Positions 1-64,000 of a DNA stretch of 64,000 bases are shown in pieces; position 1 is the stretch's first letter; the number at the start of each line of letters is the position of its first letter. Made by a program: the position numbers and the translations under genes. Source of the DNA: Gammaproteobacteria bacterium (GTDB lineage Bacteria; Pseudomonadota; Gammaproteobacteria; Eutrophobiales; Eutrophobiaceae); the NCBI GenBank assembly GCA_965222155.1, contig CBDCTH010000004.1, positions 192,001 through 256,000 of the forward strand, read 5' to 3'. Under the pieces are notes generated by a model, which was not told the DNA's origin, searched no databases, and saw nothing but the letters and a program-made list of their open reading frames with translations.

Positions 1-307
1 GTCGAAAATGTCACAGACAGCGACGGTAAGCCTGATGTAAGAACCACTTTCGAAAATACACACAATAGGAAATAGAGAATTTTGACCTCTTGTCTGGTTG
101 CCGCAATACTGTGTAGGACATCTCAGGATGTTAAGGTGCCTTTTTTAACTCTCAGACTGACGTTTTTTGAGTGCGAATCTAAAAAATACCGACAATGAGT
201 CTAAGTTATCTTTCAACGCATACGCCCATGCTGGGGCACGACTGAAAGTTAAGTTATAGACAAATCTGGGTATCATAGATACACTCAAAGAATGAAATTA
301 CAAGGAA

Positions 308-580
308 ATGCAAATGAGTAAAGCTGTTATAAACAGGAACCCTAATATTCTGGGCGGCACTCCCGTCTTCACAGGTACCAGGGTTCCGGTCCGTATTCTG
401 ATGGAGTATCTGGAGACCGGAGACAGCTTAGATGATTTTCTGGATCAGTACCCTTCTGTCAGCCGTGAACAGGCAGTTCAATTAATTGAACTGGCCACAG
501 AGAAACTGACGACAGACACAGGGTATGAAGCTTCTCCTAGACAAGTCCGTGCCTCGGCGCCTGGCAACCAGTTTCCCTGA
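308..580 (+). CDS. DUF433 family antitoxin (VapB45-like)
   Basis: INRNPNILGGTPVFTGTRVPV...DDFLDQYPSVSREQ is the typical DUF433 signature. Confidence 0.9.
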   Translation: MQMSKAVINRNPNILGGTPVFTGTRVPVRILMEYLETGDSLDDFLDQYPSVSREQAVQLIELATEKLTTDTGYEASPRQVRASAPGNQFP

Positions 581-612
581 CACACAGACGCGAGATGCAG
601 GTGGCAGGCATT
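525..612 (+). pseudogene. Truncated DUF5615/VapC45-like PIN toxin
   Basis: Starts MKLLLDKSVPRRLA (family pattern MKLLLDE.VPRRL) overlapping the DUF433 end. EMQVAGI follows in a shifted frame, then the sequence runs into a convergent gene. Confidence 0.7.
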
Positions 613-636
613 TATGGGGTTGCCGTACCGATCCGG

Positions 637-1962
637 TCAAAGATCACCGAGCCGCTCGATCAGCAAATCAACGGCAGCGCCGGAAGACCAGGCTTCACAG
701 TGTCCGGAATTGGGCAGTACATGCCATTGCTTGTTTCCATCAGGTTTCAACCTGGCGAAGGTGTTTGTAAATTCTCCCAGTGAAAAGTACTCATCGCCAC
801 CAGGCCCCTGAGACTCTCCAAACTTCCGGTTGATATTTGCGACCAGATCGATCTTGTGGTCCAACTCCCAATCGGCTTCTGCTCGGAAAGCCATGCTGCT
901 GTCATCGAAGGGCGGGTAGGGTTCCAACTCTTCCCCCGGAGAATAATCGCAGGCGTCTGTTTTGTGGACATGGTTTGCAAATATTTCATAGTTTACGCTG
1001 AAGTGCGCATAGGACCCGGGTTTCCGGCACCTGCTTCCTGAAGCAAGTGCAGCACACTCGTTGTCCGTCGAACAAATGCTTGTTCCATCGAAGTCACAAT
1101 GCCCCTGTGTATAATGGCGCCGACTGCAGTGGGCATTGATATCCCAGTTATTCGGACCACCCACGAACAGTTGGTAATCGATAATGGGATCAAGTCCATG
1201 CCAGAGTCTTGGTAGAAAGGTCGCATTGCTGCCCATGCTGCAGCCGGCCGTCGCGAACGGCCTGTCATCCGCCAGGTTCTCATGCACCCAGGCAATGACC
1301 CCGGCGACCCGTTTAGTCAACTCGTAGACATTGGTGGCCTCATCACTGGTGCGTGAGTACCAGCCCCAATTTATCGGTGCACGGAACGGCGCTGCGAACT
1401 CCGCAGCGGTAAACCCTTTTTCCCAGCGTACCATTACGGTACGAACGGGTAACCGTTTCTCCAGTTCCAGAGCCGGTTCTGCAAAACGGTAGTCCGTGCC
1501 GCCGGCGCCTGTGTGCATTAATAATGTTTTATCGCCATCCGGCGTGAACACCAAGTGGCCGGCCATATCATCGACCACGTAGGCAAGCGCCAGCTTGGGG
1601 TCAGCCGGATTGCGCCCTTGAATCATCACCGGCATAGCGTCATCTTCATGCGCAGGAGACAGGCATTGCCACCAATCACTGCAGGCCTGCCTGCAACCGT
1701 ATCGAACATGGTAATCGCCGTTCTCATCGGGCGCTGATTTCGCCAGGTTGAATGCGGAGGAGGGTATTGCGGGATCCGGTATCTCACATATCTTTACCTG
1801 CGCGGCTAACGCCTCAACGACATCAGCAGACCCTGTTACTGCAGATGTTTCGCCGGGCAGGTTTTCTGCAGGCATATCGTCGGCCAGGCAAATCTGTGAA
1901 ATTAAGGTCCATACCAGGAAAATCCAGTAGCGTTTGTTTCTCATGTTGTTAATTCCAAGCAT
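637..1962 (-). CDS. Secreted Cys-rich alpha/beta-hydrolase-like protein
   Basis: Signal-peptide-like N-terminus; GCSMG nucleophile elbow; C-terminal SGHC. Confidence 0.65.
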   Translation of the reverse strand: MLGINNMRNKRYWIFLVWTLISQICLADDMPAENLPGETSAVTGSADVVEALAAQVKICEIPDPAIPSSAFNLAKSAPDENGDYHVRYGCRQACSDWWQCLSPAHEDDAMPVMIQGRNPADPKLALAYVVDDMAGHLVFTPDGDKTLLMHTGAGGTDYRFAEPALELEKRLPVRTVMVRWEKGFTAAEFAAPFRAPINWGWYSRTSDEATNVYELTKRVAGVIAWVHENLADDRPFATAGCSMGSNATFLPRLWHGLDPIIDYQLFVGGPNNWDINAHCSRRHYTQGHCDFDGTSICSTDNECAALASGSRCRKPGSYAHFSVNYEIFANHVHKTDACDYSPGEELEPYPPFDDSSMAFRAEADWELDHKIDLVANINRKFGESQGPGGDEYFSLGEFTNTFARLKPDGNKQWHVLPNSGHCEAWSSGAAVDLLIERLGDL

Positions 1963-1972
1963 TTTTACGAAC

Positions 1973-2755
1973 CTATCTGGTTTCCCGGGCAGGGCCGTAG
2001 GTTTTCAGATATTTGCGCGACAGTTCTTCCGCTTCGGTGACCCCGGCTTCAGTCATACCTTGTCTTAACTTTTCCATTGCCTCGGTTGCTGCATTGAACC
2101 CCAGCGCGGCGGCAACGCTGAACCAAGCATAGGCCTGCATCTCGTCCCTGGGTAGCCCGTGGCCTCCAGCATACATATGACCAAGATTATGCTGCGCCCC
2201 GGCGTGGCCACGCTCAGCAGCCAGGCGGTACCAGAGGACGGCCCTGGCATCGTCTCTGGGCACGCCTTCGCCGCGGGCGTACATGTATCCCAGGTAATAC
2301 TGTGCGACGGCATGCCCCTGTTCGGCGGCTGAACGGAACCAGCGTGCGGCCTCGGCATGATCCTCAGGCATCTCCTTTCCCTGAGCGTACATATTGCCAA
2401 GATGGTATTGTGCGGCGGCATGCCCCTGCACGGCAGCTTCGCGCAACCAGTGGACGGCGTTGTCAGTATCTTTGTCTACCCCGTCGCCCCGTGCATATTT
2501 GTGTCCCAGGTAGTATTGCGCAGACGCATGTCCCTGTTGCGCAGCCGAGAGGAACCAGCGTGCGGCCTCGGCGTCATCTTCGGGGACGCCTTGGCCGTGG
2601 TCGTACCTGTTGCCGAGAAGAAACTGGGCCCCGGCGTCGCCCCGTTCGCCGGCCTTTATTAATTCTTCCAGTTCGCCTGCGAGGAGCACCGGGCAGGCAA
2701 ACAGAATCAAGCCCGCCAGCAGAGATCTGAACATGAGAAATTTATAGTCAGGCAT
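1973..2755 (-). CDS. Exported Sel1-like repeat protein (5 repeats)
   Basis: 36-aa AQyxLGxxY..G.GV..D..EA..W...AA.QGH repeats and a signal peptide. Confidence 0.95.
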   Translation of the reverse strand: MPDYKFLMFRSLLAGLILFACPVLLAGELEELIKAGERGDAGAQFLLGNRYDHGQGVPEDDAEAARWFLSAAQQGHASAQYYLGHKYARGDGVDKDTDNAVHWLREAAVQGHAAAQYHLGNMYAQGKEMPEDHAEAARWFRSAAEQGHAVAQYYLGYMYARGEGVPRDDARAVLWYRLAAERGHAGAQHNLGHMYAGGHGLPRDEMQAYAWFSVAAALGFNAATEAMEKLRQGMTEAGVTEAEELSRKYLKTYGPARETR

Positions 2756-2806
2756 ACCTTTCCCGCTTCTGCAACCGATTGTTCAGGTGTTTGCCCGACA
2801 TATTAA

Positions 2807-2929
2807 TCAGTGGCCGGTTGCCCGCTCCATAGCGCGCAGTACTTTTTCCCGGCTGAATTCCCGCCAGCGGGCGACGACATGTTGATCGGGCCGTATCAGG
2901 TAATAAGTGCCCGGCAGGGCGTTGTAGTG
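2807..2929 (-). pseudogene. Orphan diverged copy of the 3' end of the FAD oxidoreductase gene (4480-4602)
   Basis: 123-bp direct repeat with 14 mismatches by manual alignment; encodes HYNALPGTYYLIRPDQHVVARWREFSREKVLRAMERATGH*. Confidence 0.9.
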
Positions 2930-3005
2930 TCCAGCGTAATTTTGACTGGGTAAACGCGAAAAGGCCATCTCCTTTGAAGTGTCTAACGGATCGGAGTCAA
3001 TTGAT

Positions 3006-3413
3006 TTATTTGGTCAGTCTGTCAGCTACAATTTGTGCGGTTCGAATTAACGCATCGAGTAATCCGATATCGATGTCAAGCTCGCCCTCGTATTCAGCAA
3101 GATTGCGTTTTCTGTGAGCCTGTTCAAGGATGCGCCATTGCTCGTTTGCGAGCTCCAAAGTGTGCTTGAGACACTGGAACACAATGTATCGACTATCAGA
3201 TCGATATCCGGCTTTACGAAGAGCAGCGAGCGATAGCGCATGCGCCGCGTTGTATGCCAGGTCGAACCGCGACTCGATGTTGAGTGATCCGTCTTTTGCG
3301 TCGTTGAGTCGAGCCAGACCGGAACGAATCAGTCCGCCCACTTCCCGCTCAGAAGACGGCTCGATTTTAAGGCTACCCACCTTGACCAGATTGTTTAACT
3401 GCTCACGCGGCAC
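3006..3413 (-). CDS. HEPN-domain protein (putative toxin partner of MNT)
   Basis: AYNAAH and RKRNLAEY HEPN-like motifs; overlaps the MNT stop; GTG start inferred. Confidence 0.75.
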   Translation of the reverse strand: MPREQLNNLVKVGSLKIEPSSEREVGGLIRSGLARLNDAKDGSLNIESRFDLAYNAAHALSLAALRKAGYRSDSRYIVFQCLKHTLELANEQWRILEQAHRKRNLAEYEGELDIDIGLLDALIRTAQIVADRLTK

Positions 3414-4080
3414 CCAGGTCCCCCCAGAGCACGGTAGTCGGCCCTTCCAGCACACGTTTCAGAAAGGAGTTGCCGTTGCTGCGCCGCTTGCTGAACTCCA
3501 TTACTGTGTAGAGTGTGGGGTTGATTTGCCTGCCCACCTTTATTTCGGCGGTAGAAAGATGCGAATAAAGATCTTCCAGGGTCAGATGATCTGATACAAC
3601 GAGCAGATCTATGTCACTCCCGGCTGTATCCGACTGCTTTGCCACCGAACCGTAAATCAGGGCGATGAATATTTGCGCTGCCAGTGGTTCGAGCGTTGCC
3701 CGCACCTGCTCCTGAACACCAACGGTCTTACTGATGATCGAACACAACTCATTGTATATCGGTGCATATGAATTAGCCCGGCAGTGCTTTTGATTCCCAT
3801 GCCGCTCTGTCACGACCAGTCCACTGCGCTCAAGACGCGTCAGTTCACGCTGAACGGCGCCTCGCCCAACATTGGCGAGTTCAATTAATTCAGTGACGAA
3901 GAAACTCCTTCCGGGTTGGCCAAACAACAACCCGAGTAAACGTTTTTGTGTTGTAGTAAACAACGCATCCGACGGCGAAGCAGTGCTCGGCTTACCGGCT
4001 TCTGCAGATGTCAAGCGTTGGCGGATTGAGAGGTCTGTACCCATAAAGAGTACTTTAATCCCCTTTTTGGGTATAGTCAA
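3403..4080 (-). CDS. HTH plus minimal nucleotidyltransferase (MNT) antitoxin
   Basis: N-terminal wHTH; YGSVAK...SDIDLLVV motif; start may be 4044. Confidence 0.85.
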   Translation of the reverse strand: MTIPKKGIKVLFMGTDLSIRQRLTSAEAGKPSTASPSDALFTTTQKRLLGLLFGQPGRSFFVTELIELANVGRGAVQRELTRLERSGLVVTERHGNQKHCRANSYAPIYNELCSIISKTVGVQEQVRATLEPLAAQIFIALIYGSVAKQSDTAGSDIDLLVVSDHLTLEDLYSHLSTAEIKVGRQINPTLYTVMEFSKRRSNGNSFLKRVLEGPTTVLWGDLGAA

Positions 4081-4115
4081 GTATTGATGTCAGACAGGAT
4101 AGGGTCGTCGGCAGG

Positions 4116-4415
4116 ATAGGGTCGGACCTGCCTGACTATTTGTTTCAGCTCAGTTTATGTTCCATCTATGCCCATTATTTCTCCTTAGAACCCCCTTTTT
4201 GCTATCAAAATCGAGGTTGTAACATCCACATGCCTGTTTGACGGCATTACTCTCCTGATTTACTGTGGCCTGCTTGTGCAACGTCTGATACTTCCTCCTT
4301 AAAATCCTGTTTTGGCGTACGAAAACCGCAGTTTAAGCCCAGGATAGCACGTCTTTTGTGACAGTTTCCCTTTATTATCAGTAGGTTCTGTCAGGCTGGA
4401 CTGGTCTGACCCTAT
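4116..4415. mobile_element. ~300-bp non-coding element with terminal inverted repeats (copy 1)
   Basis: ATAGGGTCGGACC...GGTCTGACCCTAT; internal blocks shared with 34445-34791. Confidence 0.55.
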
Positions 4416-4479
4416 ACTGGGCTCCCATTCCGGCAACGGTGTGGACTCTACTGTCCGGGCGTTGTGCCTGGCGCATTTT

Positions 4480-6159
4480 TCAATGGCCGGTTGCCCGCTC
4501 CATTGCGCGTAATACCTTTTCCGGGTTGAATTCCCGCCAGCGGGCGGCCACGTGTTGATCGGGTCGTACCAGGTAATAAGTACCCGGCAGGGCGTCGTAG
4601 TGCCGGTGCAGCAGACCGTTGCTGTCGGCGATATAGCCGTTACCGCTGTTTGTCCGGCTGACGATAATGGTTTCAACCGGTACCCGGTCTGAACCGACGC
4701 TGTTTACTTCTGCCGGTGCGTCGCCGTTGTCACTGAAATAAATACCAACGAAACGGTCGCCCAGTTGATTCAGGAACCAGGCGTCAGCGCCGTTAATAGA
4801 AACAGGGGCGTCGAGACAGGGCGCGCCGGGGCGTTGTCTGTTGCTGAACTCATCCTCATCCGGTGTGTTCAAGGGAGAACCGTCCAGCACGCTGGGGGTG
4901 GACAAACGGCCCGGGTTCACGAACTTGCGGGCGAACTCAAAATCCTTGGCAAGTTCCAGGGCGGCGTTGCGGAAGGCGAGACTGACTTCGCTTTTCGGGG
5001 TCATGAAGTCCGTGCTTCGGGATGAATTCATCACGTTTTCCTGCGCAGCGAGTATGCGTTCGTCATCGTAACTGTTGATCAGACCGGGCGGGGCGGCGCC
5101 CGTTAACACCAGGTGGAGTTTCCAGACAAGATTATCGGCGTCCTGCAACCCGCCGTTGGCCCCCCGCGCCCCGAAAGGCGAGACGAGATGGGCCGAGTCG
5201 CCGGCGAAAATGACGCGGTCATGGACGAATTTTTCCATACGGCAGCATTTGAACGTGTACAGGCTCACCCATTCGTATTCGAATTCCAGGTCCGTACCGA
5301 GGAAGGCCTTTATCCTGGCGTCGATATTCTCTTCCTTCATCACCTCGTCACGGTCGATATCCCAGCCCATCTGAAAATCGATGCGCCATACGTCATCGGC
5401 CTGCTTGTGGATCAGCGATGTCTGTCCGGGATTGAACGGCGGGTCGAACCAGAAGCGCCGGATGGCCGGGAAGTCCGCCTTCATGCGCACGTCTGCGATA
5501 AGAAAGTTGTCTTCAAACACGCGGCCTATGAAGTCCAGCCCCAAGGCGTCTCGAATCGGGCTGCGATGCCCGTCCGCGGCAACCAGGTAATCACAACTGA
5601 GCCGATATTCCCCGGCGGGAGTCCTGACCGTCACGGTGACCTTGTCGGTGCCGTTGGCAACACCGATCACCTCGTTTTGCCAGCGAATTTCAGTCTCCGG
5701 GTATTGCGGAAACAAGTCGACCAGGTATTCTTCGGCATAGAACTGTTGCAGGTTAATAAACGCCGGAAACTTCTGCTCTTTGTCCGGCAGCAAATCAAAC
5801 TTGTAGATCGGCTCGGTTTCCTGACCGAAATAGACCCAGCCCTGGTTCCATACCACGCCTTTTTCCATCATGCGTTTACTGGTGCCGATACGATCGAGGA
5901 TTTCCAGTGTGCGTTTCGCCCAGCAGATTGCCCTGGAGCCATCGCTGACGGTGTTGTATTTTTCCAGCACGACTGATTGGATACCGTGACGGGCAAGGTC
6001 TATGGCGCTGGCCAGGCCGATTGGCCCGCCGCCGGCGATGATAACCGGGAAATGGGGAATTTCACCAGAGTCGATCTCAGCGGGCCTGATAAATTCATAA
6101 ACGCACCGCGCCTGGCGACTGGTCTGTTTGGCGCTGCCTATATCGCCGTATTTTGCCAT
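4480..6159 (-). CDS. FAD-dependent aromatic monooxygenase (MhpA-like family)
   Basis: GGGPIG FAD motif, ADG, GDSAHLVSPFGARGANGGLQDA, C-terminal LVRPDQHVAARW. Confidence 0.9.
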   Translation of the reverse strand: MAKYGDIGSAKQTSRQARCVYEFIRPAEIDSGEIPHFPVIIAGGGPIGLASAIDLARHGIQSVVLEKYNTVSDGSRAICWAKRTLEILDRIGTSKRMMEKGVVWNQGWVYFGQETEPIYKFDLLPDKEQKFPAFINLQQFYAEEYLVDLFPQYPETEIRWQNEVIGVANGTDKVTVTVRTPAGEYRLSCDYLVAADGHRSPIRDALGLDFIGRVFEDNFLIADVRMKADFPAIRRFWFDPPFNPGQTSLIHKQADDVWRIDFQMGWDIDRDEVMKEENIDARIKAFLGTDLEFEYEWVSLYTFKCCRMEKFVHDRVIFAGDSAHLVSPFGARGANGGLQDADNLVWKLHLVLTGAAPPGLINSYDDERILAAQENVMNSSRSTDFMTPKSEVSLAFRNAALELAKDFEFARKFVNPGRLSTPSVLDGSPLNTPDEDEFSNRQRPGAPCLDAPVSINGADAWFLNQLGDRFVGIYFSDNGDAPAEVNSVGSDRVPVETIIVSRTNSGNGYIADSNGLLHRHYDALPGTYYLVRPDQHVAARWREFNPEKVLRAMERATGH

Positions 6160-6364
6160 AATTCATTATATCGTATTTAGCCCATCTCAAAGTCCGGACT
6201 TATCTTTACATCACACCCCCGACATCGATTTCCGCTACAGCCATGTTTTGCTTCCGCTACATCCAAGTCCGGCCGCCTGGATAGCCTCATACTGCAACAA
6301 CAAAGACAGGTAGTCATTTTATCCATACAGGGATGCCGATACATGATATTCGGAGGGTAGATTT

Positions 6365-8662
6365 ATGAAGCGCCTATTTAGTTCAATGGCTTTCAGTGTT
6401 GTAGTCACCGGACTGTTTTTCCCCATGGTGAGTCACGCGCAAATTGAAGAAATCGTCGTGACCGCGCAAAAGCGGGAAGAAAACCTGCAGGATACGCCCA
6501 TCGCCATCACCGCGTTTACAGAAGAAAGCCTGGAAGGACGTATGATCAATGACATATCAAAACTGGCCGACTTCACCCCTAACGTCATCTTCGATACCAC
6601 TACGCCAATCAGCGGTTTATCCAACGGCGCCGCGGTGTTTATCAGGGGAGTGGGGCAACTGGATTTTGGTTTAACGACAGACCCCGGCGTCGGCACTTAC
6701 ATTGACGGCGTTTATTCTTCCCGTGCAGTGGGTGGTGTGCTGGACGTAGTAGACATCGAGCGCATAGAAATCCTGCGCGGCTCGCAAGGCACCTTGTTTG
6801 GCCGCAATACCATAGGCGGAGCAATTAACATTACCACCAAACGTCCGGCTGAGGCCTTTGGCGGCATGGTCGAAGCCACGTTCGGTGAATTTGAACGAAT
6901 GGATTTTAAAGGTTCGGTCGATATTCCCATTGCAGAGAAGTTCCTTACCAAATTTGCGTTTTCCAGCAAGAACCGGAACGGGTTTGTTGATCGCATAACA
7001 GTGGGTGACAGGCTGGGAGATGAGGATCGGCAGTCGGCGCGGGGTTCATTCCTGTTGCAGGCGACGGATGATATCGAGTTGTATGCAACAGTGGATTACA
7101 CCAGTATTGACGAACAGAGCGCCGGTTCGGTCATGGTCGGTATTACCGAGTTCCCCGGCGCTCCTCCTCTGCTGGCGCCCAGCAGTATCTGGGCCTACAA
7201 CCAGGTTTTTGTGCCGGCGAATCCGGGCGCGGTGCCTTACACCGCGCAAGAATTTTTACTTGACGGTAATGACCGTACCCTGGCCACCGGGCCGACCGGC
7301 ACCGACCTGGAAAGTGTTGGCGCCACGCTGACCTTCACCTGGTCTCTCCCCTGGTTTGAGTTCAAGTCGATCAGCTCTTATCGGGATACCGAGGGTGAGT
7401 TTTACCGGGACCCGGATAATTCCTCCATCCAGATAACCGAGACTAGCAACCCCAATTACAATCATGAGCAATTCAGCCAGGAGTTGCAAATTACCGGCGC
7501 GTTGCTCAATGAACGTCTGCAGTATGTATTGGGCGCGTATTACTTTGAGGAAGACGGGACGGATGACGTGTTCGTACCCATTTACGGGGCGCTTCCCACC
7601 CCGGCAGGACTTATAGCACTGCCCTTGTTTATCAACAATTTTGTCCTGGTGGATAACAGCAGCAAGGCGGTGTTCGGCCAGGGCACCTTTGACCTCACCG
7701 AGCAGATTGCCGTTACCTTTGGGTTGCGTTATACGGAAGATGAAAAGGGGTTTGGTTATCGCCAGTACATATCCCCGGATCCCGCCGGGAATATTGCCGT
7801 GCTGGCATTGCTGGGAGCGCCGGTTACCGTGCCGGGGCCGGCCGCCGATATCGTTTTTTGGGATGAGGTATCCGACGAGTTCACCGAACTGAATTTCCGG
7901 GCCGGAATCGAGTACCAGTTCAATGATGACACCCTGTTTTACTTTACCTATGCTGACGGCTACAAGAGCGGCGGGTTCAATTTCCGCTACGTGGTGCCCC
8001 GCGCAGACCCGCTGGCGTTTGCCCCGGAAACCCTGGAGTCTTATGAGGTAGGGGTGAAATGGCAGGGTCTGGACGATCGCCTGCGTATCAACGCTGCGGG
8101 CTTTGTCAGTGAATACGGCGACGTACAGATCCAGTTGTTTGAGACCGGCGGCGGGCCGTTGACCCAGAATGCCGGGGTTGCCGATATAATCGGCGTGGAA
8201 GTGGAGGTGACCGCAGTGCCCCATGAACGCCTGCTGCTCAATGCCGGTTTCGGTTACATCGATGCGGAATATGATGAACTCAACTTGCCGACCACCAACG
8301 TGGCCCAGGCCATCAATCTTGATACAAAATTACCCAACACGCCGGAAACGACGGTCAATATCTCGGCGGAGTATACCCACCCGCTGGCGTGGGGTTCCCT
8401 GATTGTCCGGGGTGATTACCACTACACCGACGACCTGTACAATGATGCGCAGAATTCTCTTTTTCTCTACCAGGACGGGTATCATACGTTTAACACTTCG
8501 TTGACTTTTTCCACCGGCAACTGGGATTTCAGCGTATTCGGGACCAACCTGACGGATAAACGGTTTATCACCAGCGGTGATTCCAACTTCGGTTTAGGGT
8601 TTCACGAAGCCAACTATAACCGGCCCCGGGAGTTCGGTGGGCTGATTAGATATCGGTTTTAA
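6365..8662 (+). CDS. TonB-dependent outer membrane receptor
   Basis: Signal peptide, EEIVVTAQKRE TonB box, IERIEILRG.QGTLFGRNTIGGAIN, terminal Phe. Confidence 0.95.
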   Translation: MKRLFSSMAFSVVVTGLFFPMVSHAQIEEIVVTAQKREENLQDTPIAITAFTEESLEGRMINDISKLADFTPNVIFDTTTPISGLSNGAAVFIRGVGQLDFGLTTDPGVGTYIDGVYSSRAVGGVLDVVDIERIEILRGSQGTLFGRNTIGGAINITTKRPAEAFGGMVEATFGEFERMDFKGSVDIPIAEKFLTKFAFSSKNRNGFVDRITVGDRLGDEDRQSARGSFLLQATDDIELYATVDYTSIDEQSAGSVMVGITEFPGAPPLLAPSSIWAYNQVFVPANPGAVPYTAQEFLLDGNDRTLATGPTGTDLESVGATLTFTWSLPWFEFKSISSYRDTEGEFYRDPDNSSIQITETSNPNYNHEQFSQELQITGALLNERLQYVLGAYYFEEDGTDDVFVPIYGALPTPAGLIALPLFINNFVLVDNSSKAVFGQGTFDLTEQIAVTFGLRYTEDEKGFGYRQYISPDPAGNIAVLALLGAPVTVPGPAADIVFWDEVSDEFTELNFRAGIEYQFNDDTLFYFTYADGYKSGGFNFRYVVPRADPLAFAPETLESYEVGVKWQGLDDRLRINAAGFVSEYGDVQIQLFETGGGPLTQNAGVADIIGVEVEVTAVPHERLLLNAGFGYIDAEYDELNLPTTNVAQAINLDTKLPNTPETTVNISAEYTHPLAWGSLIVRGDYHYTDDLYNDAQNSLFLYQDGYHTFNTSLTFSTGNWDFSVFGTNLTDKRFITSGDSNFGLGFHEANYNRPREFGGLIRYRF

Positions 8663-8682
8663 ACTAATTGGGGAGTTGTGCG

Positions 8683-9705
8683 ATGTTGAATCAATACAAG
8701 GTAGCAGTGGTCCAGGCGGCGCCGGTGTTTCTCGACCTGGATGCCACGGTTGAGAAAGGGATTGCCTTAATAAAAGAAGCAGCGGGGAACGGCGCCAGGC
8801 TGATCGGGTTTCCGGAAACCTGGATACCGGGTTATCCCTGGTGGATCTGGTTGTATTGTCCGATCGACGGCCTGCGCTTTGTGCAGCAGTACCACGAAAA
8901 CAGTTTGAGCAAGGACAGCCCGCAGTTGCAACAACTCTGTGACGCTGCCCGGGAACATGACATCGTTGTGGTGATGGGCGCCAGTGAACGGGATGGCGGT
9001 TCGCGCTACATCTCGCAATTTTTTATCGATGCAGACGGTGCCTTGCTGGACATCAGACGCAAACTGAAACCGACCCACGTGGAACGCACGGTGTTCGGTG
9101 ACGGCCACGGCAATAACCTGTGCGTCTATGATACGGAACTCGGGCGTATCGGCGGCTTATGCTGCTGGGAGCATCTGCAGCCCCTGAGCAAATACGCGCT
9201 GTATGCCCAGAATGAGCAAATTCACGTGGGCGCCTGGCCCAGCTTCAGCCTGTACCGGAACAAGGCCTACAGTCTCGGTCCGGAACTGAATATGGCGGTA
9301 TCGTCGGTCTATGCGGCCGAGGGGCAGTGTTATTTTCTTGCTCCCTGCGGGGTCATCTCGGAAGACATGGTTGAATTGATGGCCGATACACCTGTGAAAC
9401 AGGAATTACTGCCGGCCGGTGGCGGCCATGCCATGATCTTCGGGCCGGACGGCGCCGCGTTATGCGATTACCTGGAGGAAGACGCGCAGGGGCTGTTATA
9501 CGCAGATGTGGATTTCGGTGCAATCACGATAGCGAAATCATTTGCCGACCCGGCCGGCCACTACTCTCGTCCCGACATTACCCGGTTATTATTGAATACC
9601 GCCCCCGTCACTCCGGTACAGGTCATGAATTCGACAGAAGATAGCATTGAAGACGATGAAAGCGATACGGCCCATGATGCTCAGCCGTTAACCATAGTCA
9701 AGTAG
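8683..9705 (+). CDS. Nitrilase (NitA/arylacetonitrilase-like)
   Basis: Catalytic triad motifs FPETWIPGYP, RRKLKPTHVER, LCCWEH; DPAGHYSRPD. Confidence 0.92.
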   Translation: MLNQYKVAVVQAAPVFLDLDATVEKGIALIKEAAGNGARLIGFPETWIPGYPWWIWLYCPIDGLRFVQQYHENSLSKDSPQLQQLCDAAREHDIVVVMGASERDGGSRYISQFFIDADGALLDIRRKLKPTHVERTVFGDGHGNNLCVYDTELGRIGGLCCWEHLQPLSKYALYAQNEQIHVGAWPSFSLYRNKAYSLGPELNMAVSSVYAAEGQCYFLAPCGVISEDMVELMADTPVKQELLPAGGGHAMIFGPDGAALCDYLEEDAQGLLYADVDFGAITIAKSFADPAGHYSRPDITRLLLNTAPVTPVQVMNSTEDSIEDDESDTAHDAQPLTIVK

Positions 9706-9837
9706 CTACGCATAGTGCGGATCGTTGAACTCGATCAAGCTGGTTGTGTCAAAACAGAGTAATGAGGTGATAATTGAGAGTTAACCCATCAGTTAGTTGA
9801 TGGAGTAAACTGATACTATATATCCCGGTACTTTATA

Positions 9838-10377
9838 ATGCCTGACTTCCTGCTTCCGAAAGGGAATATCATTTCGACAGAGGATGTTGACGAGAAAGAA
9901 CAGCTTGAATACTGGATAGATATGATCTGCGATGAGTTCGTGCAACTGGATTGCATCACCGGGCAGCGCAAGGACTTCAAGGGAAAACTCCGTGGCACTG
10001 AGTTCGACAAGATACGGGTCTCGGAAGTCAGTGCCGACCCGCAGGATGTCATCCGTTCCAGGAAACAGATCGAGATCAATATCCGCCACCCGCAACTCAG
10101 TCCGGCTTTGATAGCCAGACACCACCATATCAGTGAACGGTACCAGCGCATGTTATTTGCCTCGACCGGCACCACGGTTTCCCGGTATATCCTGGAACAA
10201 CGTCTGGCGTTATGCCGTGAGGCCCTGGAGAACAAGTCACTCCGTGATTACAGTATCACGCAGATCGCCTTCAGCTACGGCTTCAATGATGCCGCGCATT
10301 TCAGCCGCAAGTTCAAGGAGCGGTACGGCGCGCCCCCGAAAGAATATCGAGACGATATAGTCAGGCTATCCCCTTAG
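9838..10377 (+). pseudogene. AraC (FeaR/NitR-like) regulator with in-frame internal deletion
   Basis: Start of the ligand-binding domain is joined directly to the HTH domain (ITQIAFSYGFNDAAHFSRKFK); only 179 aa. Confidence 0.7.
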
Positions 10378-10492
10378 ATGTGTTCACTGCCAACTTCTTT
10401 TTCAGATTGTCCCCCTTATACTCAACGAGAACACCCGTTTAGCTAAATATGCTAGTATACGTATAATTGTATAACTGAAAAGGATAGCCAAA

Positions 10493-10849
10493 ATGAAACG
10501 TGTCATATGGATAGGTTCATCACGTAAAGACCTGAAAGGTTTTCCGATTCCTGTACGGCGTGATATAGGTCAAGCTCTTTATACAGCGTAGCAGGGAGAG
10601 ACAGACCCGACAGCCAAATCGTTTAAGGGGTTCAGCGGTGCAAGTGTGATGGAGATTGTCGAGCGTTATAATACGAATACATATCGGGCTGTTTATACAA
10701 CAAAATTTGCAAGGACACTTTATATACTGCACGCTTTTCAAAAGAAATCAAAACAGGGTATTAAAACGACGAAACAGGATATCACTCTGATTAAGCAACG
10801 ATTGGCGCTGGCTCAGAAACATGCCATAGTAAAAGTAGGATTAAATTGA
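10493..10849 (+). pseudogene. RelE/HigB (Gp49-like) toxin with premature TAG
   Basis: MKRVIWIGSSRKDLKGFP...YTA*QGETD...YILHAFQKKSKQGIKT; in-frame stop at 10589-10591. Confidence 0.9.
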
Positions 10850-10850
10850 T

Positions 10851-11189
10851 ATGAACAAGAAAGACAATGGTTCCGTAGAGGAAAGTAGTGGTAATATCTT
10901 TGCCGATACTGGCTTGCAACAACCTGATCAGGAACTGCTTAAGGCCAAGTTGACGCTCCAAATCTATCGTCTCATCAAAAGTCGCGATCTGACACAGATG
11001 CAAGCCGGTGAAATTCTGGGCGTCAAACAGCCTCATGTGTCGGCGCTGATGCGCAACCGTTCAGGGAATTTTTCTGTTGGACGGTTGATGGATTTTCTTA
11101 CTATCCTAGGTCAGGACGTTGAAATTAATGTCAAGCCGGCAGCGAAACGCAAGAAGCATGGTGAAGTATTAGTCCATGTTCAGGGGTGA
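10851..11189 (+). CDS. HigA-like XRE antitoxin
   Basis: SSGNIFADTG, LTQMQAGEILGVKQPHVSAL HTH; downstream of the toxin. Confidence 0.9.
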   Translation: MNKKDNGSVEESSGNIFADTGLQQPDQELLKAKLTLQIYRLIKSRDLTQMQAGEILGVKQPHVSALMRNRSGNFSVGRLMDFLTILGQDVEINVKPAAKRKKHGEVLVHVQG

Positions 11190-11236
11190 GGACGGTTCGT
11201 GGATTTTCTTACTATCCTGAATCAGGACGTTGTGAG

Positions 11237-12682
<1,446 letters not shown>

Positions 12683-12703
12683 ATCCTCACTACTCTTGCC
12701 GTG

Positions 12704-14431
12704 CTATACCCTGTTTTTGTCGTATTCGGGACGCAAGCCCGTGCCGTAACGGCGCAGGGCGCCGGCGTCACTGACCGCGTTGGGTCGTTGAAATATCCAG
12801 TTTTGCCAGGCGGTGAGTCGGCCGAAAATCTTGGTCTCCATGGTTTCCGGCCCGGCAAAGCGTAGATTGGCTTCCATCCCCACCAGGGCATCGGGAGAAA
12901 AACTGGCCCGTTCTTCCAGCAGCATTCTGATCTCGTCCTCCCAGTCGATGTCATCGGGTGTAAAGGTCACCAGCCCCAGCTCCGAGGCCCGCGCCGAGTC
13001 AATATTTTGACCGATAAATTTCCTGGTAGTTTCAACACTGTCCGGCTCGCCGAGGAAACGGGTTTGCAGGCGCGTCAAGCCGTTTGCCATCGGCAGGGGG
13101 CCGAAGTTGCTTTCTGTCAGGATGATGGCGGCAGGCGACGTGTCATCGTCCTCAAACTGTCCATCCAGCATATAACTGCGATCCACGGCAAACAGAAACT
13201 CGGCCAGGAAGCCGGCAAAACAACTGCCGGGCTCTATCAAAGCAAAACTGGTGCGGGAAGTCATATCAAGCCGTTTCAGTGTGCGCTTCCAGTAGAGGAT
13301 GATTTCCCGTATCAACCAGTCGTCCTTGTGGCGCTGCAAAAACTCGTCATAGACTTTGACGGACTCGACTGCGCCCGCGCTTGTGATAATGATGGTGCCG
13401 ATGGTCGGTTCGTTTAAGCGCAGGTGCAACAAGGCATCGTCCAGTTGCCGGACCAGGGTCAGGGGCCAGAATTGGTCTCCCCTTTCAACCACATCTGCCG
13501 TAGCGTCGGGCGCTTCGGTCCCAGGCCCTTTGATCAGCAGGGTAACATTGCGGTTTTTCCTGTCTATGGTCAGGTTCAACCAGTCGTATTCGATGCTGTC
13601 CGCCTTGATTGTCCTTGATAACGGTGTCAATTGCACTCCCCTGGCCGTGTCGGGACGATCAGACGTCAGGCTCATTTCCCGGGCCCGTTCAGTCACTCTC
13701 TGTGCAAATCCAGAACTGGGCGCGGTTTCATCCACCAGGCGCCAATCGACTGCGCGTTGGCCTTTAACGCCTTCCTCTACGGTACAGAATACATCTGCCA
13801 GGTCCCGGCGCACCTTGCGTTTATCGACGATCCGCGTGAGTCCACCGGTGCCGGGCAGTACCGCAAGCAGCGGGATTTCCGGCAGCGACACGGCGGCATT
13901 GCCGTCATCGATCAGGATCAGGTAATCCATGGCCAGCGCCAGTTCATAACCGCCGCCGGCAGCGGTCCCGTTCAATGCGCACAGGTAGCGCTGGCCGGAG
14001 AATTCCCCGGCGTCCTCAATGGCGTTGCGGGTCTCATTGGTAAATTTGCAGAAATTCACCTTATGGCCATGGGACGCCCCCGCCAGCATGCGGATATTGG
14101 CGCCGGCGCAGAACATGGTGGGCTTATTGGAACTGACCACCACGGTTTTCACTTCCGGGTGTTCAAAACGCAGCCGCTGAATGGCATCGTAAAGCTCGAT
14201 ATCCACGCCGATATCGTAAGAATTCAGTTTCAGTTCATAACCGGGGAACACTGCGCCGTCTTCGTCCACGTCCATGTCCAGGTTGGCGACAGCACCGGAG
14301 GTCGTCAGCTTCCAGTGGCGGTAGCTATCAGGATGAGTCTGGAAATCCAGCCGCAGCGCGTCCGTTGAAAGCGCTAACGCCGGTCTGTTATCGTCGACTT
14401 GTTCCGGGTTGAGCACGGTTATTGCCGCCAC
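12704..14431 (-). CDS. boxC: 2,3-epoxybenzoyl-CoA dihydrolase BoxC
   Basis: YRHWKL, LKLNSYDIGVDIEL, KVNFCKFTNETRN, RLTAWQNWIFQRPNAV. Confidence 0.97.
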   Translation of the reverse strand: MAAITVLNPEQVDDNRPALALSTDALRLDFQTHPDSYRHWKLTTSGAVANLDMDVDEDGAVFPGYELKLNSYDIGVDIELYDAIQRLRFEHPEVKTVVVSSNKPTMFCAGANIRMLAGASHGHKVNFCKFTNETRNAIEDAGEFSGQRYLCALNGTAAGGGYELALAMDYLILIDDGNAAVSLPEIPLLAVLPGTGGLTRIVDKRKVRRDLADVFCTVEEGVKGQRAVDWRLVDETAPSSGFAQRVTERAREMSLTSDRPDTARGVQLTPLSRTIKADSIEYDWLNLTIDRKNRNVTLLIKGPGTEAPDATADVVERGDQFWPLTLVRQLDDALLHLRLNEPTIGTIIITSAGAVESVKVYDEFLQRHKDDWLIREIILYWKRTLKRLDMTSRTSFALIEPGSCFAGFLAEFLFAVDRSYMLDGQFEDDDTSPAAIILTESNFGPLPMANGLTRLQTRFLGEPDSVETTRKFIGQNIDSARASELGLVTFTPDDIDWEDEIRMLLEERASFSPDALVGMEANLRFAGPETMETKIFGRLTAWQNWIFQRPNAVSDAGALRRYGTGLRPEYDKNRV

Positions 14432-16131
14432 CAGTTGTCAGCAAATTCATTGACTTCCCGCGCGTGGAAGCGCGCCACGCGGTTACTGGGCGCCAGGGCC
14501 TCCTTGTAGAAGAATTCGGGTAATTCGTCATCTTCCTCCGTGAAGCCAGCAGCCCGGTTGAATTCTCTCTCCAGCCTTAATGTTTCCCGGCCCAGTTCAT
14601 TGAAAAAGGATGTATGGAGATCAGTGCCGACTGCGGCGTTTATCGCTGCTGTGATCGTATCCAGTTCGGCGCTGGTAACGGTACGGCCAAAAATACAGAA
14701 TCCCAATGAATCTGTGGCTGCGCACAGCACCTGGGCAGCATGGCTGGCCGCGGCAATCTCATCAATGGTTTTGTCAGCGGTTTCCATCTTGGGGACGTTC
14801 CCCGCCGTATGGTCCGCGCCCTGGGCCGTGACCATCATGGTAATTCCTGTCGCCTCGACCACCCGCGGGTCATACGCACTGATGGCCTGCCGTTTGATGA
14901 CCGGCACCCGCTCAACCCGGTAATGCTCACCGACAAAGGCCGTGCCCCGGGCCCACAGACGTCCTTGCTCCGTGCCGTTGCGGATCTGTTCCAGTACACC
15001 GGCGATAAACCCGGCGTCACCGAATTGGCCCACTCCGGCCTCCATCAGCACACCTACCATGGCGCCGGTCTCAATGGTATCTATACCCAGGTCGTTGGCT
15101 ATGGCGTTCAAGCTTGCCAGGTCGTCGGGCTCCTTGATGCCGCAGTTGGTCCCCAGCAGGCCCAGTGTTTCATACTCAATGGGCGATGCAATCTCATTGC
15201 CGTCGGCGTCGGCGTAGACGTTACTGCAGCGGATCAGACAACCGGGCATACAGGCATGGGACGGATCTCCGCCCCGGGCGATATTCTGCTCGCGGATGAA
15301 GTCGCCGCCCATCTTCATGGTTTCCTGGTTGGTATCCACCAGGCGTCCTGCGGAAAAATTACGCACCGGCAGACCACCTACATGATTCATGTAATCCGCC
15401 ATCATGGCCGTGCCGAAACGTTTGTAGCTGTCTATCATCTGGTCTTCATCGAGTTTTTCGGCATAGTAGCGCACCGCGCCGATGACTTTTTTCCGTTCAT
15501 GCAATTGCGGCATCCGGTTCAGGTCGGCGACGATGGCCTTCACTTTTTTACTGCCCATGACAGCCCCGATGCCGCCTCGAGCCGCCAGCCTGGCGGGGCG
15601 CCGATCGGTATCGCTGATGGCGATACCGGCGAGCAGCCCCTGGTATTCACCGACCGGACCGCACAGGGCGAGACTGACCTTCTTCCCGTATTTTTCATGC
15701 AGCAGTGCGGCCGTCTCGAAATTGCCTTTACCCATGAAACCCGCGGCTGAGTCGAAGCTGCAGCTACCGTCTTTTCTGAGATGAATAATCAACCAGTCAT
15801 CTGCTGCGCCGTGCAGGGTGAATCCAGACAGGTGCAGTTGGCCCAGCGCCACACCGAACGTGCCGCCGGCATTGGCTTCCTTGATACCGCCCGTCAACGG
15901 GCTCTTGCAACCGACACTGGTGCGGTTGGCATTGGAGAAGTTGGTGCCGGCAAAGGGACCGGCGGAAAAAATCAACGGGTTGTCCGGTGACAGTGGGTCG
16001 ACACCTGCAATGTTCTCTTGCACCAGGGTTTTGGCGATGAGGTAGCGACCGACGCGTACCAGTTCTTCTCCATCCTGCTCGATGGATTCCACTGTCTTGT
16101 TTTTCAAATCAATATGAAGATAGTTACGCAT
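14419..16131 (-). CDS. Aldehyde:ferredoxin oxidoreductase family (tungstopterin)
   Basis: KSPLTGGIKEANAGG, AARGGIGAVMGSKKVKAI, CMPGCLIRC, EYET, DTIETG, late Cys (GFCIF). Confidence 0.92.
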   Translation of the reverse strand: MRNYLHIDLKNKTVESIEQDGEELVRVGRYLIAKTLVQENIAGVDPLSPDNPLIFSAGPFAGTNFSNANRTSVGCKSPLTGGIKEANAGGTFGVALGQLHLSGFTLHGAADDWLIIHLRKDGSCSFDSAAGFMGKGNFETAALLHEKYGKKVSLALCGPVGEYQGLLAGIAISDTDRRPARLAARGGIGAVMGSKKVKAIVADLNRMPQLHERKKVIGAVRYYAEKLDEDQMIDSYKRFGTAMMADYMNHVGGLPVRNFSAGRLVDTNQETMKMGGDFIREQNIARGGDPSHACMPGCLIRCSNVYADADGNEIASPIEYETLGLLGTNCGIKEPDDLASLNAIANDLGIDTIETGAMVGVLMEAGVGQFGDAGFIAGVLEQIRNGTEQGRLWARGTAFVGEHYRVERVPVIKRQAISAYDPRVVEATGITMMVTAQGADHTAGNVPKMETADKTIDEIAAASHAAQVLCAATDSLGFCIFGRTVTSAELDTITAAINAAVGTDLHTSFFNELGRETLRLEREFNRAAGFTEEDDELPEFFYKEALAPSNRVARFHAREVNEFADNWWRQ

Positions 16132-16170
16132 ATTTAGTCAGCCCTGAAAAAATAATCATTCATTATAGTT

Positions 16171-17685
16171 CTAAATGTTCCGCCAGTCGCAGGACTGTTC
16201 AAAACCGTGGGCAGCCCGATAGATGTTCGGCTCGTCAAAGTGTTTGCCTACCAGCATCATGCCGACAGGCAAGCCGTTGCGCAGGCCACAAGGCAGCGAC
16301 AAGGCAGGGTGGCCGGTGATATCGAACTGGCAGGTATTCAGAACAGTATTAAATGCGAGGAATACAATGTTTTCGATAGCAGGGTCAGAGGCGGATCCCG
16401 GATTCTTTTGCGGCTGCATCAACGTCGTCGGCATCAGTAACAGGTCATATTTCTGCAGGACATCGTTATAGGCCTTGGTCAGTTTCGGTAACTGGTTTTT
16501 TGCTTTTGCGTAGTAGCTGCCCTGGTATTTCTCCAGGTATTTGCCGAGCATCAGGACCAGGTGCAGGTTGACGGGGAACTGGTCGAATTTGTCCTGCCAA
16601 CCGGTCAGGACATTCTGCAGTGCCGGTGAGTTAATAGCGCTGGTGTTCATGGCAAGACCGTTATGACGCATGGTATGCCAAAGCCCGTCAGTGATAATGC
16701 TGCCCCATAAAGGGACGCCATCCAGGTGCATGGGGATGGAGACTTCATCCACTTTGGTGCCCATATCGGCGAATTTACCCGCTGCATCAAGCACGCAACG
16801 GTCAACATCCGCATCCGACAGGGGGTGGCCAAAGCCTTCCTTGACCACAGCGATTTTCATTCCATCAAGATCCTCTCCGAGCGCCCAGGAATATTTGAAC
16901 ATGCGTAATTGGCGTTGCCGGCTGTCCATTCCGTCGTAACCTGCCAGGACTTCAAGCAGCACAGCGTTGTCGGTTACGTTTGCCGTCATCGGGCCCACAT
17001 GGTCCAGCATGGCCTCCATGCCCATGATGCCCGTGTAAGGGACCAGACCATGGGTCGGTTTCAAACCGTAGACGCCGCAGAAACTTGACGGTATACGCAC
17101 TGAACCGGCCTGGTCGCAGCCCAGGGCCATATCCACGTCGCCGTTGGCCACCAGGGCGGCGCTGCCTGATGAAGAACCGCCGGCAGAATAGTCGTGATTA
17201 TGTGGGTTGCTGACAACACCGGAACTGGCTGTGGCGCTGCCGCCGGAGACACAGAGAAATTCACAGACTGCCTTGCCGGTAATTTCTGCGCCGGCATCCA
17301 GCAGCCGGGTAACGACCGTAGCATCGAAATCCGGGATAAACCCTTCCAGTATCGAAGCACCGTTCATCATGGGAATGTCGGCGACAAAGATATTATCCTT
17401 GAGGGCAACCGTCCTGCCTTTGAGCGGCCCCGTATCCCGGCCTTTCAGGTCGGTTCTGACGTACCATGCGCCCAGTGGGTTTTCCTCCGCAGTCGGCGGC
17501 CGATGATTCCTTTGCGGGTAACTGATTTCCGGCAGGTGATCTTCCAGTTGATCCATGCGTTGATAAGCACCGCCAAACATTGCCAGTTGTTCGAGCATGG
17601 TTTCCGCCAGGGTGTCATCTACCGATAATCCCATGGATTCGGCAATGGTTTTCAATTCATCCCTGTCAGGCAGTTTGAATGTCAT
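16171..17685 (-). CDS. Amidase (amidase-signature family)
   Basis: LKDN, GGSSSGSAA, DQAGSVRIPSSFCGVYGLKPT. Confidence 0.95.
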   Translation of the reverse strand: MTFKLPDRDELKTIAESMGLSVDDTLAETMLEQLAMFGGAYQRMDQLEDHLPEISYPQRNHRPPTAEENPLGAWYVRTDLKGRDTGPLKGRTVALKDNIFVADIPMMNGASILEGFIPDFDATVVTRLLDAGAEITGKAVCEFLCVSGGSATASSGVVSNPHNHDYSAGGSSSGSAALVANGDVDMALGCDQAGSVRIPSSFCGVYGLKPTHGLVPYTGIMGMEAMLDHVGPMTANVTDNAVLLEVLAGYDGMDSRQRQLRMFKYSWALGEDLDGMKIAVVKEGFGHPLSDADVDRCVLDAAGKFADMGTKVDEVSIPMHLDGVPLWGSIITDGLWHTMRHNGLAMNTSAINSPALQNVLTGWQDKFDQFPVNLHLVLMLGKYLEKYQGSYYAKAKNQLPKLTKAYNDVLQKYDLLLMPTTLMQPQKNPGSASDPAIENIVFLAFNTVLNTCQFDITGHPALSLPCGLRNGLPVGMMLVGKHFDEPNIYRAAHGFEQSCDWRNI

Positions 17686-17747
17686 CGGTCCAGTGCTCCG
17701 TTACCACGGTGAGGGGTTGGAATAAGTAAACCTTAACCACTTCAGTA

Positions 17748-18224
17748 TTACTTATCAAGAGCTTTTGCCGCGCTGTCCATGCCCGAGAATTTCAGTAACA
17801 AACGCAGAAATTCCCGCCGTTCTTTTGTACCGAGGCGAGCCGTCATATCCTGCTCATGGGTAATGATCTTCTCCAGTATCGTTTCCAGGAAAGTCTTACC
17901 GGATGACGACAAGGTCAACGCATAGCTGCGTTTGTCTGAATGGGAAGGATGCCGTTCCACCCAGGATTTGGCCTCCATATCGGTAATAATTTGACCCAGG
18001 GTAGCCCGTTCCACACCAATTGCCCGGGCCAAGGCGGCCTGACTGATAGCGGGATTGTTCCGTATCAGGATGAGAATACCGGCCTGGCCCGGCGTGATTC
18101 CCATTTTTCCGACGGTTTTCCGGAAATGATTAAAAACCAGGAGTTGCGCCTGCCGCACCTGGAAGCCGATTAACCCGTTAAGAGTGGAGAAATCAACGCT
18201 GTATTCAGTTGTGTTTTTACGCAT
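17748..18224 (-). CDS. MarR family regulator
   Basis: ISQAALARAIGVERATL, DKRSYALTLS. Confidence 0.93.
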   Translation of the reverse strand: MRKNTTEYSVDFSTLNGLIGFQVRQAQLLVFNHFRKTVGKMGITPGQAGILILIRNNPAISQAALARAIGVERATLGQIITDMEAKSWVERHPSHSDKRSYALTLSSSGKTFLETILEKIITHEQDMTARLGTKERREFLRLLLKFSGMDSAAKALDK

Positions 18225-18243
18225 AGCTTTTATTATACTAGAA

Positions 18244-18260
18244 TGTAAGGTATCCTTACA
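18244..18260. promoter_or_regulatory. Putative MarR operator between divergent marR and hcrC
   Basis: Inverted repeat TGTAAGG-tat-CCTTACA. Confidence 0.6.
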
Positions 18261-18306
18261 ATATTAATTGTCAATCACACAGTGTGAATCTGTTTGAGGA
18301 TGAATC

Positions 18307-18843
18307 ATGAACCGCGTCACAACGCTTAAACGGGATACACAGGATAACGCCCACATCAGTTGTCAGGTCAACGGCGAGTGGCTACAGGTCTCGGTAGCGC
18401 CTTATAAAACGTTGCTGGAGATGCTGCGGGAAGACCTGCAACTGACCGGCACCAAGCACGGTTGCGAACTGGGTGAATGCGGCGCCTGCGCAGTGCTGGT
18501 TGACGGCGAACCCATCCTTTCCTGCCTGTCACTGGCGCTGGATGCGGAAGGTTGCGCCATCGACACTATAGAAGGCATGACCGAGGACGCGCAATTGCAT
18601 CCGTTACAATCGGCTTTTGCTGACCTCGGCGGGGCGCAATGCGGTTATTGCACCCCAGCCATCCTGCTCACTTCCAAAGCCCTGCTGGACCGGCATCCCA
18701 ATCCCGATCGGGAACAGATCCGGGAAGCCCTGTCCGGCAACCTGTGCCGTTGCACCGGCTACCAACAGATCTTCGAAGCTGTGGAAGAGGCGATCCTGCG
18801 CGTCAACCAGTCACGGAGACAAATTACGGATAACGTCGGCTGA
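18307..18843 (+). CDS. hcrC: [2Fe-2S] subunit, HcrC-like
   Basis: GTKHGCELGECGACAVL, QCGYCTP, GNLCRCTGY. Confidence 0.85.
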   Translation: MNRVTTLKRDTQDNAHISCQVNGEWLQVSVAPYKTLLEMLREDLQLTGTKHGCELGECGACAVLVDGEPILSCLSLALDAEGCAIDTIEGMTEDAQLHPLQSAFADLGGAQCGYCTPAILLTSKALLDRHPNPDREQIREALSGNLCRCTGYQQIFEAVEEAILRVNQSRRQITDNVG

Positions 18844-21326
18844 TGGGTGAAAAAGACACATTCTCGATTATTGGCAAGCCGCGCAGGCGGGTAGACGGCG
18901 TCGACAAGGTGACCGGGCGCACCCGGTTTGCCGACGACATTATCCTGCCGCGTATGCTGCACTGTAAGCTGCTGCGCTCCCACGCCCCCCATGCCCTGAT
19001 CAGGTCAGTTGACGTCAGCAGGGCAGAACGGTATCCCGGGGTGAAGCTGGTATTGACCGGCAAGGATTTCCCCAATGAGTACGGCATCCTGCCGGTAAGC
19101 CAGGATGAACAACCGTTATGCAGGGAAAAGGTTCGTTTTGTGGGTGATCCCGTCGCCGCGGTCGTTGCCCGGGATGAGTTTGCCGCAGAACAGGCACTGC
19201 ACCTGATCAGGGTCGAATATGAGCCGCTGGGAACAATCTCTGACTCAGTCAGCGCCCTGAATAATCCCGCGGCCCGGCTGCATGACTACAGCGAAGAGGG
19301 GAACATCCATAAACGCCTCAGCTACGAATTTGGCAATGTCGAGGAAAGCCTGGCAAACAGCGCCCACGTGTTTGAAGATATCTTCTTCTTCGAAGGCAAT
19401 ACTCACCTGCCCCTGGAACAACATGCCGCAGTCGGCATGGCGGAAGCCGAGGGCCGGGTTACCCTGTGGTCGAGTACGCAATGTCCCCACTACGTACAGC
19501 GCGCGGTCGCCAAGGCCCTGGACCTGCCCATGGCGCATATCCGCGTCATCGCCACGCCCAACGGCGGTGGTTTCGGCGGCAAGACCGATCCGTTCAACCA
19601 TGAAATAGTCGTGGTGAAAGCCGCCATGATGTTGGGCCGCCCGGTCAAGATTTGCCTGAACCGCGAAGAAGTCTTTTATTGTCATCGCGGTCGCCATCCG
19701 GTACTGATGAAATTCAGGACCGGTGTCGACGAGAACGGCGCGTTAACCGGCATGCACTTACAAACCCTGCTGGACGGTGGCGCCTACGGTTCCTATGGCG
19801 TTGCCAGCACCTTCTATACAGCCGTGTTGCAACCCGTCACCTACCACCTGCCGCGCTATGCCTTTGACGCTTGCCGCATGTTCACCAACAAACCCCCCTG
19901 CGGTCCGAAACGGGGTCATGGAACGGTCCAGCCGCGTTTCGGCCAGGAAGTGCAGTTGGACAAGATAGCGGAAAAATTGAAAATCGATCCCGCCGAGTTT
20001 CGTCTCAATATCGTTGAGAAACCCGGCGCGCTGACAGCTAACTACCTGAAGATCGGCAGTATCGGTCTGGCGGAATGTATCCGCAGGGTGGTCGAGCGTT
20101 CCGGCTGGCAGGATAAATACGGGAAGTTGCCGGAAGGGAAGGGTGTGGGGCTGGCGTGCTCCAGTTACCTGACTGGCGCCGGCAACTCCATCTATTGGAA
20201 CGCCATGCCCCACTCCGGCGTGCAACTGAAACTGGACCGCAGCGGCAGGGTCACCGTGTTTTGCGGGGCCACGGAGGTCGGCCAGGGTTCCGACGACATG
20301 CTGGTCGCCACAATCGCGGAGATCCTGGGCATAGATCCTCTGGATATCCGTTGTGTCACCGGCGACACGGATTTAACCCCGGTGGACCTGGGCTCCTATT
20401 CCTCCCGCGTGACCCTGATGATGGGCAACGCCGCCATCCAGGCAGCGGAACGGGCTCGGGAGTTGATCGCACAGGCAGTGGCGCGGAAATTTGCTGCGGA
20501 TGTTGCATCCATCGTGTTTACCGAGGGTCGGGTCTGCAACAGCGGCCAGCCCGAACAAGTATTGTCATTTCAGCAGGCGGTGGTATGCGCGGAGGAGATT
20601 TACGGTTCCCTGGGAACCACGGGTTCCTATACACCGCCGCCGCCGCCGGGAAAATATAAAGGTGGGGGTGTCGGGCCGTCACCGGCTTATTCCTATACCG
20701 CAGCGGTGGTGGAAGTGGAAGTGGATGCGGCCAGCGGCTGGCTCAGCGTCTCCAAAGTCTGGATCGCCCATGACCTCGGACGCACCATGAACCCCGTGCT
20801 CGCCCGCGGCCAGGTGGAAGGCAGCGTCTACATGGGATTGGGCGAAGCCTTGATGGAGGAGTCTGCCTTTCGCAGGTTGCCTGCGCGCTTATCCGCGGCG
20901 CTGGTCCATCGCCAGCCGTCCATGCTGGAATACAAAAGTCCCACGTCCATGGATATGCCGGAAGTGATCACGGACTTGATTGAGCATCCTGACGACAATG
21001 GCCCGTTCGGCGCCAAGGAAGCGGGGCAGGGACCCCTGCTGCCGGTTATACCGGCGCTGGCCAATGCGGTATATGACGCCGTAGGGGTGCGTATTGATGA
21101 AGTGCCCATCACCGCCGAAAAGATACAGCGAGCCCTGGACGACAAAGCCCGGGGGGGCGCCGGCCGGGTAGGGCCGGACCGGTTCCCGGACATTGAGTGG
21201 CCGGAACCGTACCGGGTCCCACCGCCCTGGGAGGGAGGAGACGGCAACGCCGTCAATAAACCGCAGCGCAAGCGCGCCGCCAAGATGCACAGGATGGATG
21301 AATTCAAACAGGTTACCGCATCATGA
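18843..21326 (+). CDS. Molybdopterin subunit of a xanthine-oxidase-family enzyme, HcrA-like
   Basis: GGGFGGK, KRGHG, GSYSSRVT, AKEAGQG; lies between hcrC- and hcrB-like genes. Confidence 0.85.
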   Translation: MGEKDTFSIIGKPRRRVDGVDKVTGRTRFADDIILPRMLHCKLLRSHAPHALIRSVDVSRAERYPGVKLVLTGKDFPNEYGILPVSQDEQPLCREKVRFVGDPVAAVVARDEFAAEQALHLIRVEYEPLGTISDSVSALNNPAARLHDYSEEGNIHKRLSYEFGNVEESLANSAHVFEDIFFFEGNTHLPLEQHAAVGMAEAEGRVTLWSSTQCPHYVQRAVAKALDLPMAHIRVIATPNGGGFGGKTDPFNHEIVVVKAAMMLGRPVKICLNREEVFYCHRGRHPVLMKFRTGVDENGALTGMHLQTLLDGGAYGSYGVASTFYTAVLQPVTYHLPRYAFDACRMFTNKPPCGPKRGHGTVQPRFGQEVQLDKIAEKLKIDPAEFRLNIVEKPGALTANYLKIGSIGLAECIRRVVERSGWQDKYGKLPEGKGVGLACSSYLTGAGNSIYWNAMPHSGVQLKLDRSGRVTVFCGATEVGQGSDDMLVATIAEILGIDPLDIRCVTGDTDLTPVDLGSYSSRVTLMMGNAAIQAAERARELIAQAVARKFAADVASIVFTEGRVCNSGQPEQVLSFQQAVVCAEEIYGSLGTTGSYTPPPPPGKYKGGGVGPSPAYSYTAAVVEVEVDAASGWLSVSKVWIAHDLGRTMNPVLARGQVEGSVYMGLGEALMEESAFRRLPARLSAALVHRQPSMLEYKSPTSMDMPEVITDLIEHPDDNGPFGAKEAGQGPLLPVIPALANAVYDAVGVRIDEVPITAEKIQRALDDKARGGAGRVGPDRFPDIEWPEPYRVPPPWEGGDGNAVNKPQRKRAAKMHRMDEFKQVTAS

Positions 21327-22345
21327 TGCGCCTGCCCCGATTCCATTACTACCGGCCCCGGGATATCCATGAAGCGGCCCAGGTCCTGGCCGGTGAGGAT
21401 AACGCCATGATCATAGCCGGCGGCACTGATTTGTTGCCCAATATGAAGCGTCGCCAGCAAACGCCGGGCACCCTGGTGACTTTGCGGCATCTGGACACGC
21501 TGAAGCGTGTTATAAACGGGGCCGGCCTCAGCATCGGCGCCGGCGTGACCCTGACTGCCCTGGTGCGGGACCGGGGAGTCAAATCGGCTTACCGGGGATT
21601 ATGGCAGGCCGCCGCCCAGGTGGCGACACCGCACCTGCGCAATATGGGCACATTGGGCGGCAACATCTGTCTGGATACCCGTTGCAATTACTATGACCAG
21701 AACCATGAATGGCGCAAGGCGATTGACTTCTGCATGAAGAAAGATGGTGACATCTGCTGGGTCTCGACCGGCAGTAAAACCTGTCTGGCAACCTCGTCGA
21801 CGGACACCGCTCCGGCGCTTATTTCATTGCGCGCAGAAGTGGAACTCGTATCGGCGAATGGAACGCGCACGGTTCCCTTGCAAGACTTGTACCGGGACGA
21901 CGGTATTCACTATTTAACGCGCAGGGAAGACGAGATACTGACGAATATCGTATTGCCGCATGCAAGCGGCACAAGAAGCGTCTATTGGAAATTGCGGCGC
22001 CGCGGATCTTTTGATTTCCCGGTTCTGTCGGTGGCCGCTACGCTTGAATTTGATGCTCACGACATCATCACCGATGCACAAATCGTATTGGGCGCGGTAG
22101 CGTCGCAGCCCGTTGTCTGTGCGCTGGTCAATGATTTTCTACGGGGCAGGAGATTGTCGGACGAGGTGATTGAAGAGGCTGCGGCAGCCTGTATCAAGGC
22201 GGCTAAACCGGTAAAAAACACGGACTTTGCCACCCACTGGCGCAAACGCGCCATCGGCTATATTGCGGGCTGCGCGCTACGGGAACTGCGTGGTGATGAT
22301 ATGCGGGCGGCCAGGCAAAAGATCGCTCACCAATCCCTTTCATGA
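21323..22345 (+). CDS. hcrB: FAD/[4Fe-4S] subunit, HcrB-like
   Basis: AGGTDL, RNMGTLGGN, and the Cys insert CLDTRC...C...C...C characteristic of HcrB. Confidence 0.85.
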   Translation: MMRLPRFHYYRPRDIHEAAQVLAGEDNAMIIAGGTDLLPNMKRRQQTPGTLVTLRHLDTLKRVINGAGLSIGAGVTLTALVRDRGVKSAYRGLWQAAAQVATPHLRNMGTLGGNICLDTRCNYYDQNHEWRKAIDFCMKKDGDICWVSTGSKTCLATSSTDTAPALISLRAEVELVSANGTRTVPLQDLYRDDGIHYLTRREDEILTNIVLPHASGTRSVYWKLRRRGSFDFPVLSVAATLEFDAHDIITDAQIVLGAVASQPVVCALVNDFLRGRRLSDEVIEEAAAACIKAAKPVKNTDFATHWRKRAIGYIAGCALRELRGDDMRAARQKIAHQSLS

Positions 22346-22503
22346 ACTGTATTGACGCCTTGAGTCCTCCCACCTGAGCCGCCAATGAAGAGTTGCGATT
22401 AACTAAGGTGCAGTATACCTTTGCAGGCTTGTTTCAACTTAACAGGGATTGAGACAACGGCGCATCGCCACAAAAAATTAACTATACGCCAGGAGTCATT
22501 AGC

Positions 22504-23811
22504 TTGCCCGTTCAGCGCTTCAGTTCTTTTTTGACGTCGTTGATGGCAACCGCCGGTCTCGCCATCGGTATCGGCAATGTGTGGCGTTTCCCCTATATGA
22601 TGGGAAGCCATGGCGGCAGCGCTTTCCTGGTCTTGTTTATCGCCTGTGTGGTGTTCCTGTCTTTACCGGCACTGATGGCGGAGTGGGCGCTGGCCAGACA
22701 AACGCGGCAGGGCACCATCGGCTCTTTTATGGCAACGTTCGGTCCCGTATATGGGCGCTTGGCCGGTTATGGATTGTTGGCTTGTATTACAATCGCAGGG
22801 GGATATTACCTCGTTGTTATCGGTAATGTTTTCTACAGCGGTTATTATTCGATATTGCACGGATTTTCCGCGCAAACGACACCTGCCTTCAAGGCGGGGC
22901 TGGGCGACCACTACCTGCAATTGTTCCTGGCGCTGCTTATCCTGTCAGCTTCCGCCGTCATCATCCATCGTGGCGTCAGAAGAGGTATCGAATACGTCAG
23001 CAACCTGTTTGTCCCGTTCTTCTTCCTGGTCAGCTTTTATCTCGTATACAAGGTATTAAACCTGCCGGGGGCCACTGCACATTTGTCCGTATTCCTGCAG
23101 GTGGATTTCAGCAAGATAGGATTCACCGAGGTCTTTGCCGCCATGGGCCAGGCCTATTTCTCAATCGGACTGGGCGGGACTCTTACCTTGATTTACGGCA
23201 GTTACCTCAAGGATGACATCAAACTGCCGAAGCTGGCCGTGATGACCTGCATCAGTGATACCGGCGCGGCCTTATTGGCCGCATTTTATCTTATTCCGGC
23301 CTTACTCGTATTCGGTATGGACTTGACGGCCGGACCGACACTGTTGTTTGAAACCCTGCCCGGCTTGTTCAGTATCCTTCCCGGTGGCCGATTATTCGGT
23401 AGTTTGATGCTGCTCTCGCTCTTTTTAGTGACCTTGCTTTCCTACGTTGCCGTGATCGAAGCGGTAGTCGGCGGCCTGCTGGGTGATGCTGATATTATCC
23501 GTTTCAGCAAAACGCGCTTGCTGCTTGTTTTAGTTGTGATTCAAGCCCTGTTGGCAGTCTTCTTTACGTTTCGTCCTGAACTGATCGGGATTGCAGATTT
23601 ACTCTTCGGTTCTGCCGGAATGATGATTGGCGGCTGTCTTGCCTTACTTGCGCTTGCCTGGGGGATCGGTAGAGCGGATACAATCAGGCAGGTTTTTGGC
23701 ACAAAGTACAAACTGCTGTGGTCCGTTTACTTTTTCTGGATCAAATGGGCGGCCCCGGCGATCCTGATCATTGTCCTGAGCGGAACTTTATATGAAGCAA
23801 TTACGGGTTAG
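22504..23811 (+). CDS. Sodium-dependent transporter (NSS/SNF family)
   Basis: AIGIGNVWRFPY...GGSAF; GQAYFSIGLG; many TM segments. Confidence 0.92.
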   Translation: MPVQRFSSFLTSLMATAGLAIGIGNVWRFPYMMGSHGGSAFLVLFIACVVFLSLPALMAEWALARQTRQGTIGSFMATFGPVYGRLAGYGLLACITIAGGYYLVVIGNVFYSGYYSILHGFSAQTTPAFKAGLGDHYLQLFLALLILSASAVIIHRGVRRGIEYVSNLFVPFFFLVSFYLVYKVLNLPGATAHLSVFLQVDFSKIGFTEVFAAMGQAYFSIGLGGTLTLIYGSYLKDDIKLPKLAVMTCISDTGAALLAAFYLIPALLVFGMDLTAGPTLLFETLPGLFSILPGGRLFGSLMLLSLFLVTLLSYVAVIEAVVGGLLGDADIIRFSKTRLLLVLVVIQALLAVFFTFRPELIGIADLLFGSAGMMIGGCLALLALAWGIGRADTIRQVFGTKYKLLWSVYFFWIKWAAPAILIIVLSGTLYEAITG

Positions 23812-23899
23812 AATTTTTCCTGTTCCCCTGTTTACGAGAGACAGAGGCAGGCTTCGCAGTTATGATAAAATCTATGACTCGACCAAGAGGGGATAAAAA

Positions 23900-24394
23900 A
23901 TGAATGTAAACATGAAATCCGTTTGTATTTTTCTTGCCGGCCTGGTTTTCAATGTAATAGTCTCAGCAGCGGCATTCGCTGAAGATGACGGGCATCCTGC
24001 CATTACAGGAGGCGTTCCGTTTTTTTACTACAATGATCTTCCGGCGGCGGCGGACTGGTACAAGAACAAACTTGGTCTTAAGCCACTGACCGAAGAGGAC
24101 TGGGTGGTCATCTTTGAACTCAACGCTTCTTCCTATATCGGCCTGGTCAATGCTACCGGCGGAGAATTGAAACCGATCGCGGAAAAGGGCTCATTGCTCT
24201 CCATCGACACGCCGGACCTGGAAGCCTGGTGGGACAGGCTGAAAGACGTGGAAGGCATCAATATCAAAAACGGCATCATAACCGGCGCCGACGGGATGAT
24301 AGAGCAATTCAGCCTGCAAGATCCGGAAGGTTACATCGTAGAGTTCTTCCGCTGGAAAGAACACCGCCCGGAAGCGCAACGCTATAGCAAATAA
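23900..24394 (+). CDS. Exported VOC/glyoxalase family protein
   Basis: YYNDLPAAADWY..LGL and QDPEGYIVEF; signal peptide. Confidence 0.8.
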   Translation: MNVNMKSVCIFLAGLVFNVIVSAAAFAEDDGHPAITGGVPFFYYNDLPAAADWYKNKLGLKPLTEEDWVVIFELNASSYIGLVNATGGELKPIAEKGSLLSIDTPDLEAWWDRLKDVEGINIKNGIITGADGMIEQFSLQDPEGYIVEFFRWKEHRPEAQRYSK

Positions 24395-24406
24395 TTTGTA
24401 CGGGGT

Positions 24407-24508
24407 CACGCGCGCTTCTTCTTCCATCGAATGGCCGTGACCAGCCGCTCTCATGCGGAGTTGTGTTTTCACGTCGCTATCAAGATTGCGGATTGTAATA
24501 CTCGCCAT
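24407..24508 (-). pseudogene. 5' fragment of FitA-like RHH antitoxin
   Basis: MASITIRNLDSDVKTQLRMRAAGHGHSMEEEARV then truncated; paralog of 33592-33837. Confidence 0.85.
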
Positions 24509-24551
24509 AGCCTCACCATCCGTTATCTGAATTGCTCGGTATGCTAAACAA

Positions 24552-24568
24552 TGATTGCAATGCAATCA
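24552..24568. promoter_or_regulatory. Putative FitA operator
   Basis: TGATTGCA-a-TGCAATCA palindrome, identical to 33532-33548. Confidence 0.7.
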
Positions 24569-24714
24569 AGACCGACTGCACCAAAAGATAATTCAGGCTG
24601 ATACAGCCGCTCTGCTATGCTAATTCTCATCAACATATCTTTATCGACTTCTCTATGACTTACTCGGTCGTCGGCAGGAGGCAGGCGTTCTTATGTATTT
24701 TAATTCAGTATATT

Positions 24715-24772
24715 TGTAAAATATACTTTACAAAATTATTATTTTAATCTAATATGTTCAGTATATTTTACA
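24715..24772. promoter_or_regulatory. Putative HipB operators
   Basis: TGTAAAATATACTTTACA and related TGTTCAGTATATTTTACA just upstream of hipB. Confidence 0.5.
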
Positions 24773-24785
24773 TAAATGAATTATT

Positions 24786-25046
24786 ATGACACTACAAAAC
24801 CTCGGAAAAAAAATTGCTGTCTTGCGTAGAGAAAAAGGCCTCAGTCAAGATGAAGTATGCCGGGTTGCGGGTATCTCACGTACCACGTTAAGCCAGCTTG
24901 AAAACAGTGAATTATCTGAGTTGGGTTTTAATAAGGTGTACCGCATCCTGTCCTACCTCGATAAGGATCTATCTGTGGTAAACAAAGCGCCCCTGCCGAC
25001 GCTGGATGATCTCCTGCGTCAGCGACAGGAAGACTTCGATAAATGA
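24786..25046 (+). CDS. HipB-like HTH antitoxin
   Basis: RREKGLSQDEVCRVAGISRTTLSQLEN; precedes hipA. Confidence 0.88.
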   Translation: MTLQNLGKKIAVLRREKGLSQDEVCRVAGISRTTLSQLENSELSELGFNKVYRILSYLDKDLSVVNKAPLPTLDDLLRQRQEDFDK

Positions 25047-25079
25047 CCTTCAGACAAACCTCAATGAAAGGATACGCTT

Positions 25080-26504
25080 GTGGTCGCAAAAGTAAAAAGA
25101 TTATTAATCAAGGTTAATCAGGTAGCGGTAGGCTATCTGTCCAAAGACGAAACCGGGTACGGTGAAAAGAAATATGTTTTCACCTATCTCCCCGACATCC
25201 GTCCGGACCAGGCTGTCTCATTAACTATGCCTGTTCGCAATGAAAGCTATGTTTTGGGGTTTCTGCATCCTGTGTTTGAAATGAGCCAGCCAGAGGGTTT
25301 GCTTAAAGACCATTTGGTGAACCGATTCAGTAAAATACTTTCTATGGATGACATGGGGCTCTTATTCCTGACCGGTCGTTCCCGGGTCGGGAACGACACG
25401 GCGGAAATAGATCCCAATAACACTGATAAGGAACTCGCTGATCTTGCTCAGATGACATTTCGGCATGAACGACAAGATGGCATAGAAGCAAAGGACGTCG
25501 TCCATGCGAGTGAACAAGACTGGGAACCGTTGTTTGAGCGTATCCTTAAGGATTTTGCTATCAACTCAGGGATTGGCGGTATGCAGCCGAAAGTTCTGGC
25601 CCGGATTGCGGAAAGTTTACCTGAGAATGAAGTTCGGTTTACAGCCAGTATACCCACACATATTGTTAAGGCATCAGACAAGGATCACCCTTATCTGGCA
25701 CTAAATGAATCCTTGTGCCTGACGGTAGCTAACCAAGCCGGACTCGATGTCCCCCATCATCAAATCAGTGATAACGGTCAGGTTATTATCATCGACAGGT
25801 TTGATTTAAAAAAAGATGGCAGCCATTATGCTGTTGAAGATGGTTGCGTACTCCAGGCTCAACCGGCCAGCGAGAAATACGATAGCAGTATGGAGAAACT
25901 TGTCAAAGCGATCCTGACGTACTTGCCGGACAAAAATAAACCAGCCGCGGCAAAGGCGATTTTCACGTTAACCGTGACCAACACACTGGTTCGCAATGGC
26001 GATGCCCATTTAAAAAACTTCGCTATCGTATATGACGAAGCAGCCGACGCCGTTTTCGCTAAAAGCTATGACGTCACTACAACCCGAGCTTACGCATCTC
26101 TGAGAGAAGATGTCCCGGCACTCATGATGCATAACACCAAGCGTTGGCCAACAATAAAAGAACTCGTTCGCTTTGGAAAAGGGTCTTGCTATCTTAAAGA
26201 GCGGGAATGCAATAAAGTCATTAAGAATGTCATTAAGGTACTATGTGATGTCGGCAAATCTATTCCTGGCGTCATTAAGACATGTCCGGGATCAGAACAT
26301 GTCTGTACCGCCATGGTTTCACAGTGGAATGATGGTATTAAGTCACTTTACTTTAAAAAGGATGGTGAAAAAAAAGCTTTTCAAACTGGTCTTGACGAGG
26401 TTGAAGAAGCCCTGCTGTCAGATTACGGTGACCCGTATCTAAATCAGGAAAAACCGGCCCGAGCTGTTCGACCGGAAAACTCATTACGCACACCTGGAAT
26501 TTAA
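25080..26504 (+). CDS. hipA: HipA family kinase toxin
   Basis: AVSLTMP, GIGGMQPK, IDRFD, NGDAHLKNF, YD. Confidence 0.9.
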   Translation: MVAKVKRLLIKVNQVAVGYLSKDETGYGEKKYVFTYLPDIRPDQAVSLTMPVRNESYVLGFLHPVFEMSQPEGLLKDHLVNRFSKILSMDDMGLLFLTGRSRVGNDTAEIDPNNTDKELADLAQMTFRHERQDGIEAKDVVHASEQDWEPLFERILKDFAINSGIGGMQPKVLARIAESLPENEVRFTASIPTHIVKASDKDHPYLALNESLCLTVANQAGLDVPHHQISDNGQVIIIDRFDLKKDGSHYAVEDGCVLQAQPASEKYDSSMEKLVKAILTYLPDKNKPAAAKAIFTLTVTNTLVRNGDAHLKNFAIVYDEAADAVFAKSYDVTTTRAYASLREDVPALMMHNTKRWPTIKELVRFGKGSCYLKERECNKVIKNVIKVLCDVGKSIPGVIKTCPGSEHVCTAMVSQWNDGIKSLYFKKDGEKKAFQTGLDEVEEALLSDYGDPYLNQEKPARAVRPENSLRTPGI

Positions 26505-26570
26505 CAGTGTTTTCCAATCTGAAGGGTGATAGGTTAGATGATCTGCGATCAGTATCTGGAGAGGTTCTAG

Positions 26571-28338
26571 CCCGCATATCTCACAAACCATTGTAAAAGG
26601 GTCTCAACTTCGCGTATAATGTAAGAGTTATCAATATCTTACATTAAACTTGAGAGGAGACCCCATGGCTACACAGTGTACTTCAACCCAACTTGAATTT
26701 CAATCCTTTGGTCGGCGCCATGTCACCGGGCGATTTGACGGTGGCCGGCGCACCTCGGACGCCGGCGGGCTGCTGCTGCGTGAGCTGGAGCAGCGTTTGA
26801 ATGTGCTGCCCCGGCTGGCGGGGTGTTTTACGGATTATCGTCAGGCGGGGAAGGTGGAGCACCCGGTACAGGCGTTGTTGGCGCAACGCATCTATGGGCT
26901 GGCCTTGGGGTATGAAGACCTCAATGACCAGGATGCCTTGCGCAGTGACAGTCTGCTGGCGTTACTGGTGGGCAAGGCGGACCTGACGGGGGATAGCCGT
27001 CGCCGGGCCCGTGACCGGGGGCATCCGTTGGCGGGGTCGAGCACGTTGAACCGGCTGGAGTTGGGGGTGCCTGAGCAGGCGGCGCAGCACCGTTACCGGA
27101 AGATAGTGGCAGACCCTGCGGGGTTGGACCGCGTGATGGTGGAGACTTTTCCGGCCTCGTACCGGCGTGCGCCGTCGGTGTTGTGGCTGGACCTCGATGC
27201 GACGGACGACCCGCTGCACGGTGAGCAGGCGGGGCGTTTCGTTCACGGCTACTACAAGTCCTATTGTTATCTGCCGTTGTACATCTTCTGTGAGGAGCAC
27301 CTGTTGTGCGCCCGGTTGCGCCCGGCCAATGAGGATGCGGCGGCAGGCCGTGTGGACGAGTTGGCCCGGATTATCGGACAGATAAGGCAGCGTTGGCCCG
27401 AGGTGCAGGTCAGGGTACGCGGGGATTCGGGGTTTTGCCGGGAGGAACTGATGGCCTGGTGCGAAGCCAATGATGTGGATTACCTGCTCGGGTTGGCGCG
27501 CAATGGCCGGTTGGAGAAGCAGATTGCCAAGGCCTTGCGCAAGTCGCACCGGCGTTACCTGCAGACGGGCCGGGCCGCGCGGCGCTTCCGGGAATTACGG
27601 TATCGTACCTTGCAGAGTTGGTCGCGCACGCGCCGGGTGCTAGCAAAAGCAGCGCATCTGGCCAACGGCGCCAACCCGCGTTTTGTGGTCACCAACCTGG
27701 ATAACAAAACCGCCGGCGCCCAGGTGTTGTACGAGCAGTTATACTGCATGCGCGGGGAGCTGGAAAATCGCATCAAGGCGCAGCAACCGGGCCTGTTTGC
27801 CGACCGTACCAGCACGGCCACCCTGCGCGCCAACCAGTTGCGCCTGTAGCTGTCTGCCTTTGCCTGCCTGCTGCTGCACGGCCTGCGCCGCCTGGGACTG
27901 GCCGGCACCCGTTGGGCCAAGGCGCAATGCGGCACGCTCCGCACCCGTATCCTCAAACTGGCCGCCGTGGTGCGCATCAGCGCCCGCCGGGTCTGGCTGG
28001 CCTTCGCCTCCGGCTATCCGCACCAGGCCAGGTTCGCCACCGTGCGCCAACAACTGCGAGACGGCCCCGTGCCCGACCCACCCGGTTAACCCGCGGGACC
28101 TCACTCATCCCCTGACCCGCGCGGCGGCCCCGCCGTGAACGGTCTCCCTTGGCCGGCTGACCGCATCACACCCGCCTGGGCAGGGCAAACGCCGGTCTGT
28201 CACCGGAGGGTCGTGATAAACAGGCCGTACGCGTCACCGATTTGCTTGTTTGCCTGCTCTATCGACCCTATGCAGTGAGTGAATCAACGACAGACAGCCT
28301 GTTTGTCGCTGTTTGGTAAAGTTTGTGAGATATGCGGG
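26571..28338 (+). mobile_element. IS1380 family insertion sequence
   Basis: TIRs CCCGCATATCTCACAAAC / GTTTGTGAGATATGCGGG flanked by CTAG on both sides; high GC. Confidence 0.92.
26665..28089 (+). pseudogene. IS1380 DDE transposase with premature TAG
   Basis: FDGG..TSDAGGLLL, LDLDATDDPLHG, RGDSGF, ENRIK; TAG at 27847-27849, then the frame continues (LSAFA...RISARRV) to 28089. Confidence 0.9.
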
Positions 28339-29685
28339 CTAGTCCTTCCCGTTACGCTCATACTTGCCTCCCTGATCTGCTTCATTGCGAACGCTGCCGA
28401 TTTTTACAAGCCGCCCGAATTTTCTATTCCCGGCGGGACAACCATCATCCATGCAGGTACTTTGCTGGCTGTGCCCGGTGAGACAGCGATGGTTGAACAG
28501 AGCATTATCGTCAGGGCCGGCAAAATTGTTGAAATTCGTCCCGGCTACGCCTCGATGGACAGTATCGAGGCCGACGATATCACTGGTATCGTTGACTTAT
28601 CCGATAAATTTGTAATGCCGGGTTTTATTGACCTGCATGTTCACCTGACCTCACAAGCCGGTTCCGGTAACAAATTGCAAAGGGTGACTTATAGTGATGC
28701 GGACTACGCTCTGAATGCGGCTATGCATGCCCGTAGAACCCTGCTGGCGGGGTTTACCACCGTGCGCAACGTGGGTTCTCGCGGTAATGCAATGTTCGCC
28801 CTGCGCGATGCCATTAAAGCAGGAAAGGTGCCGGGGCCAAAAATATTGGTTGCCGGTCGGTCTATTGCGGCAACAGGCGGCCATGGCGACAACCATGGTT
28901 TTCGGCAAGAGGTGTTGGATGCCTTACCCAGCAGTGGAATCTGTGATGGTCCCGACTCCTGCCGGGCAGCGGTAAGACGCCAGGTAAAGCGTGGCGCTGA
29001 CGTAATCAAGGTTACCGCAACGGGTGGTGTGTTAAGCGAAACAGCAGCAGGAACAGGACAACAACTGACCGATGAAGAGTTGAAGGCTATAGTAGAAGCG
29101 GCCCATAGCCTGGGCCGCAAGGTAACCGCCCATGCCCACGCCAAAGAAGGTATTGAAGCCGCCCTGCGAGCAGGATTTGATTCCATTGAACATGCCATGT
29201 GGGCGGACGAGGACACCATGAATCTGTTTAACGAAACGGGCGCATGGATGATTCCGACGGTCTATCCCATTACCGCGGTTGGCGATACGCCGGAAAAAAT
29301 GAAGCAGGGGCCATTTCGGGATATGCCCCCTCCGATAATGGAAAAGTTACTGGCATTGGGCAGGCAACCCAAAGATATGACGGCCCTGGCCTACAAAATG
29401 GGTGTAAACATTGCCTTAGGTACTGATTCCGCGGTGTCCCCGCACGGAGAAAATGCAAATGAGTTTGTTGAATATGTCAATATCGGCATGTCGGAGATGG
29501 AAGCGCTGGTCGCCGGTACAATCAATGCTGCAAAGGCAACGGGCATTGATGCAACTGTCGGTTCCCTGGAACCGGGCAAGGCCGCGGATATCGTGGCCAT
29601 GCCAGGCAATCCCCTCAACGATATCAGCGCCGTTTTAGACGTGGTATTCGTGATGCGGGATGGTGTTGTCTTCAAGCAGGAATAA
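28279..29685 (+). CDS. Metal-dependent amidohydrolase (Xaa-Pro dipeptidase-like); 5' end lies in the IS
   Basis: PGFIDLHVH, IKV, AHAH, SIEH, GTD, GSLEPGKAADIV. Confidence 0.88.
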   Translation: MNQRQTACLSLFGKVCEICGLVLPVTLILASLICFIANAADFYKPPEFSIPGGTTIIHAGTLLAVPGETAMVEQSIIVRAGKIVEIRPGYASMDSIEADDITGIVDLSDKFVMPGFIDLHVHLTSQAGSGNKLQRVTYSDADYALNAAMHARRTLLAGFTTVRNVGSRGNAMFALRDAIKAGKVPGPKILVAGRSIAATGGHGDNHGFRQEVLDALPSSGICDGPDSCRAAVRRQVKRGADVIKVTATGGVLSETAAGTGQQLTDEELKAIVEAAHSLGRKVTAHAHAKEGIEAALRAGFDSIEHAMWADEDTMNLFNETGAWMIPTVYPITAVGDTPEKMKQGPFRDMPPPIMEKLLALGRQPKDMTALAYKMGVNIALGTDSAVSPHGENANEFVEYVNIGMSEMEALVAGTINAAKATGIDATVGSLEPGKAADIVAMPGNPLNDISAVLDVVFVMRDGVVFKQE

Positions 29686-29716
29686 TGTCTTTTACTACTA
29701 TCATCACTTAATCGAT

Positions 29717-31081
29717 ATGTTCAAACTGAAAAACAACATGTACAGATTTGCAACTGTATTCCTCATGATCTTTTCCGGCATAGCAAGTGCTGTCGGCGCA
29801 AGCCTGATTATCGAAGACGTTGTCTTAATCGATGGGACCGGTCGACAACCGGTAGAACAGATCAGTGTGCTGGTTCAGGAGGATCGCATTGTCGAAATAA
29901 AAAGAGGACAATTCAGCAGCTCCCAACGTAAGGGCGCGCGAGTCATCGACGCTAAGCACAAATACCTGATCCCCGGCCTGATGGATGTTCATGTCCATTT
30001 GGCAGGTAGTATAAAAGTCACTGAGGAGGGCCTGCGTGAGGTAGATATGGATATGCAAAAAGGTATCAGGGCGTTGCACGGCTATCTATATAGCGGTGTG
30101 ACCTCAATCTATGACGCAGGAAATATACCCGATTACATTTTTGATCTGAGGGAACAGGAACGCTCCGGCGCTATTACCAGTCCGCGTATTTTTGCTACAG
30201 GTGGTATTGTGACCTATCCGGGGAGTCATGGGAGTGGTCCCGGAGCGACTACCGTAGATGACTGGCCTGAGGCGATTCCTCAATTAGACGAACATATCCA
30301 ACGCCGGCCCGATATATTAAAGCTGACCCTTGAAGAAAGGGGCTGGGGACTACGGCCAATGATCCCGAAGTTGCCTTTGCCCTTAATGGAGCGAATTATC
30401 GAGTACTACAATGATCATGGTATCCGCACCACCGCACATACTCCCAGTGAAATTCGCGCAAGACAAGCCATCTTTGTCGGAATAGACACCCTGGCGCATC
30501 CGGTTATTGTCGGTCCCATTACTGATAGCTTTGCAAAACTCATGGGTGTAAAGAAAATTCCCATGGCGACCACGTTAACGATCGGCGAAAACTACAGCCG
30601 ATTGGCCGAGCATCCTGAATACCTGGATCAAGCGCTTTATCAGGCGGTATTCACAAAAGAGGAAATCGAGGTTTTAAAAAATAAAACCCGGCAGGAATAT
30701 CAGGACAGGGACTGGACCTGGTGGATGAAGCTGATGACCCCGGTTGCCCAGGATAATCTCCGTCAAATTAACGCGGCAGGCGGCATACTGGCATTAGGGA
30801 CAGATCAAACCAATGGTCCGGCAGTACATCGTGAAATGGAACTCCTGGCTGCCGCTGGCATACCCGCACTGGAAATCATCCGAATTGCAACATTAAACGG
30901 CGCAAGATTTTTAGGAAAAGAGGAACAGCTGGGGTCGATTGAGGAAGGAAAACTCGCTGATATGGTGATATTGAATGCCGATCCGACAGAAGATATCGAT
31001 AACGCCAAAAACATCCATATGGTCATTAAAAATGGCAGCCTGATAGACAGAAAGAAACTGGACCTGCCTGTTAATTATTAA
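29717..31081 (+). CDS. Exported amidohydrolase family protein
   Basis: PGLMDVHVH, LGTD, GSIEEGKLADMVIL; signal peptide; start uncertain. Confidence 0.88.
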   Translation: MFKLKNNMYRFATVFLMIFSGIASAVGASLIIEDVVLIDGTGRQPVEQISVLVQEDRIVEIKRGQFSSSQRKGARVIDAKHKYLIPGLMDVHVHLAGSIKVTEEGLREVDMDMQKGIRALHGYLYSGVTSIYDAGNIPDYIFDLREQERSGAITSPRIFATGGIVTYPGSHGSGPGATTVDDWPEAIPQLDEHIQRRPDILKLTLEERGWGLRPMIPKLPLPLMERIIEYYNDHGIRTTAHTPSEIRARQAIFVGIDTLAHPVIVGPITDSFAKLMGVKKIPMATTLTIGENYSRLAEHPEYLDQALYQAVFTKEEIEVLKNKTRQEYQDRDWTWWMKLMTPVAQDNLRQINAAGGILALGTDQTNGPAVHREMELLAAAGIPALEIIRIATLNGARFLGKEEQLGSIEEGKLADMVILNADPTEDIDNAKNIHMVIKNGSLIDRKKLDLPVNY

Positions 31082-31318
31082 TGCGTTGCCTGGTCGAGCG
31101 CAGAACCCAGATTTTTATTTATGACCCCCGACCCAACACACGAATTGCTCATACATGACATCGACAAAATAGTCATATTCACGGCCGCCACACTCCAGGG
31201 CACCAAGCAAACAAGAATATTCATAAACAACAACCCCCCATCACTGGCACTGCGAATATGGATTGAGGCGGTATTATCTGTTCCGTTTTGAACCCGTGAC
31301 GCATTGTCAGGTAACCGG

Positions 31319-31346
31319 CGGTTCATCCCCACGTGGTGGGGAACTT
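31319..31346 (-). CRISPR. Solitary, slightly degenerate type I-E CRISPR repeat
   Basis: CGGTTCATCCCCACGTGGTGGGGAACTT matches the I-E pattern CGGTTYATCCCC-N-GGGGAAC; no neighbour at ~61-bp spacing. Confidence 0.6.
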
Positions 31347-31646
31347 AAGGCAGCGCGGCAGACGGGTAAAACCACTTCCCTTCTTAATCAGGTCTATTTG
31401 CCTGAATACCGGCGATTTCTTTCGCGTTTTAATCCACGTATCCAAAGATACGAAACCGACCGCCGCGCCATTTTTTGTTTCGTGCCAAGATGCTAGTCCA
31501 GTATAACCAATACCTGGCAACTGAAACAAACACGCGTAGATTGATCTGAACCGAGTAAAAATCATCTACCAGAAAAATCATAGTAAACCGTTAATATATT
31601 AGTCAATACTGTTTTTTTGCTGTGTGGAATGCGCTACACTATCAGA

Positions 31647-31814
31647 ATGAAGTTGAACCTAACCACAACGTGGGAAGACGTGCGCCGCCTGGGAATCATC
31701 CTCACCGCGGGCGGCTTGCTTTCCGGCGTACTTGAAAACGGTGAAACACTCACTGCCGGGGGATAGACCCTGGCCGGATTGGTTTTACTTTTGTTGGGCA
31801 ACCTGGAGCATTGA
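31647..31814 (+). pseudogene. Small two-TM membrane protein with in-frame TAG
   Basis: MKLNLTTTWEDVRRLGIILTAGGLLSGVLENGETLTAGG*TLAGLVLLLLGNLEH. Confidence 0.45.
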
Positions 31815-31915
31815 TGAACACTGCACTATTGACCGCAGGCGGCATAATTTTTGCCGGCGCGCTATTGCTGGCTTACCTGGCAACACGTCAAGCGCGCCGC
31901 GATAAACAGCCCTAG
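31814..31915 (+). CDS. 33-aa single-TM peptide
   Basis: MNTALLTAGGIIFAGALLLAYLATRQARRDKQP; TGATG overlap with the previous ORF. Confidence 0.45.
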   Translation: MNTALLTAGGIIFAGALLLAYLATRQARRDKQP

Positions 31916-32057
31916 ACTCCCGCATCCGGGCTAATTCAGGCATTGCCATTGCCGGATGCCCAAAAATCCGGCAGACAGGCAGATTCTCACGATTCCGGGC
32001 ATTTTGAGCGCGTGGCTGACAAAACCAAGCCGCTGTAATCGCCTGTAAGCGATTTAA

Positions 32058-32157
32058 GGGAACCTCTAATAATAGACATTTTTCGATACACAGGGTCGCT
32101 AACTTATTGAAATCATTGACCGCTAATATATCAATTTGTGAATAAATAGAGGTTCCC
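32058..32157. mobile_element. 100-bp MITE (IS5-like ends)
   Basis: TIR GGGAACCTCTA / TAGAGGTTCCC with TTAA on both flanks. Confidence 0.7.
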
Positions 32158-32874
32158 TTAATTTGACTACCCTCTTGTCCTGCTATTGTCTGATTCGGGC
32201 TAATTCGCCGGACTGGATGCCGGGGCCGCGAGGCAGAATCCGATCCAGGCATTCGTCACGCACGCGCCCGGCGGATGCAATCGGTGGCAGGCCGCGACGC
32301 GCACGCTACGCTTCTTCAATCTCCAATTTTCTACCCGTCTCAGTGCCTGACAATGGGCGGACAGGCCATAATGGACAGGTTATCACCGTACCGGCAGCAG
32401 TCATGGCCTGGCCGGGATACAGTCGCGCCGGGGGGATTTACCGGACGCTGCCATGCCGGAAAATCTGCCTGAAGAGCCACAACGTATAAGGTAACGAATG
32501 GTTATCCGGCGGCCCGGCGTTGGCGTCCAGTGAGCCGCATTCGGTGGTGTTCGCATCATGGGAAGACGCGCAAGACGAAGCACGCTGGCGGCTATGCGAT
32601 TGGCCGCGTGCGCGTGGTGATTATCGGAAAGCATGAATAGATGCTCAGCACGCTCGCGCTCGGAGATAAAGTCTGAGCGGCGGGTAGAGGGCTTTACTGT
32701 CCGCGCTGGGTGAGTTGAATTTTCGCGATGTCGTCGGATGTGATAGATGGATGCGCGGGGGGAAATGCCCCTTTTCTCTACTGGCGGTCTGGGAGGTCGT
32801 GTGTTACTGACTGTATTATCACGTGATCTCTATTACCCCCAACTTGAGGAGAAAATCATGAGTTTAGCAGCAGT

Positions 32875-32984
32875 TCCCGCTAACTCCCGTGAGCTGGGGC
32901 ATCCTGTCCTCGTGGAGGGCGAGACGCCCTCCCTCCCAGGGGAAATGCCCGTGACTCCTGGGGGACAGATTTAAATCTGTCCCC
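32875..32984 (+). repeat. Composite REP-like element family A, copy 1
   Basis: Nested GAGGGC/GCCCTC hairpins plus the perfect palindrome GGGGACAGATTTAAATCTGTCCCC. Confidence 0.85.
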
Positions 32985-33086
32985 TCCACACAAGAACAGT
33001 ATGCGGGGGACACTCAAGCAGGCCGGGTGGAGTGATACGAGACGGGCGGAGATTCTATCTGGACAGTCCTTATAACAGATATAAAA

Positions 33087-33362
33087 AAGTATGCGGTTGC
33101 CCTGGTCTCGTCATTCCGGCGCAGGCCGTCAAGAATAGAAAACCAGCTGTATAACTCAGTGCGTCATTCCGGCGCAGGCCGGAATCCAGTTAACAAACCA
33201 ACCTTCTACCATAAGGAACCGTCTTTTTCGACTGGATTTGCATCCTACGCTCCGTTGACGGCACATCCCCCTGCTTACAGCCTGCAGGGGCAGGCTATGT
33301 GCCACTACTCGGCCTGCGCCGGAATGACGATAACCCGGATTCTAAAGTATGCGTTCGCCCTG
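33087..33362. repeat. REP-like cluster (GTCATTCCGGCGCAGGCCG family)
   Basis: Two direct copies (33109, 33162) and one inverted copy (~33311-33329); flanked by AAGTATGCGKTSGCCCTG-like direct repeats. Confidence 0.75.
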
Positions 33363-33531
33363 ACCACGTTAATCTGCCCGGTATGGTTCAAATCCGGCGT
33401 GAGCGAGCGATAACCTACCCTATACAAGGGTAAACCATGGTTCATTGCTATGGAGTAAGGCACTACAAACAGACAGAATGCGCCTTGAATGCCCGTTTCA
33501 AATCTCTAACGCGGGATTGGGGTTTAGGAAT

Positions 33532-33548
33532 TGATTGCAATGCAATCA
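33532..33548. promoter_or_regulatory. Putative FitA operator
   Basis: TGATTGCAATGCAATCA palindrome upstream of the antitoxin. Confidence 0.7.
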
Positions 33549-33591
33549 TCATGTAGTATCTTGGATGTTTAATCTCGATAGAGGCATGGTT

Positions 33592-33837
33592 ATGGCAAGC
33601 ATCACAATTCGCAATCTGGATGATAAGGTAAAGACACGTCTGAGGATACGCGCAGCCGGACACGGGCGCTCGATGGAAGAGGAGGCTCGCCTCATACTGG
33701 CCGAGGTGGTCGAGCAGGAATTGGCGCCCGAGAAAGGATTCGGGACAGCGCTGCATGAACTCTTCAAACCTCTTGGCGGTGTTGAACTGAAGTTGCCGCC
33801 TCGCGAGCCGATGCGGGATCCACCCCCGTTTGAGTAG
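33592..33837 (+). CDS. FitA-like RHH antitoxin
   Basis: MASITIRNLDDKVKTRLRIRAAGHGRSMEEEARLIL. Confidence 0.92.
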   Translation: MASITIRNLDDKVKTRLRIRAAGHGRSMEEEARLILAEVVEQELAPEKGFGTALHELFKPLGGVELKLPPREPMRDPPPFE

Positions 33838-33844
33838 TTCGGCA

Positions 33845-34267
33845 ATGTTCATTCTTGATACCAATATCGTCTCAGAGGTGATGCGTAATATCCCAAGTCC
33901 GGAAGTTATGGCCTGGCTGGATGAGCGTCCCATACACGACTTATACGTGACCGCCGTGACTCAAGCAGAAATTCTCACCGGTATAGCATTCCTGCCTGAG
34001 GGTAGACGGCGAAGCGAACTTACCAAAGCAACCGAGCATGCTTTTAACAGTCTGTTTAATGGACGATTGCTACCTTTCGACAGTGCGGCCGCACATACTT
34101 ACGCAGAAATTGTTTCAGCCCGTCGCAGTGCCGGGCGACCGATATCTCAGTTTGACGGACAGATTGCTGCGATAGCACGGTCGAGAAATATGGCTGTCGC
34201 AACGCGCAATGTGGCGGATTACGGAGGTTGCAGCATCACTGTCATTAACCCATGGAGCGACAGATGA
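33845..34267 (+). CDS. VapC/FitB PIN-domain toxin
   Basis: ILDTNIVSE, DGQIAAIA, ATRNVADY, INPW. Confidence 0.93.
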   Translation: MFILDTNIVSEVMRNIPSPEVMAWLDERPIHDLYVTAVTQAEILTGIAFLPEGRRRSELTKATEHAFNSLFNGRLLPFDSAAAHTYAEIVSARRSAGRPISQFDGQIAAIARSRNMAVATRNVADYGGCSITVINPWSDR

Positions 34268-34440
34268 ATACTGCGGTTGTCAAGGATGCTGAAACCTGTA
34301 AAAAAATGACGGCATTGGCAGCGTATGCCGAAAGTGTACAAAGTATCAGGCAGGCCATACCCGAACAAGGACGGCCGCTGAAGGAATTCACCACTGAGTT
34401 TGAAGCCAGGAACGGTATTACTCGTTGAATTATGTTGTGG
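34264..34440 (+). pseudogene. Remnant: C-terminal half of a Phd/YefM-like antitoxin plus first codons of a toxin
   Basis: AVVKDAETCKKM...AESVQSIRQA..EQGRPL.EF; overlapping TTG-NYVV is cut off by the next element. Confidence 0.5.
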
Positions 34441-34444
34441 GTGT

Positions 34445-34791
34445 TGGGGTCGGACCTCTATAACTATTTGTTTTAATTCAATATATATTCCATTTTTGAC
34501 TATTTTTCCCGTTTAAAACACCTATTTTGCTGTCAAAAACGGAGTTTTAACAGTTCAACGCCCCCTAATAGTATGACCCGCTTGATAAATCGCGGTTTGC
34601 TCATGCAGTACTACGATGGGTGGTGTGGCGGATGGGATCCAGCAGAAGGAGATGATTGGCTCCGAGTGACTCCCCCTAACTTCCCGATTTACCCCATGAA
34701 AACCGCCGTTTAAGCGTATAATAGCGCATATCCCATGAGTTTTTTTCTTTATTATTAATAAGTTGTGTCAGATTTATCTGGTCTGACCCCA
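34445..34791. mobile_element. ~350-bp non-coding element with terminal inverted repeats (copy 2)
   Basis: TGGGGTCGGACC...GGTCTGACCCCA; similar to 4116-4415. Confidence 0.55.
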
Positions 34792-34887
34792 TTCATCCAT
34801 TCATCGTACTACTTCTTCGTACTACTTCTTGCCCTGTTTCTCACTTGTCGGTTATACTTTAAGGCACTAGACAATCGAGGAGAATCC

Positions 34888-35097
34888 GTGCAATTAACAG
34901 CTGTATTGACCCCGGCAACGGAAGGTGGCTTTATCGCCATGAATCCTGAAACCGGAACTCATACACAAGGCGATTCGGTTGAAGAAGCACTTGCCAACCT
35001 GCAAGAAGCAACCGAGCTTTATCTTGAAGAATTTCCTTTGGAGATCTGCGGCAAATCGCTGTTAACGACAATTGAGGTTATGGCTTATACCTCCTGA
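34888..35097 (+). CDS. hicB: HicB-like antitoxin (short form)
   Basis: RBS GAGGAG plus GTG; TQGDSVEEALANLQEATELYLE. Confidence 0.88.
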   Translation: MQLTAVLTPATEGGFIAMNPETGTHTQGDSVEEALANLQEATELYLEEFPLEICGKSLLTTIEVMAYTS

Positions 35098-35311
35098 TTT
35101 ACCCCACCTCTCCGGCAAAGAAACCGTCCGAATTCTCAAAAAGCTTGGATTTGTCGTTGTTCGTCAGCGGGGCAGCCATATTATCATGCGCTGCGGGTCA
35201 ACAGGTTGTGTAGTCCCTAATCATCGAGAGATAAAAGTTGGAACTTTAGCAGGTATTCTTAAACAGGCAGGTGTTACAAGAGAAGATTTTTTAGCGGCCC
35301 ACTTCAAGTAG
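35072..35311 (+). CDS. hicA: HicA toxin (start codon doubtful)
   Basis: LSGKETVRILKKLGFVVVRQRGSH...VVPNH.EIKVGTLAGILKQAG. Confidence 0.85.
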   Translation: MRLWLIPPDLPHLSGKETVRILKKLGFVVVRQRGSHIIMRCGSTGCVVPNHREIKVGTLAGILKQAGVTREDFLAAHFK

Positions 35312-38121
35312 CGAGCACATCTTCTCATAAAGCATGAACAGGTGCTCGACACGTTCGCGTTCAGAGGCGAACCCTGAACGACGATAGAGCCGGTCCACAG
35401 CGCGGTCGAGAGCTTGGTGCGCCCGGCGCAGGTTGGGTGGCATGAGGTCAGGGTCGTAAAGTTCGGCCAGTGTTGCGTTTGAGTGGACAGCGCGGGTGTC
35501 TAGCACGGCTTGTGCAAGCGGCTCCAACTTCGATAGGTCTGCGCTTCCCTTCCCAAATCCGGGTGGTGTTGGGAAGGTGTTGTAGACGAGACCGATGGAG
35601 TAGCGGTAGTCGCTCTTGAGCCGCCCGCCGATATGGCGCAGCCAGGCCATGTGCATGGCCGAGGTCAACAACGCGAAATCGGACAGGGTGGCGTTTTCCA
35701 GAACGTGGACGAGGTTGCTAGGAATGGTGGGCGGCTCCAGCCACCCAATAGGCGTATACTCGCGCCGCTCCGAACTGACCCCGGGAACGATCAGAAAAGG
35801 CGCGGTGGGAAGAACATTTACATGGTAGAGTGTTGGTGTTGCCGCCAGCTTTTGCGTGGAGGCGCTCTGGCTGGCTTCCCGGTACGAACGGACCGCGGCG
35901 ATACGTTCCCGCACACGCGGCATCCGCACTAGAGCGTCCGGCGGTGCGTCATGCATGGCGAGTATCCAGCGCTCGCCGCCTTGCAGATATTCGCGGGCGC
36001 CGACAAACGGGTGCAGGTATGGCGCGGCATCTGCTTCAGTTTCCAGAAACGCTGTTCGCTCTTTCGGGCTGAAAATGAAATACCCGCCGTCTATGGGTTT
36101 GGAACCGATAATCAGCTTCCCCATCCCGTTGATCGGCCTGCTTTCCTCACGCACCGTCAGGTGTGGGTCTATAAGCCCGCCAGCATCGAACAGGTAAGGC
36201 GAGAGAATGGCATGACTGGTTTCCTCCGGCGCGCCGTTGATGTCAGGATAGCTGAACAGTCGCCTGTTTGCCTTTGCATTTTCCTGTTTGTCCAGACCGA
36301 TAATTACGACGTGGACATGAGCCTTGCCCCGCGCATCCGACCCCCAGGCAAAGGTACGATGCGCAAAGGCAATCTCCAGCTTGCAACGGTCGTACAGGAT
36401 AGGCCAGAGTTGTCCCACTTGCTCACCCTGGGTGAATGAATTGGTTGAAACAAAGCCAATATGGGCTTTACTCGTCTGAACATACTCTCCTGCCTTGATA
36501 AACCAAGCGGTCACGTAGTCAAGCGTGCCGCCGGTTTTTCCCAGTGCCGCGATCTTCCGCACCTGCGCGCGCTGCTCCGGTGAGCACGACGAGAGGGTTT
36601 CCCTGGCGTCGAGGCGATCTTCCGCACCTGCGCGCGCTGCTCCGGTGTCTGGAACTTGGCTCCTACGAAGGGCGGATTGCCGAACACGAAGGAACACTCT
36701 TGCGCCGGCAGCAATTCCTCCCAATCGATCTCCAACGCGTCGCCGTGGACGATATGCGGCGCCGTCTGTAACGGGATGCGTGCGTAAATCTGGCCGAACT
36801 CCAGACTGAGCCGGTTGTTCATGATGTGGTCCATCATCCACAGCGCGGTTTCCGCAATGCGAACCGGAAATTCATTCAACTCAATACCATAGAACTGGTC
36901 GACGTCAATTTGTGACAGGTCTTGTGCCAGGGCGTCCGTTTGTCCGCTCTGGTGGATTTCCTTCAGCACCTCCATTTCCAGTGTACGCAATTCCCGGTAG
37001 GCGATGATGAGGAAGTTGCCGCAGCCGCAGGCCGGATCAAAGAAACACATCTGTCCCAGTTTTTTCTGGAACCGTTGAAGTTCGGAGAGACGGCGACTGT
37101 CTTTGCGTGATTCCAGACGAGCAAACTCGGCCCGCAGGTCGTCCATGAACAGCGGCTCAATCACTTTCAGGATGTTCTTCTCGGTCGTATAGTGCGCGCC
37201 TTGCGCACGGCGTTGTTTCGGCTCCATGATTGACTGGAACAGGGCGCCAAAGATGGCGGGTGAAATGTTTGACCAGTCGAAGTGGCAGGCATCAAGCAGC
37301 GCCCTGCGCATGGCCGCATCAAAGGCGGGAATACGTAACGGCCCGTCGAACAGGTCGCCGTTGATATAGGGAAACCGGATCAGGTCTTCGTCGCGGGTTT
37401 GCTGGCGTTCGTCTTCGGGCGTGTCAAGCACCTGGAACAGTTCTATGAGCCGGGCGCCGGTATCCGAACCATCTTCTCCTGTACGGGTTTCGAGAAAGTC
37501 GAGGAAGATATCGCGCGGCTCGAAGATGCCGGTATCATCGGCGAACAGGCAGAAGACGATTCGTACCAGGAAACGTTCCAGGTCGTGGCCGCGGTAACCG
37601 GACTCGTAGAGTGCATCATGTAACCGCCCAACCAGTTCGGCAGCCCGGATATTCACCGGGTCCTGGTCGCGGAAGGTGCGGCGCTGCACGCCGAGGATGA
37701 AGCCAAATGCTTCCACGTGTTCAGGCAGGTCATTGAGTGGAAAGGCGACAGTCTTTCGCTCATCCAGGTCATGCAGCTCGAAACTCTGAAAGTCGCTGAC
37801 CAGGATGTAACGTGGTCGCTCACTCTCTTTCACGGCGTCGAAGTATTCACCGGCCTGGTCGTAAGCGTCAGCGAGATCGCGACCTGCGCTCTTCTGCTCG
37901 ACGAGCAACACCCCCGGCCAGAACAGGTCGATAAATCCCGAGTGGTTGTCCAGCTTTTTCACGTGCTGTTCGTAGCGCGCGACCGAGCGACGCTTGACCC
38001 CGAATATCTCAAAGAAGTCGTTATAGAAGCTCTGGGTATCACTACGCTCGCGCACCGTGTTCCACCACTCTCGCCCAAAGGCGGCGGCGCGTACACGAAC
38101 TTCATTCCAGGAAAGGCGCAT
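35291..38121 (-). pseudogene. MmeI-like type IIL restriction-methyltransferase, frameshifted by a 65-bp insertion
   Basis: IDLFWPGVLLVEQKS nuclease motif, GAHYT, DPACGCGNF, GNPPF, GGRLKSDYRYS; removing 65 bp gives 921 codons. Confidence 0.93.
36549..36647. repeat. 34-bp perfect direct repeat flanking a 31-bp unique insert
   Basis: GCGATCTTCCGCACCTGCGCGCGCTGCTCCGGTG at 36549-36582 and 36614-36647. Confidence 0.95.
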
Positions 38122-38149
38122 CAGTTTTCACCACTCGATGGGCGTTGAT

Positions 38150-38711
38150 TATACCAGTTATGCCCAAGCGCCAGGACGCTCCGCGTCAAGTCGCTTTTAC
38201 GCCTTCATTGAAACCTACAATGGTCATGATCTTGGTTATCTCCTCATTGAGCAGGGCTTAGCCCGGATTTCGCATCAAGCGCAGTCTGTAATGACGGGAT
38301 ATTGAGAATATTACCATAACTTATTGACAGCACATTGACGTTTCCGATAGAAGCTAGCGACCTGGTGAGAAATCCGGGTTAGCCAGGATACATGGTAAAA
38401 CCCGCCCGAGTCCCGATGGAACACCAAGCCATACTGTACTCGAACACCTACAGGATCTTCGTACCGTGGCCCTGTTAAACCGTGCCGGGATATGGCAGTC
38501 AACTCAACCCCGCATCTTAGCTGAAATGCGCAGCCGTCAGCGAGAGGATGCTCGAAAGCTCAAGGAATTCCGCCAAAGCGTGGTGAAAGTGCGCACTCGC
38601 GCTGACCAGCCTCTCAACCTGAACAGTGCATCGAACAAAGAGCTTCAGCGAATCCCCGGTATCGGCCCGAAAACGGTAGAGGCTATCACGCCTTACGTTA
38701 CGATAAGGTAA
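38150..38711 (+). pseudogene. Thermonuclease-like plus ComEA HhH protein remnant, MITE-interrupted
   Basis: RFYAFI..DLGYLLIEQGLARIHG...AGIW...LNLNSASNKELQRIPGIGPKT reads through once the MITE is removed. Confidence 0.7.
38262..38378. mobile_element. 117-bp MITE with IS1380-like ends
   Basis: CCCGGATTTCGCA...TGAGAAATCCGGG with TTAG duplicated. Confidence 0.8.
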
Positions 38712-38810
38712 CTTCTCAATAACCTCGTGCATAAGGTATATTGCGCACCCCGAGAGCTGAAGGCGCCGGGTTATTCAGAAGTGACGGCGATACCATTTAT
38801 TATTCATTGC

Positions 38811-38863
38811 CCGGAACGAGGGCATCTTGCCCTCGTCGAGGGCGGGACGCCCTCGCTCCCAGG
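38811..38863 (+). repeat. Partial REP-like family A copy
   Basis: GAGGGCATCTTGCCCTCGTCGAGGGCGGGACGCCCTCGCTCCCAG. Confidence 0.75.
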
Positions 38864-39003
38864 TAAATGTATGGGGTTATTGAGAAGTTACACGATAAGG
38901 ACTGAATAATCACTGTCCCCGAAGACCGGAGCTGGCTATATATCAGCAACATTCGGTGGGAAATCCGGGTTAATACTGTAAAATTAAGTTCGAGGCAACG
39001 TAA

Positions 39004-39204
39004 ATGAATACTACAAAAGATATTGAGAAAGCCGTTGTATTGTTGTCAAAATCGGAATTAACCAGATTTCGTATCTGGTTCACCGAGTTTGATTCGGAGA
39101 ATTGGGACATGCAAATAGAGACTGACGTAGACTGCGGTCACCTTGAAAAGTTAGGGCAAGCCGCATTGAAAGCACACAGCGACAAAAAGACGATAGAAAT
39201 TTGA
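39004..39204 (+). CDS. Small putative antitoxin
   Basis: IEKAV..LS..EL.RFR.WF.EFD...WD.QIE.D; overlaps the toxin start. Confidence 0.75.
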   Translation: MNTTKDIEKAVVLLSKSELTRFRIWFTEFDSENWDMQIETDVDCGHLEKLGQAALKAHSDKKTIEI

Positions 39205-39455
39205 GACATTACGCGACCCCCGGGTTTTGGGAAATTTTTGATAAATTGCCTGGGCACGTGCAAGATACTGCCCGAAAGAACTATACCTTGTTAAAAGAAA
39301 ATCCGCGACACAACTCTTTACGATTCAAAAAAATAAAGAACTTCCGCTCTGTCAGGGTTGGTTTAAATTACAGAGCACTCGGCATCGAATCAAACTCGGA
39401 TATAGTTTGGTTTTGGATAGGAAGTCATGCCGATTATGATAAGCTCATCAGTTGA
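39201..39455 (+). CDS. ParE/RelE-like toxin
   Basis: NPRHNSLRFKK, SVRVGLNYRALG, VWFWIGSHADYD. Confidence 0.85.
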   Translation: MRHYATPGFWEIFDKLPGHVQDTARKNYTLLKENPRHNSLRFKKIKNFRSVRVGLNYRALGIESNSDIVWFWIGSHADYDKLIS

Positions 39456-39749
39456 CGAAACGTTAAAAACTTTGCCGCGCTGTTCCTTAAATTACACTTT
39501 CATTATGGCCAGACAATAACTACAACACGCTTAAAAAATAATGCTTTCGATGAGCAATTGGAGAGTTTTCTGCCCGCGAACTTTGACAAAGAAAAAGAAC
39601 AAATAGTGAAAACAGGTATCAGAGATGGGGAAAATTATGTTGGATTTGATACTCAGGGAGAGTGTTGACAGGCGATGATCTGCATACTATTGTGCTACTG
39701 CCTGGTAACTACCAGGCACTACTTGGAATAGATGGATATGGAGAGAATC

Positions 39750-39920
39750 ATGAACTACGAACTCATTACCATAATCACTACTATTGTGCTGGCTTGGGGG
39801 TCGTTGGCTTGGTCTATATGGTCAAGCCACAAGGACATTCACAAAGACATCGGTGAGTTAAGAGAACGTATGGCCCGCCTGCAGGGTATGTTTGAGGGAT
39901 TCACCGGCAGGCCGCAGTAG
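39750..39920 (+). CDS. Small TM/coiled-coil hypothetical protein
   Basis: RBS GGAGAG; TM helix then IGELRERMARLQGMFEG. Confidence 0.6.
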   Translation: MNYELITIITTIVLAWGSLAWSIWSSHKDIHKDIGELRERMARLQGMFEGFTGRPQ

Positions 39921-39958
39921 TTACACCGGACTGGAATGGCCTTGACCTGACAGGAAGA

Positions 39959-41326
39959 TCAGGCGCCCTCGATATCAAAATCATCCAGTTTGACCTCGCG
40001 CATGGTGGCCCGGTGGTATTTATCCTCCCGGGGTAACGGTACGGTGGCATCGATACCCAGCCGCGTCCACTTGTCGTTCTCCACCATGGGGTTCAGGCGG
40101 TGGCCGATGGAGTCGGGGATGGGCAACAAGTCCCGGTCGAAGCGGCAGCGGGTCTGTACCGCCCAGTCCACATCCGCCAGGCTGAAGATGTCCACGTCCG
40201 TATCCACCACGGTGACCGTTTTCACAAAAGCGAGAGAAACAAAAGCGGCCATGATGGCGTTGCGCTGGCTACCCTCGTGCTTCTTGTCAATCTGCACCAC
40301 CAGGTGGTAGGGCACGCTGCCGTCGGAGAAATGTACCGCCGTCACCTCCGGCACCAGGCTGTGAATTTTATCGTAAGCCCCGGCGCCGGCGATGAGGCCG
40401 TAGGCGTTGTAGACTTCCTTGCCGGAAAGGATGGAATGGAAGATCGGTTGCCGGCGCCGGGTGATAGCGGAGACTTCGAACACCCAGCGGTCATCGACGC
40501 CGGCGTAGTAGCCCGTCACCTCTGCGTAAGGGCCTTCCGGTTCCCTGACATTGGGTAGTATTTTCCCTTCAATGACGAACTGGGCATCGGCCCAGGCCTC
40601 CACCCCCACGGTCTGCGCCTGGATTAACCTGACCGGCGCGCCGTGCATCTGGCAGGCAATACCGATTTCATCCATCTCCATCGGCGCTGCGGAGGCCGGC
40701 GCTGCGGCCGCCATGCTCATGGCATAGTCCGCCCCGTTGTTGACGGTGAGTTCCAGGGGCTGTCCCCTGGCCTCGGCCCGTTTGAAATAGTCCATTAAAT
40801 GGCCCAGTTCCTCCAGCAACAGGGTAAAGCGGTTTTTCCCCGTCACCATCATGCGATGGATGGACAGGTTGCGCACCCCCGTGTCAGGGTCTTTGGCGAT
40901 GACGACACTGGAAGTCAGGTAAGAGCCGCCGTCTCCTTCGGCATGGTGCGGTATCGGCAAGGTGTAAAGGTCAGGGTCGGTCTCGACTACCTCATTGGCC
41001 GGGCCTTGTTTTATCACCACGGGCTCGATGGGGTTTCGGCGCCAGGCGCGGATATCGTCGGCCAGCGCGAACGGCAGCCGGGCGCTGGTGGTTTGAAAAA
41101 ACTTCGCCAGAAAGTCGCGGTTCCAGTACAGGCCGATCAGCACCGGATACTCCCGGCCCTTGACGTTCTCGAACAACACGGCTTTGCCGCCCTCGAATTT
41201 ACGGGCAATCCCGGCCAGTTCAAAGTCGGGGTCGACTGCGCTCTTCACCCGGATTAAATGGTTGTGCCGCTGCAGGAATTCAACATAGGATTGCAGGTCG
41301 ATAAGCTTGCGTTTCGCCAGGTCCAT
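39959..41326 (-). CDS. UbiD family (prFMN) decarboxylase
   Basis: KDPDTG.RNLSIHR, EGPYAEVTGYY, VVDTDVDIF...V.WA..TR, GIDAT. Confidence 0.93.
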   Translation of the reverse strand: MDLAKRKLIDLQSYVEFLQRHNHLIRVKSAVDPDFELAGIARKFEGGKAVLFENVKGREYPVLIGLYWNRDFLAKFFQTTSARLPFALADDIRAWRRNPIEPVVIKQGPANEVVETDPDLYTLPIPHHAEGDGGSYLTSSVVIAKDPDTGVRNLSIHRMMVTGKNRFTLLLEELGHLMDYFKRAEARGQPLELTVNNGADYAMSMAAAAPASAAPMEMDEIGIACQMHGAPVRLIQAQTVGVEAWADAQFVIEGKILPNVREPEGPYAEVTGYYAGVDDRWVFEVSAITRRRQPIFHSILSGKEVYNAYGLIAGAGAYDKIHSLVPEVTAVHFSDGSVPYHLVVQIDKKHEGSQRNAIMAAFVSLAFVKTVTVVDTDVDIFSLADVDWAVQTRCRFDRDLLPIPDSIGHRLNPMVENDKWTRLGIDATVPLPREDKYHRATMREVKLDDFDIEGA

Positions 41327-41451
41327 GATTGTTCTCAGTAAAGTTTCAGTTCATATCAATATTGCCGGTCATCAGTTCGCCCGTCAACCTTACATTCCGG
41401 GGTCAAGTGCTCGTCGCCCGCAACGAGCGCAGAATGCCCCGGGGCCGCGCC

Positions 41452-41979
41452 TTACAATCCCATGTACTTCGACTTCAGGCGCACGTAATATTCCGCGGCA
41501 AAGTCCAGGTAGGCCAGTTCTTCGTTTGTCAGCTTACGCACCTGGCGCGCCGGCGTCCCTACGTAGAGGTAACCGCTTTCAAGCACCTTCCCCGGTGACA
41601 CCAGGCTGCCGGCCCCGACGATCGTATCGGATTCGACCACGGCCTTGTCCAGGATAATCGAAGACATGCCGATTAAGCAGCGGTCCTTGATGGTACAGCC
41701 GTGCAGCATGACCTTGTGACCAACGGTCACGTTATCACCGACGCGCAACGGGTCGCCGCCGGGATTATGTTCATCATCATGGTTGACGTGCAGCACCGAT
41801 CCGTCCTGTATGCTGGTCCGGTTGCCGATGGTGATGGTGTTGACATCCCCCCGGATCACCGTCGTGGGCCAGACCGAGGAGTCTTCTCCTATCCTGACGT
41901 TGCCGATGACGACGGCCGTCTCATCGATAAAGGTGGATGCTGCAATGGCAGGTGTGATACCCTCAAACGTTCTGATCAT
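41452..41979 (-). CDS. Gamma-carbonic anhydrase family (YrdA-like)
   Basis: IRGDVN, IQDGSVLH, VTVGHKVMLHGC; hexapeptide repeats. Confidence 0.92.
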   Translation of the reverse strand: MIRTFEGITPAIAASTFIDETAVVIGNVRIGEDSSVWPTTVIRGDVNTITIGNRTSIQDGSVLHVNHDDEHNPGGDPLRVGDNVTVGHKVMLHGCTIKDRCLIGMSSIILDKAVVESDTIVGAGSLVSPGKVLESGYLYVGTPARQVRKLTNEELAYLDFAAEYYVRLKSKYMGL

Positions 41980-42404
41980 TATAATTTTCTGATTGTTATT
42001 GAAACTGCCGGTCACGTCCCTGACCGGGGTGTGATTACCGATCATATTAACATGCCTGACAGCTTGTATAGTCATACTCTGTTTATCGCCGCTGCGGTTT
42101 TTATAAGCTGCCGGTTGCTCATACCGGTCACGGGCCTGACGCTTGACGAAATGACGGCAGCGCCGTCCTTTACCCATAATACTGAGGGTGAGTGGTTGAA
42201 TTCCGCGCCACGATTTTTCCTACTGGTGCGCTCTGGGTAACCATTACTGGCCGTCATTCCATGTTTTTGACAAGCAAGGCAGGCTGCGCGCAACATTTTA
42301 TGGTGAGACCCACGAGGGAGACCGGCAGGCCAGGAATATTGAGGCAATCATCCAGGATCTGCTGACCGAGTCCTGACCCGAATTTCTCAAGAATAATAAC
42401 CCCC

Positions 42405-43730
42405 ATGTCCAAAGCAAGTATCAGGCAACTCATCGATGAGAAACCCATCAGCGGTTTGCAGTTACGGGTCGTGTTCGGCTGTTTTGCCCTGAACATGCTG
42501 GATGGGTTCGACGTACTGGCCATTGCCTTTACCGCGCCCACCATCTCCCAGGAATGGCAACTGACGCCTTATGTGCTTGGTATTATTTTCAGCGCCGGCC
42601 TCATCGGCATGACTCTGGGTGCGGCGTTTATTGCCCCGTACACCGACGTCATCGGCCGGCGCGCGATGATATTGTTATCGCTGATCGCCATCGGCGTCAG
42701 CATGGCCTTGACCGGCATGACCACAAACGCCACACAGTTGATCATCATGCGGATCATTACGGGGCTGGGCATCGGCAGCATTCTTGCCAGTCTCACCAGC
42801 CTGGTTGCCGAATACACCCCGGCCAGGAAGCGCAGCCTGATGGTGGGTTTTATGCAGGTAGGTTATCCCCTGGGCGCCACCCTTGGTGGGTTTGCCGCGG
42901 TCTGGCTGATCCAGCAATCCGGCTGGTCGGCGGTATTTTATTGCGGCAGCATCCTGTCGTTTGCCGCGGCTATCTTTACTTATTATTTACTGCCTGAATC
43001 CATGGAATTTCTTTCCTCCCGGCAACCCGCGGGCGCCATGGACAAGATAAACCGGATCCTGGCCCGCATGGACTGGCCGCAATTGCAGGCCATGCCTGAG
43101 GCGCCGGCAGTCGCGCTAAAGCCGTCCGTCAGGCAGATATTGACTCCCGAATATCGAAACTGGACTTTACTGCTATGGGCCGGTTTTTTCATGGCGTTCC
43201 TGACCCTGTATTTCCTGTTCAGTTGGGTACCCAAGATTACTGTGGACGCCGGGCTGCCGGTGGATAAGGGGATCTACATCGGGACGGCGTTGAATTTCGG
43301 CGCGTTCATCGGAGGCACCTCACTGGGTTACCTGTCTGACCGGTTCGGGGTACGCCCCTTGATCATCTGGTTTTTTACCGGCGGCGTCATCTTCATGACA
43401 ATATTCGGATTTTCGCCGGCTGAGGTGGAGTTGCTGCTGGTATTAGCCTTCCTGATAGGCTTCTGCGTACTGGGCGGCTTTGTCGGTTTTTATATCTCAG
43501 CCGCGTGTCTGTACCATACGGAGATTCGCACGACCGGCGTAGGCTGGAGCATCGGCGCGGGACGGACCGGCGCGATCATCGGCCCTTACCTGGGTGGCGT
43601 GTTTATTGATGTGGGCTTCCCGTCGAGCGTGAATTTCATCATCTTTGCCATCCCGCTTGTCCTGGCTTGTGTCGCGATATACCTGTTGCGAGCGCCCCAA
43701 CTGGAGCCGGGTTATACAGTACAACATTAG
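42405..43730 (+). CDS. MFS aromatic acid:H+ symporter (PcaK/BenK-like)
   Basis: LDGFDVLAIAF, D.IGRR, LPES.EFL, RTTGVGW. Confidence 0.9.
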   Translation: MSKASIRQLIDEKPISGLQLRVVFGCFALNMLDGFDVLAIAFTAPTISQEWQLTPYVLGIIFSAGLIGMTLGAAFIAPYTDVIGRRAMILLSLIAIGVSMALTGMTTNATQLIIMRIITGLGIGSILASLTSLVAEYTPARKRSLMVGFMQVGYPLGATLGGFAAVWLIQQSGWSAVFYCGSILSFAAAIFTYYLLPESMEFLSSRQPAGAMDKINRILARMDWPQLQAMPEAPAVALKPSVRQILTPEYRNWTLLLWAGFFMAFLTLYFLFSWVPKITVDAGLPVDKGIYIGTALNFGAFIGGTSLGYLSDRFGVRPLIIWFFTGGVIFMTIFGFSPAEVELLLVLAFLIGFCVLGGFVGFYISAACLYHTEIRTTGVGWSIGAGRTGAIIGPYLGGVFIDVGFPSSVNFIIFAIPLVLACVAIYLLRAPQLEPGYTVQH

Positions 43731-43805
43731 CCCGGATTTCTCACCAGGTCGCTGGTTGCTATCTCGATATTTGGGGTTAGAGTAAAAATACAGTCAGTTT
43801 GGCAA
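43731..43805. repeat. Solitary IS1380-like end followed by a half REP of family B
   Basis: CCCGGATTTCTCACCAGGTCGC after TTAG; GGGGTTAGAGTAAAAATACAGTCAGTTTGGCAA. Confidence 0.7.
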
Positions 43806-43815
43806 AACGCCACGA

Positions 43816-44652
43816 TCATCCCGAAATAATCGTATTACCCAACGTGCCGATGGCCTCCAGTTCCACCTCGACCCTGTCACCTGGGGACATGAAAAGCTGC
43901 GGCTTCCGTTTATAGCCGACCCCGCCGGGGGTGCCGGAGGCGATGATATCGCCGGGTTCCAGGGTGGTGAACGTGGAAAGGTAGGCCAGGAGTACGGGAA
44001 TGGGGAACAGCATCAGGTCCGTTGTCGTGCTTTGCACCGTTGTGCCGTTCAGACGGGTTTCAAGCCGGTAACCGGCATTGGGGTCCGGTATTTCCCCGGC
44101 AGGGATCATCCAGGGGCCACAGGCGCCGGAGCCGTCAAAGTTTTTGCCCGGGATGTACTGTGTTGTATGGTTCTGGTAATCACGCATCGTCCCGTCCATG
44201 AAACAACTGTAGCCGGCGACGTGGTCAAGCGCCTGTTCGGGACGGATGCGCCGGCCCGGTTTGCCGATAATGACGGCCAGTTCGCCTTCATAATCGAACT
44301 TGTCACTTTCCCCTGGTTTGAGCAGGGCCTGGCCATGGCCCGAGACCGAGGCAGGGAAGCGGGTAAAGATAAGCGGGTATGTTGTCTTTGCCCCACCCAT
44401 TTCATCCCGGTGCGCGGCGTAATTCTGGCCGACGCAGAGGATGCGGGACGGGTCCGGAATGGGCGGCAGGAAGGTGATTTCGTCCAGCGCCACTTTTTTG
44501 CCCGTTGCGGCGGCACCAGCGCAGGCCGCCAGGTTGTGCTTGCGGATAGCGGCTTTCAGGGAGGGTTCACAATGGCTCAGGTTCGCTATGACCGCGCCAT
44601 CCACCAGGCCCCAGCCCGGTTTGTTATTGTGCAGGTAAGAGACGAAACGCAT
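43816..44652 (-). CDS. Fumarylacetoacetate hydrolase family protein
   Basis: CVGQNY, DYEGEL, GKNF, GDIIASGTPGGVG. Confidence 0.93.
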   Translation of the reverse strand: MRFVSYLHNNKPGWGLVDGAVIANLSHCEPSLKAAIRKHNLAACAGAAATGKKVALDEITFLPPIPDPSRILCVGQNYAAHRDEMGGAKTTYPLIFTRFPASVSGHGQALLKPGESDKFDYEGELAVIIGKPGRRIRPEQALDHVAGYSCFMDGTMRDYQNHTTQYIPGKNFDGSGACGPWMIPAGEIPDPNAGYRLETRLNGTTVQSTTTDLMLFPIPVLLAYLSTFTTLEPGDIIASGTPGGVGYKRKPQLFMSPGDRVEVELEAIGTLGNTIISG

Positions 44653-44653
44653 G

Positions 44654-45661
44654 TCAGCTTTCAGTCCTGACGGTTCGAAAGCCTATATGCGCGGCACCCA
44701 GTGTGGTTTCCTGTGGATGCTTGGCGGCAGGCCGGTAACGCCGGCAATAATTTTCCGCACATAGATAGGATCCGCCCTTGATTACCTTGACCGGCACCCC
44801 GGGTTGGCGCGGATCATGGCCTGTCGTCCCAGCGGGCGCCTGTTGCGAGTTCACCGGGTAATACCAGTCATCAACCCACTCCCACACGTTACCGATCATA
44901 TCGTACAGGCCGTAACCGTTGGCGGGGAAACAACCTGTCGGAGCGGTAGCGAGGAAGTTATCTTCATTGTCGTTCATTACCGGGAATACCCCTTGCCAGG
45001 TGTTGGCCTGGTGTTTCCCGTCAACCAGGTACTCGTTGCCCCAGGCGAAATAGGCCTTATCCAGGCCGCCCCGGGCCGCGTACTCCCACTGCGCCTCCGT
45101 CGGCAGATCATGCCCCAGCCAGTCTGCAAAAGCCCGGCCGTCCTGGTAGGTGATATGCACGACGGGATGATCATCCCGGCCTTCGATTGAACTGCCGGGC
45201 CCGGCCGGTTCCCGCCAGTAGGCCCCGGGGACGAAACGCCACCACTGTGTCAGCTTGCCGGCTGAGTCCGTGGGCATGACAAATATGACGGAACCGGGTT
45301 GCAGCAGGGCAGGATCAATGTCCGGAAAGTCATTCGGGTGCGGCCGGCGTTCCGCCACGGTGACGTAACCGGTCGCCTTGACGAATTCGCCGAACCTCGC
45401 ATTGGTCACTTCATACCTGTCGATCCAGAAGCCGTCGACCTCCATTTCCTGCGGCGGTCCTTCTTCGGGATAAAAATCTGCCGCGCCTTTGGTGAAACTG
45501 CCGCCTTCGATCCAGACCATATCGTCCTGTCCCGCCGGTTTGTTGCAGCTTGCCTGTGAGTGAGGCGCGTCACTCACTATTCGCCTGCCGTCCATGGCTG
45601 CAAAATACCCCAGCAGGGCGACGACCCCCAGGATGAATGCGATGAGCAGGGATTTCTTCAT
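44654..45661 (-). CDS. Formylglycine-generating enzyme (SUMF1) family protein
   Basis: LPTEAQWEYAARGG, NGYGLYDMIGNVWEW, KGGSYLCAENYCRRYR, GFR. Confidence 0.92.
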   Translation of the reverse strand: MKKSLLIAFILGVVALLGYFAAMDGRRIVSDAPHSQASCNKPAGQDDMVWIEGGSFTKGAADFYPEEGPPQEMEVDGFWIDRYEVTNARFGEFVKATGYVTVAERRPHPNDFPDIDPALLQPGSVIFVMPTDSAGKLTQWWRFVPGAYWREPAGPGSSIEGRDDHPVVHITYQDGRAFADWLGHDLPTEAQWEYAARGGLDKAYFAWGNEYLVDGKHQANTWQGVFPVMNDNEDNFLATAPTGCFPANGYGLYDMIGNVWEWVDDWYYPVNSQQAPAGTTGHDPRQPGVPVKVIKGGSYLCAENYCRRYRPAAKHPQETTLGAAHIGFRTVRTES

Positions 45662-45683
45662 CGAATCATATTACCACAAGTGC

Positions 45684-45793
45684 TCCCGCTAACTCCCGGG
45701 AGCGAGGGCATCCTGCCCTCGTGGAGGGCGAGACGCCCTCCCTCCCAGTGAAACATGCCCCAGGACTCCTGGGGACAGATTTAAATCTGTCCC
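45684..45793 (+). repeat. Composite REP-like element family A, copy 2
   Basis: Near-identical to 32875-32984 and 58712-58822. Confidence 0.85.
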
Positions 45794-45939
45794 TCCCCCT
45801 GTCTTTCGGCAAACATCACTGTATTGACCTCGATGTAGCGGGAGCACCTGATACCATTATTCAGTTTGTAATCAGCTTCATTCGATAATATACTTCCGAG
45901 CATATTTTTATCGACAATTTTCAAGGAGGAAAACCTGCT

Positions 45940-46185
45940 ATGGGCATGATCATTTCGGAAGTTTATGATGCGTTAATTGATGCCGGCGCAGCGGAAGGCA
46001 AGGCGATAGCGGCAGCCTCGGTACTGTTACCACAAAACATGATTGAAACTTCATTGAACAATATTGAAACCCGGTTAACTCATATTGAGGAATCCGTTGA
46101 TCACATGAAGCTCAATTTAGCCATTTTGAGTTATATTTACGGCCCTGTAACAGTGGGCCTGCTTATCAAACTGGCTTTTTTCTGA
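45940..46185 (+). CDS. Small coiled-coil protein with C-terminal TM helix
   Basis: RBS AGGAGG; EVYDALIDAGA.E.KA.AAA. Confidence 0.65.
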   Translation: MGMIISEVYDALIDAGAAEGKAIAAASVLLPQNMIETSLNNIETRLTHIEESVDHMKLNLAILSYIYGPVTVGLLIKLAFF

Positions 46186-46203
46186 TTCTTTTCCCATTCC
46201 GAC

Positions 46204-47085
46204 ATGCCCTACAAGCTCGTTTTACTGGAAACGGCCAGGAAACTTGCCGAACAACACGATTTTGACGGGGCATCCTTAAGGGAAGCCATCCCTTACCTGG
46301 AGGCCTTCCAGGGGAAGAAGTTTGTCCTCAAGATCGGCGGTTCGGTGTTGCAGGATGAACGCCTGATACCCTCACTGGTGAGCGATGTCGTGTTCCTGAA
46401 GCGCCTGGATATCAATGTCATCCTCGTTCACGGCGGCGCCCGGCAACTGGACCGCCACATGCAATCGCGGGGGATGGAACCGAGCAAGCTGGACGGACTG
46501 CGGGTGACTACCCTGGAAGTCCTGGAACTGGCGAACGAGGTATTCTTGGAAATCAGCTATAAAATCAGGGACGCGGTCGCCAATCGGGGGTACCGGGGCA
46601 TCATATTCGACCGTTCCAGCGGCCTGGTTTGTTCCCGGCGGAAACACGCCGACCTGGGTTACGTTGGTGAACCGGTGCGCGTGGATACGTCTCTGCTGGA
46701 ACAATTACCAACAGAAGCCGTTCCAATCGTCACGGCGATAACCTCGGGGGAGGAACCCCGGGAACCCGGTTACAACGTCAATGCCGATGAAGTGGCCAGC
46801 GCCATCGCCCAGGAGATCAAGGCAGAAAAACTGATCCTGATGACCGATGAGGACGGGGTGAAGGACGGCCGCGGCGATTTGTTGCCGTCGCTCACGCAGC
46901 GACAGGCGGAAGCCCTCATCGAAGCAGGGGTAATTTATGGCGGTATGATTCCCAAGGTGCAAGCCTGCCTGGAGCCGCTGCAACACGGCGTAAAAAAGTC
47001 CCATATCATCAAGGGAGAGGCCGATTCCTTTATCAATGAGATCCTGACCGATGCCGGCGTCGGCACGGAATTCATCCTGGAATAG
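46204..47085 (+). CDS. argB: Acetylglutamate kinase
   Basis: EAIPYL, KIGGS, VHGG, GLRVT, YNVNAD, GGMIPKV, GVGT. Confidence 0.9.
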   Translation: MPYKLVLLETARKLAEQHDFDGASLREAIPYLEAFQGKKFVLKIGGSVLQDERLIPSLVSDVVFLKRLDINVILVHGGARQLDRHMQSRGMEPSKLDGLRVTTLEVLELANEVFLEISYKIRDAVANRGYRGIIFDRSSGLVCSRRKHADLGYVGEPVRVDTSLLEQLPTEAVPIVTAITSGEEPREPGYNVNADEVASAIAQEIKAEKLILMTDEDGVKDGRGDLLPSLTQRQAEALIEAGVIYGGMIPKVQACLEPLQHGVKKSHIIKGEADSFINEILTDAGVGTEFILE

Positions 47086-47273
47086 CTGAAAATCGGGCAC
47101 TGTCCCCGGTTCCTTTCTGTTTCCCGGTTTTCTGAGGTTTCCTTCGAATTGGCCAATTATATGGCCAAATATTCAATTATTTCTTGACGAATATAATTTT
47201 ATGTTCTATAAAACATAGAGTTATTAAATTTATAACCGGCCAACAAAGTGGCCAAAATATTGGTTATACAGGA

Positions 47274-48485
47274 ATGGTTACGACAAGTCACGATTTTACG
47301 CCGTTTATTCCAGGCGATGAAGCATTAAACGAGTCTGAGCTACCGGATTTAGTGATGTCAATGGTGCGGGCTGATGCAAAACTGGCTGGCTGTTTGTCAG
47401 AGGTGACGAAGGAAACGATTCGTCAATATATGGCAGTCGTAAACTCATATTATTCCAACCTGATTGAGGGTAACCATACCCACCCACATGAAATCCGTGC
47501 TGCGCAAAGAGGTGAGTATCATGATGATCCCTTAAAAAGAGATTTACAGGTAGAATCCGTTGCACATATCCATGTTCAGAACTGGATAAAGCAGCAAGAC
47601 TTTGACCAGGATTCAATATATTCATGCGATTTTTTGAAAGCTGTTCATAGAGAGTTTTATGTACAACTCCCTGAGCATATGCTGGAAATCAAAGATGAAG
47701 AGGGAAAATTAAAAGGTAAGATAGTACCGGGAGAATGGCGTACCGACCCTGTCAAAGTAGGCTTGCATGTCCCGCCGTATGCGGACCATCTGGATTCACT
47801 AATGCAGCAGTTTTGTGAGATATACCATCCCGGCAAGTATAGCGGGGACAGGAAATATATCGCGCTTATGTCTGCACATCACAGATTTGTCTGGATTCAT
47901 CCGTTTCTTGATGGTAATGGAAGAGTTGTCAGGTTATTTACCGACGCGGCGCTGTCCGGTCTTGGACTGAACAGTGTAGGGGTGTGGTGTATCAGTCGTG
48001 GTTTAGCCAGAACGATGAATGATTACAAGACTTTACTGGCACGGGCGGATTTCGCTCGACAAGGTGTCCATGATGGCCGTGGCCTGTTAAGCCAGGAGAA
48101 CCTGGTGGACTTTTGCCGATACATGCTTGTTGCGGCAATTGATCAGATTAAGTATATAACCGGCTTACTTGAACTGGGACAAATGCAAAAAAGAATATCA
48201 AGATACATACAAGCGCGAAATGATCTTCGTGTGCCGGCAATCAGCGCCGAAATCAAGGAAGCGGCTTCACTTGTCCTGTATCACGCTTTCATCAATGGTG
48301 AACTGGAGCGTCAAATGGCTTATGAACTGTGCGGGATGCCGGATCGTAGCGCACGCAGATTACTTGCTCAATTAAAGGATGAAGGCTTGTTAACAGAAAC
48401 ATCTTCACGGTCACCGTTCAAGTGGTCCATACCTGAACATGCGGAACCCTGGTATTTCCCTCAATTAGTACCGGGACAAGTATAG
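47274..48485 (+). CDS. Fic family protein
   Basis: HPFLDGNGR Fic motif; SNLIEGN inhibitory-helix-like motif; C-terminal HTH. Confidence 0.92.
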   Translation: MVTTSHDFTPFIPGDEALNESELPDLVMSMVRADAKLAGCLSEVTKETIRQYMAVVNSYYSNLIEGNHTHPHEIRAAQRGEYHDDPLKRDLQVESVAHIHVQNWIKQQDFDQDSIYSCDFLKAVHREFYVQLPEHMLEIKDEEGKLKGKIVPGEWRTDPVKVGLHVPPYADHLDSLMQQFCEIYHPGKYSGDRKYIALMSAHHRFVWIHPFLDGNGRVVRLFTDAALSGLGLNSVGVWCISRGLARTMNDYKTLLARADFARQGVHDGRGLLSQENLVDFCRYMLVAAIDQIKYITGLLELGQMQKRISRYIQARNDLRVPAISAEIKEAASLVLYHAFINGELERQMAYELCGMPDRSARRLLAQLKDEGLLTETSSRSPFKWSIPEHAEPWYFPQLVPGQV

Positions 48486-48549
48486 CTGCTGGTATAAACG
48501 GGATAGACCATAGACGGGGACGGCCCCTGTTATTTTGGGCGTCGATTTG

Positions 48550-49389
48550 TTATGTGATCGCATCCGGCGGATAATCAGCCGGGTCGAACGCCGGTTCGGG
48601 GAAGCGGGGATCCATGTCTTCCAGGGTATCGACTAGCAGGCGGCTGATTACCAGGTTGCGAAACCAGCGGTTTTCCGCAGGGATCACGTACCAGGGCGCA
48701 TAAGAAGTCGAGCAGCGCCGCAGCATGTGGTGATAGGCTTCCACGTAGTCATCCCAGCGCTCCCGGTCGCGCAAGTCGTCCGGGACAAATTTCCAGTGTT
48801 TATCAGGGCGGCGCAGCCGTCGTTTCAGCCGTTTGAGCTGGTAGTCTTTGGATATGTGCAGCATCACCTTGACGATACGCGTACCGTGGTCGGTCAGCAT
48901 TTTTTCAAAGTCATTGATATGCCCGTAGCGTTTCTCGATGAGGTCGGGCGGCGCCCAGCCGTAGACACGCACGATCAATACGTCTTCGTAATGGGAACGG
49001 TTGAAGACGCCGATGCTGCCTTTTCGTGGCGCGTGAGAGTGGATGCGCCAGAGGAAATCACGCGCCATTTCCGCGTGGTTCGGTGACTTGAAGTTCGTCA
49101 CCCGGCAGGCCTGGGGATTCAGCGGCGCCATCACGTGGCGAATGGTGCTGTCCTTGCCGGCAGTGTCCATGGCCTGCAGCACCAGCAGCAGCGATTGCTT
49201 TGACTCGGCAAAAAGCCGTTGTTGCAGTTCATCGAGACGCTTTTGCAGCATCGCAAGCTGTTCTCCCACTTCCTGCTTGACCTGCCCTTTGACCAGTCCC
49301 TGAGTATCACCTGGATCAATATCCGTCAGTGAAAATGAACCGTCCTGGGGTACGCGGTATTTTGAATAATCCAATGAAAAGCCAGCCAT
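48550..49389 (-). CDS. ppk2: Polyphosphate kinase 2 (class III-like)
   Basis: QAMDTAGKD, DFLWR, FNRSHYEDVL, APWYVIPA. Confidence 0.92.
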   Translation of the reverse strand: MAGFSLDYSKYRVPQDGSFSLTDIDPGDTQGLVKGQVKQEVGEQLAMLQKRLDELQQRLFAESKQSLLLVLQAMDTAGKDSTIRHVMAPLNPQACRVTNFKSPNHAEMARDFLWRIHSHAPRKGSIGVFNRSHYEDVLIVRVYGWAPPDLIEKRYGHINDFEKMLTDHGTRIVKVMLHISKDYQLKRLKRRLRRPDKHWKFVPDDLRDRERWDDYVEAYHHMLRRCSTSYAPWYVIPAENRWFRNLVISRLLVDTLEDMDPRFPEPAFDPADYPPDAIT

Positions 49390-49596
49390 GTATCACTCCC
49401 GGGATGTTATTTGCAAACCGGCAATACGATAGCATTATAACCGCTGAATAACCAACGGCGCCGGGCGCTGTACCCCCATATCAGGATTGTTGATTGAAAT
49501 GTGTGTTAATCTTCCTTAGTATTTGCATGAAATACTAAACCTCCCGTATGTGCTACAACTTGCAACCTGCCTGTCGAGGGCAGTTGACGCCATAAC

Positions 49597-50400
49597 ATGC
49601 TGAACGATTTACAGACCACCAAAGCCGCTGAAGCCATCCATGCGGCGGAAACAAATCACCGGCAGGCACGGGCAATAACCCTTGAACATCCTGACATGAG
49701 CCTGGATGACGCCTACCGGATCCAGGCAAAATGGATGGCAATCAAACAGGCTGAAGGGCGTGAAATCAGAGGATACAAGATCGGCCTGACCTCGCGTGCG
49801 ATGCAGGTGGTCATGCACATCGACGAGCCGGATTACGGTACCTTGCTGGATGACATGTTTTTTGCAGACGGCGCCGAGATAGAGGCCGCGAAATTTACCG
49901 ATCCCAGGATAGAGGTCGAGTTGGCGTTTATCCTGAAGGACAGGCTGGCGGGTGAGAACGTGACCGTCGCCGACGTGCTAAATGCAACGGATTACGTGGT
50001 GCCGGCCCTGGAACTGATCGCGGCCCGCACCTACCGGGTTGATCCGGATAGCGGTTACGTGCGCAGGATACAGGACACCATTGCCGATAACGCTGCCGGC
50101 GCCGGCGTCATCATGGGAGGACAACGTATCAAACCCGATAGTATGGATCTGCGCTGGTGCGGCGCCCTGCTTTACCGGAATGGCGTGGTGGAAGAGACCG
50201 GTCTGGCCGCGGGCGTGCTGGATCATCCTGCCAACGGGATAGCCTGGATCGCAAAACGCTTTGCGCCCCACGGTATCGCGCTGGAACCCGGCCAGGTACT
50301 GCTGTCAGGTTCGTTCACCCGGCCCGTGCTTGCCCGTCCGGGCGATGCGTTCCGGGCCGATTACGGGAAACTGGGAAGTATCGATTGCCGCTTCGGGTAA
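49597..50400 (+). CDS. hpaH: 2-oxo-hept-3-ene-1,7-dioate hydratase
   Basis: KIGLTSRAMQ, EPDYG, EVELAF, DTIADNA, EETGLAAGVL. Confidence 0.93.
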   Translation: MLNDLQTTKAAEAIHAAETNHRQARAITLEHPDMSLDDAYRIQAKWMAIKQAEGREIRGYKIGLTSRAMQVVMHIDEPDYGTLLDDMFFADGAEIEAAKFTDPRIEVELAFILKDRLAGENVTVADVLNATDYVVPALELIAARTYRVDPDSGYVRRIQDTIADNAAGAGVIMGGQRIKPDSMDLRWCGALLYRNGVVEETGLAAGVLDHPANGIAWIAKRFAPHGIALEPGQVLLSGSFTRPVLARPGDAFRADYGKLGSIDCRFG

Positions 50401-50419
50401 CGAATATTTGATGTGCACC

Positions 50420-50551
50420 TTCCCTGGCACACACCCTACGGGCGTCCTTCGGACGTCCAAATCCGCTCCTGGCGGATTTGTGGGGTCAGAGTAATAATAC
50501 GGCCGGGTCAGCAATGTGTTGATTTATGGTTGCGCATTTTTACTCTGACCC
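50420..50551. repeat. REP-like hairpins and family B inverted repeat
   Basis: GGGCGTCCTTCGGACGTCC; CAAATCCGC...GCGGATTTG; GGGTCAGAGTAA...TTACTCTGACCC. Confidence 0.7.
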
Positions 50552-50611
50552 GAAATACCCTGTGCCTTCTGTGGACAGAGATTGTTAAAAAATATAATAC
50601 AGGAGAGATGA

Positions 50612-51397
50612 ATGGAATTACCCATTAACCGCCTGAAACAGGCCCTGGCTGCCGGCCGGACGCAATACGGTCTGTGGCTGGGTTTGCCGGACACCACCTG
50701 CGCCGAGATCTGTGCCATTGCCGGCTTTGACTGGCTGGTCATCGACGCGGAGCATGGTCCTTTCGACCTGCCTGCGGTGCTTGGCCATTTACGGACTATT
50801 GCAGCGTACGACGTAGCGGCTGCCGTACGTCCGGTATCTGATGATCGCAATGTATTGAAACAACTCCTGGATACGGGAGCACAGACCCTGGTAGTGCCGA
50901 TGATCGAATCAGCTGAACAGGCGGCAGAGCTGGTACGGTCAGTGCGCTACCCGCCGGCCGGGGTGCGCGGTCTTGGCACATCCCTGGCCAGGGCGGCGCG
51001 CTGGGGCAGGATACCCGGATACCTGCACAACGCGAACGAGCAGATCTGCCTGATCGTGCAGGTAGAGACCCTACGCGCGGTACAGGCATTACCCGGCATA
51101 CTGGAAGTCGACGGTGTCGACGGCGTATTCGTCGGGCCGTCCGATCTGTCTGCTTCCATGGGCCATATCGGCAATGCACGCCACCCGGACGTCGTCAAGG
51201 TGATCCGGGAGATCCTGCAAAAGACCCGCGCCGCAGGCAAGGCCGCGGGTATTCTCGTCATTGATCCGGCCCAGGCCCAGGAATACCGGGACTGCGGCGC
51301 AAATATGATCGGTATCGGCACGGATACCTTGCTGCTTGCCAACAGCGCTCAGCAACTTGCCGACAGTGTAAAAAGCGGGAAAGCCTCCAGTCAGTGA
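50612..51397 (+). CDS. hpaI: HpcH/HpaI aldolase
   Basis: GFDWLVIDAEHGP, RYPPAGVRG, QVET, GPSDLSASMG. Confidence 0.92.
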   Translation: MELPINRLKQALAAGRTQYGLWLGLPDTTCAEICAIAGFDWLVIDAEHGPFDLPAVLGHLRTIAAYDVAAAVRPVSDDRNVLKQLLDTGAQTLVVPMIESAEQAAELVRSVRYPPAGVRGLGTSLARAARWGRIPGYLHNANEQICLIVQVETLRAVQALPGILEVDGVDGVFVGPSDLSASMGHIGNARHPDVVKVIREILQKTRAAGKAAGILVIDPAQAQEYRDCGANMIGIGTDTLLLANSAQQLADSVKSGKASSQ

Positions 51398-52161
51398 AGA
51401 AAATCCGGATTAACGCGGACGGCGTGCTGCGGGATGCCGCGCTTGATGGGCAAGGTCGTATCCTCATGGACGGCATGACCGTGGGGCTGGAAGAAACCAG
51501 CTTATTGCCCGTCACCGATCAACCCGTGATCTGCACCGCACTGAATTACACCTCCCATTACGCCCGGCATGAAGACGCTTTTCATCAACCACCGTACAAA
51601 AAACCGCCTCAGCAACCCGTATTTTTTATCAAGCCTCCAAATACGCTGGCGGGACACTTGAGCGAGGTGCCGTGCCCGGGCTACGTGGACCATATTTACA
51701 CCGGGGCGGGACTGGCTTTCGTGGTCGGCCGGATGGCTTCCCGCGTCAAACGGGAACAAGCGTTTGACCATGTCAGCGGTTATACCATCTTCAATGACTT
51801 CAGCCTTGCCGAGGACAGTTATTTCAGGCCGCCCATCACCAGCAAGTGCCTTGACGGGTCCGGCCCGGTAGGGCCATATATCGTTGACCGGGAGGAAGTC
51901 ACCAACCTCCATAATCTCACAATAAAAACAGTTGTGAACGGGGAGTTAAGGCAAGCGGCCTCCAGCGCAGACCTGAGGCTCGATATCCCCACCATTATCG
52001 AAGCCCTGACCGAATTTATGACCCTGCAGCCAGGCATGGTTGTGGTGAGCGGGTTTCCCGCCGAGCGTATTGCAGTAAAACCGGGAGATCAAGTCATGGT
52101 CGAGATCGAGCAGATCGGTTCGCTGGTGAACCGGATAGTTAACGACTCGAATGAACAGTGA
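51394..52161 (+). CDS. hpaG: HpaG N-terminal subunit (isomerase/decarboxylase)
   Basis: AFHQPPYKKPP..PVFFIKP; SYFRPPI. Confidence 0.85.
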   Translation: MKKIRINADGVLRDAALDGQGRILMDGMTVGLEETSLLPVTDQPVICTALNYTSHYARHEDAFHQPPYKKPPQQPVFFIKPPNTLAGHLSEVPCPGYVDHIYTGAGLAFVVGRMASRVKREQAFDHVSGYTIFNDFSLAEDSYFRPPITSKCLDGSGPVGPYIVDREEVTNLHNLTIKTVVNGELRQAASSADLRLDIPTIIEALTEFMTLQPGMVVVSGFPAERIAVKPGDQVMVEIEQIGSLVNRIVNDSNEQ

Positions 52162-52388
52162 GACAGGTTAGGATGGCATTTTTAAGACACGCTGTGAATA
52201 CATCCATGTACGTTCATTGCGCCCATCCCCCTGCTCAACTCCATACAGAGCTTGCCCCTGCGGTTGTAAGCAGGGGGGCAGGCTCTGGGCGCAACCCTTC
52301 GGGTGGCTTACGCTGTGCAAATCGTCATTTGCACAGCGTAAGCCGTCCCTGGCTGGCGACGGTCTTAAAAATGCCATCCCAACCTGTC
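52162..52388. repeat. 227-bp nested palindromic (ERIC/REP-like) insert
   Basis: 27-bp terminal IR with 1 mismatch; internal hairpin GGCTTACGCTGTGCAAAT...ATTTGCACAGCGTAAGCC. Confidence 0.85.
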
Positions 52389-52422
52389 AACGTGCTGTTA
52401 GGTATGCGTTGTTATTAATTAT

Positions 52423-53205
52423 ATGAAAACAGCAAGGGTAAGAATCGATAACCGGATACACCAGGTCAGCGTGAATGACGATTACAGCGTCATCAGCGCG
52501 GATGGCAGGACCTGGCAGGAGGATGATGTGACATGGCTGCCACCGGAACACGGCACTGTCTTCGCGCTGGGTTTGAATTACGTGGACCATGCGGCTGAAC
52601 TGTCATTTAAAGCGCCAGAGGAACCCTTGCTGTTCTTGAAAACGCCAAACACCTTTGTCGGGCACAGGCAGCGCAGCTACCGGCCTGATAATGTCGATTA
52701 TATGCACTATGAGGCGGAACTGGTCGTGGTGATCGGTAAAACGGCCCGTAAGGTGAAACAACGGGATGCCATGGATTACGTGGGCGGATATACCTTGTGT
52801 AATGATTACGCGGTGCGGGATTACCTGGAAAATTATTATCGGCCGAACCTGCGGGTTAAATGTCATGATTCCCTGTCCCCCCTGGGGCCGTATATCGTCG
52901 ACAGGGATGATATTGACGACCCCCATGATTTGAGGCTCCGTACCCAGGTCAACGGCGAGTTGCGCCAGGAGGGGAGCACACGGGACATGGTATTCAGAAT
53001 TCCTTTTTTGATCGAATACCTGTCGGCATTCATGACCCTGCAGCCGGGCGACATGATTTCAACCGGCACACCGAAAGGGCTTGCTGACGTGCAACCGGGC
53101 GATGAAGTGGTGATAGAAGTTGAACAGGTGGGCCGATTGATCAATTATGTGATCAGCGAGCAGGAATATTATGCAGGATCAGACAATCATGAGCGGACAA
53201 TTTAA
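52423..53205 (+). CDS. hpaG: HpaG C-terminal subunit
   Basis: ALGLNY.DHA.EL, MHYEAEL, RDYLENYYRPNLRVK, TGTPKG. Confidence 0.9.
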   Translation: MKTARVRIDNRIHQVSVNDDYSVISADGRTWQEDDVTWLPPEHGTVFALGLNYVDHAAELSFKAPEEPLLFLKTPNTFVGHRQRSYRPDNVDYMHYEAELVVVIGKTARKVKQRDAMDYVGGYTLCNDYAVRDYLENYYRPNLRVKCHDSLSPLGPYIVDRDDIDDPHDLRLRTQVNGELRQEGSTRDMVFRIPFLIEYLSAFMTLQPGDMISTGTPKGLADVQPGDEVVIEVEQVGRLINYVISEQEYYAGSDNHERTI

Positions 53206-54709
53206 AGAAAACGTTAAAAAGGCTGAGAGCTATTTAAAACGTTTCAAGGATAACGTGACGGCTCATCATGTGAACGGGGAAGCCTGCCGGGGCGATTCAG
53301 GTAAAACTTTTGAAAATCTGACGCCGGTGGATAATACGCCGATCGGCGCCATTGCCGAAGGTTCAGCCAGCGATATTGATCTTGCCTGCCGCGCGGCCCG
53401 GGACGCGTTTCCCGACTGGTCCCGTAGCCCCGCCAAACAGCGCAGGAAAATCCTCAACCACTTTGCCGACCTGGTCGAACAGCGGGCGGAGGAGATCGCC
53501 CTGGTGGAAAGCATGGATTGTGGTCAGCCGATTCGCTTCATGCGGGCGGCCGCGGCGCGCGGCGCGGAGAATTTTCGTTTCTTTGCCGATAAGGCCCCGG
53601 AGGCGGGCAACGGCCTGTCATTGCACCAGGATGAGCACCTGAATTATACAAAGCGCACACCGATCGGCCCGGTAGGCGTGATCACGCCGTGGAACACGCC
53701 GTTCATGTTGTCCACCTGGAAGATCGCGCCGGCCCTGGCGGCCGGATGTACCGTTATGCACAAGCCGGCCGAATTCAGTCCCCTGTCGGCCATGATCCTG
53801 GCGGAAATAAGCAAGGAGGCCGGTTTGCCGGACGGAGTATGGAACACCGTTAACGGGTTCGGTGAGATCGCAGGGAAAGCATTGACCGAGCATCCCGCCA
53901 TCAAGGCCATCGGCTTTGTGGGGGAAACGCTGACCGGTACCCGTATCATGAGTCAGGGATCGGCCACCCTGAAAAGAATACACGTCGAACTGGGGGGCAA
54001 GAACCCCGTCATCGTCTTCGATGACGCGGATTTCGATCGCGCCCTGGATGCCGTGGTGTTCATGATCTACAGCCTGAACGGACAGCGCTGTACCTCCAGC
54101 AGCCGCCTGTTGATACAACGCGATATTGCTGATCGGTTTCTGGCTGCGTTGGAACAGCGGGTCAACAAGATCAAGGTGGGTCACCCGCTGGACCCGGCTA
54201 CGGAGATTGGACCGTTGATTCATTCGAGCCACCTGGAAAAGGTGATGAGTTACGTGGATGCGGCGCGTCAGGAACACGCTTCGCTTGCCGCGGGAGGTGT
54301 ATTGGTGAGTGATCTCGGCCCCGGCAATTATCTCCGGCCCACCTTGTTTACCGATGCCACGAACGACATGAAGATTGCGCGGGAAGAGATATTCGGCCCG
54401 GTGCTGACGGCGATTCCCTTTGCCACGGAACAGGAGGCAGTAACCCTGGCCAACGATACCCCGTATGGTCTGGCGGGTTACGTCTGGACCAATGACGCCG
54501 GCCGCGGGATTCGCATGGCGGAGGCCCTGGAAGCCGGTATGGTCTGGGTGAATTCGGAGAATAACCGCAACCTGCCTTCGCCCTTCGGCGGCATGAAGCA
54601 AAGCGGCATAGGCCGCGATGGCGGCGACTACAGTTTTGATTTTTACATGGAAACCAAAAACGTGTGTATAGCTCATGGTACGCACAGAATCCCGGTTTTG
54701 GGGAGGTAA
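53189..54709 (+). CDS. hpaE: 5-carboxymethyl-2-hydroxymuconate semialdehyde dehydrogenase
   Basis: ITPWNTPFML, ELGGK, YSLNGQRCT, EEIFGP. Confidence 0.95.
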   Translation: MSGQFKENVKKAESYLKRFKDNVTAHHVNGEACRGDSGKTFENLTPVDNTPIGAIAEGSASDIDLACRAARDAFPDWSRSPAKQRRKILNHFADLVEQRAEEIALVESMDCGQPIRFMRAAAARGAENFRFFADKAPEAGNGLSLHQDEHLNYTKRTPIGPVGVITPWNTPFMLSTWKIAPALAAGCTVMHKPAEFSPLSAMILAEISKEAGLPDGVWNTVNGFGEIAGKALTEHPAIKAIGFVGETLTGTRIMSQGSATLKRIHVELGGKNPVIVFDDADFDRALDAVVFMIYSLNGQRCTSSSRLLIQRDIADRFLAALEQRVNKIKVGHPLDPATEIGPLIHSSHLEKVMSYVDAARQEHASLAAGGVLVSDLGPGNYLRPTLFTDATNDMKIAREEIFGPVLTAIPFATEQEAVTLANDTPYGLAGYVWTNDAGRGIRMAEALEAGMVWVNSENNRNLPSPFGGMKQSGIGRDGGDYSFDFYMETKNVCIAHGTHRIPVLGR

Positions 54710-54782
54710 TGAGGCATGTGTCATACCGGACAGGGATTGTCCGGTATCCAATAACAGGGATGTGCTTGCAGGGGAGGAAAGA

Positions 54783-55631
54783 ATGGGTGAAATCGTATTA
54801 GCCGCGAAAATAACGCATGTGCCGTCCATGTACCTGTCGGAAATGCCCGGTCCTCACCAGGGTTGCCGGGAGGACGCCATTGAAGGCCACCGTGAGCTCA
54901 GTCGCCGCGCCCGGGAGCGGGGCGCGGATACGGCGCTTGTATTCGACGTGCACTGGCTGGTGAACAGCGGTTACCACATCAACAGCGGCGAGCATTTCGA
55001 AGGGGTGTATACCAGCCATGAGCTGCCCCACTTCATCAAGGACATGGCCTATGAGTATGACGGCAACCCCGCTCTGGGCGACCTGATTGCCGAGTGCGCC
55101 AATGCCCGGGGGATCAATACCCGTTCACACCACATTGAGAGTCTGGCCCTTGAGTACGGCACCCTGGTGCCGATGCGCTACATGAACCGGGACCGGCACT
55201 TCAAGGTGGTATCGGTTGCGGCCTGGTGCGCCTGGCACGACCTGAACGATTCCAGGATCTTCGGCGAGGCGGTGAAAACCGCCATCGAAAAAAGTGACAG
55301 CAAGGTCATGGTATTGGCCAGCGGGTCCTTGTCCCACCGTTTCAACGACAACTCCAACGCCGGCGACAGGATATTCCAGATCAGCGACGAATTTTACCAG
55401 CAGATGGACCTGCGCGTGGTGGATTTATGGAAACAGGGAGATTTCAAGACGTTTACGGAGATGTTCCACGAGTACGCCTACCGCTGTCATGGCGAGGGCT
55501 GGATGCATGATACCGCGATGCTGCTGGGCCTGCTGGGCTGGGATGCCTATGACAAGCCGGTGGAAGTCATCAGTGATTATTTTCCCAGTTCCGGCACCGG
55601 CCAGATCAATGCGGAATTTCCGGTAAACTGA
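54783..55631 (+). CDS. hpaD: 3,4-dihydroxyphenylacetate 2,3-dioxygenase
   Basis: AAKITHVPSMYLSE, HWLVNSGYH, LEYGTLVPMRYMN, SGTGQINA. Confidence 0.96.
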   Translation: MGEIVLAAKITHVPSMYLSEMPGPHQGCREDAIEGHRELSRRARERGADTALVFDVHWLVNSGYHINSGEHFEGVYTSHELPHFIKDMAYEYDGNPALGDLIAECANARGINTRSHHIESLALEYGTLVPMRYMNRDRHFKVVSVAAWCAWHDLNDSRIFGEAVKTAIEKSDSKVMVLASGSLSHRFNDNSNAGDRIFQISDEFYQQMDLRVVDLWKQGDFKTFTEMFHEYAYRCHGEGWMHDTAMLLGLLGWDAYDKPVEVISDYFPSSGTGQINAEFPVN

Positions 55632-55654
55632 TTTGAACAAGACCGGAGCGTGAT

Positions 55655-56056
55655 ATGCCCCATTTCATCCTGGAATATTCAGCCAATATCAAAGACGACC
55701 TGGACCTGGACGGTTTATTCAAGGCCCTGCATGAAACCGCCCTGGGAACGGGCGTCTTTCCCCTGGGCGGCATCCGGTTTCGCGCCGTCCGTTGTGATGA
55801 TTACCTGATCGCAGACGCCGATGCGCAAAACGCTTTTGTGCATTTAACCGCCAAGATAGGTCGTCGGCGGGAGCCTGATGTCAGGCAGGTTGTTGCAGAG
55901 AAGATATTCAATACCCTGGTCGGGTATCTGGATGCCCTTTACCAGCAACGGCCTTTGGCCATCTCTTTTGAACTGACCGAACTGACCATGGGGCTGAGTT
56001 TCAGAAAGAACAACATCCACGAGAAGATAAAGCAGGGATATTTGGGGTCAGAGTAA
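55655..56056 (+). CDS. hpaF: 5-carboxymethyl-2-hydroxymuconate isomerase
   Basis: N-terminal Pro (MPHFILEYS), FPLGGIR.R, KNNIH. Confidence 0.93.
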   Translation: MPHFILEYSANIKDDLDLDGLFKALHETALGTGVFPLGGIRFRAVRCDDYLIADADAQNAFVHLTAKIGRRREPDVRQVVAEKIFNTLVGYLDALYQQRPLAISFELTELTMGLSFRKNNIHEKIKQGYLGSE

Positions 56057-56123
56057 AAATACAGTCAGTTTGGCAAGTGCTAGTGGCTTGTTGTAGAGTA
56101 TTTTTACTCTGACCCCAGATATC
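56037..56123. repeat. REP-like family B inverted repeat
   Basis: GATATTTGGGGTCAGAGTAAAAATAC...GTATTTTTACTCTGACCCCAGATATC. Confidence 0.85.
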
Positions 56124-56147
56124 CTTACCCGATTAATACAAATCGAT

Positions 56148-56882
56148 ATGTCGTTGATTGAACCGGTAGCAATCCTGATCGTATTCGGGTCGTTTTTCGC
56201 ATCGTTCATCAGCGCGACCTTTGCGGTGGGGGGCGGCTTCATCATGCTTGCCATCCTCTCAAGCGCATTGCCGATTACCTCGGCGGTGCCGTTGCACAGC
56301 TGGATGATGCTGGGCCTGTCACTGGGCAGGTTCTGGTATTTCCGTAAAGAAATAAACTGGCAGATCGTGATACCGTTTATACTGGGCGCCTGTATCGGTG
56401 TGTTTGCCGGGGGCCGGGTCTATTTTGATCTATCGGAATTTCTGCTGAGCCTGGTCATCGGCGTCCTGATCCTGGGCGCGGTCTGGATGCCGCAACAGGT
56501 AAGGTGGGGGTCGCAGCTTCCCACGCCGTTTTTCTGGGTCGGCATTATTCATTCTTTCATTTCAACCCTGTTTTCATTCGGCGGTTTGTTTCAGCCCCTG
56601 ATGCTGCGCGCGGCATTATCCAAGCTGCAAATCGTGGGGACGCTTTCAGCAGGCCTGTTGCTCATGAATATTCTCAAGCTGAGCGCGTACAGTTATTACG
56701 GGTTTGATTACAGCCGCTATTACAGCGTTATCCTTGCTGCCGTTCTTGTTGCTATCCCCGGCGCATTCCTGGGGAAAAAGGTGTTGCATCAAATCCCCGA
56801 AGACAAATTCAGGCTTATATTCAAGATCATCATGACATGCTTTGCCTTGAGATTATTCTACCGGGCCTGGATTCTCCTCTGA
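56148..56882 (+). CDS. TauE/SafE (TSUP) family membrane protein
   Basis: About 8 TM segments, GGG motif in the first loop, 244 aa. Confidence 0.75.
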   Translation: MSLIEPVAILIVFGSFFASFISATFAVGGGFIMLAILSSALPITSAVPLHSWMMLGLSLGRFWYFRKEINWQIVIPFILGACIGVFAGGRVYFDLSEFLLSLVIGVLILGAVWMPQQVRWGSQLPTPFFWVGIIHSFISTLFSFGGLFQPLMLRAALSKLQIVGTLSAGLLLMNILKLSAYSYYGFDYSRYYSVILAAVLVAIPGAFLGKKVLHQIPEDKFRLIFKIIMTCFALRLFYRAWILL

Positions 56883-56932
56883 GGGACTCAACGCATTCAG
56901 TAATCGTGTTATCGGGGGGCATATTTCCCTCC

Positions 56933-57931
56933 TTAAATCACAGTAATCTGGCTCGATTTACAACTCACCCATACCGAGTCGCCAAGTTGCAGGCCCAGCT
57001 CTTCCAGTGCCCTCCTGGTAATCACGACGTTGAACATCACGTCCGATTTGATCTTCAGGTGAATCTCTCCATTGACCGAGCTCATTATTGTGACCGTACC
57101 GAAAAAGTTGTTGCGCATGCTGGATGACAGGCGCTCCGTGGAAATAACGAGATGCCTGGGATCGATGAACAGTTTATGGCCTGATTTGACGCTTTCCGGC
57201 ACCATGAACCGCGCCTTGCCGCTGATGAACGTGCTGTCATTCACGTCCACAGTCCCGCTGAACAGGTTCCCGGATGAAACCGGATAGGCCCGGCCATTGA
57301 TCAGGTTGAGAGTATTATCGGACAATGACTGCGCCCGCAGCCGGTCATGGGTGCTGAAGATTATCGTTTTCGCCTGATCCGCCCGTTGCCCGGCTATCCA
57401 GTCTTCGATTTCATGGACGGTGACTTCATCCAGGTAGGTGAACGGTTCATCCATGATAATCACCTCAGGTTGCAGCGCCAGGGCCCGGGCCAGCGCCACC
57501 TTTTGTATCTCACCCCCGGATAACCTGCCGGCGTCACGATCCAGCAGCGCGCCCAGACCTAGTTCATCGGCAAGGGTGTCAACGGCAGCATTGATAACAG
57601 TGTGCTGTTCGCCGCGGAATTTCAGTCCCAGACCGATGTTATCCCTGACGGACATTTTCATCAGGTAGGGTTTTTGCTGTACGTAGCCGACCTGGCGCCG
57701 CAGCAGGGCGCTGTTCATCCCTGAAGTGGGCTCGCCGCGGAACAGTATACTGCCCACATCGGGTTGTCGCAGGAAGGCCAGTATGTCGAACAGCGTGCTT
57801 TTACCGGAGCCGTTAGGTCCGACTACTGCCGTTACCCGATTGCGATCGATATGAAGTTCCTCCAGTTCCAGTACTTTCCGTTTTGAGTAGGAGAATGCCA
57901 GACCGGAGATTTGATACAGGCCTTCCATCAA
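56933..57931 (-). CDS. tupC: Tungstate ABC transporter ATPase with TOBE domain
   Basis: GPNGSGKS, LSGGE, DEP, SSMRN TOBE motif. Confidence 0.8.
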   Translation of the reverse strand: MMEGLYQISGLAFSYSKRKVLELEELHIDRNRVTAVVGPNGSGKSTLFDILAFLRQPDVGSILFRGEPTSGMNSALLRRQVGYVQQKPYLMKMSVRDNIGLGLKFRGEQHTVINAAVDTLADELGLGALLDRDAGRLSGGEIQKVALARALALQPEVIIMDEPFTYLDEVTVHEIEDWIAGQRADQAKTIIFSTHDRLRAQSLSDNTLNLINGRAYPVSSGNLFSGTVDVNDSTFISGKARFMVPESVKSGHKLFIDPRHLVISTERLSSSMRNNFFGTVTIMSSVNGEIHLKIKSDVMFNVVITRRALEELGLQLGDSVWVSCKSSQITVI

Positions 57932-58617
57932 CCCATGGACTGGAAACGTTGCACGATGAAATTCACCAGGAAGGCCGTAACCAGTAATAATATTCCCAGA
58001 GCCAGGGCGAACTCGAATTCACCTTTGCTGGCCTCCAATGCGATTGCCGTCGTCATGGTGCGGGTAAAACCTTCTATGTTGCCCCCCAGCATCATGGCAA
58101 TGCCTACCTCGCCTATAGCTCGGCCGAAGCCGGCCACCAGGGCGGCCGCCAGGGCAAACTTCACTTCGTTCAGGTACATTGCCCCCTGCTGCAGGGTGGA
58201 TGCGCCCAGGGCCTGGCTGGTGGGCAGCAGGCGCGGGTCGGCGCTGGATGCCGCGGCGATGGAGAGGTTCCAGATTATGGGCAATATCAACAATGTCTGG
58301 CCGATGATGATGGCACCGGTCGTATACAGCAGCCCCAGGTCGCCCAGGACCCCCTTCCGGGTCAGCAGGCCGTATAACAGCAGGCCCACCACCACCGTCG
58401 GCAGGGCCATCAGGGTATTCAGTACCTGTTGCAGCAGGCGCTTGCCGGGAAAGTCCCGCAATACGACCAGGATACCCAGGGGGATCCCTGCCAGCGCGGC
58501 CAGCGTGACCGCAACCATGGAAATGTGTAACGAGGTCCAGACTACCGTATAGACTTCCCGGTCAAAACTGAATATGAGCGTCAAGGCAGCGCTGGTCGCC
58601 GCGGAAAAATAGTCCAT
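57928..58617 (-). CDS. tupB: Tungstate ABC transporter permease
   Basis: NTLMALPTVVVGL, GFGRAIGEVG..M.LGGNI...TRTMTTAIALE. Confidence 0.9.
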   Translation of the reverse strand: MDYFSAATSAALTLIFSFDREVYTVVWTSLHISMVAVTLAALAGIPLGILVVLRDFPGKRLLQQVLNTLMALPTVVVGLLLYGLLTRKGVLGDLGLLYTTGAIIIGQTLLILPIIWNLSIAAASSADPRLLPTSQALGASTLQQGAMYLNEVKFALAAALVAGFGRAIGEVGIAMMLGGNIEGFTRTMTTAIALEASKGEFEFALALGILLLVTAFLVNFIVQRFQSMG

Positions 58618-58711
58618 GTGATAGGATTATACACCCATCTATCGACAGCATTCGGACCCGACCCGGAGGTCTGGTTCGGTATACAGAGGGAGAACGTGAT
58701 TCTGCAGCAGT

Positions 58712-58822
58712 TCCCGCTAACTCTAGGGATCGAGGGCATCCTGCCCTCGTGGAGGGCGAGACGCCCTCCCTCCCAGGGAAACAGGCCCCGTGACTCCTGG
58801 GGACAGATTTAAATCTGTCCCC
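58712..58822 (+). repeat. Composite REP-like element family A, copy 3
   Basis: Same nested hairpins and 24-bp palindrome. Confidence 0.85.
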
Positions 58823-58967
58823 TGTGTCTTGTTGACATCGATTTAGCGGTAACACCTGAAATAACTACTGGATCGTGGATTTTAGGAAAGAAGGCGGTAT
58901 ATACTTCTCCGTATACTGTACATATTGAGAGAGTAATGTCAGCCAGTATTATAAAAGAAGGCTTCTG

Positions 58968-60059
58968 TTGTATACGAGCCGGGAGATTCCCTTGAGTAAC
59001 AGTATAACCGTAAATGAAGAAGTCGAGCGTGTGAGGGCGATGGAGAATGCTGCCGGTTTAAACGAAAGGACAACGCAAACGGCTATTGTCCTGCCAATCT
59101 TCAGGGCGCTAGGTTGGAATACGGCTGACCCTGATGAAGTTACCTTTGAACAACCGGTTGCGGGACACCTGAGAGGTAGCGTAGACATTGTCTTAATTTC
59201 AAGGGAAAAGCCACTGGTGCTCATTGAAACAAAAGCGCCGTCTCAAAGTCTGGACGCAGAAAAAAATCGAAACCAGTTGTTTGATTATTGCCGGATGATG
59301 GATGTATCTCTGGGTGTACTGACAAACGGCGTCGAATGGCGTTTTTATCTTGGCGGGGGAAGCGCGGAATTACATTTAGCGGAAGTGTTCGACCTCATCA
59401 AGGATCAGCCGCTGGAATGTGTTCTGAAGCTCGAGCGTCTTTTGAGTAGAGACAAGGTTTCGGATGAAGGCGCTTACACCTACGCGAAAAAGGCATGGTT
59501 CAGACGGACTTTGGTCCAGGCATGGGACAGGCTGCTCTCCAGTGGCGATAAAGGACTGAAATCACGGCTGAGAAAAGCAGTTAAAGAGTCAACCGGGGTG
59601 GATATACCCGGCTTGGAAGTTGAGGACTTTCTTAAGCAGCAAGCGATTTCATCGTCTGAACAGGTCCTGGTGGGACAGGAAAATGCCGAGCGAGCCAGCA
59701 CGCCACCACCTTCTCCGGACCCCGGTCGCAGTAAACACCCCAAGCCGACTCACGTAGTTGTATTTGGAAGACGAGTGGAAGTGAAAAGTTGGAAAGAAGC
59801 CATGCTGGTCTTTTTGTCTGAAGCATATAAGGACAATCCTGATTCGTTCCAGGCACTGGTGGAGCATCAGTCTTATCTTGTACAAAGTTCAGTGCCGCCC
59901 GGGAAGTTCAGGCGGGCGGTACAGATTGCACAATCAGATTTATGGATAAACGTGGATTATAACGGGAAAAACATGGTGAGGATTTGCCGTGATGTACAGA
60001 AATTACTGGGTCTGACCGAGGATACGCTGAACTTTTTTCACCAGGATAAACTGCTGTAG
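58968..60059 (+). CDS. HsdR-N-like PD-(D/E)xK nuclease with C-terminal putative DNA-recognition domain
   Basis: NE..T...IV.P...LGW, VDIVL..LIETK, NQL..Y, VLTNGVEWRFY; start uncertain. Confidence 0.8.
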   Translation: MYTSREIPLSNSITVNEEVERVRAMENAAGLNERTTQTAIVLPIFRALGWNTADPDEVTFEQPVAGHLRGSVDIVLISREKPLVLIETKAPSQSLDAEKNRNQLFDYCRMMDVSLGVLTNGVEWRFYLGGGSAELHLAEVFDLIKDQPLECVLKLERLLSRDKVSDEGAYTYAKKAWFRRTLVQAWDRLLSSGDKGLKSRLRKAVKESTGVDIPGLEVEDFLKQQAISSSEQVLVGQENAERASTPPPSPDPGRSKHPKPTHVVVFGRRVEVKSWKEAMLVFLSEAYKDNPDSFQALVEHQSYLVQSSVPPGKFRRAVQIAQSDLWINVDYNGKNMVRICRDVQKLLGLTEDTLNFFHQDKLL

Positions 60060-60070
60060 AAAGTTTAATC

Positions 60071-60268
60071 GAGAATTTCGGACAACCCGACGCCACCGCT
60101 TACCGCAATCCTACCGTTGCGGAGGCCATGAAAAATATGGGCTTTATGCAGCGGTTCGGAATCGGTATCGTTACGGCGAGGAAGGCGCTGGAAGAAAATG
60201 GCAATCCGCCGCCCGAATTCACAATAGAAGAGACCTTCATTTTCGTTAAGATAAAGAAACGACAATGA
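60071..60268 (+). pseudogene. 3' remnant of an HATPase_c_4 (RecG-C-like, AlbA-associated) protein
   Basis: YRNPTVAEAMKNMGFMQRFGIGI...LEENGNPPPEF; ATGA overlap with parA. Confidence 0.75.
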
Positions 60269-61242
60269 AGACTATCGCATTTTTCAACAACAAAGGCGGC
60301 GTGGGGAAGACCTCGCTAGTCTATCACCTTGCCTGGATGTTCAATGAACTGGGAGCGCGCGTCATCGCAGCCGACTTCGACCCCCAGGCCAATCTAAGTG
60401 GAATGTTTCTGAATGAAAGCAGGCTTGAGCAATTATGGGACAAGGAAAACGGGAAAACTGTGGATGGTGATATTGCCCCTTTATTCAAAAGGACGGGAGA
60501 CATTGCCACAGAACCTCACATTGAGCAGATTGGAGAGCGGATCGGCCTGCTAGTCGGCGACCTTGCCCTTTCCAACCGTGAAGGAGAACTTTCGGAGCAG
60601 TGGTCGAAGTGTCTGGATGGGAAAGAACGGGCTTTTCGCGTGACGACTGCCTTTGCGCGACTGATAGCCAGCGCACACGAGACGTTCGAGGCAGACCTGA
60701 CATTGATAGACGTCGGGCCGAACCTGGGGGCCATCAACCGCGCCGCGTTGATAGCCAGCGACCATGTGGTTATCCCGCTTGCACCCGACCTGTTCTCGCT
60801 ACAAGGCTTGGGGAACGTGGGGCCGACGTTGAAGGATTGGCGAACAGCATGGGGCAAACGCATTGAAGAAAAGCCGGAAGACTTGGACATCAATCTACCC
60901 GGGGGCAACATGAAACCGCTCGGCTATATCGTCATGCGACACTCCGCCAGGCTGGACCGTCCGGTAAAAGCATTTCTGAGATGGATTGCAAAGATTCCAG
61001 CAGAATACAGACGGGCTGTCCTGGCACATGACGATCCTGCGACACCGGCAATTGACGATGACGAATATCTCCTGGCGCACTTGAAAGATTACCGTTCACT
61101 TATGCCTATGGCACAGGAAGCGAACAAGCCCATGTTCATGCTGAAGCCGGCCGACGGCGTTATCGGCGCACAGCAAAATGCTGCCAGGAGTTGCTACAAC
61201 GATTTTCGCGCTCTGGCGAAAAAAATCATTCATAAGCTCTAG
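60265..61242 (+). CDS. ParA family ATPase (orphan)
   Basis: FNNKGGVGKT, DFDPQANL, IDVGPNLGAINR. Confidence 0.93.
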   Translation: MKTIAFFNNKGGVGKTSLVYHLAWMFNELGARVIAADFDPQANLSGMFLNESRLEQLWDKENGKTVDGDIAPLFKRTGDIATEPHIEQIGERIGLLVGDLALSNREGELSEQWSKCLDGKERAFRVTTAFARLIASAHETFEADLTLIDVGPNLGAINRAALIASDHVVIPLAPDLFSLQGLGNVGPTLKDWRTAWGKRIEEKPEDLDINLPGGNMKPLGYIVMRHSARLDRPVKAFLRWIAKIPAEYRRAVLAHDDPATPAIDDDEYLLAHLKDYRSLMPMAQEANKPMFMLKPADGVIGAQQNAARSCYNDFRALAKKIIHKL

Positions 61243-61578
61243 CCCGCATATCTCACCAATCCGCTTGGAGGTAGACTGAAACTTGTGTGCTATCAAATAG
61301 TTACCTGGTTAATTCGGGTCATGGCATCATCACACACTGCGCTTGATGCGTTCATTGTGTCCGTCCTTGGACGCAACCCTGTGGGCGGCTGTCGCCGTGC
61401 AAATCGGCTGTCCTGCCGATTTGTCTCGCTTGTCTTTTGGCTGCCAGTGGGCACATGCTTCCTCAACCATAGCTACGGCTATGCTTTCGGTCCCCGTATC
61501 AAGTACGGGGCAGGCTCCGGCGCCCACTGGCAGCCAAAATCCTGTGCGATCATCACATCAATTGGTGAGATATCCGGG
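61243..61578. mobile_element. 336-bp MITE with IS1380-like ends
   Basis: CCCGCATATCTCACCAAT / ATTGGTGAGATATCCGGG with CTAG on both sides; internal long inverted repeat. Confidence 0.85.
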
Positions 61579-61642
61579 CTAGTCCTGAGAGAGGACGACG
61601 GGAGGGGTTCTTATCAACAACGCCAGATACTTTTTGCACTAC

Positions 61643-61990
61643 CTATTTTATCGCCAGGGCCAGTATCGCAACCAGTAACGCGACCAGTGCCAAGACAAAA
61701 ACAAAAGTAGAACGTTGCAGAACCTGCTGCAGGGAGCCGGCCAGCGCTTCATTCTGCTTGGCCAGTTGTTCTATGAGTTTGACCTGTTCAACGTTGGCTT
61801 CATCCGTTGCGTCAAGGCGCGCCTCCAACCTGCCGATGACTTTTCCCAGGTTATCCGTGGTAACCGGTTCGGCCTCATATTCGCCGGGAGCTTCTTTTTT
61901 CCGATTACTGATTAAATTGATTAATTTGCCTGCGCCTTGAATGATCATGGGCGCGGAATTAAGGATCGTACCGATCGTAGTCGGGCTCAT
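61643..61990 (-). CDS. Hypothetical coiled-coil protein with C-terminal TM anchor
   Basis: Heptad-like segment and hydrophobic C-terminus. Confidence 0.65.
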   Translation of the reverse strand: MSPTTIGTILNSAPMIIQGAGKLINLISNRKKEAPGEYEAEPVTTDNLGKVIGRLEARLDATDEANVEQVKLIEQLAKQNEALAGSLQQVLQRSTFVFVLALVALLVAILALAIK

Positions 61991-62113
61991 GAATTTTTTA
62001 ATCACTGTGATCTTCACGTACTGAAATAATGCCGGCAATCCCCGCTGCCTGGGTGTTGCGGGCTGTTTGTCTGTTCCGAGGGCGCTCTCCGGCCCGTCCC
62101 GCGCGCGTTTGCG

Positions 62114-62141
62114 CTTGAAAAATTTTATCTCATCCCCATTT
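62114..62141 (+). promoter_or_regulatory. Sigma32 (RpoH) promoter
   Basis: CTTGAAA-N13-CCCCATTT upstream of the hsp20 pair. Confidence 0.8.
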
Positions 62142-62193
62142 ATTCTACCAGTGGCACATATTAACTCGTAAACATAATTCTGGAGGTGTAAAC

Positions 62194-62619
62194 ATGGTCA
62201 GATTATTTACAAATCCGATTGACAGTCTTTTAACCTTGCAAAAAGCCCTGTCGGACACGATGACGAACGACTGGTTCGGTTCAGGGCTCAGCAGCCGCGG
62301 CGGGTTTCCGCCTATCAATATATTCCAGGCGGACGGAGAATACGCGATTATTGCAGAACTGCCCGGCGTCAACAGGAAGGATATTGATATCGACGTCCAG
62401 CGCAACCGCGTCAGGGTTTCAGGAAAAAAGCAGGTGGACTATGGCGAAGGAGCAAGCGTACACCGGCGCGAGCGGCAAACGGGCGCGTTCGACCGTACCT
62501 TTGCCACGCCGTTTGAGATAGACGCAGAGCAGGTCAAGGCGGAATACTGTGACGGCATCCTCGCTTTGTCCCTGCCCCGGGCCGAGCAGGATAAGCCCCG
62601 TTCCATCAATATTTCCTGA
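62194..62619 (+). CDS. Hsp20 small heat shock protein
   Basis: AELPGV, RRER..G.F.R, A.Y.DGIL..LP. Confidence 0.95.
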   Translation: MVRLFTNPIDSLLTLQKALSDTMTNDWFGSGLSSRGGFPPINIFQADGEYAIIAELPGVNRKDIDIDVQRNRVRVSGKKQVDYGEGASVHRRERQTGAFDRTFATPFEIDAEQVKAEYCDGILALSLPRAEQDKPRSINIS

Positions 62620-62663
62620 ACTTTTTAAGCGAACTTTTAGCCATTCACAGGCAGGAGGTTGTC

Positions 62664-63062
62664 ATGTCAGAGAATCAAGATTTAACTCCGCAGGAGAAGA
62701 AAGAGCTGGATGCAAAAGAAGAGAAGACCTATGCCGGAAAATTTTATTTGCCCGGTACGGATATCTTCGAAACCGGTGATGCGATCACCATGGCAATGGA
62801 AATGCCCGGTGTAAGCAAAGAGAGTATTGATATCAAGCTGGAGAAGCGCCGGCTTTCGGTGCAGGGCCATATTGATTTCAATAGTTATGAAAACTTCAAG
62901 CCGGTCTATACGGAATACAACGTCGGCCACTACAGCCGCAGTTTTGCCCTGTCCAGTGAGATCGACACGGATAATATTAATGCCAGTGTTGCCGACGGCG
63001 TGTTGACCCTGGTGCTGCCGAAAGCCAGGGAAACCCAGCTCAGGAAGATCCAGGTCAACTGA
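62664..63062 (+). CDS. Hsp20 small heat shock protein
   Basis: DIFET, EMPGV, YSRSF, DGVLTLVLPK. Confidence 0.95.
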   Translation: MSENQDLTPQEKKELDAKEEKTYAGKFYLPGTDIFETGDAITMAMEMPGVSKESIDIKLEKRRLSVQGHIDFNSYENFKPVYTEYNVGHYSRSFALSSEIDTDNINASVADGVLTLVLPKARETQLRKIQVN

Positions 63063-63097
63063 GGAACAGGCTGACTGGCGGCGGCAGCTAAACCGGA

Positions 63098-63127
63098 ACG
63101 CAGAGACGCACTGGTGCGTCTCTGCGT
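63098..63127. terminator. Strong hairpin (REP-like or terminator)
   Basis: ACGCAGAGACGCAC-TG-GTGCGTCTCTGCGT after hsp20. Confidence 0.55.
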
Positions 63128-63224
63128 ATCTTGCGGCCGTTCCAGCCGGCGTTTTTCGGGAACCCTGACGCGCCGTTTAATTATTTTACAAAGGATATCC
63201 GTTTATCCGTACAATAACCGGTAA

Positions 63225-64000
63225 ATGTCAAACAGATCCGAGATTCTCCGACTTAAATCATTCATCTCCCGGCATATCATAGGCCAGCAGAAACTGGTGG
63301 AAAGACTGCTGATGGCCTTACTCGCTGATGGACATCTACTGGTTGAGGGCGCACCAGGCCTGGCCAAGACCCGGGCCATCAAAGTCCTGGGTGACGGCAT
63401 CAAAGCGGATTTTCACCGGGTTCAATTCACGCCTGACCTGCTGCCCGCAGACTTGACCGGTACCGAGATCTACCGCCCCCAGGATGGCACTTTCCAGTTC
63501 CAGCGCGGTCCTCTGTTTCATAACCTGATCCTGGCAGACGAAGTAAACCGGGCGCCGGCAAAAGTCCAGTCGGCATTGCTGGAAGCAATGGCCGAGAGGC
63601 AGATCACCGTCGGCAGGGAAACCTACCCGTTGCCGCAACTGTACCTGGTCATGGCAACGCAAAACCCCATCGAGCAGGAAGGCACCTATCCTTTGCCGGA
63701 GGCGCAGCTTGACCGGTTTCTGTTACACGTCGAGATTACCTACCCGGAAGCGGAAGACGAACTGGCAATCCTGGAACTGGCCAGGCGGGAGGCCCGGCAA
63801 GGTTATGACCCGACGGAATTATCACCCGTGACCCAGGAGGCCGTGTTTGCTGCCCGTAACGAGGCGTTGGATACCTACATGGCCGGGAACCTTGAGCAGT
63901 ACCTGATCCAGGTGGTGCTGGCGACACGCAACCCGGGCGCTTATGGTGACGACCTTGCCCAGTGGCTGCAGTACGGGGCCAGCCCCCGCGCAACCATCGC
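63225..64000 (+). CDS. MoxR family AAA+ ATPase (runs off the window)
   Basis: EGAPGLAKT, RVQFTPDLLPAD, DEVNRAP, ATQNPIEQEGTYPLPEAQLDRF. Confidence 0.95.
   Translation, partial: MSNRSEILRLKSFISRHIIGQQKLVERLLMALLADGHLLVEGAPGLAKTRAIKVLGDGIKADFHRVQFTPDLLPADLTGTEIYRPQDGTFQFQRGPLFHNLILADEVNRAPAKVQSALLEAMAERQITVGRETYPLPQLYLVMATQNPIEQEGTYPLPEAQLDRFLLHVEITYPEAEDELAILELARREARQGYDPTELSPVTQEAVFAARNEALDTYMAGNLEQYLIQVVLATRNPGAYGDDLAQWLQYGASPRATI

Follow-up and report, generated by a model that had tools for sequence, protein, structure and literature searches.

In the 64,000-nucleotide stretch of DNA from Gammaproteobacteria bacterium that we analyzed (the window), a gene for a predicted restriction-modification enzyme of the MmeI family is interrupted by a repeat-spacer-repeat scar. 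The best explanation of this scar, and in our judgement a probable one, is the ectopic integration of a spacer by Cas1–Cas2, the enzyme that we infer to have acted at this site. The scar is composed of the following three parts.

36549..36582, no strand assigned: copy 1 of the target-site duplication, 34 nt, 100% identical to copy 2 and present as a single copy in five homologues and one paralog

36583..36613, no strand assigned: the insert, a putative spacer of 31 nt with 65% G+C, single-copy in the genome and absent from the homologues and from the contigs of runs X22 and X23

36614..36647, no strand assigned: copy 2 of the target-site duplication, 34 nt, 100% identical to copy 1

As the first-pass annotation of this DNA had described, 34 bp are perfectly duplicated around 31 bp; positions 36549–36582 are identical to positions 36614–36647, and the intervening 31 nt read exactly as they were quoted there. 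The start-to-start distance of the two 34-mers is 65 nt. Furthermore, the bases bordering the 34-mers differ on both sides (c versus g before them, a versus t after them), so that the repeat is not extendable and the sizes of the duplication and the insert are exactly 34 and 31 nt. When the whole genome of 4.55 Mb was searched, the 34-mer and the 31-nt insert were found at this single locus only, and an exact repeat of 34 nt in 4.55 Mb cannot be a matter of chance.

The interrupted gene and the two frames into which it is split are given below.

35291..38121, minus strand: MmeI-family (type IIG/IIL) restriction-modification gene, 921 codons after the 65-nt unit is taken out, with the break about 18 codons past the NPPF motif

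36511..38121, minus strand: truncated reading frame after the insertion, 536 aa in all, the last 31 residues being out of frame

35291..36841, minus strand: second frame of the broken gene, with the rest of MmeI_Mtase followed by MmeI_TRD and MmeI_C

When the 65 nt were deleted by script, one open frame of 921 codons was obtained from 38121 to 35291, which bears out the earlier claim that a net gain of 65 bp frameshifts an otherwise intact gene of that length. In the Pfam search, the first frame contained MmeI_N, MmeI_hel, and the first 164 positions of MmeI_Mtase, and all five MmeI domains were present in order across the two frames with E-values of 1e-26 to 1e-65; the methyltransferase motif FGNPPF was also seen in the translation. 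By its domain order and its NPPF motif, the broken gene is thus a predicted member of the MmeI family. Copy 1, when read on the minus strand, codes for ..TPEQRAQVRKIA.. in the methyltransferase domain. The truncated product would lack the target-recognition domain and, as far as can be judged from the sequence, should be inactive. The suggestion that another defence system had been knocked out would accordingly hold for this gene, which is frameshifted and truncated, but it does not extend to every enzyme of the kind, because an intact MmeI-like paralog (a 1024-aa open frame at C12:534217–537288) is still found in the genome.

The site without the insertion was found in relatives as well as in other samples. 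Homologues from five relatives (G011, G007, G018, G014, and G004; 78–86% nucleotide identity) and the paralog possess one copy of the 34-mer and show a clean gap of 65 nt. In run X22, which comes from another study, a 1136-nt contig joins position 36548 to position 36614 with 0 mismatches and leaves the insert uncovered; a contig of run X23, which belongs to a third study, opens with 11 bases of the left flank and passes straight into the repeat, followed by the right flank. Runs X20 and X21, which come from one study and may have supplied the assembly, have a 91-nt unitig spanning 36553–36643, in which every word includes bases of the insert. The depth of this unitig was 87.7 in X20, where the flanks were at about 137–146 (a ratio of ~0.6), and 80.4 in X21, where the flanks were at about 210–227 (a ratio of 0.37). 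Because the assembler word (31 nt) is shorter than the repeat (34 nt), no word is peculiar to the uninterrupted allele, and the depth ratio hence gives the allele frequency, provided that depth is unbiased; indeed, the unequal ratios in X20 and X21 argue against a fixed sequence bias. The empty site in other samples and relatives, together with the partial depth of the insert, points to the intact allele as the ancestral one and to the insertion as young. The insertion is therefore a recent and still segregating variant, as read from the depths of assembled unitigs and contigs and not from raw reads.

An artefact of assembly or sequencing, which the first-pass annotation had named as a concern, is hardly credible in this light. 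The assembly is in 12 contigs with an estimated contamination of 7.3%, and the 34-nt repeat exceeds the 31-nt assembler word, all of which could be taken in favor of an artefact; nonetheless, the unitig specific to the insert is present in two runs at a depth of 80–88, and the internal structure of the scar is exact and is repeated, in the same build, at three other loci. The structure across 36553–36643 is thus confirmed by the unitigs of X20 and X21.

In the mechanism that we propose, a Cas1–Cas2 integrase would have placed a prespacer of 31 bp in the MmeI-like gene, outside any CRISPR, and the 3'-OH at either end of this prespacer would have attacked opposite strands 34 bp apart. Repair of the gaps would then duplicate the 34 bp and give rise to a repeat-spacer-repeat unit with a net gain of 65 bp, and the resulting frameshift would lead to a truncated and inactive enzyme. 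Recombination or slippage between the 34-mers would, in turn, restore the gene exactly.

Enzymes that might have performed such a reaction are encoded in the genome: Cas1 gave five matches in four loci, and each of these loci also has cas2. Typing of the systems by NCBIfam gave the following assignments.

Type I-C: cas3, cas5c, cas8c, cas7, cas4, cas1, and cas2, with 28 repeats of 33 nt and 27 spacers of 34 nt (17 spacers), 35 nt (9), and 37 nt (1)

Type III-A: Csm genes with cas1 and cas2, with 53 repeats of 37 nt and 52 spacers of 23–54 nt (mode, 35–36 nt)

Type I-G: a system including a Cas4–Cas1 fusion, with 3 repeats of 37 nt and spacers of 35 and 36 nt

Type II: seemingly complete cas1 and cas2 adjoining a cas9 with a truncated N terminus; no array found

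The frame of the type II cas9 corresponds to the family model from about position 148 onward, its N-terminal part being missing, and no type II array was found within 20 kb of the locus or elsewhere in the assembly. The type II Cas1 has no close relative in the genus, where the best hit was 36% identical in a partial match and 34% identical over most of the length. The expectation that the genome would encode cas1–cas2 with a matching period was hence satisfied in part: four cas1–cas2 modules are present, but no resident array has a period of 65 nt.

The dimensions of the scar, indeed, deviate from those of the resident systems. The first-pass annotation had proposed that the 65-bp unit fits type I-C with 32 + 33; this was not borne out here, since the resident type I-C array combines 33-nt repeats with spacers of 34, 35, or 37 nt, and none of its 27 spacers is shorter than 34 nt. 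The type I-C period is 67–68 nt, as compared with 65 nt for the scar in the MmeI-like gene. The duplication of 34 nt is 1 nt longer than the type I-C repeat (33 nt), compares with 37 nt in types III-A and I-G, and is exact for none of them. The insert of 31 nt is 3–4 nt shorter than the commonest type I-C spacers; spacers of 31 nt are also absent from the 52 in type III-A, and the type I-G pair measures 35 and 36 nt. The insert is thus not of spacer length for the resident arrays. In type II arrays, repeats are usually 36 nt and spacers ~30 nt, and against these figures the duplication is 2 nt short and the insert 1 nt long.

Nor did the duplicated sequence itself look like a resident repeat. 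The best ungapped match of the 34-mer was 15/33 with the type I-C repeat (P = 0.11), the other repeats gave P > 0.6, and all 15 comparisons gave P > 0.1, so that none of the duplicated sites was similar to a resident repeat. Also, the 34-mer has no hairpin potential (z = +1.25), in contrast to the type I-C and type I-G repeats. The target in the MmeI-like gene therefore resembles neither a repeat nor a leader-repeat junction. A geometry that is off every resident array by 1–4 nt argues against integration by Cas1–Cas2, and so does a 34-mer that is unlike the resident repeats and lacks a hairpin. In the enzymes described in PMC6895254 and PMC6698737, the site of the second attack is determined by a ruler that takes its anchor from a motif within the repeat. 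At a site without this motif, a shift of the second attack by 1–2 nt is hence plausible, while a spacer shorter by 3–4 nt is less so.

The source of the insert was then sought in several collections. There was no second copy of the 31-nt insert in the genome at the 16-mer level and no short-BLAST match of at least 15 nt; the exact 31-mer had no match in viral, metagenome, and genome collections, and neither did its 20–22-mer cores in the same collections. The insert was also absent, with up to 3 mismatches allowed, from 22 other genomes of the genus, gave only chance-level matches in a BLAST search of phage and plasmid collections (best E = 0.6), and matched none of the array spacers of the genome. 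The check advised in the first-pass annotation, namely to search the genome and virome for the insert and to look for a PAM, thus disclosed no protospacer in the genome, the genus, or the public collections searched, and a PAM is not readable because no source was found in any of them. A comparison of the array spacers with the genome for PAM inference gave one 18-nt match only. Since neither protospacer nor PAM was found there, the insert is only a putative captured fragment, and this also argues against Cas1–Cas2.

The same observations bear on a different possibility, that is, a CRISPR-independent accident of repair or replication (template switching, or break repair with filler DNA) in which 34 bp were duplicated and 31 bp inserted. 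Such an accident would be in keeping with a site unlike a CRISPR repeat, with a geometry that matches no resident array exactly, and with an insert whose origin was not traced in the genome, the genus, or the collections searched, and nothing is directly in its favor. Template switching from nearby DNA, which the first-pass annotation had set against its own proposal, is excluded because the genome contains no template for the insert at the 16-mer level; the lack of a genomic template, by 16-mers or by short BLAST, speaks against a repair accident more broadly, and no Ku gene was found, which is against end-joining with filler DNA. Together with the properties of other scars in the genome, which are described below, these results make a repair accident unlikely.

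We scanned the genome for exact direct repeats of at least 25 nt with a period of up to 2000 nt and obtained 1461 pairs, 105 of which have a repeat with only two copies in the genome. A period below 100 nt was found in 15 of these 105 pairs, which comprise 4 near-tandem cases (insert of 8 nt or less), 8 tandem or protein-coding repeats, and 3 cases of repeat-insert-repeat. The three short-period scars with an unrelated insert are the one in the MmeI-like gene, C12:2072047, and C12:965582, and a fourth scar, C12:910036, stands outside the two-copy list since its repeat is REP-like. The search for similar scars that had been advised therefore yielded three more of the same build, for which the lengths of the duplication and the insert are given as a sum.

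C12:2072047: 38 + 35, in a gene of ~190 aa of a multicopy PD-(D/E)xK-like family; with 73 nt taken out, two frames fuse to give 198 aa

C12:910036: 37 + 34, in a REP-like element between genes; its two repeat copies do not differ from each other, and other members of the family differ at 1 or more of the 37 nt

C12:965582: 30 + 42 when exact, or 36 + 36 with 2 mismatches, at the final codons and stop codon of an aminoacyl-tRNA synthetase gene (class II) that is still intact; the closest relative (94% identity) has a single copy

Several other candidates from the scan were discarded. Coding tandem repeats account for C12:148077, 1200121, 1309231, and 927417, and a tandem duplication of 93 nt for C12:1682435, whereas C12:1670021 and 1709107 are members of a tandem family of ~125 nt; pairs with a period of 0.9–2 kb are paralog patches. 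Hairpin elements (GGGGACAnATTT..) were considered as a source of long duplications and also dismissed, given that a direct repeat of at least 12 nt flanks only 6 of the 123.

The gene at C12:2072047 has dozens of paralogs that are uninterrupted, and the alignment with them runs to the end of copy 1 and restarts at the start of copy 2. At C12:910036, 32 of 32 nt of the insert match a short-chain dehydrogenase gene located 1.86 Mb away, and past these 32 nt there is a one-base difference in a run of C; no microhomology was found at the junctions of this scar. The flanks of the source are ATA on one strand and ACC on the other, neither of which matches TTC, the type I-C PAM. The inserts of C12:2072047 and C12:965582 were absent from the viral contigs and genus genomes searched. 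All three of these sister scars are within 1 nt of the systems with 37-nt repeats, in which spacers are mostly 35–36 nt. A G is present at both the start and the end in three of the four scars, and only C12:2072047 has GGA and GT on the two sides of its left junction, like the leader-repeat junctions of types I-C and III-A. The chromosome has at least four such scars, and two of them break a gene sited in a defence or mobile island.

Apart from a spacer integrase, there is little that would account for a copy of a distant gene, of spacer size, between duplications of 37 nt. For a repair accident, in particular, the scar with a known source at C12:910036 is unfavorable, having no junction microhomology and a source 1.86 Mb away, and so is the narrow and CRISPR-like size range that the four non-tandem scars share: their duplications are 30–38 nt and their inserts 31–42 nt, with no clean short-period case outside this range.

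Alternatively, the scar might be the footprint of a mobile element that makes target duplications of ~30–38 bp and left 31 bp behind on excision. A DDE transposase gene does lie in the window, ~9 kb from the scar, and some elements of the IS4 family generate long and variable duplications. As with insertion sequences and casposons, staggered strand transfer followed by gap repair would duplicate the target; their usual target duplications are, however, 2–15 bp, and they insert as a whole element with defined ends, whereas the scar in the MmeI-like gene consists of a 34-bp duplication and a 31-bp insert without terminal repeats. The four inserts, furthermore, have no ends in common, and one of them copies a gene of the housekeeping type. 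Among inserts of 0.9–2 kb between exact repeats of 25–45 nt, 28 of 29 are single-copy, and the sole insert with 3 copies is in a repetitive coding region and is not an insertion sequence; indeed, the genome scan detected no multicopy element of up to 2 kb flanked by a repeat of 25–45 nt. We consequently consider a mobile-element footprint very unlikely.

Ectopic integration by Cas1–Cas2 is thus favored because a clean target duplication surrounds DNA unrelated to the site, because the site is empty in relatives and in other samples, because four cas1–cas2 modules are present in the genome, and because scars built in the same way are found at three further loci, the insert of one being derived from the genome itself. 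The original proposal of an ectopic spacer acquisition is therefore partly supported: the anatomy of the scar, the empty site, the cas1–cas2 genes, and the sister scars agree with it, the period and the lack of a repeat-like site do not, and no protospacer or PAM was found in the genome, the genus, or the collections that were searched.

Off-target integration by Cas1–Cas2 has been described as “neo-CRISPR” by Nivala, Shipman and Church (2018, Nat Microbiol 3:310), as cited in 10.1101/148544, PMC7054753, PMC6698737, and PMC9456107. According to these citing papers, repeat-spacer-repeat units were formed in E. coli over-producing Cas1–Cas2, and circumstantial natural cases were noted in two other species. 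The scar in the MmeI-like gene would resemble those units, as far as the citing papers describe them, in having a spacer-sized insert and a duplication of about repeat length outside arrays in a genome with cas1–cas2. It differs from them in being natural instead of a product of integrase over-expression, and also in being polymorphic, in interrupting the coding sequence of another defence system, and in having three sister scars in the genome; furthermore, our site has no likeness to a leader-repeat junction, which was found in those studies according to the same sources.

Full-site integration at off-target sites has also been reported in vitro for Cas1–Cas2 of Pyrococcus furiosus (PMC6698737) and of the type II-A system of Streptococcus thermophilus (PMC6895254). 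In both reports, the off-target attacks occur about one repeat length apart on opposite strands, with G or C favored at the attacked base. The scar in the MmeI-like gene may reflect such paired attacks; the off-target sites described there share several positions with the repeat, however, whereas the similarity of our site is at the level of chance. In S. thermophilus, spacers are also acquired ectopically within arrays (PMC7999890). This is similar to our case in that integration takes place elsewhere than at the leader-proximal repeat; the ectopic target described there is a true array repeat, and the target in the MmeI-like gene is, in contrast, ordinary coding DNA. A natural and polymorphic off-target integration that breaks a restriction-modification gene was not reported in the literature searched, a search that left most subscription journals outside.

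As for the module responsible, the type I-C system may be the source, since its repeat length fits the duplication (33 versus 34), and the array-less type II module may also be, its usual spacer length of ~30 nt being suited to the insert. A bolder view would be that ectopic spacer integration is a recurrent and measurable mutational process in this lineage, that the scar in the MmeI-like gene was made by an orphan type II Cas1–Cas2 which, without array and Cas9, integrates off-target only, and that the 34-nt repeats serve as a reversible on/off switch for the restriction system; we think it improbable that this view is correct.

In conclusion, the scar in the MmeI-like gene is best explained as a new natural example of an already known phenomenon, off-target spacer integration. 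This phenomenon has so far been seen mainly upon over-expression or in vitro, with few convincing natural cases, and the MmeI locus would add a natural event for which the ancestral allele is known, which is still polymorphic, and by which a gene of another defence system has been inactivated. The combination used here, exact two-copy repeats of 30–40 nt around unrelated inserts of 30–40 nt, provides a recipe for finding such scars. The MmeI locus would thus be a concrete case of the mutational cost in keeping active adaptation modules and also a case for how the repeat-spacer-repeat seeds of new arrays arise.

Besides the main scar in the MmeI-like gene (window 36549-36647), the same genome carries further direct duplications around an unrelated, spacer-sized insert, which are listed here by position on contig C12, with their positions in the corresponding sequence excerpts (L010, L032 and L030) in brackets.

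C12:2072047-2072157 (L010:3047-3157), coding scar, 38-nt duplication with a 35-nt insert
C12:910036-910143 (L032:2036-2143), scar, 37-nt duplication of a REP-like element with a 34-nt insert
C12:965582-965683 (L030:1582-1683), scar, 30+42 nt (alternatively 36+36 nt with two mismatches)

The first of these frameshifts a PD-(D/E)xK-like gene of ~190 aa, the paralogs of which have no interruption, and its 35-nt insert occurs only once, i.e., is unique. HigB/HigA-like and AbiEi-like genes adjoin this gene. Its nuclease-like family gives 48 DNA matches within the genome and is multicopy in 15 of the 18 genus genomes searched; some of the copies form a tandem run.

C12:933945-941552 and further places, members of the ~190-aa nuclease-like family

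The insert at C12:910036 duplicates a segment of the short-chain dehydrogenase gene found at C12:2768862 and thus looks like a self-derived "spacer". At C12:965582, a class II aminoacyl-tRNA synthetase gene has the scar across its stop codon and is still intact.

Repeats of other kinds were also noticed: an imperfect 93-nt tandem duplication (C12:1682435-1682620), apparently at a gene start, a family of ~125-nt tandem units (C12:1668683-1671912 and C12:1709107), and a small hairpin, GGGGACAnATTT..AAATnTGTCCCC, with 123 copies genome-wide, only six of which are flanked by direct repeats of at least 12 nt.

As for the MmeI-like gene itself, an intact paralog is present, with a DNA identity of 76-81% to the broken gene in the part compared, and the surroundings of the broken gene look like a variable stretch of defence and mobile-element genes.

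C12:534217-537288, intact MmeI-like paralog, 1024-aa open frame
Window 25080-27849 and 39201-39455, flanking genes: HipA-like kinase, DDE_Tnp_1_4 transposase and ParE-like toxin

Among the CRISPR loci, the type II locus has full-length cas1 and cas2 and a cas9 frame devoid of its N-terminal part, and no array for it was found in the whole assembly; a RelE/ParE pair occupies the expected place of the array.

C12:3053654-3057730 (excerpt L009), type II locus

In the I-C array, the spacers at C12:2252848 and C12:2252982, separated by one unit, are near-identical (34 vs 35 nt, one mismatch), which suggests that one protospacer was acquired two times.
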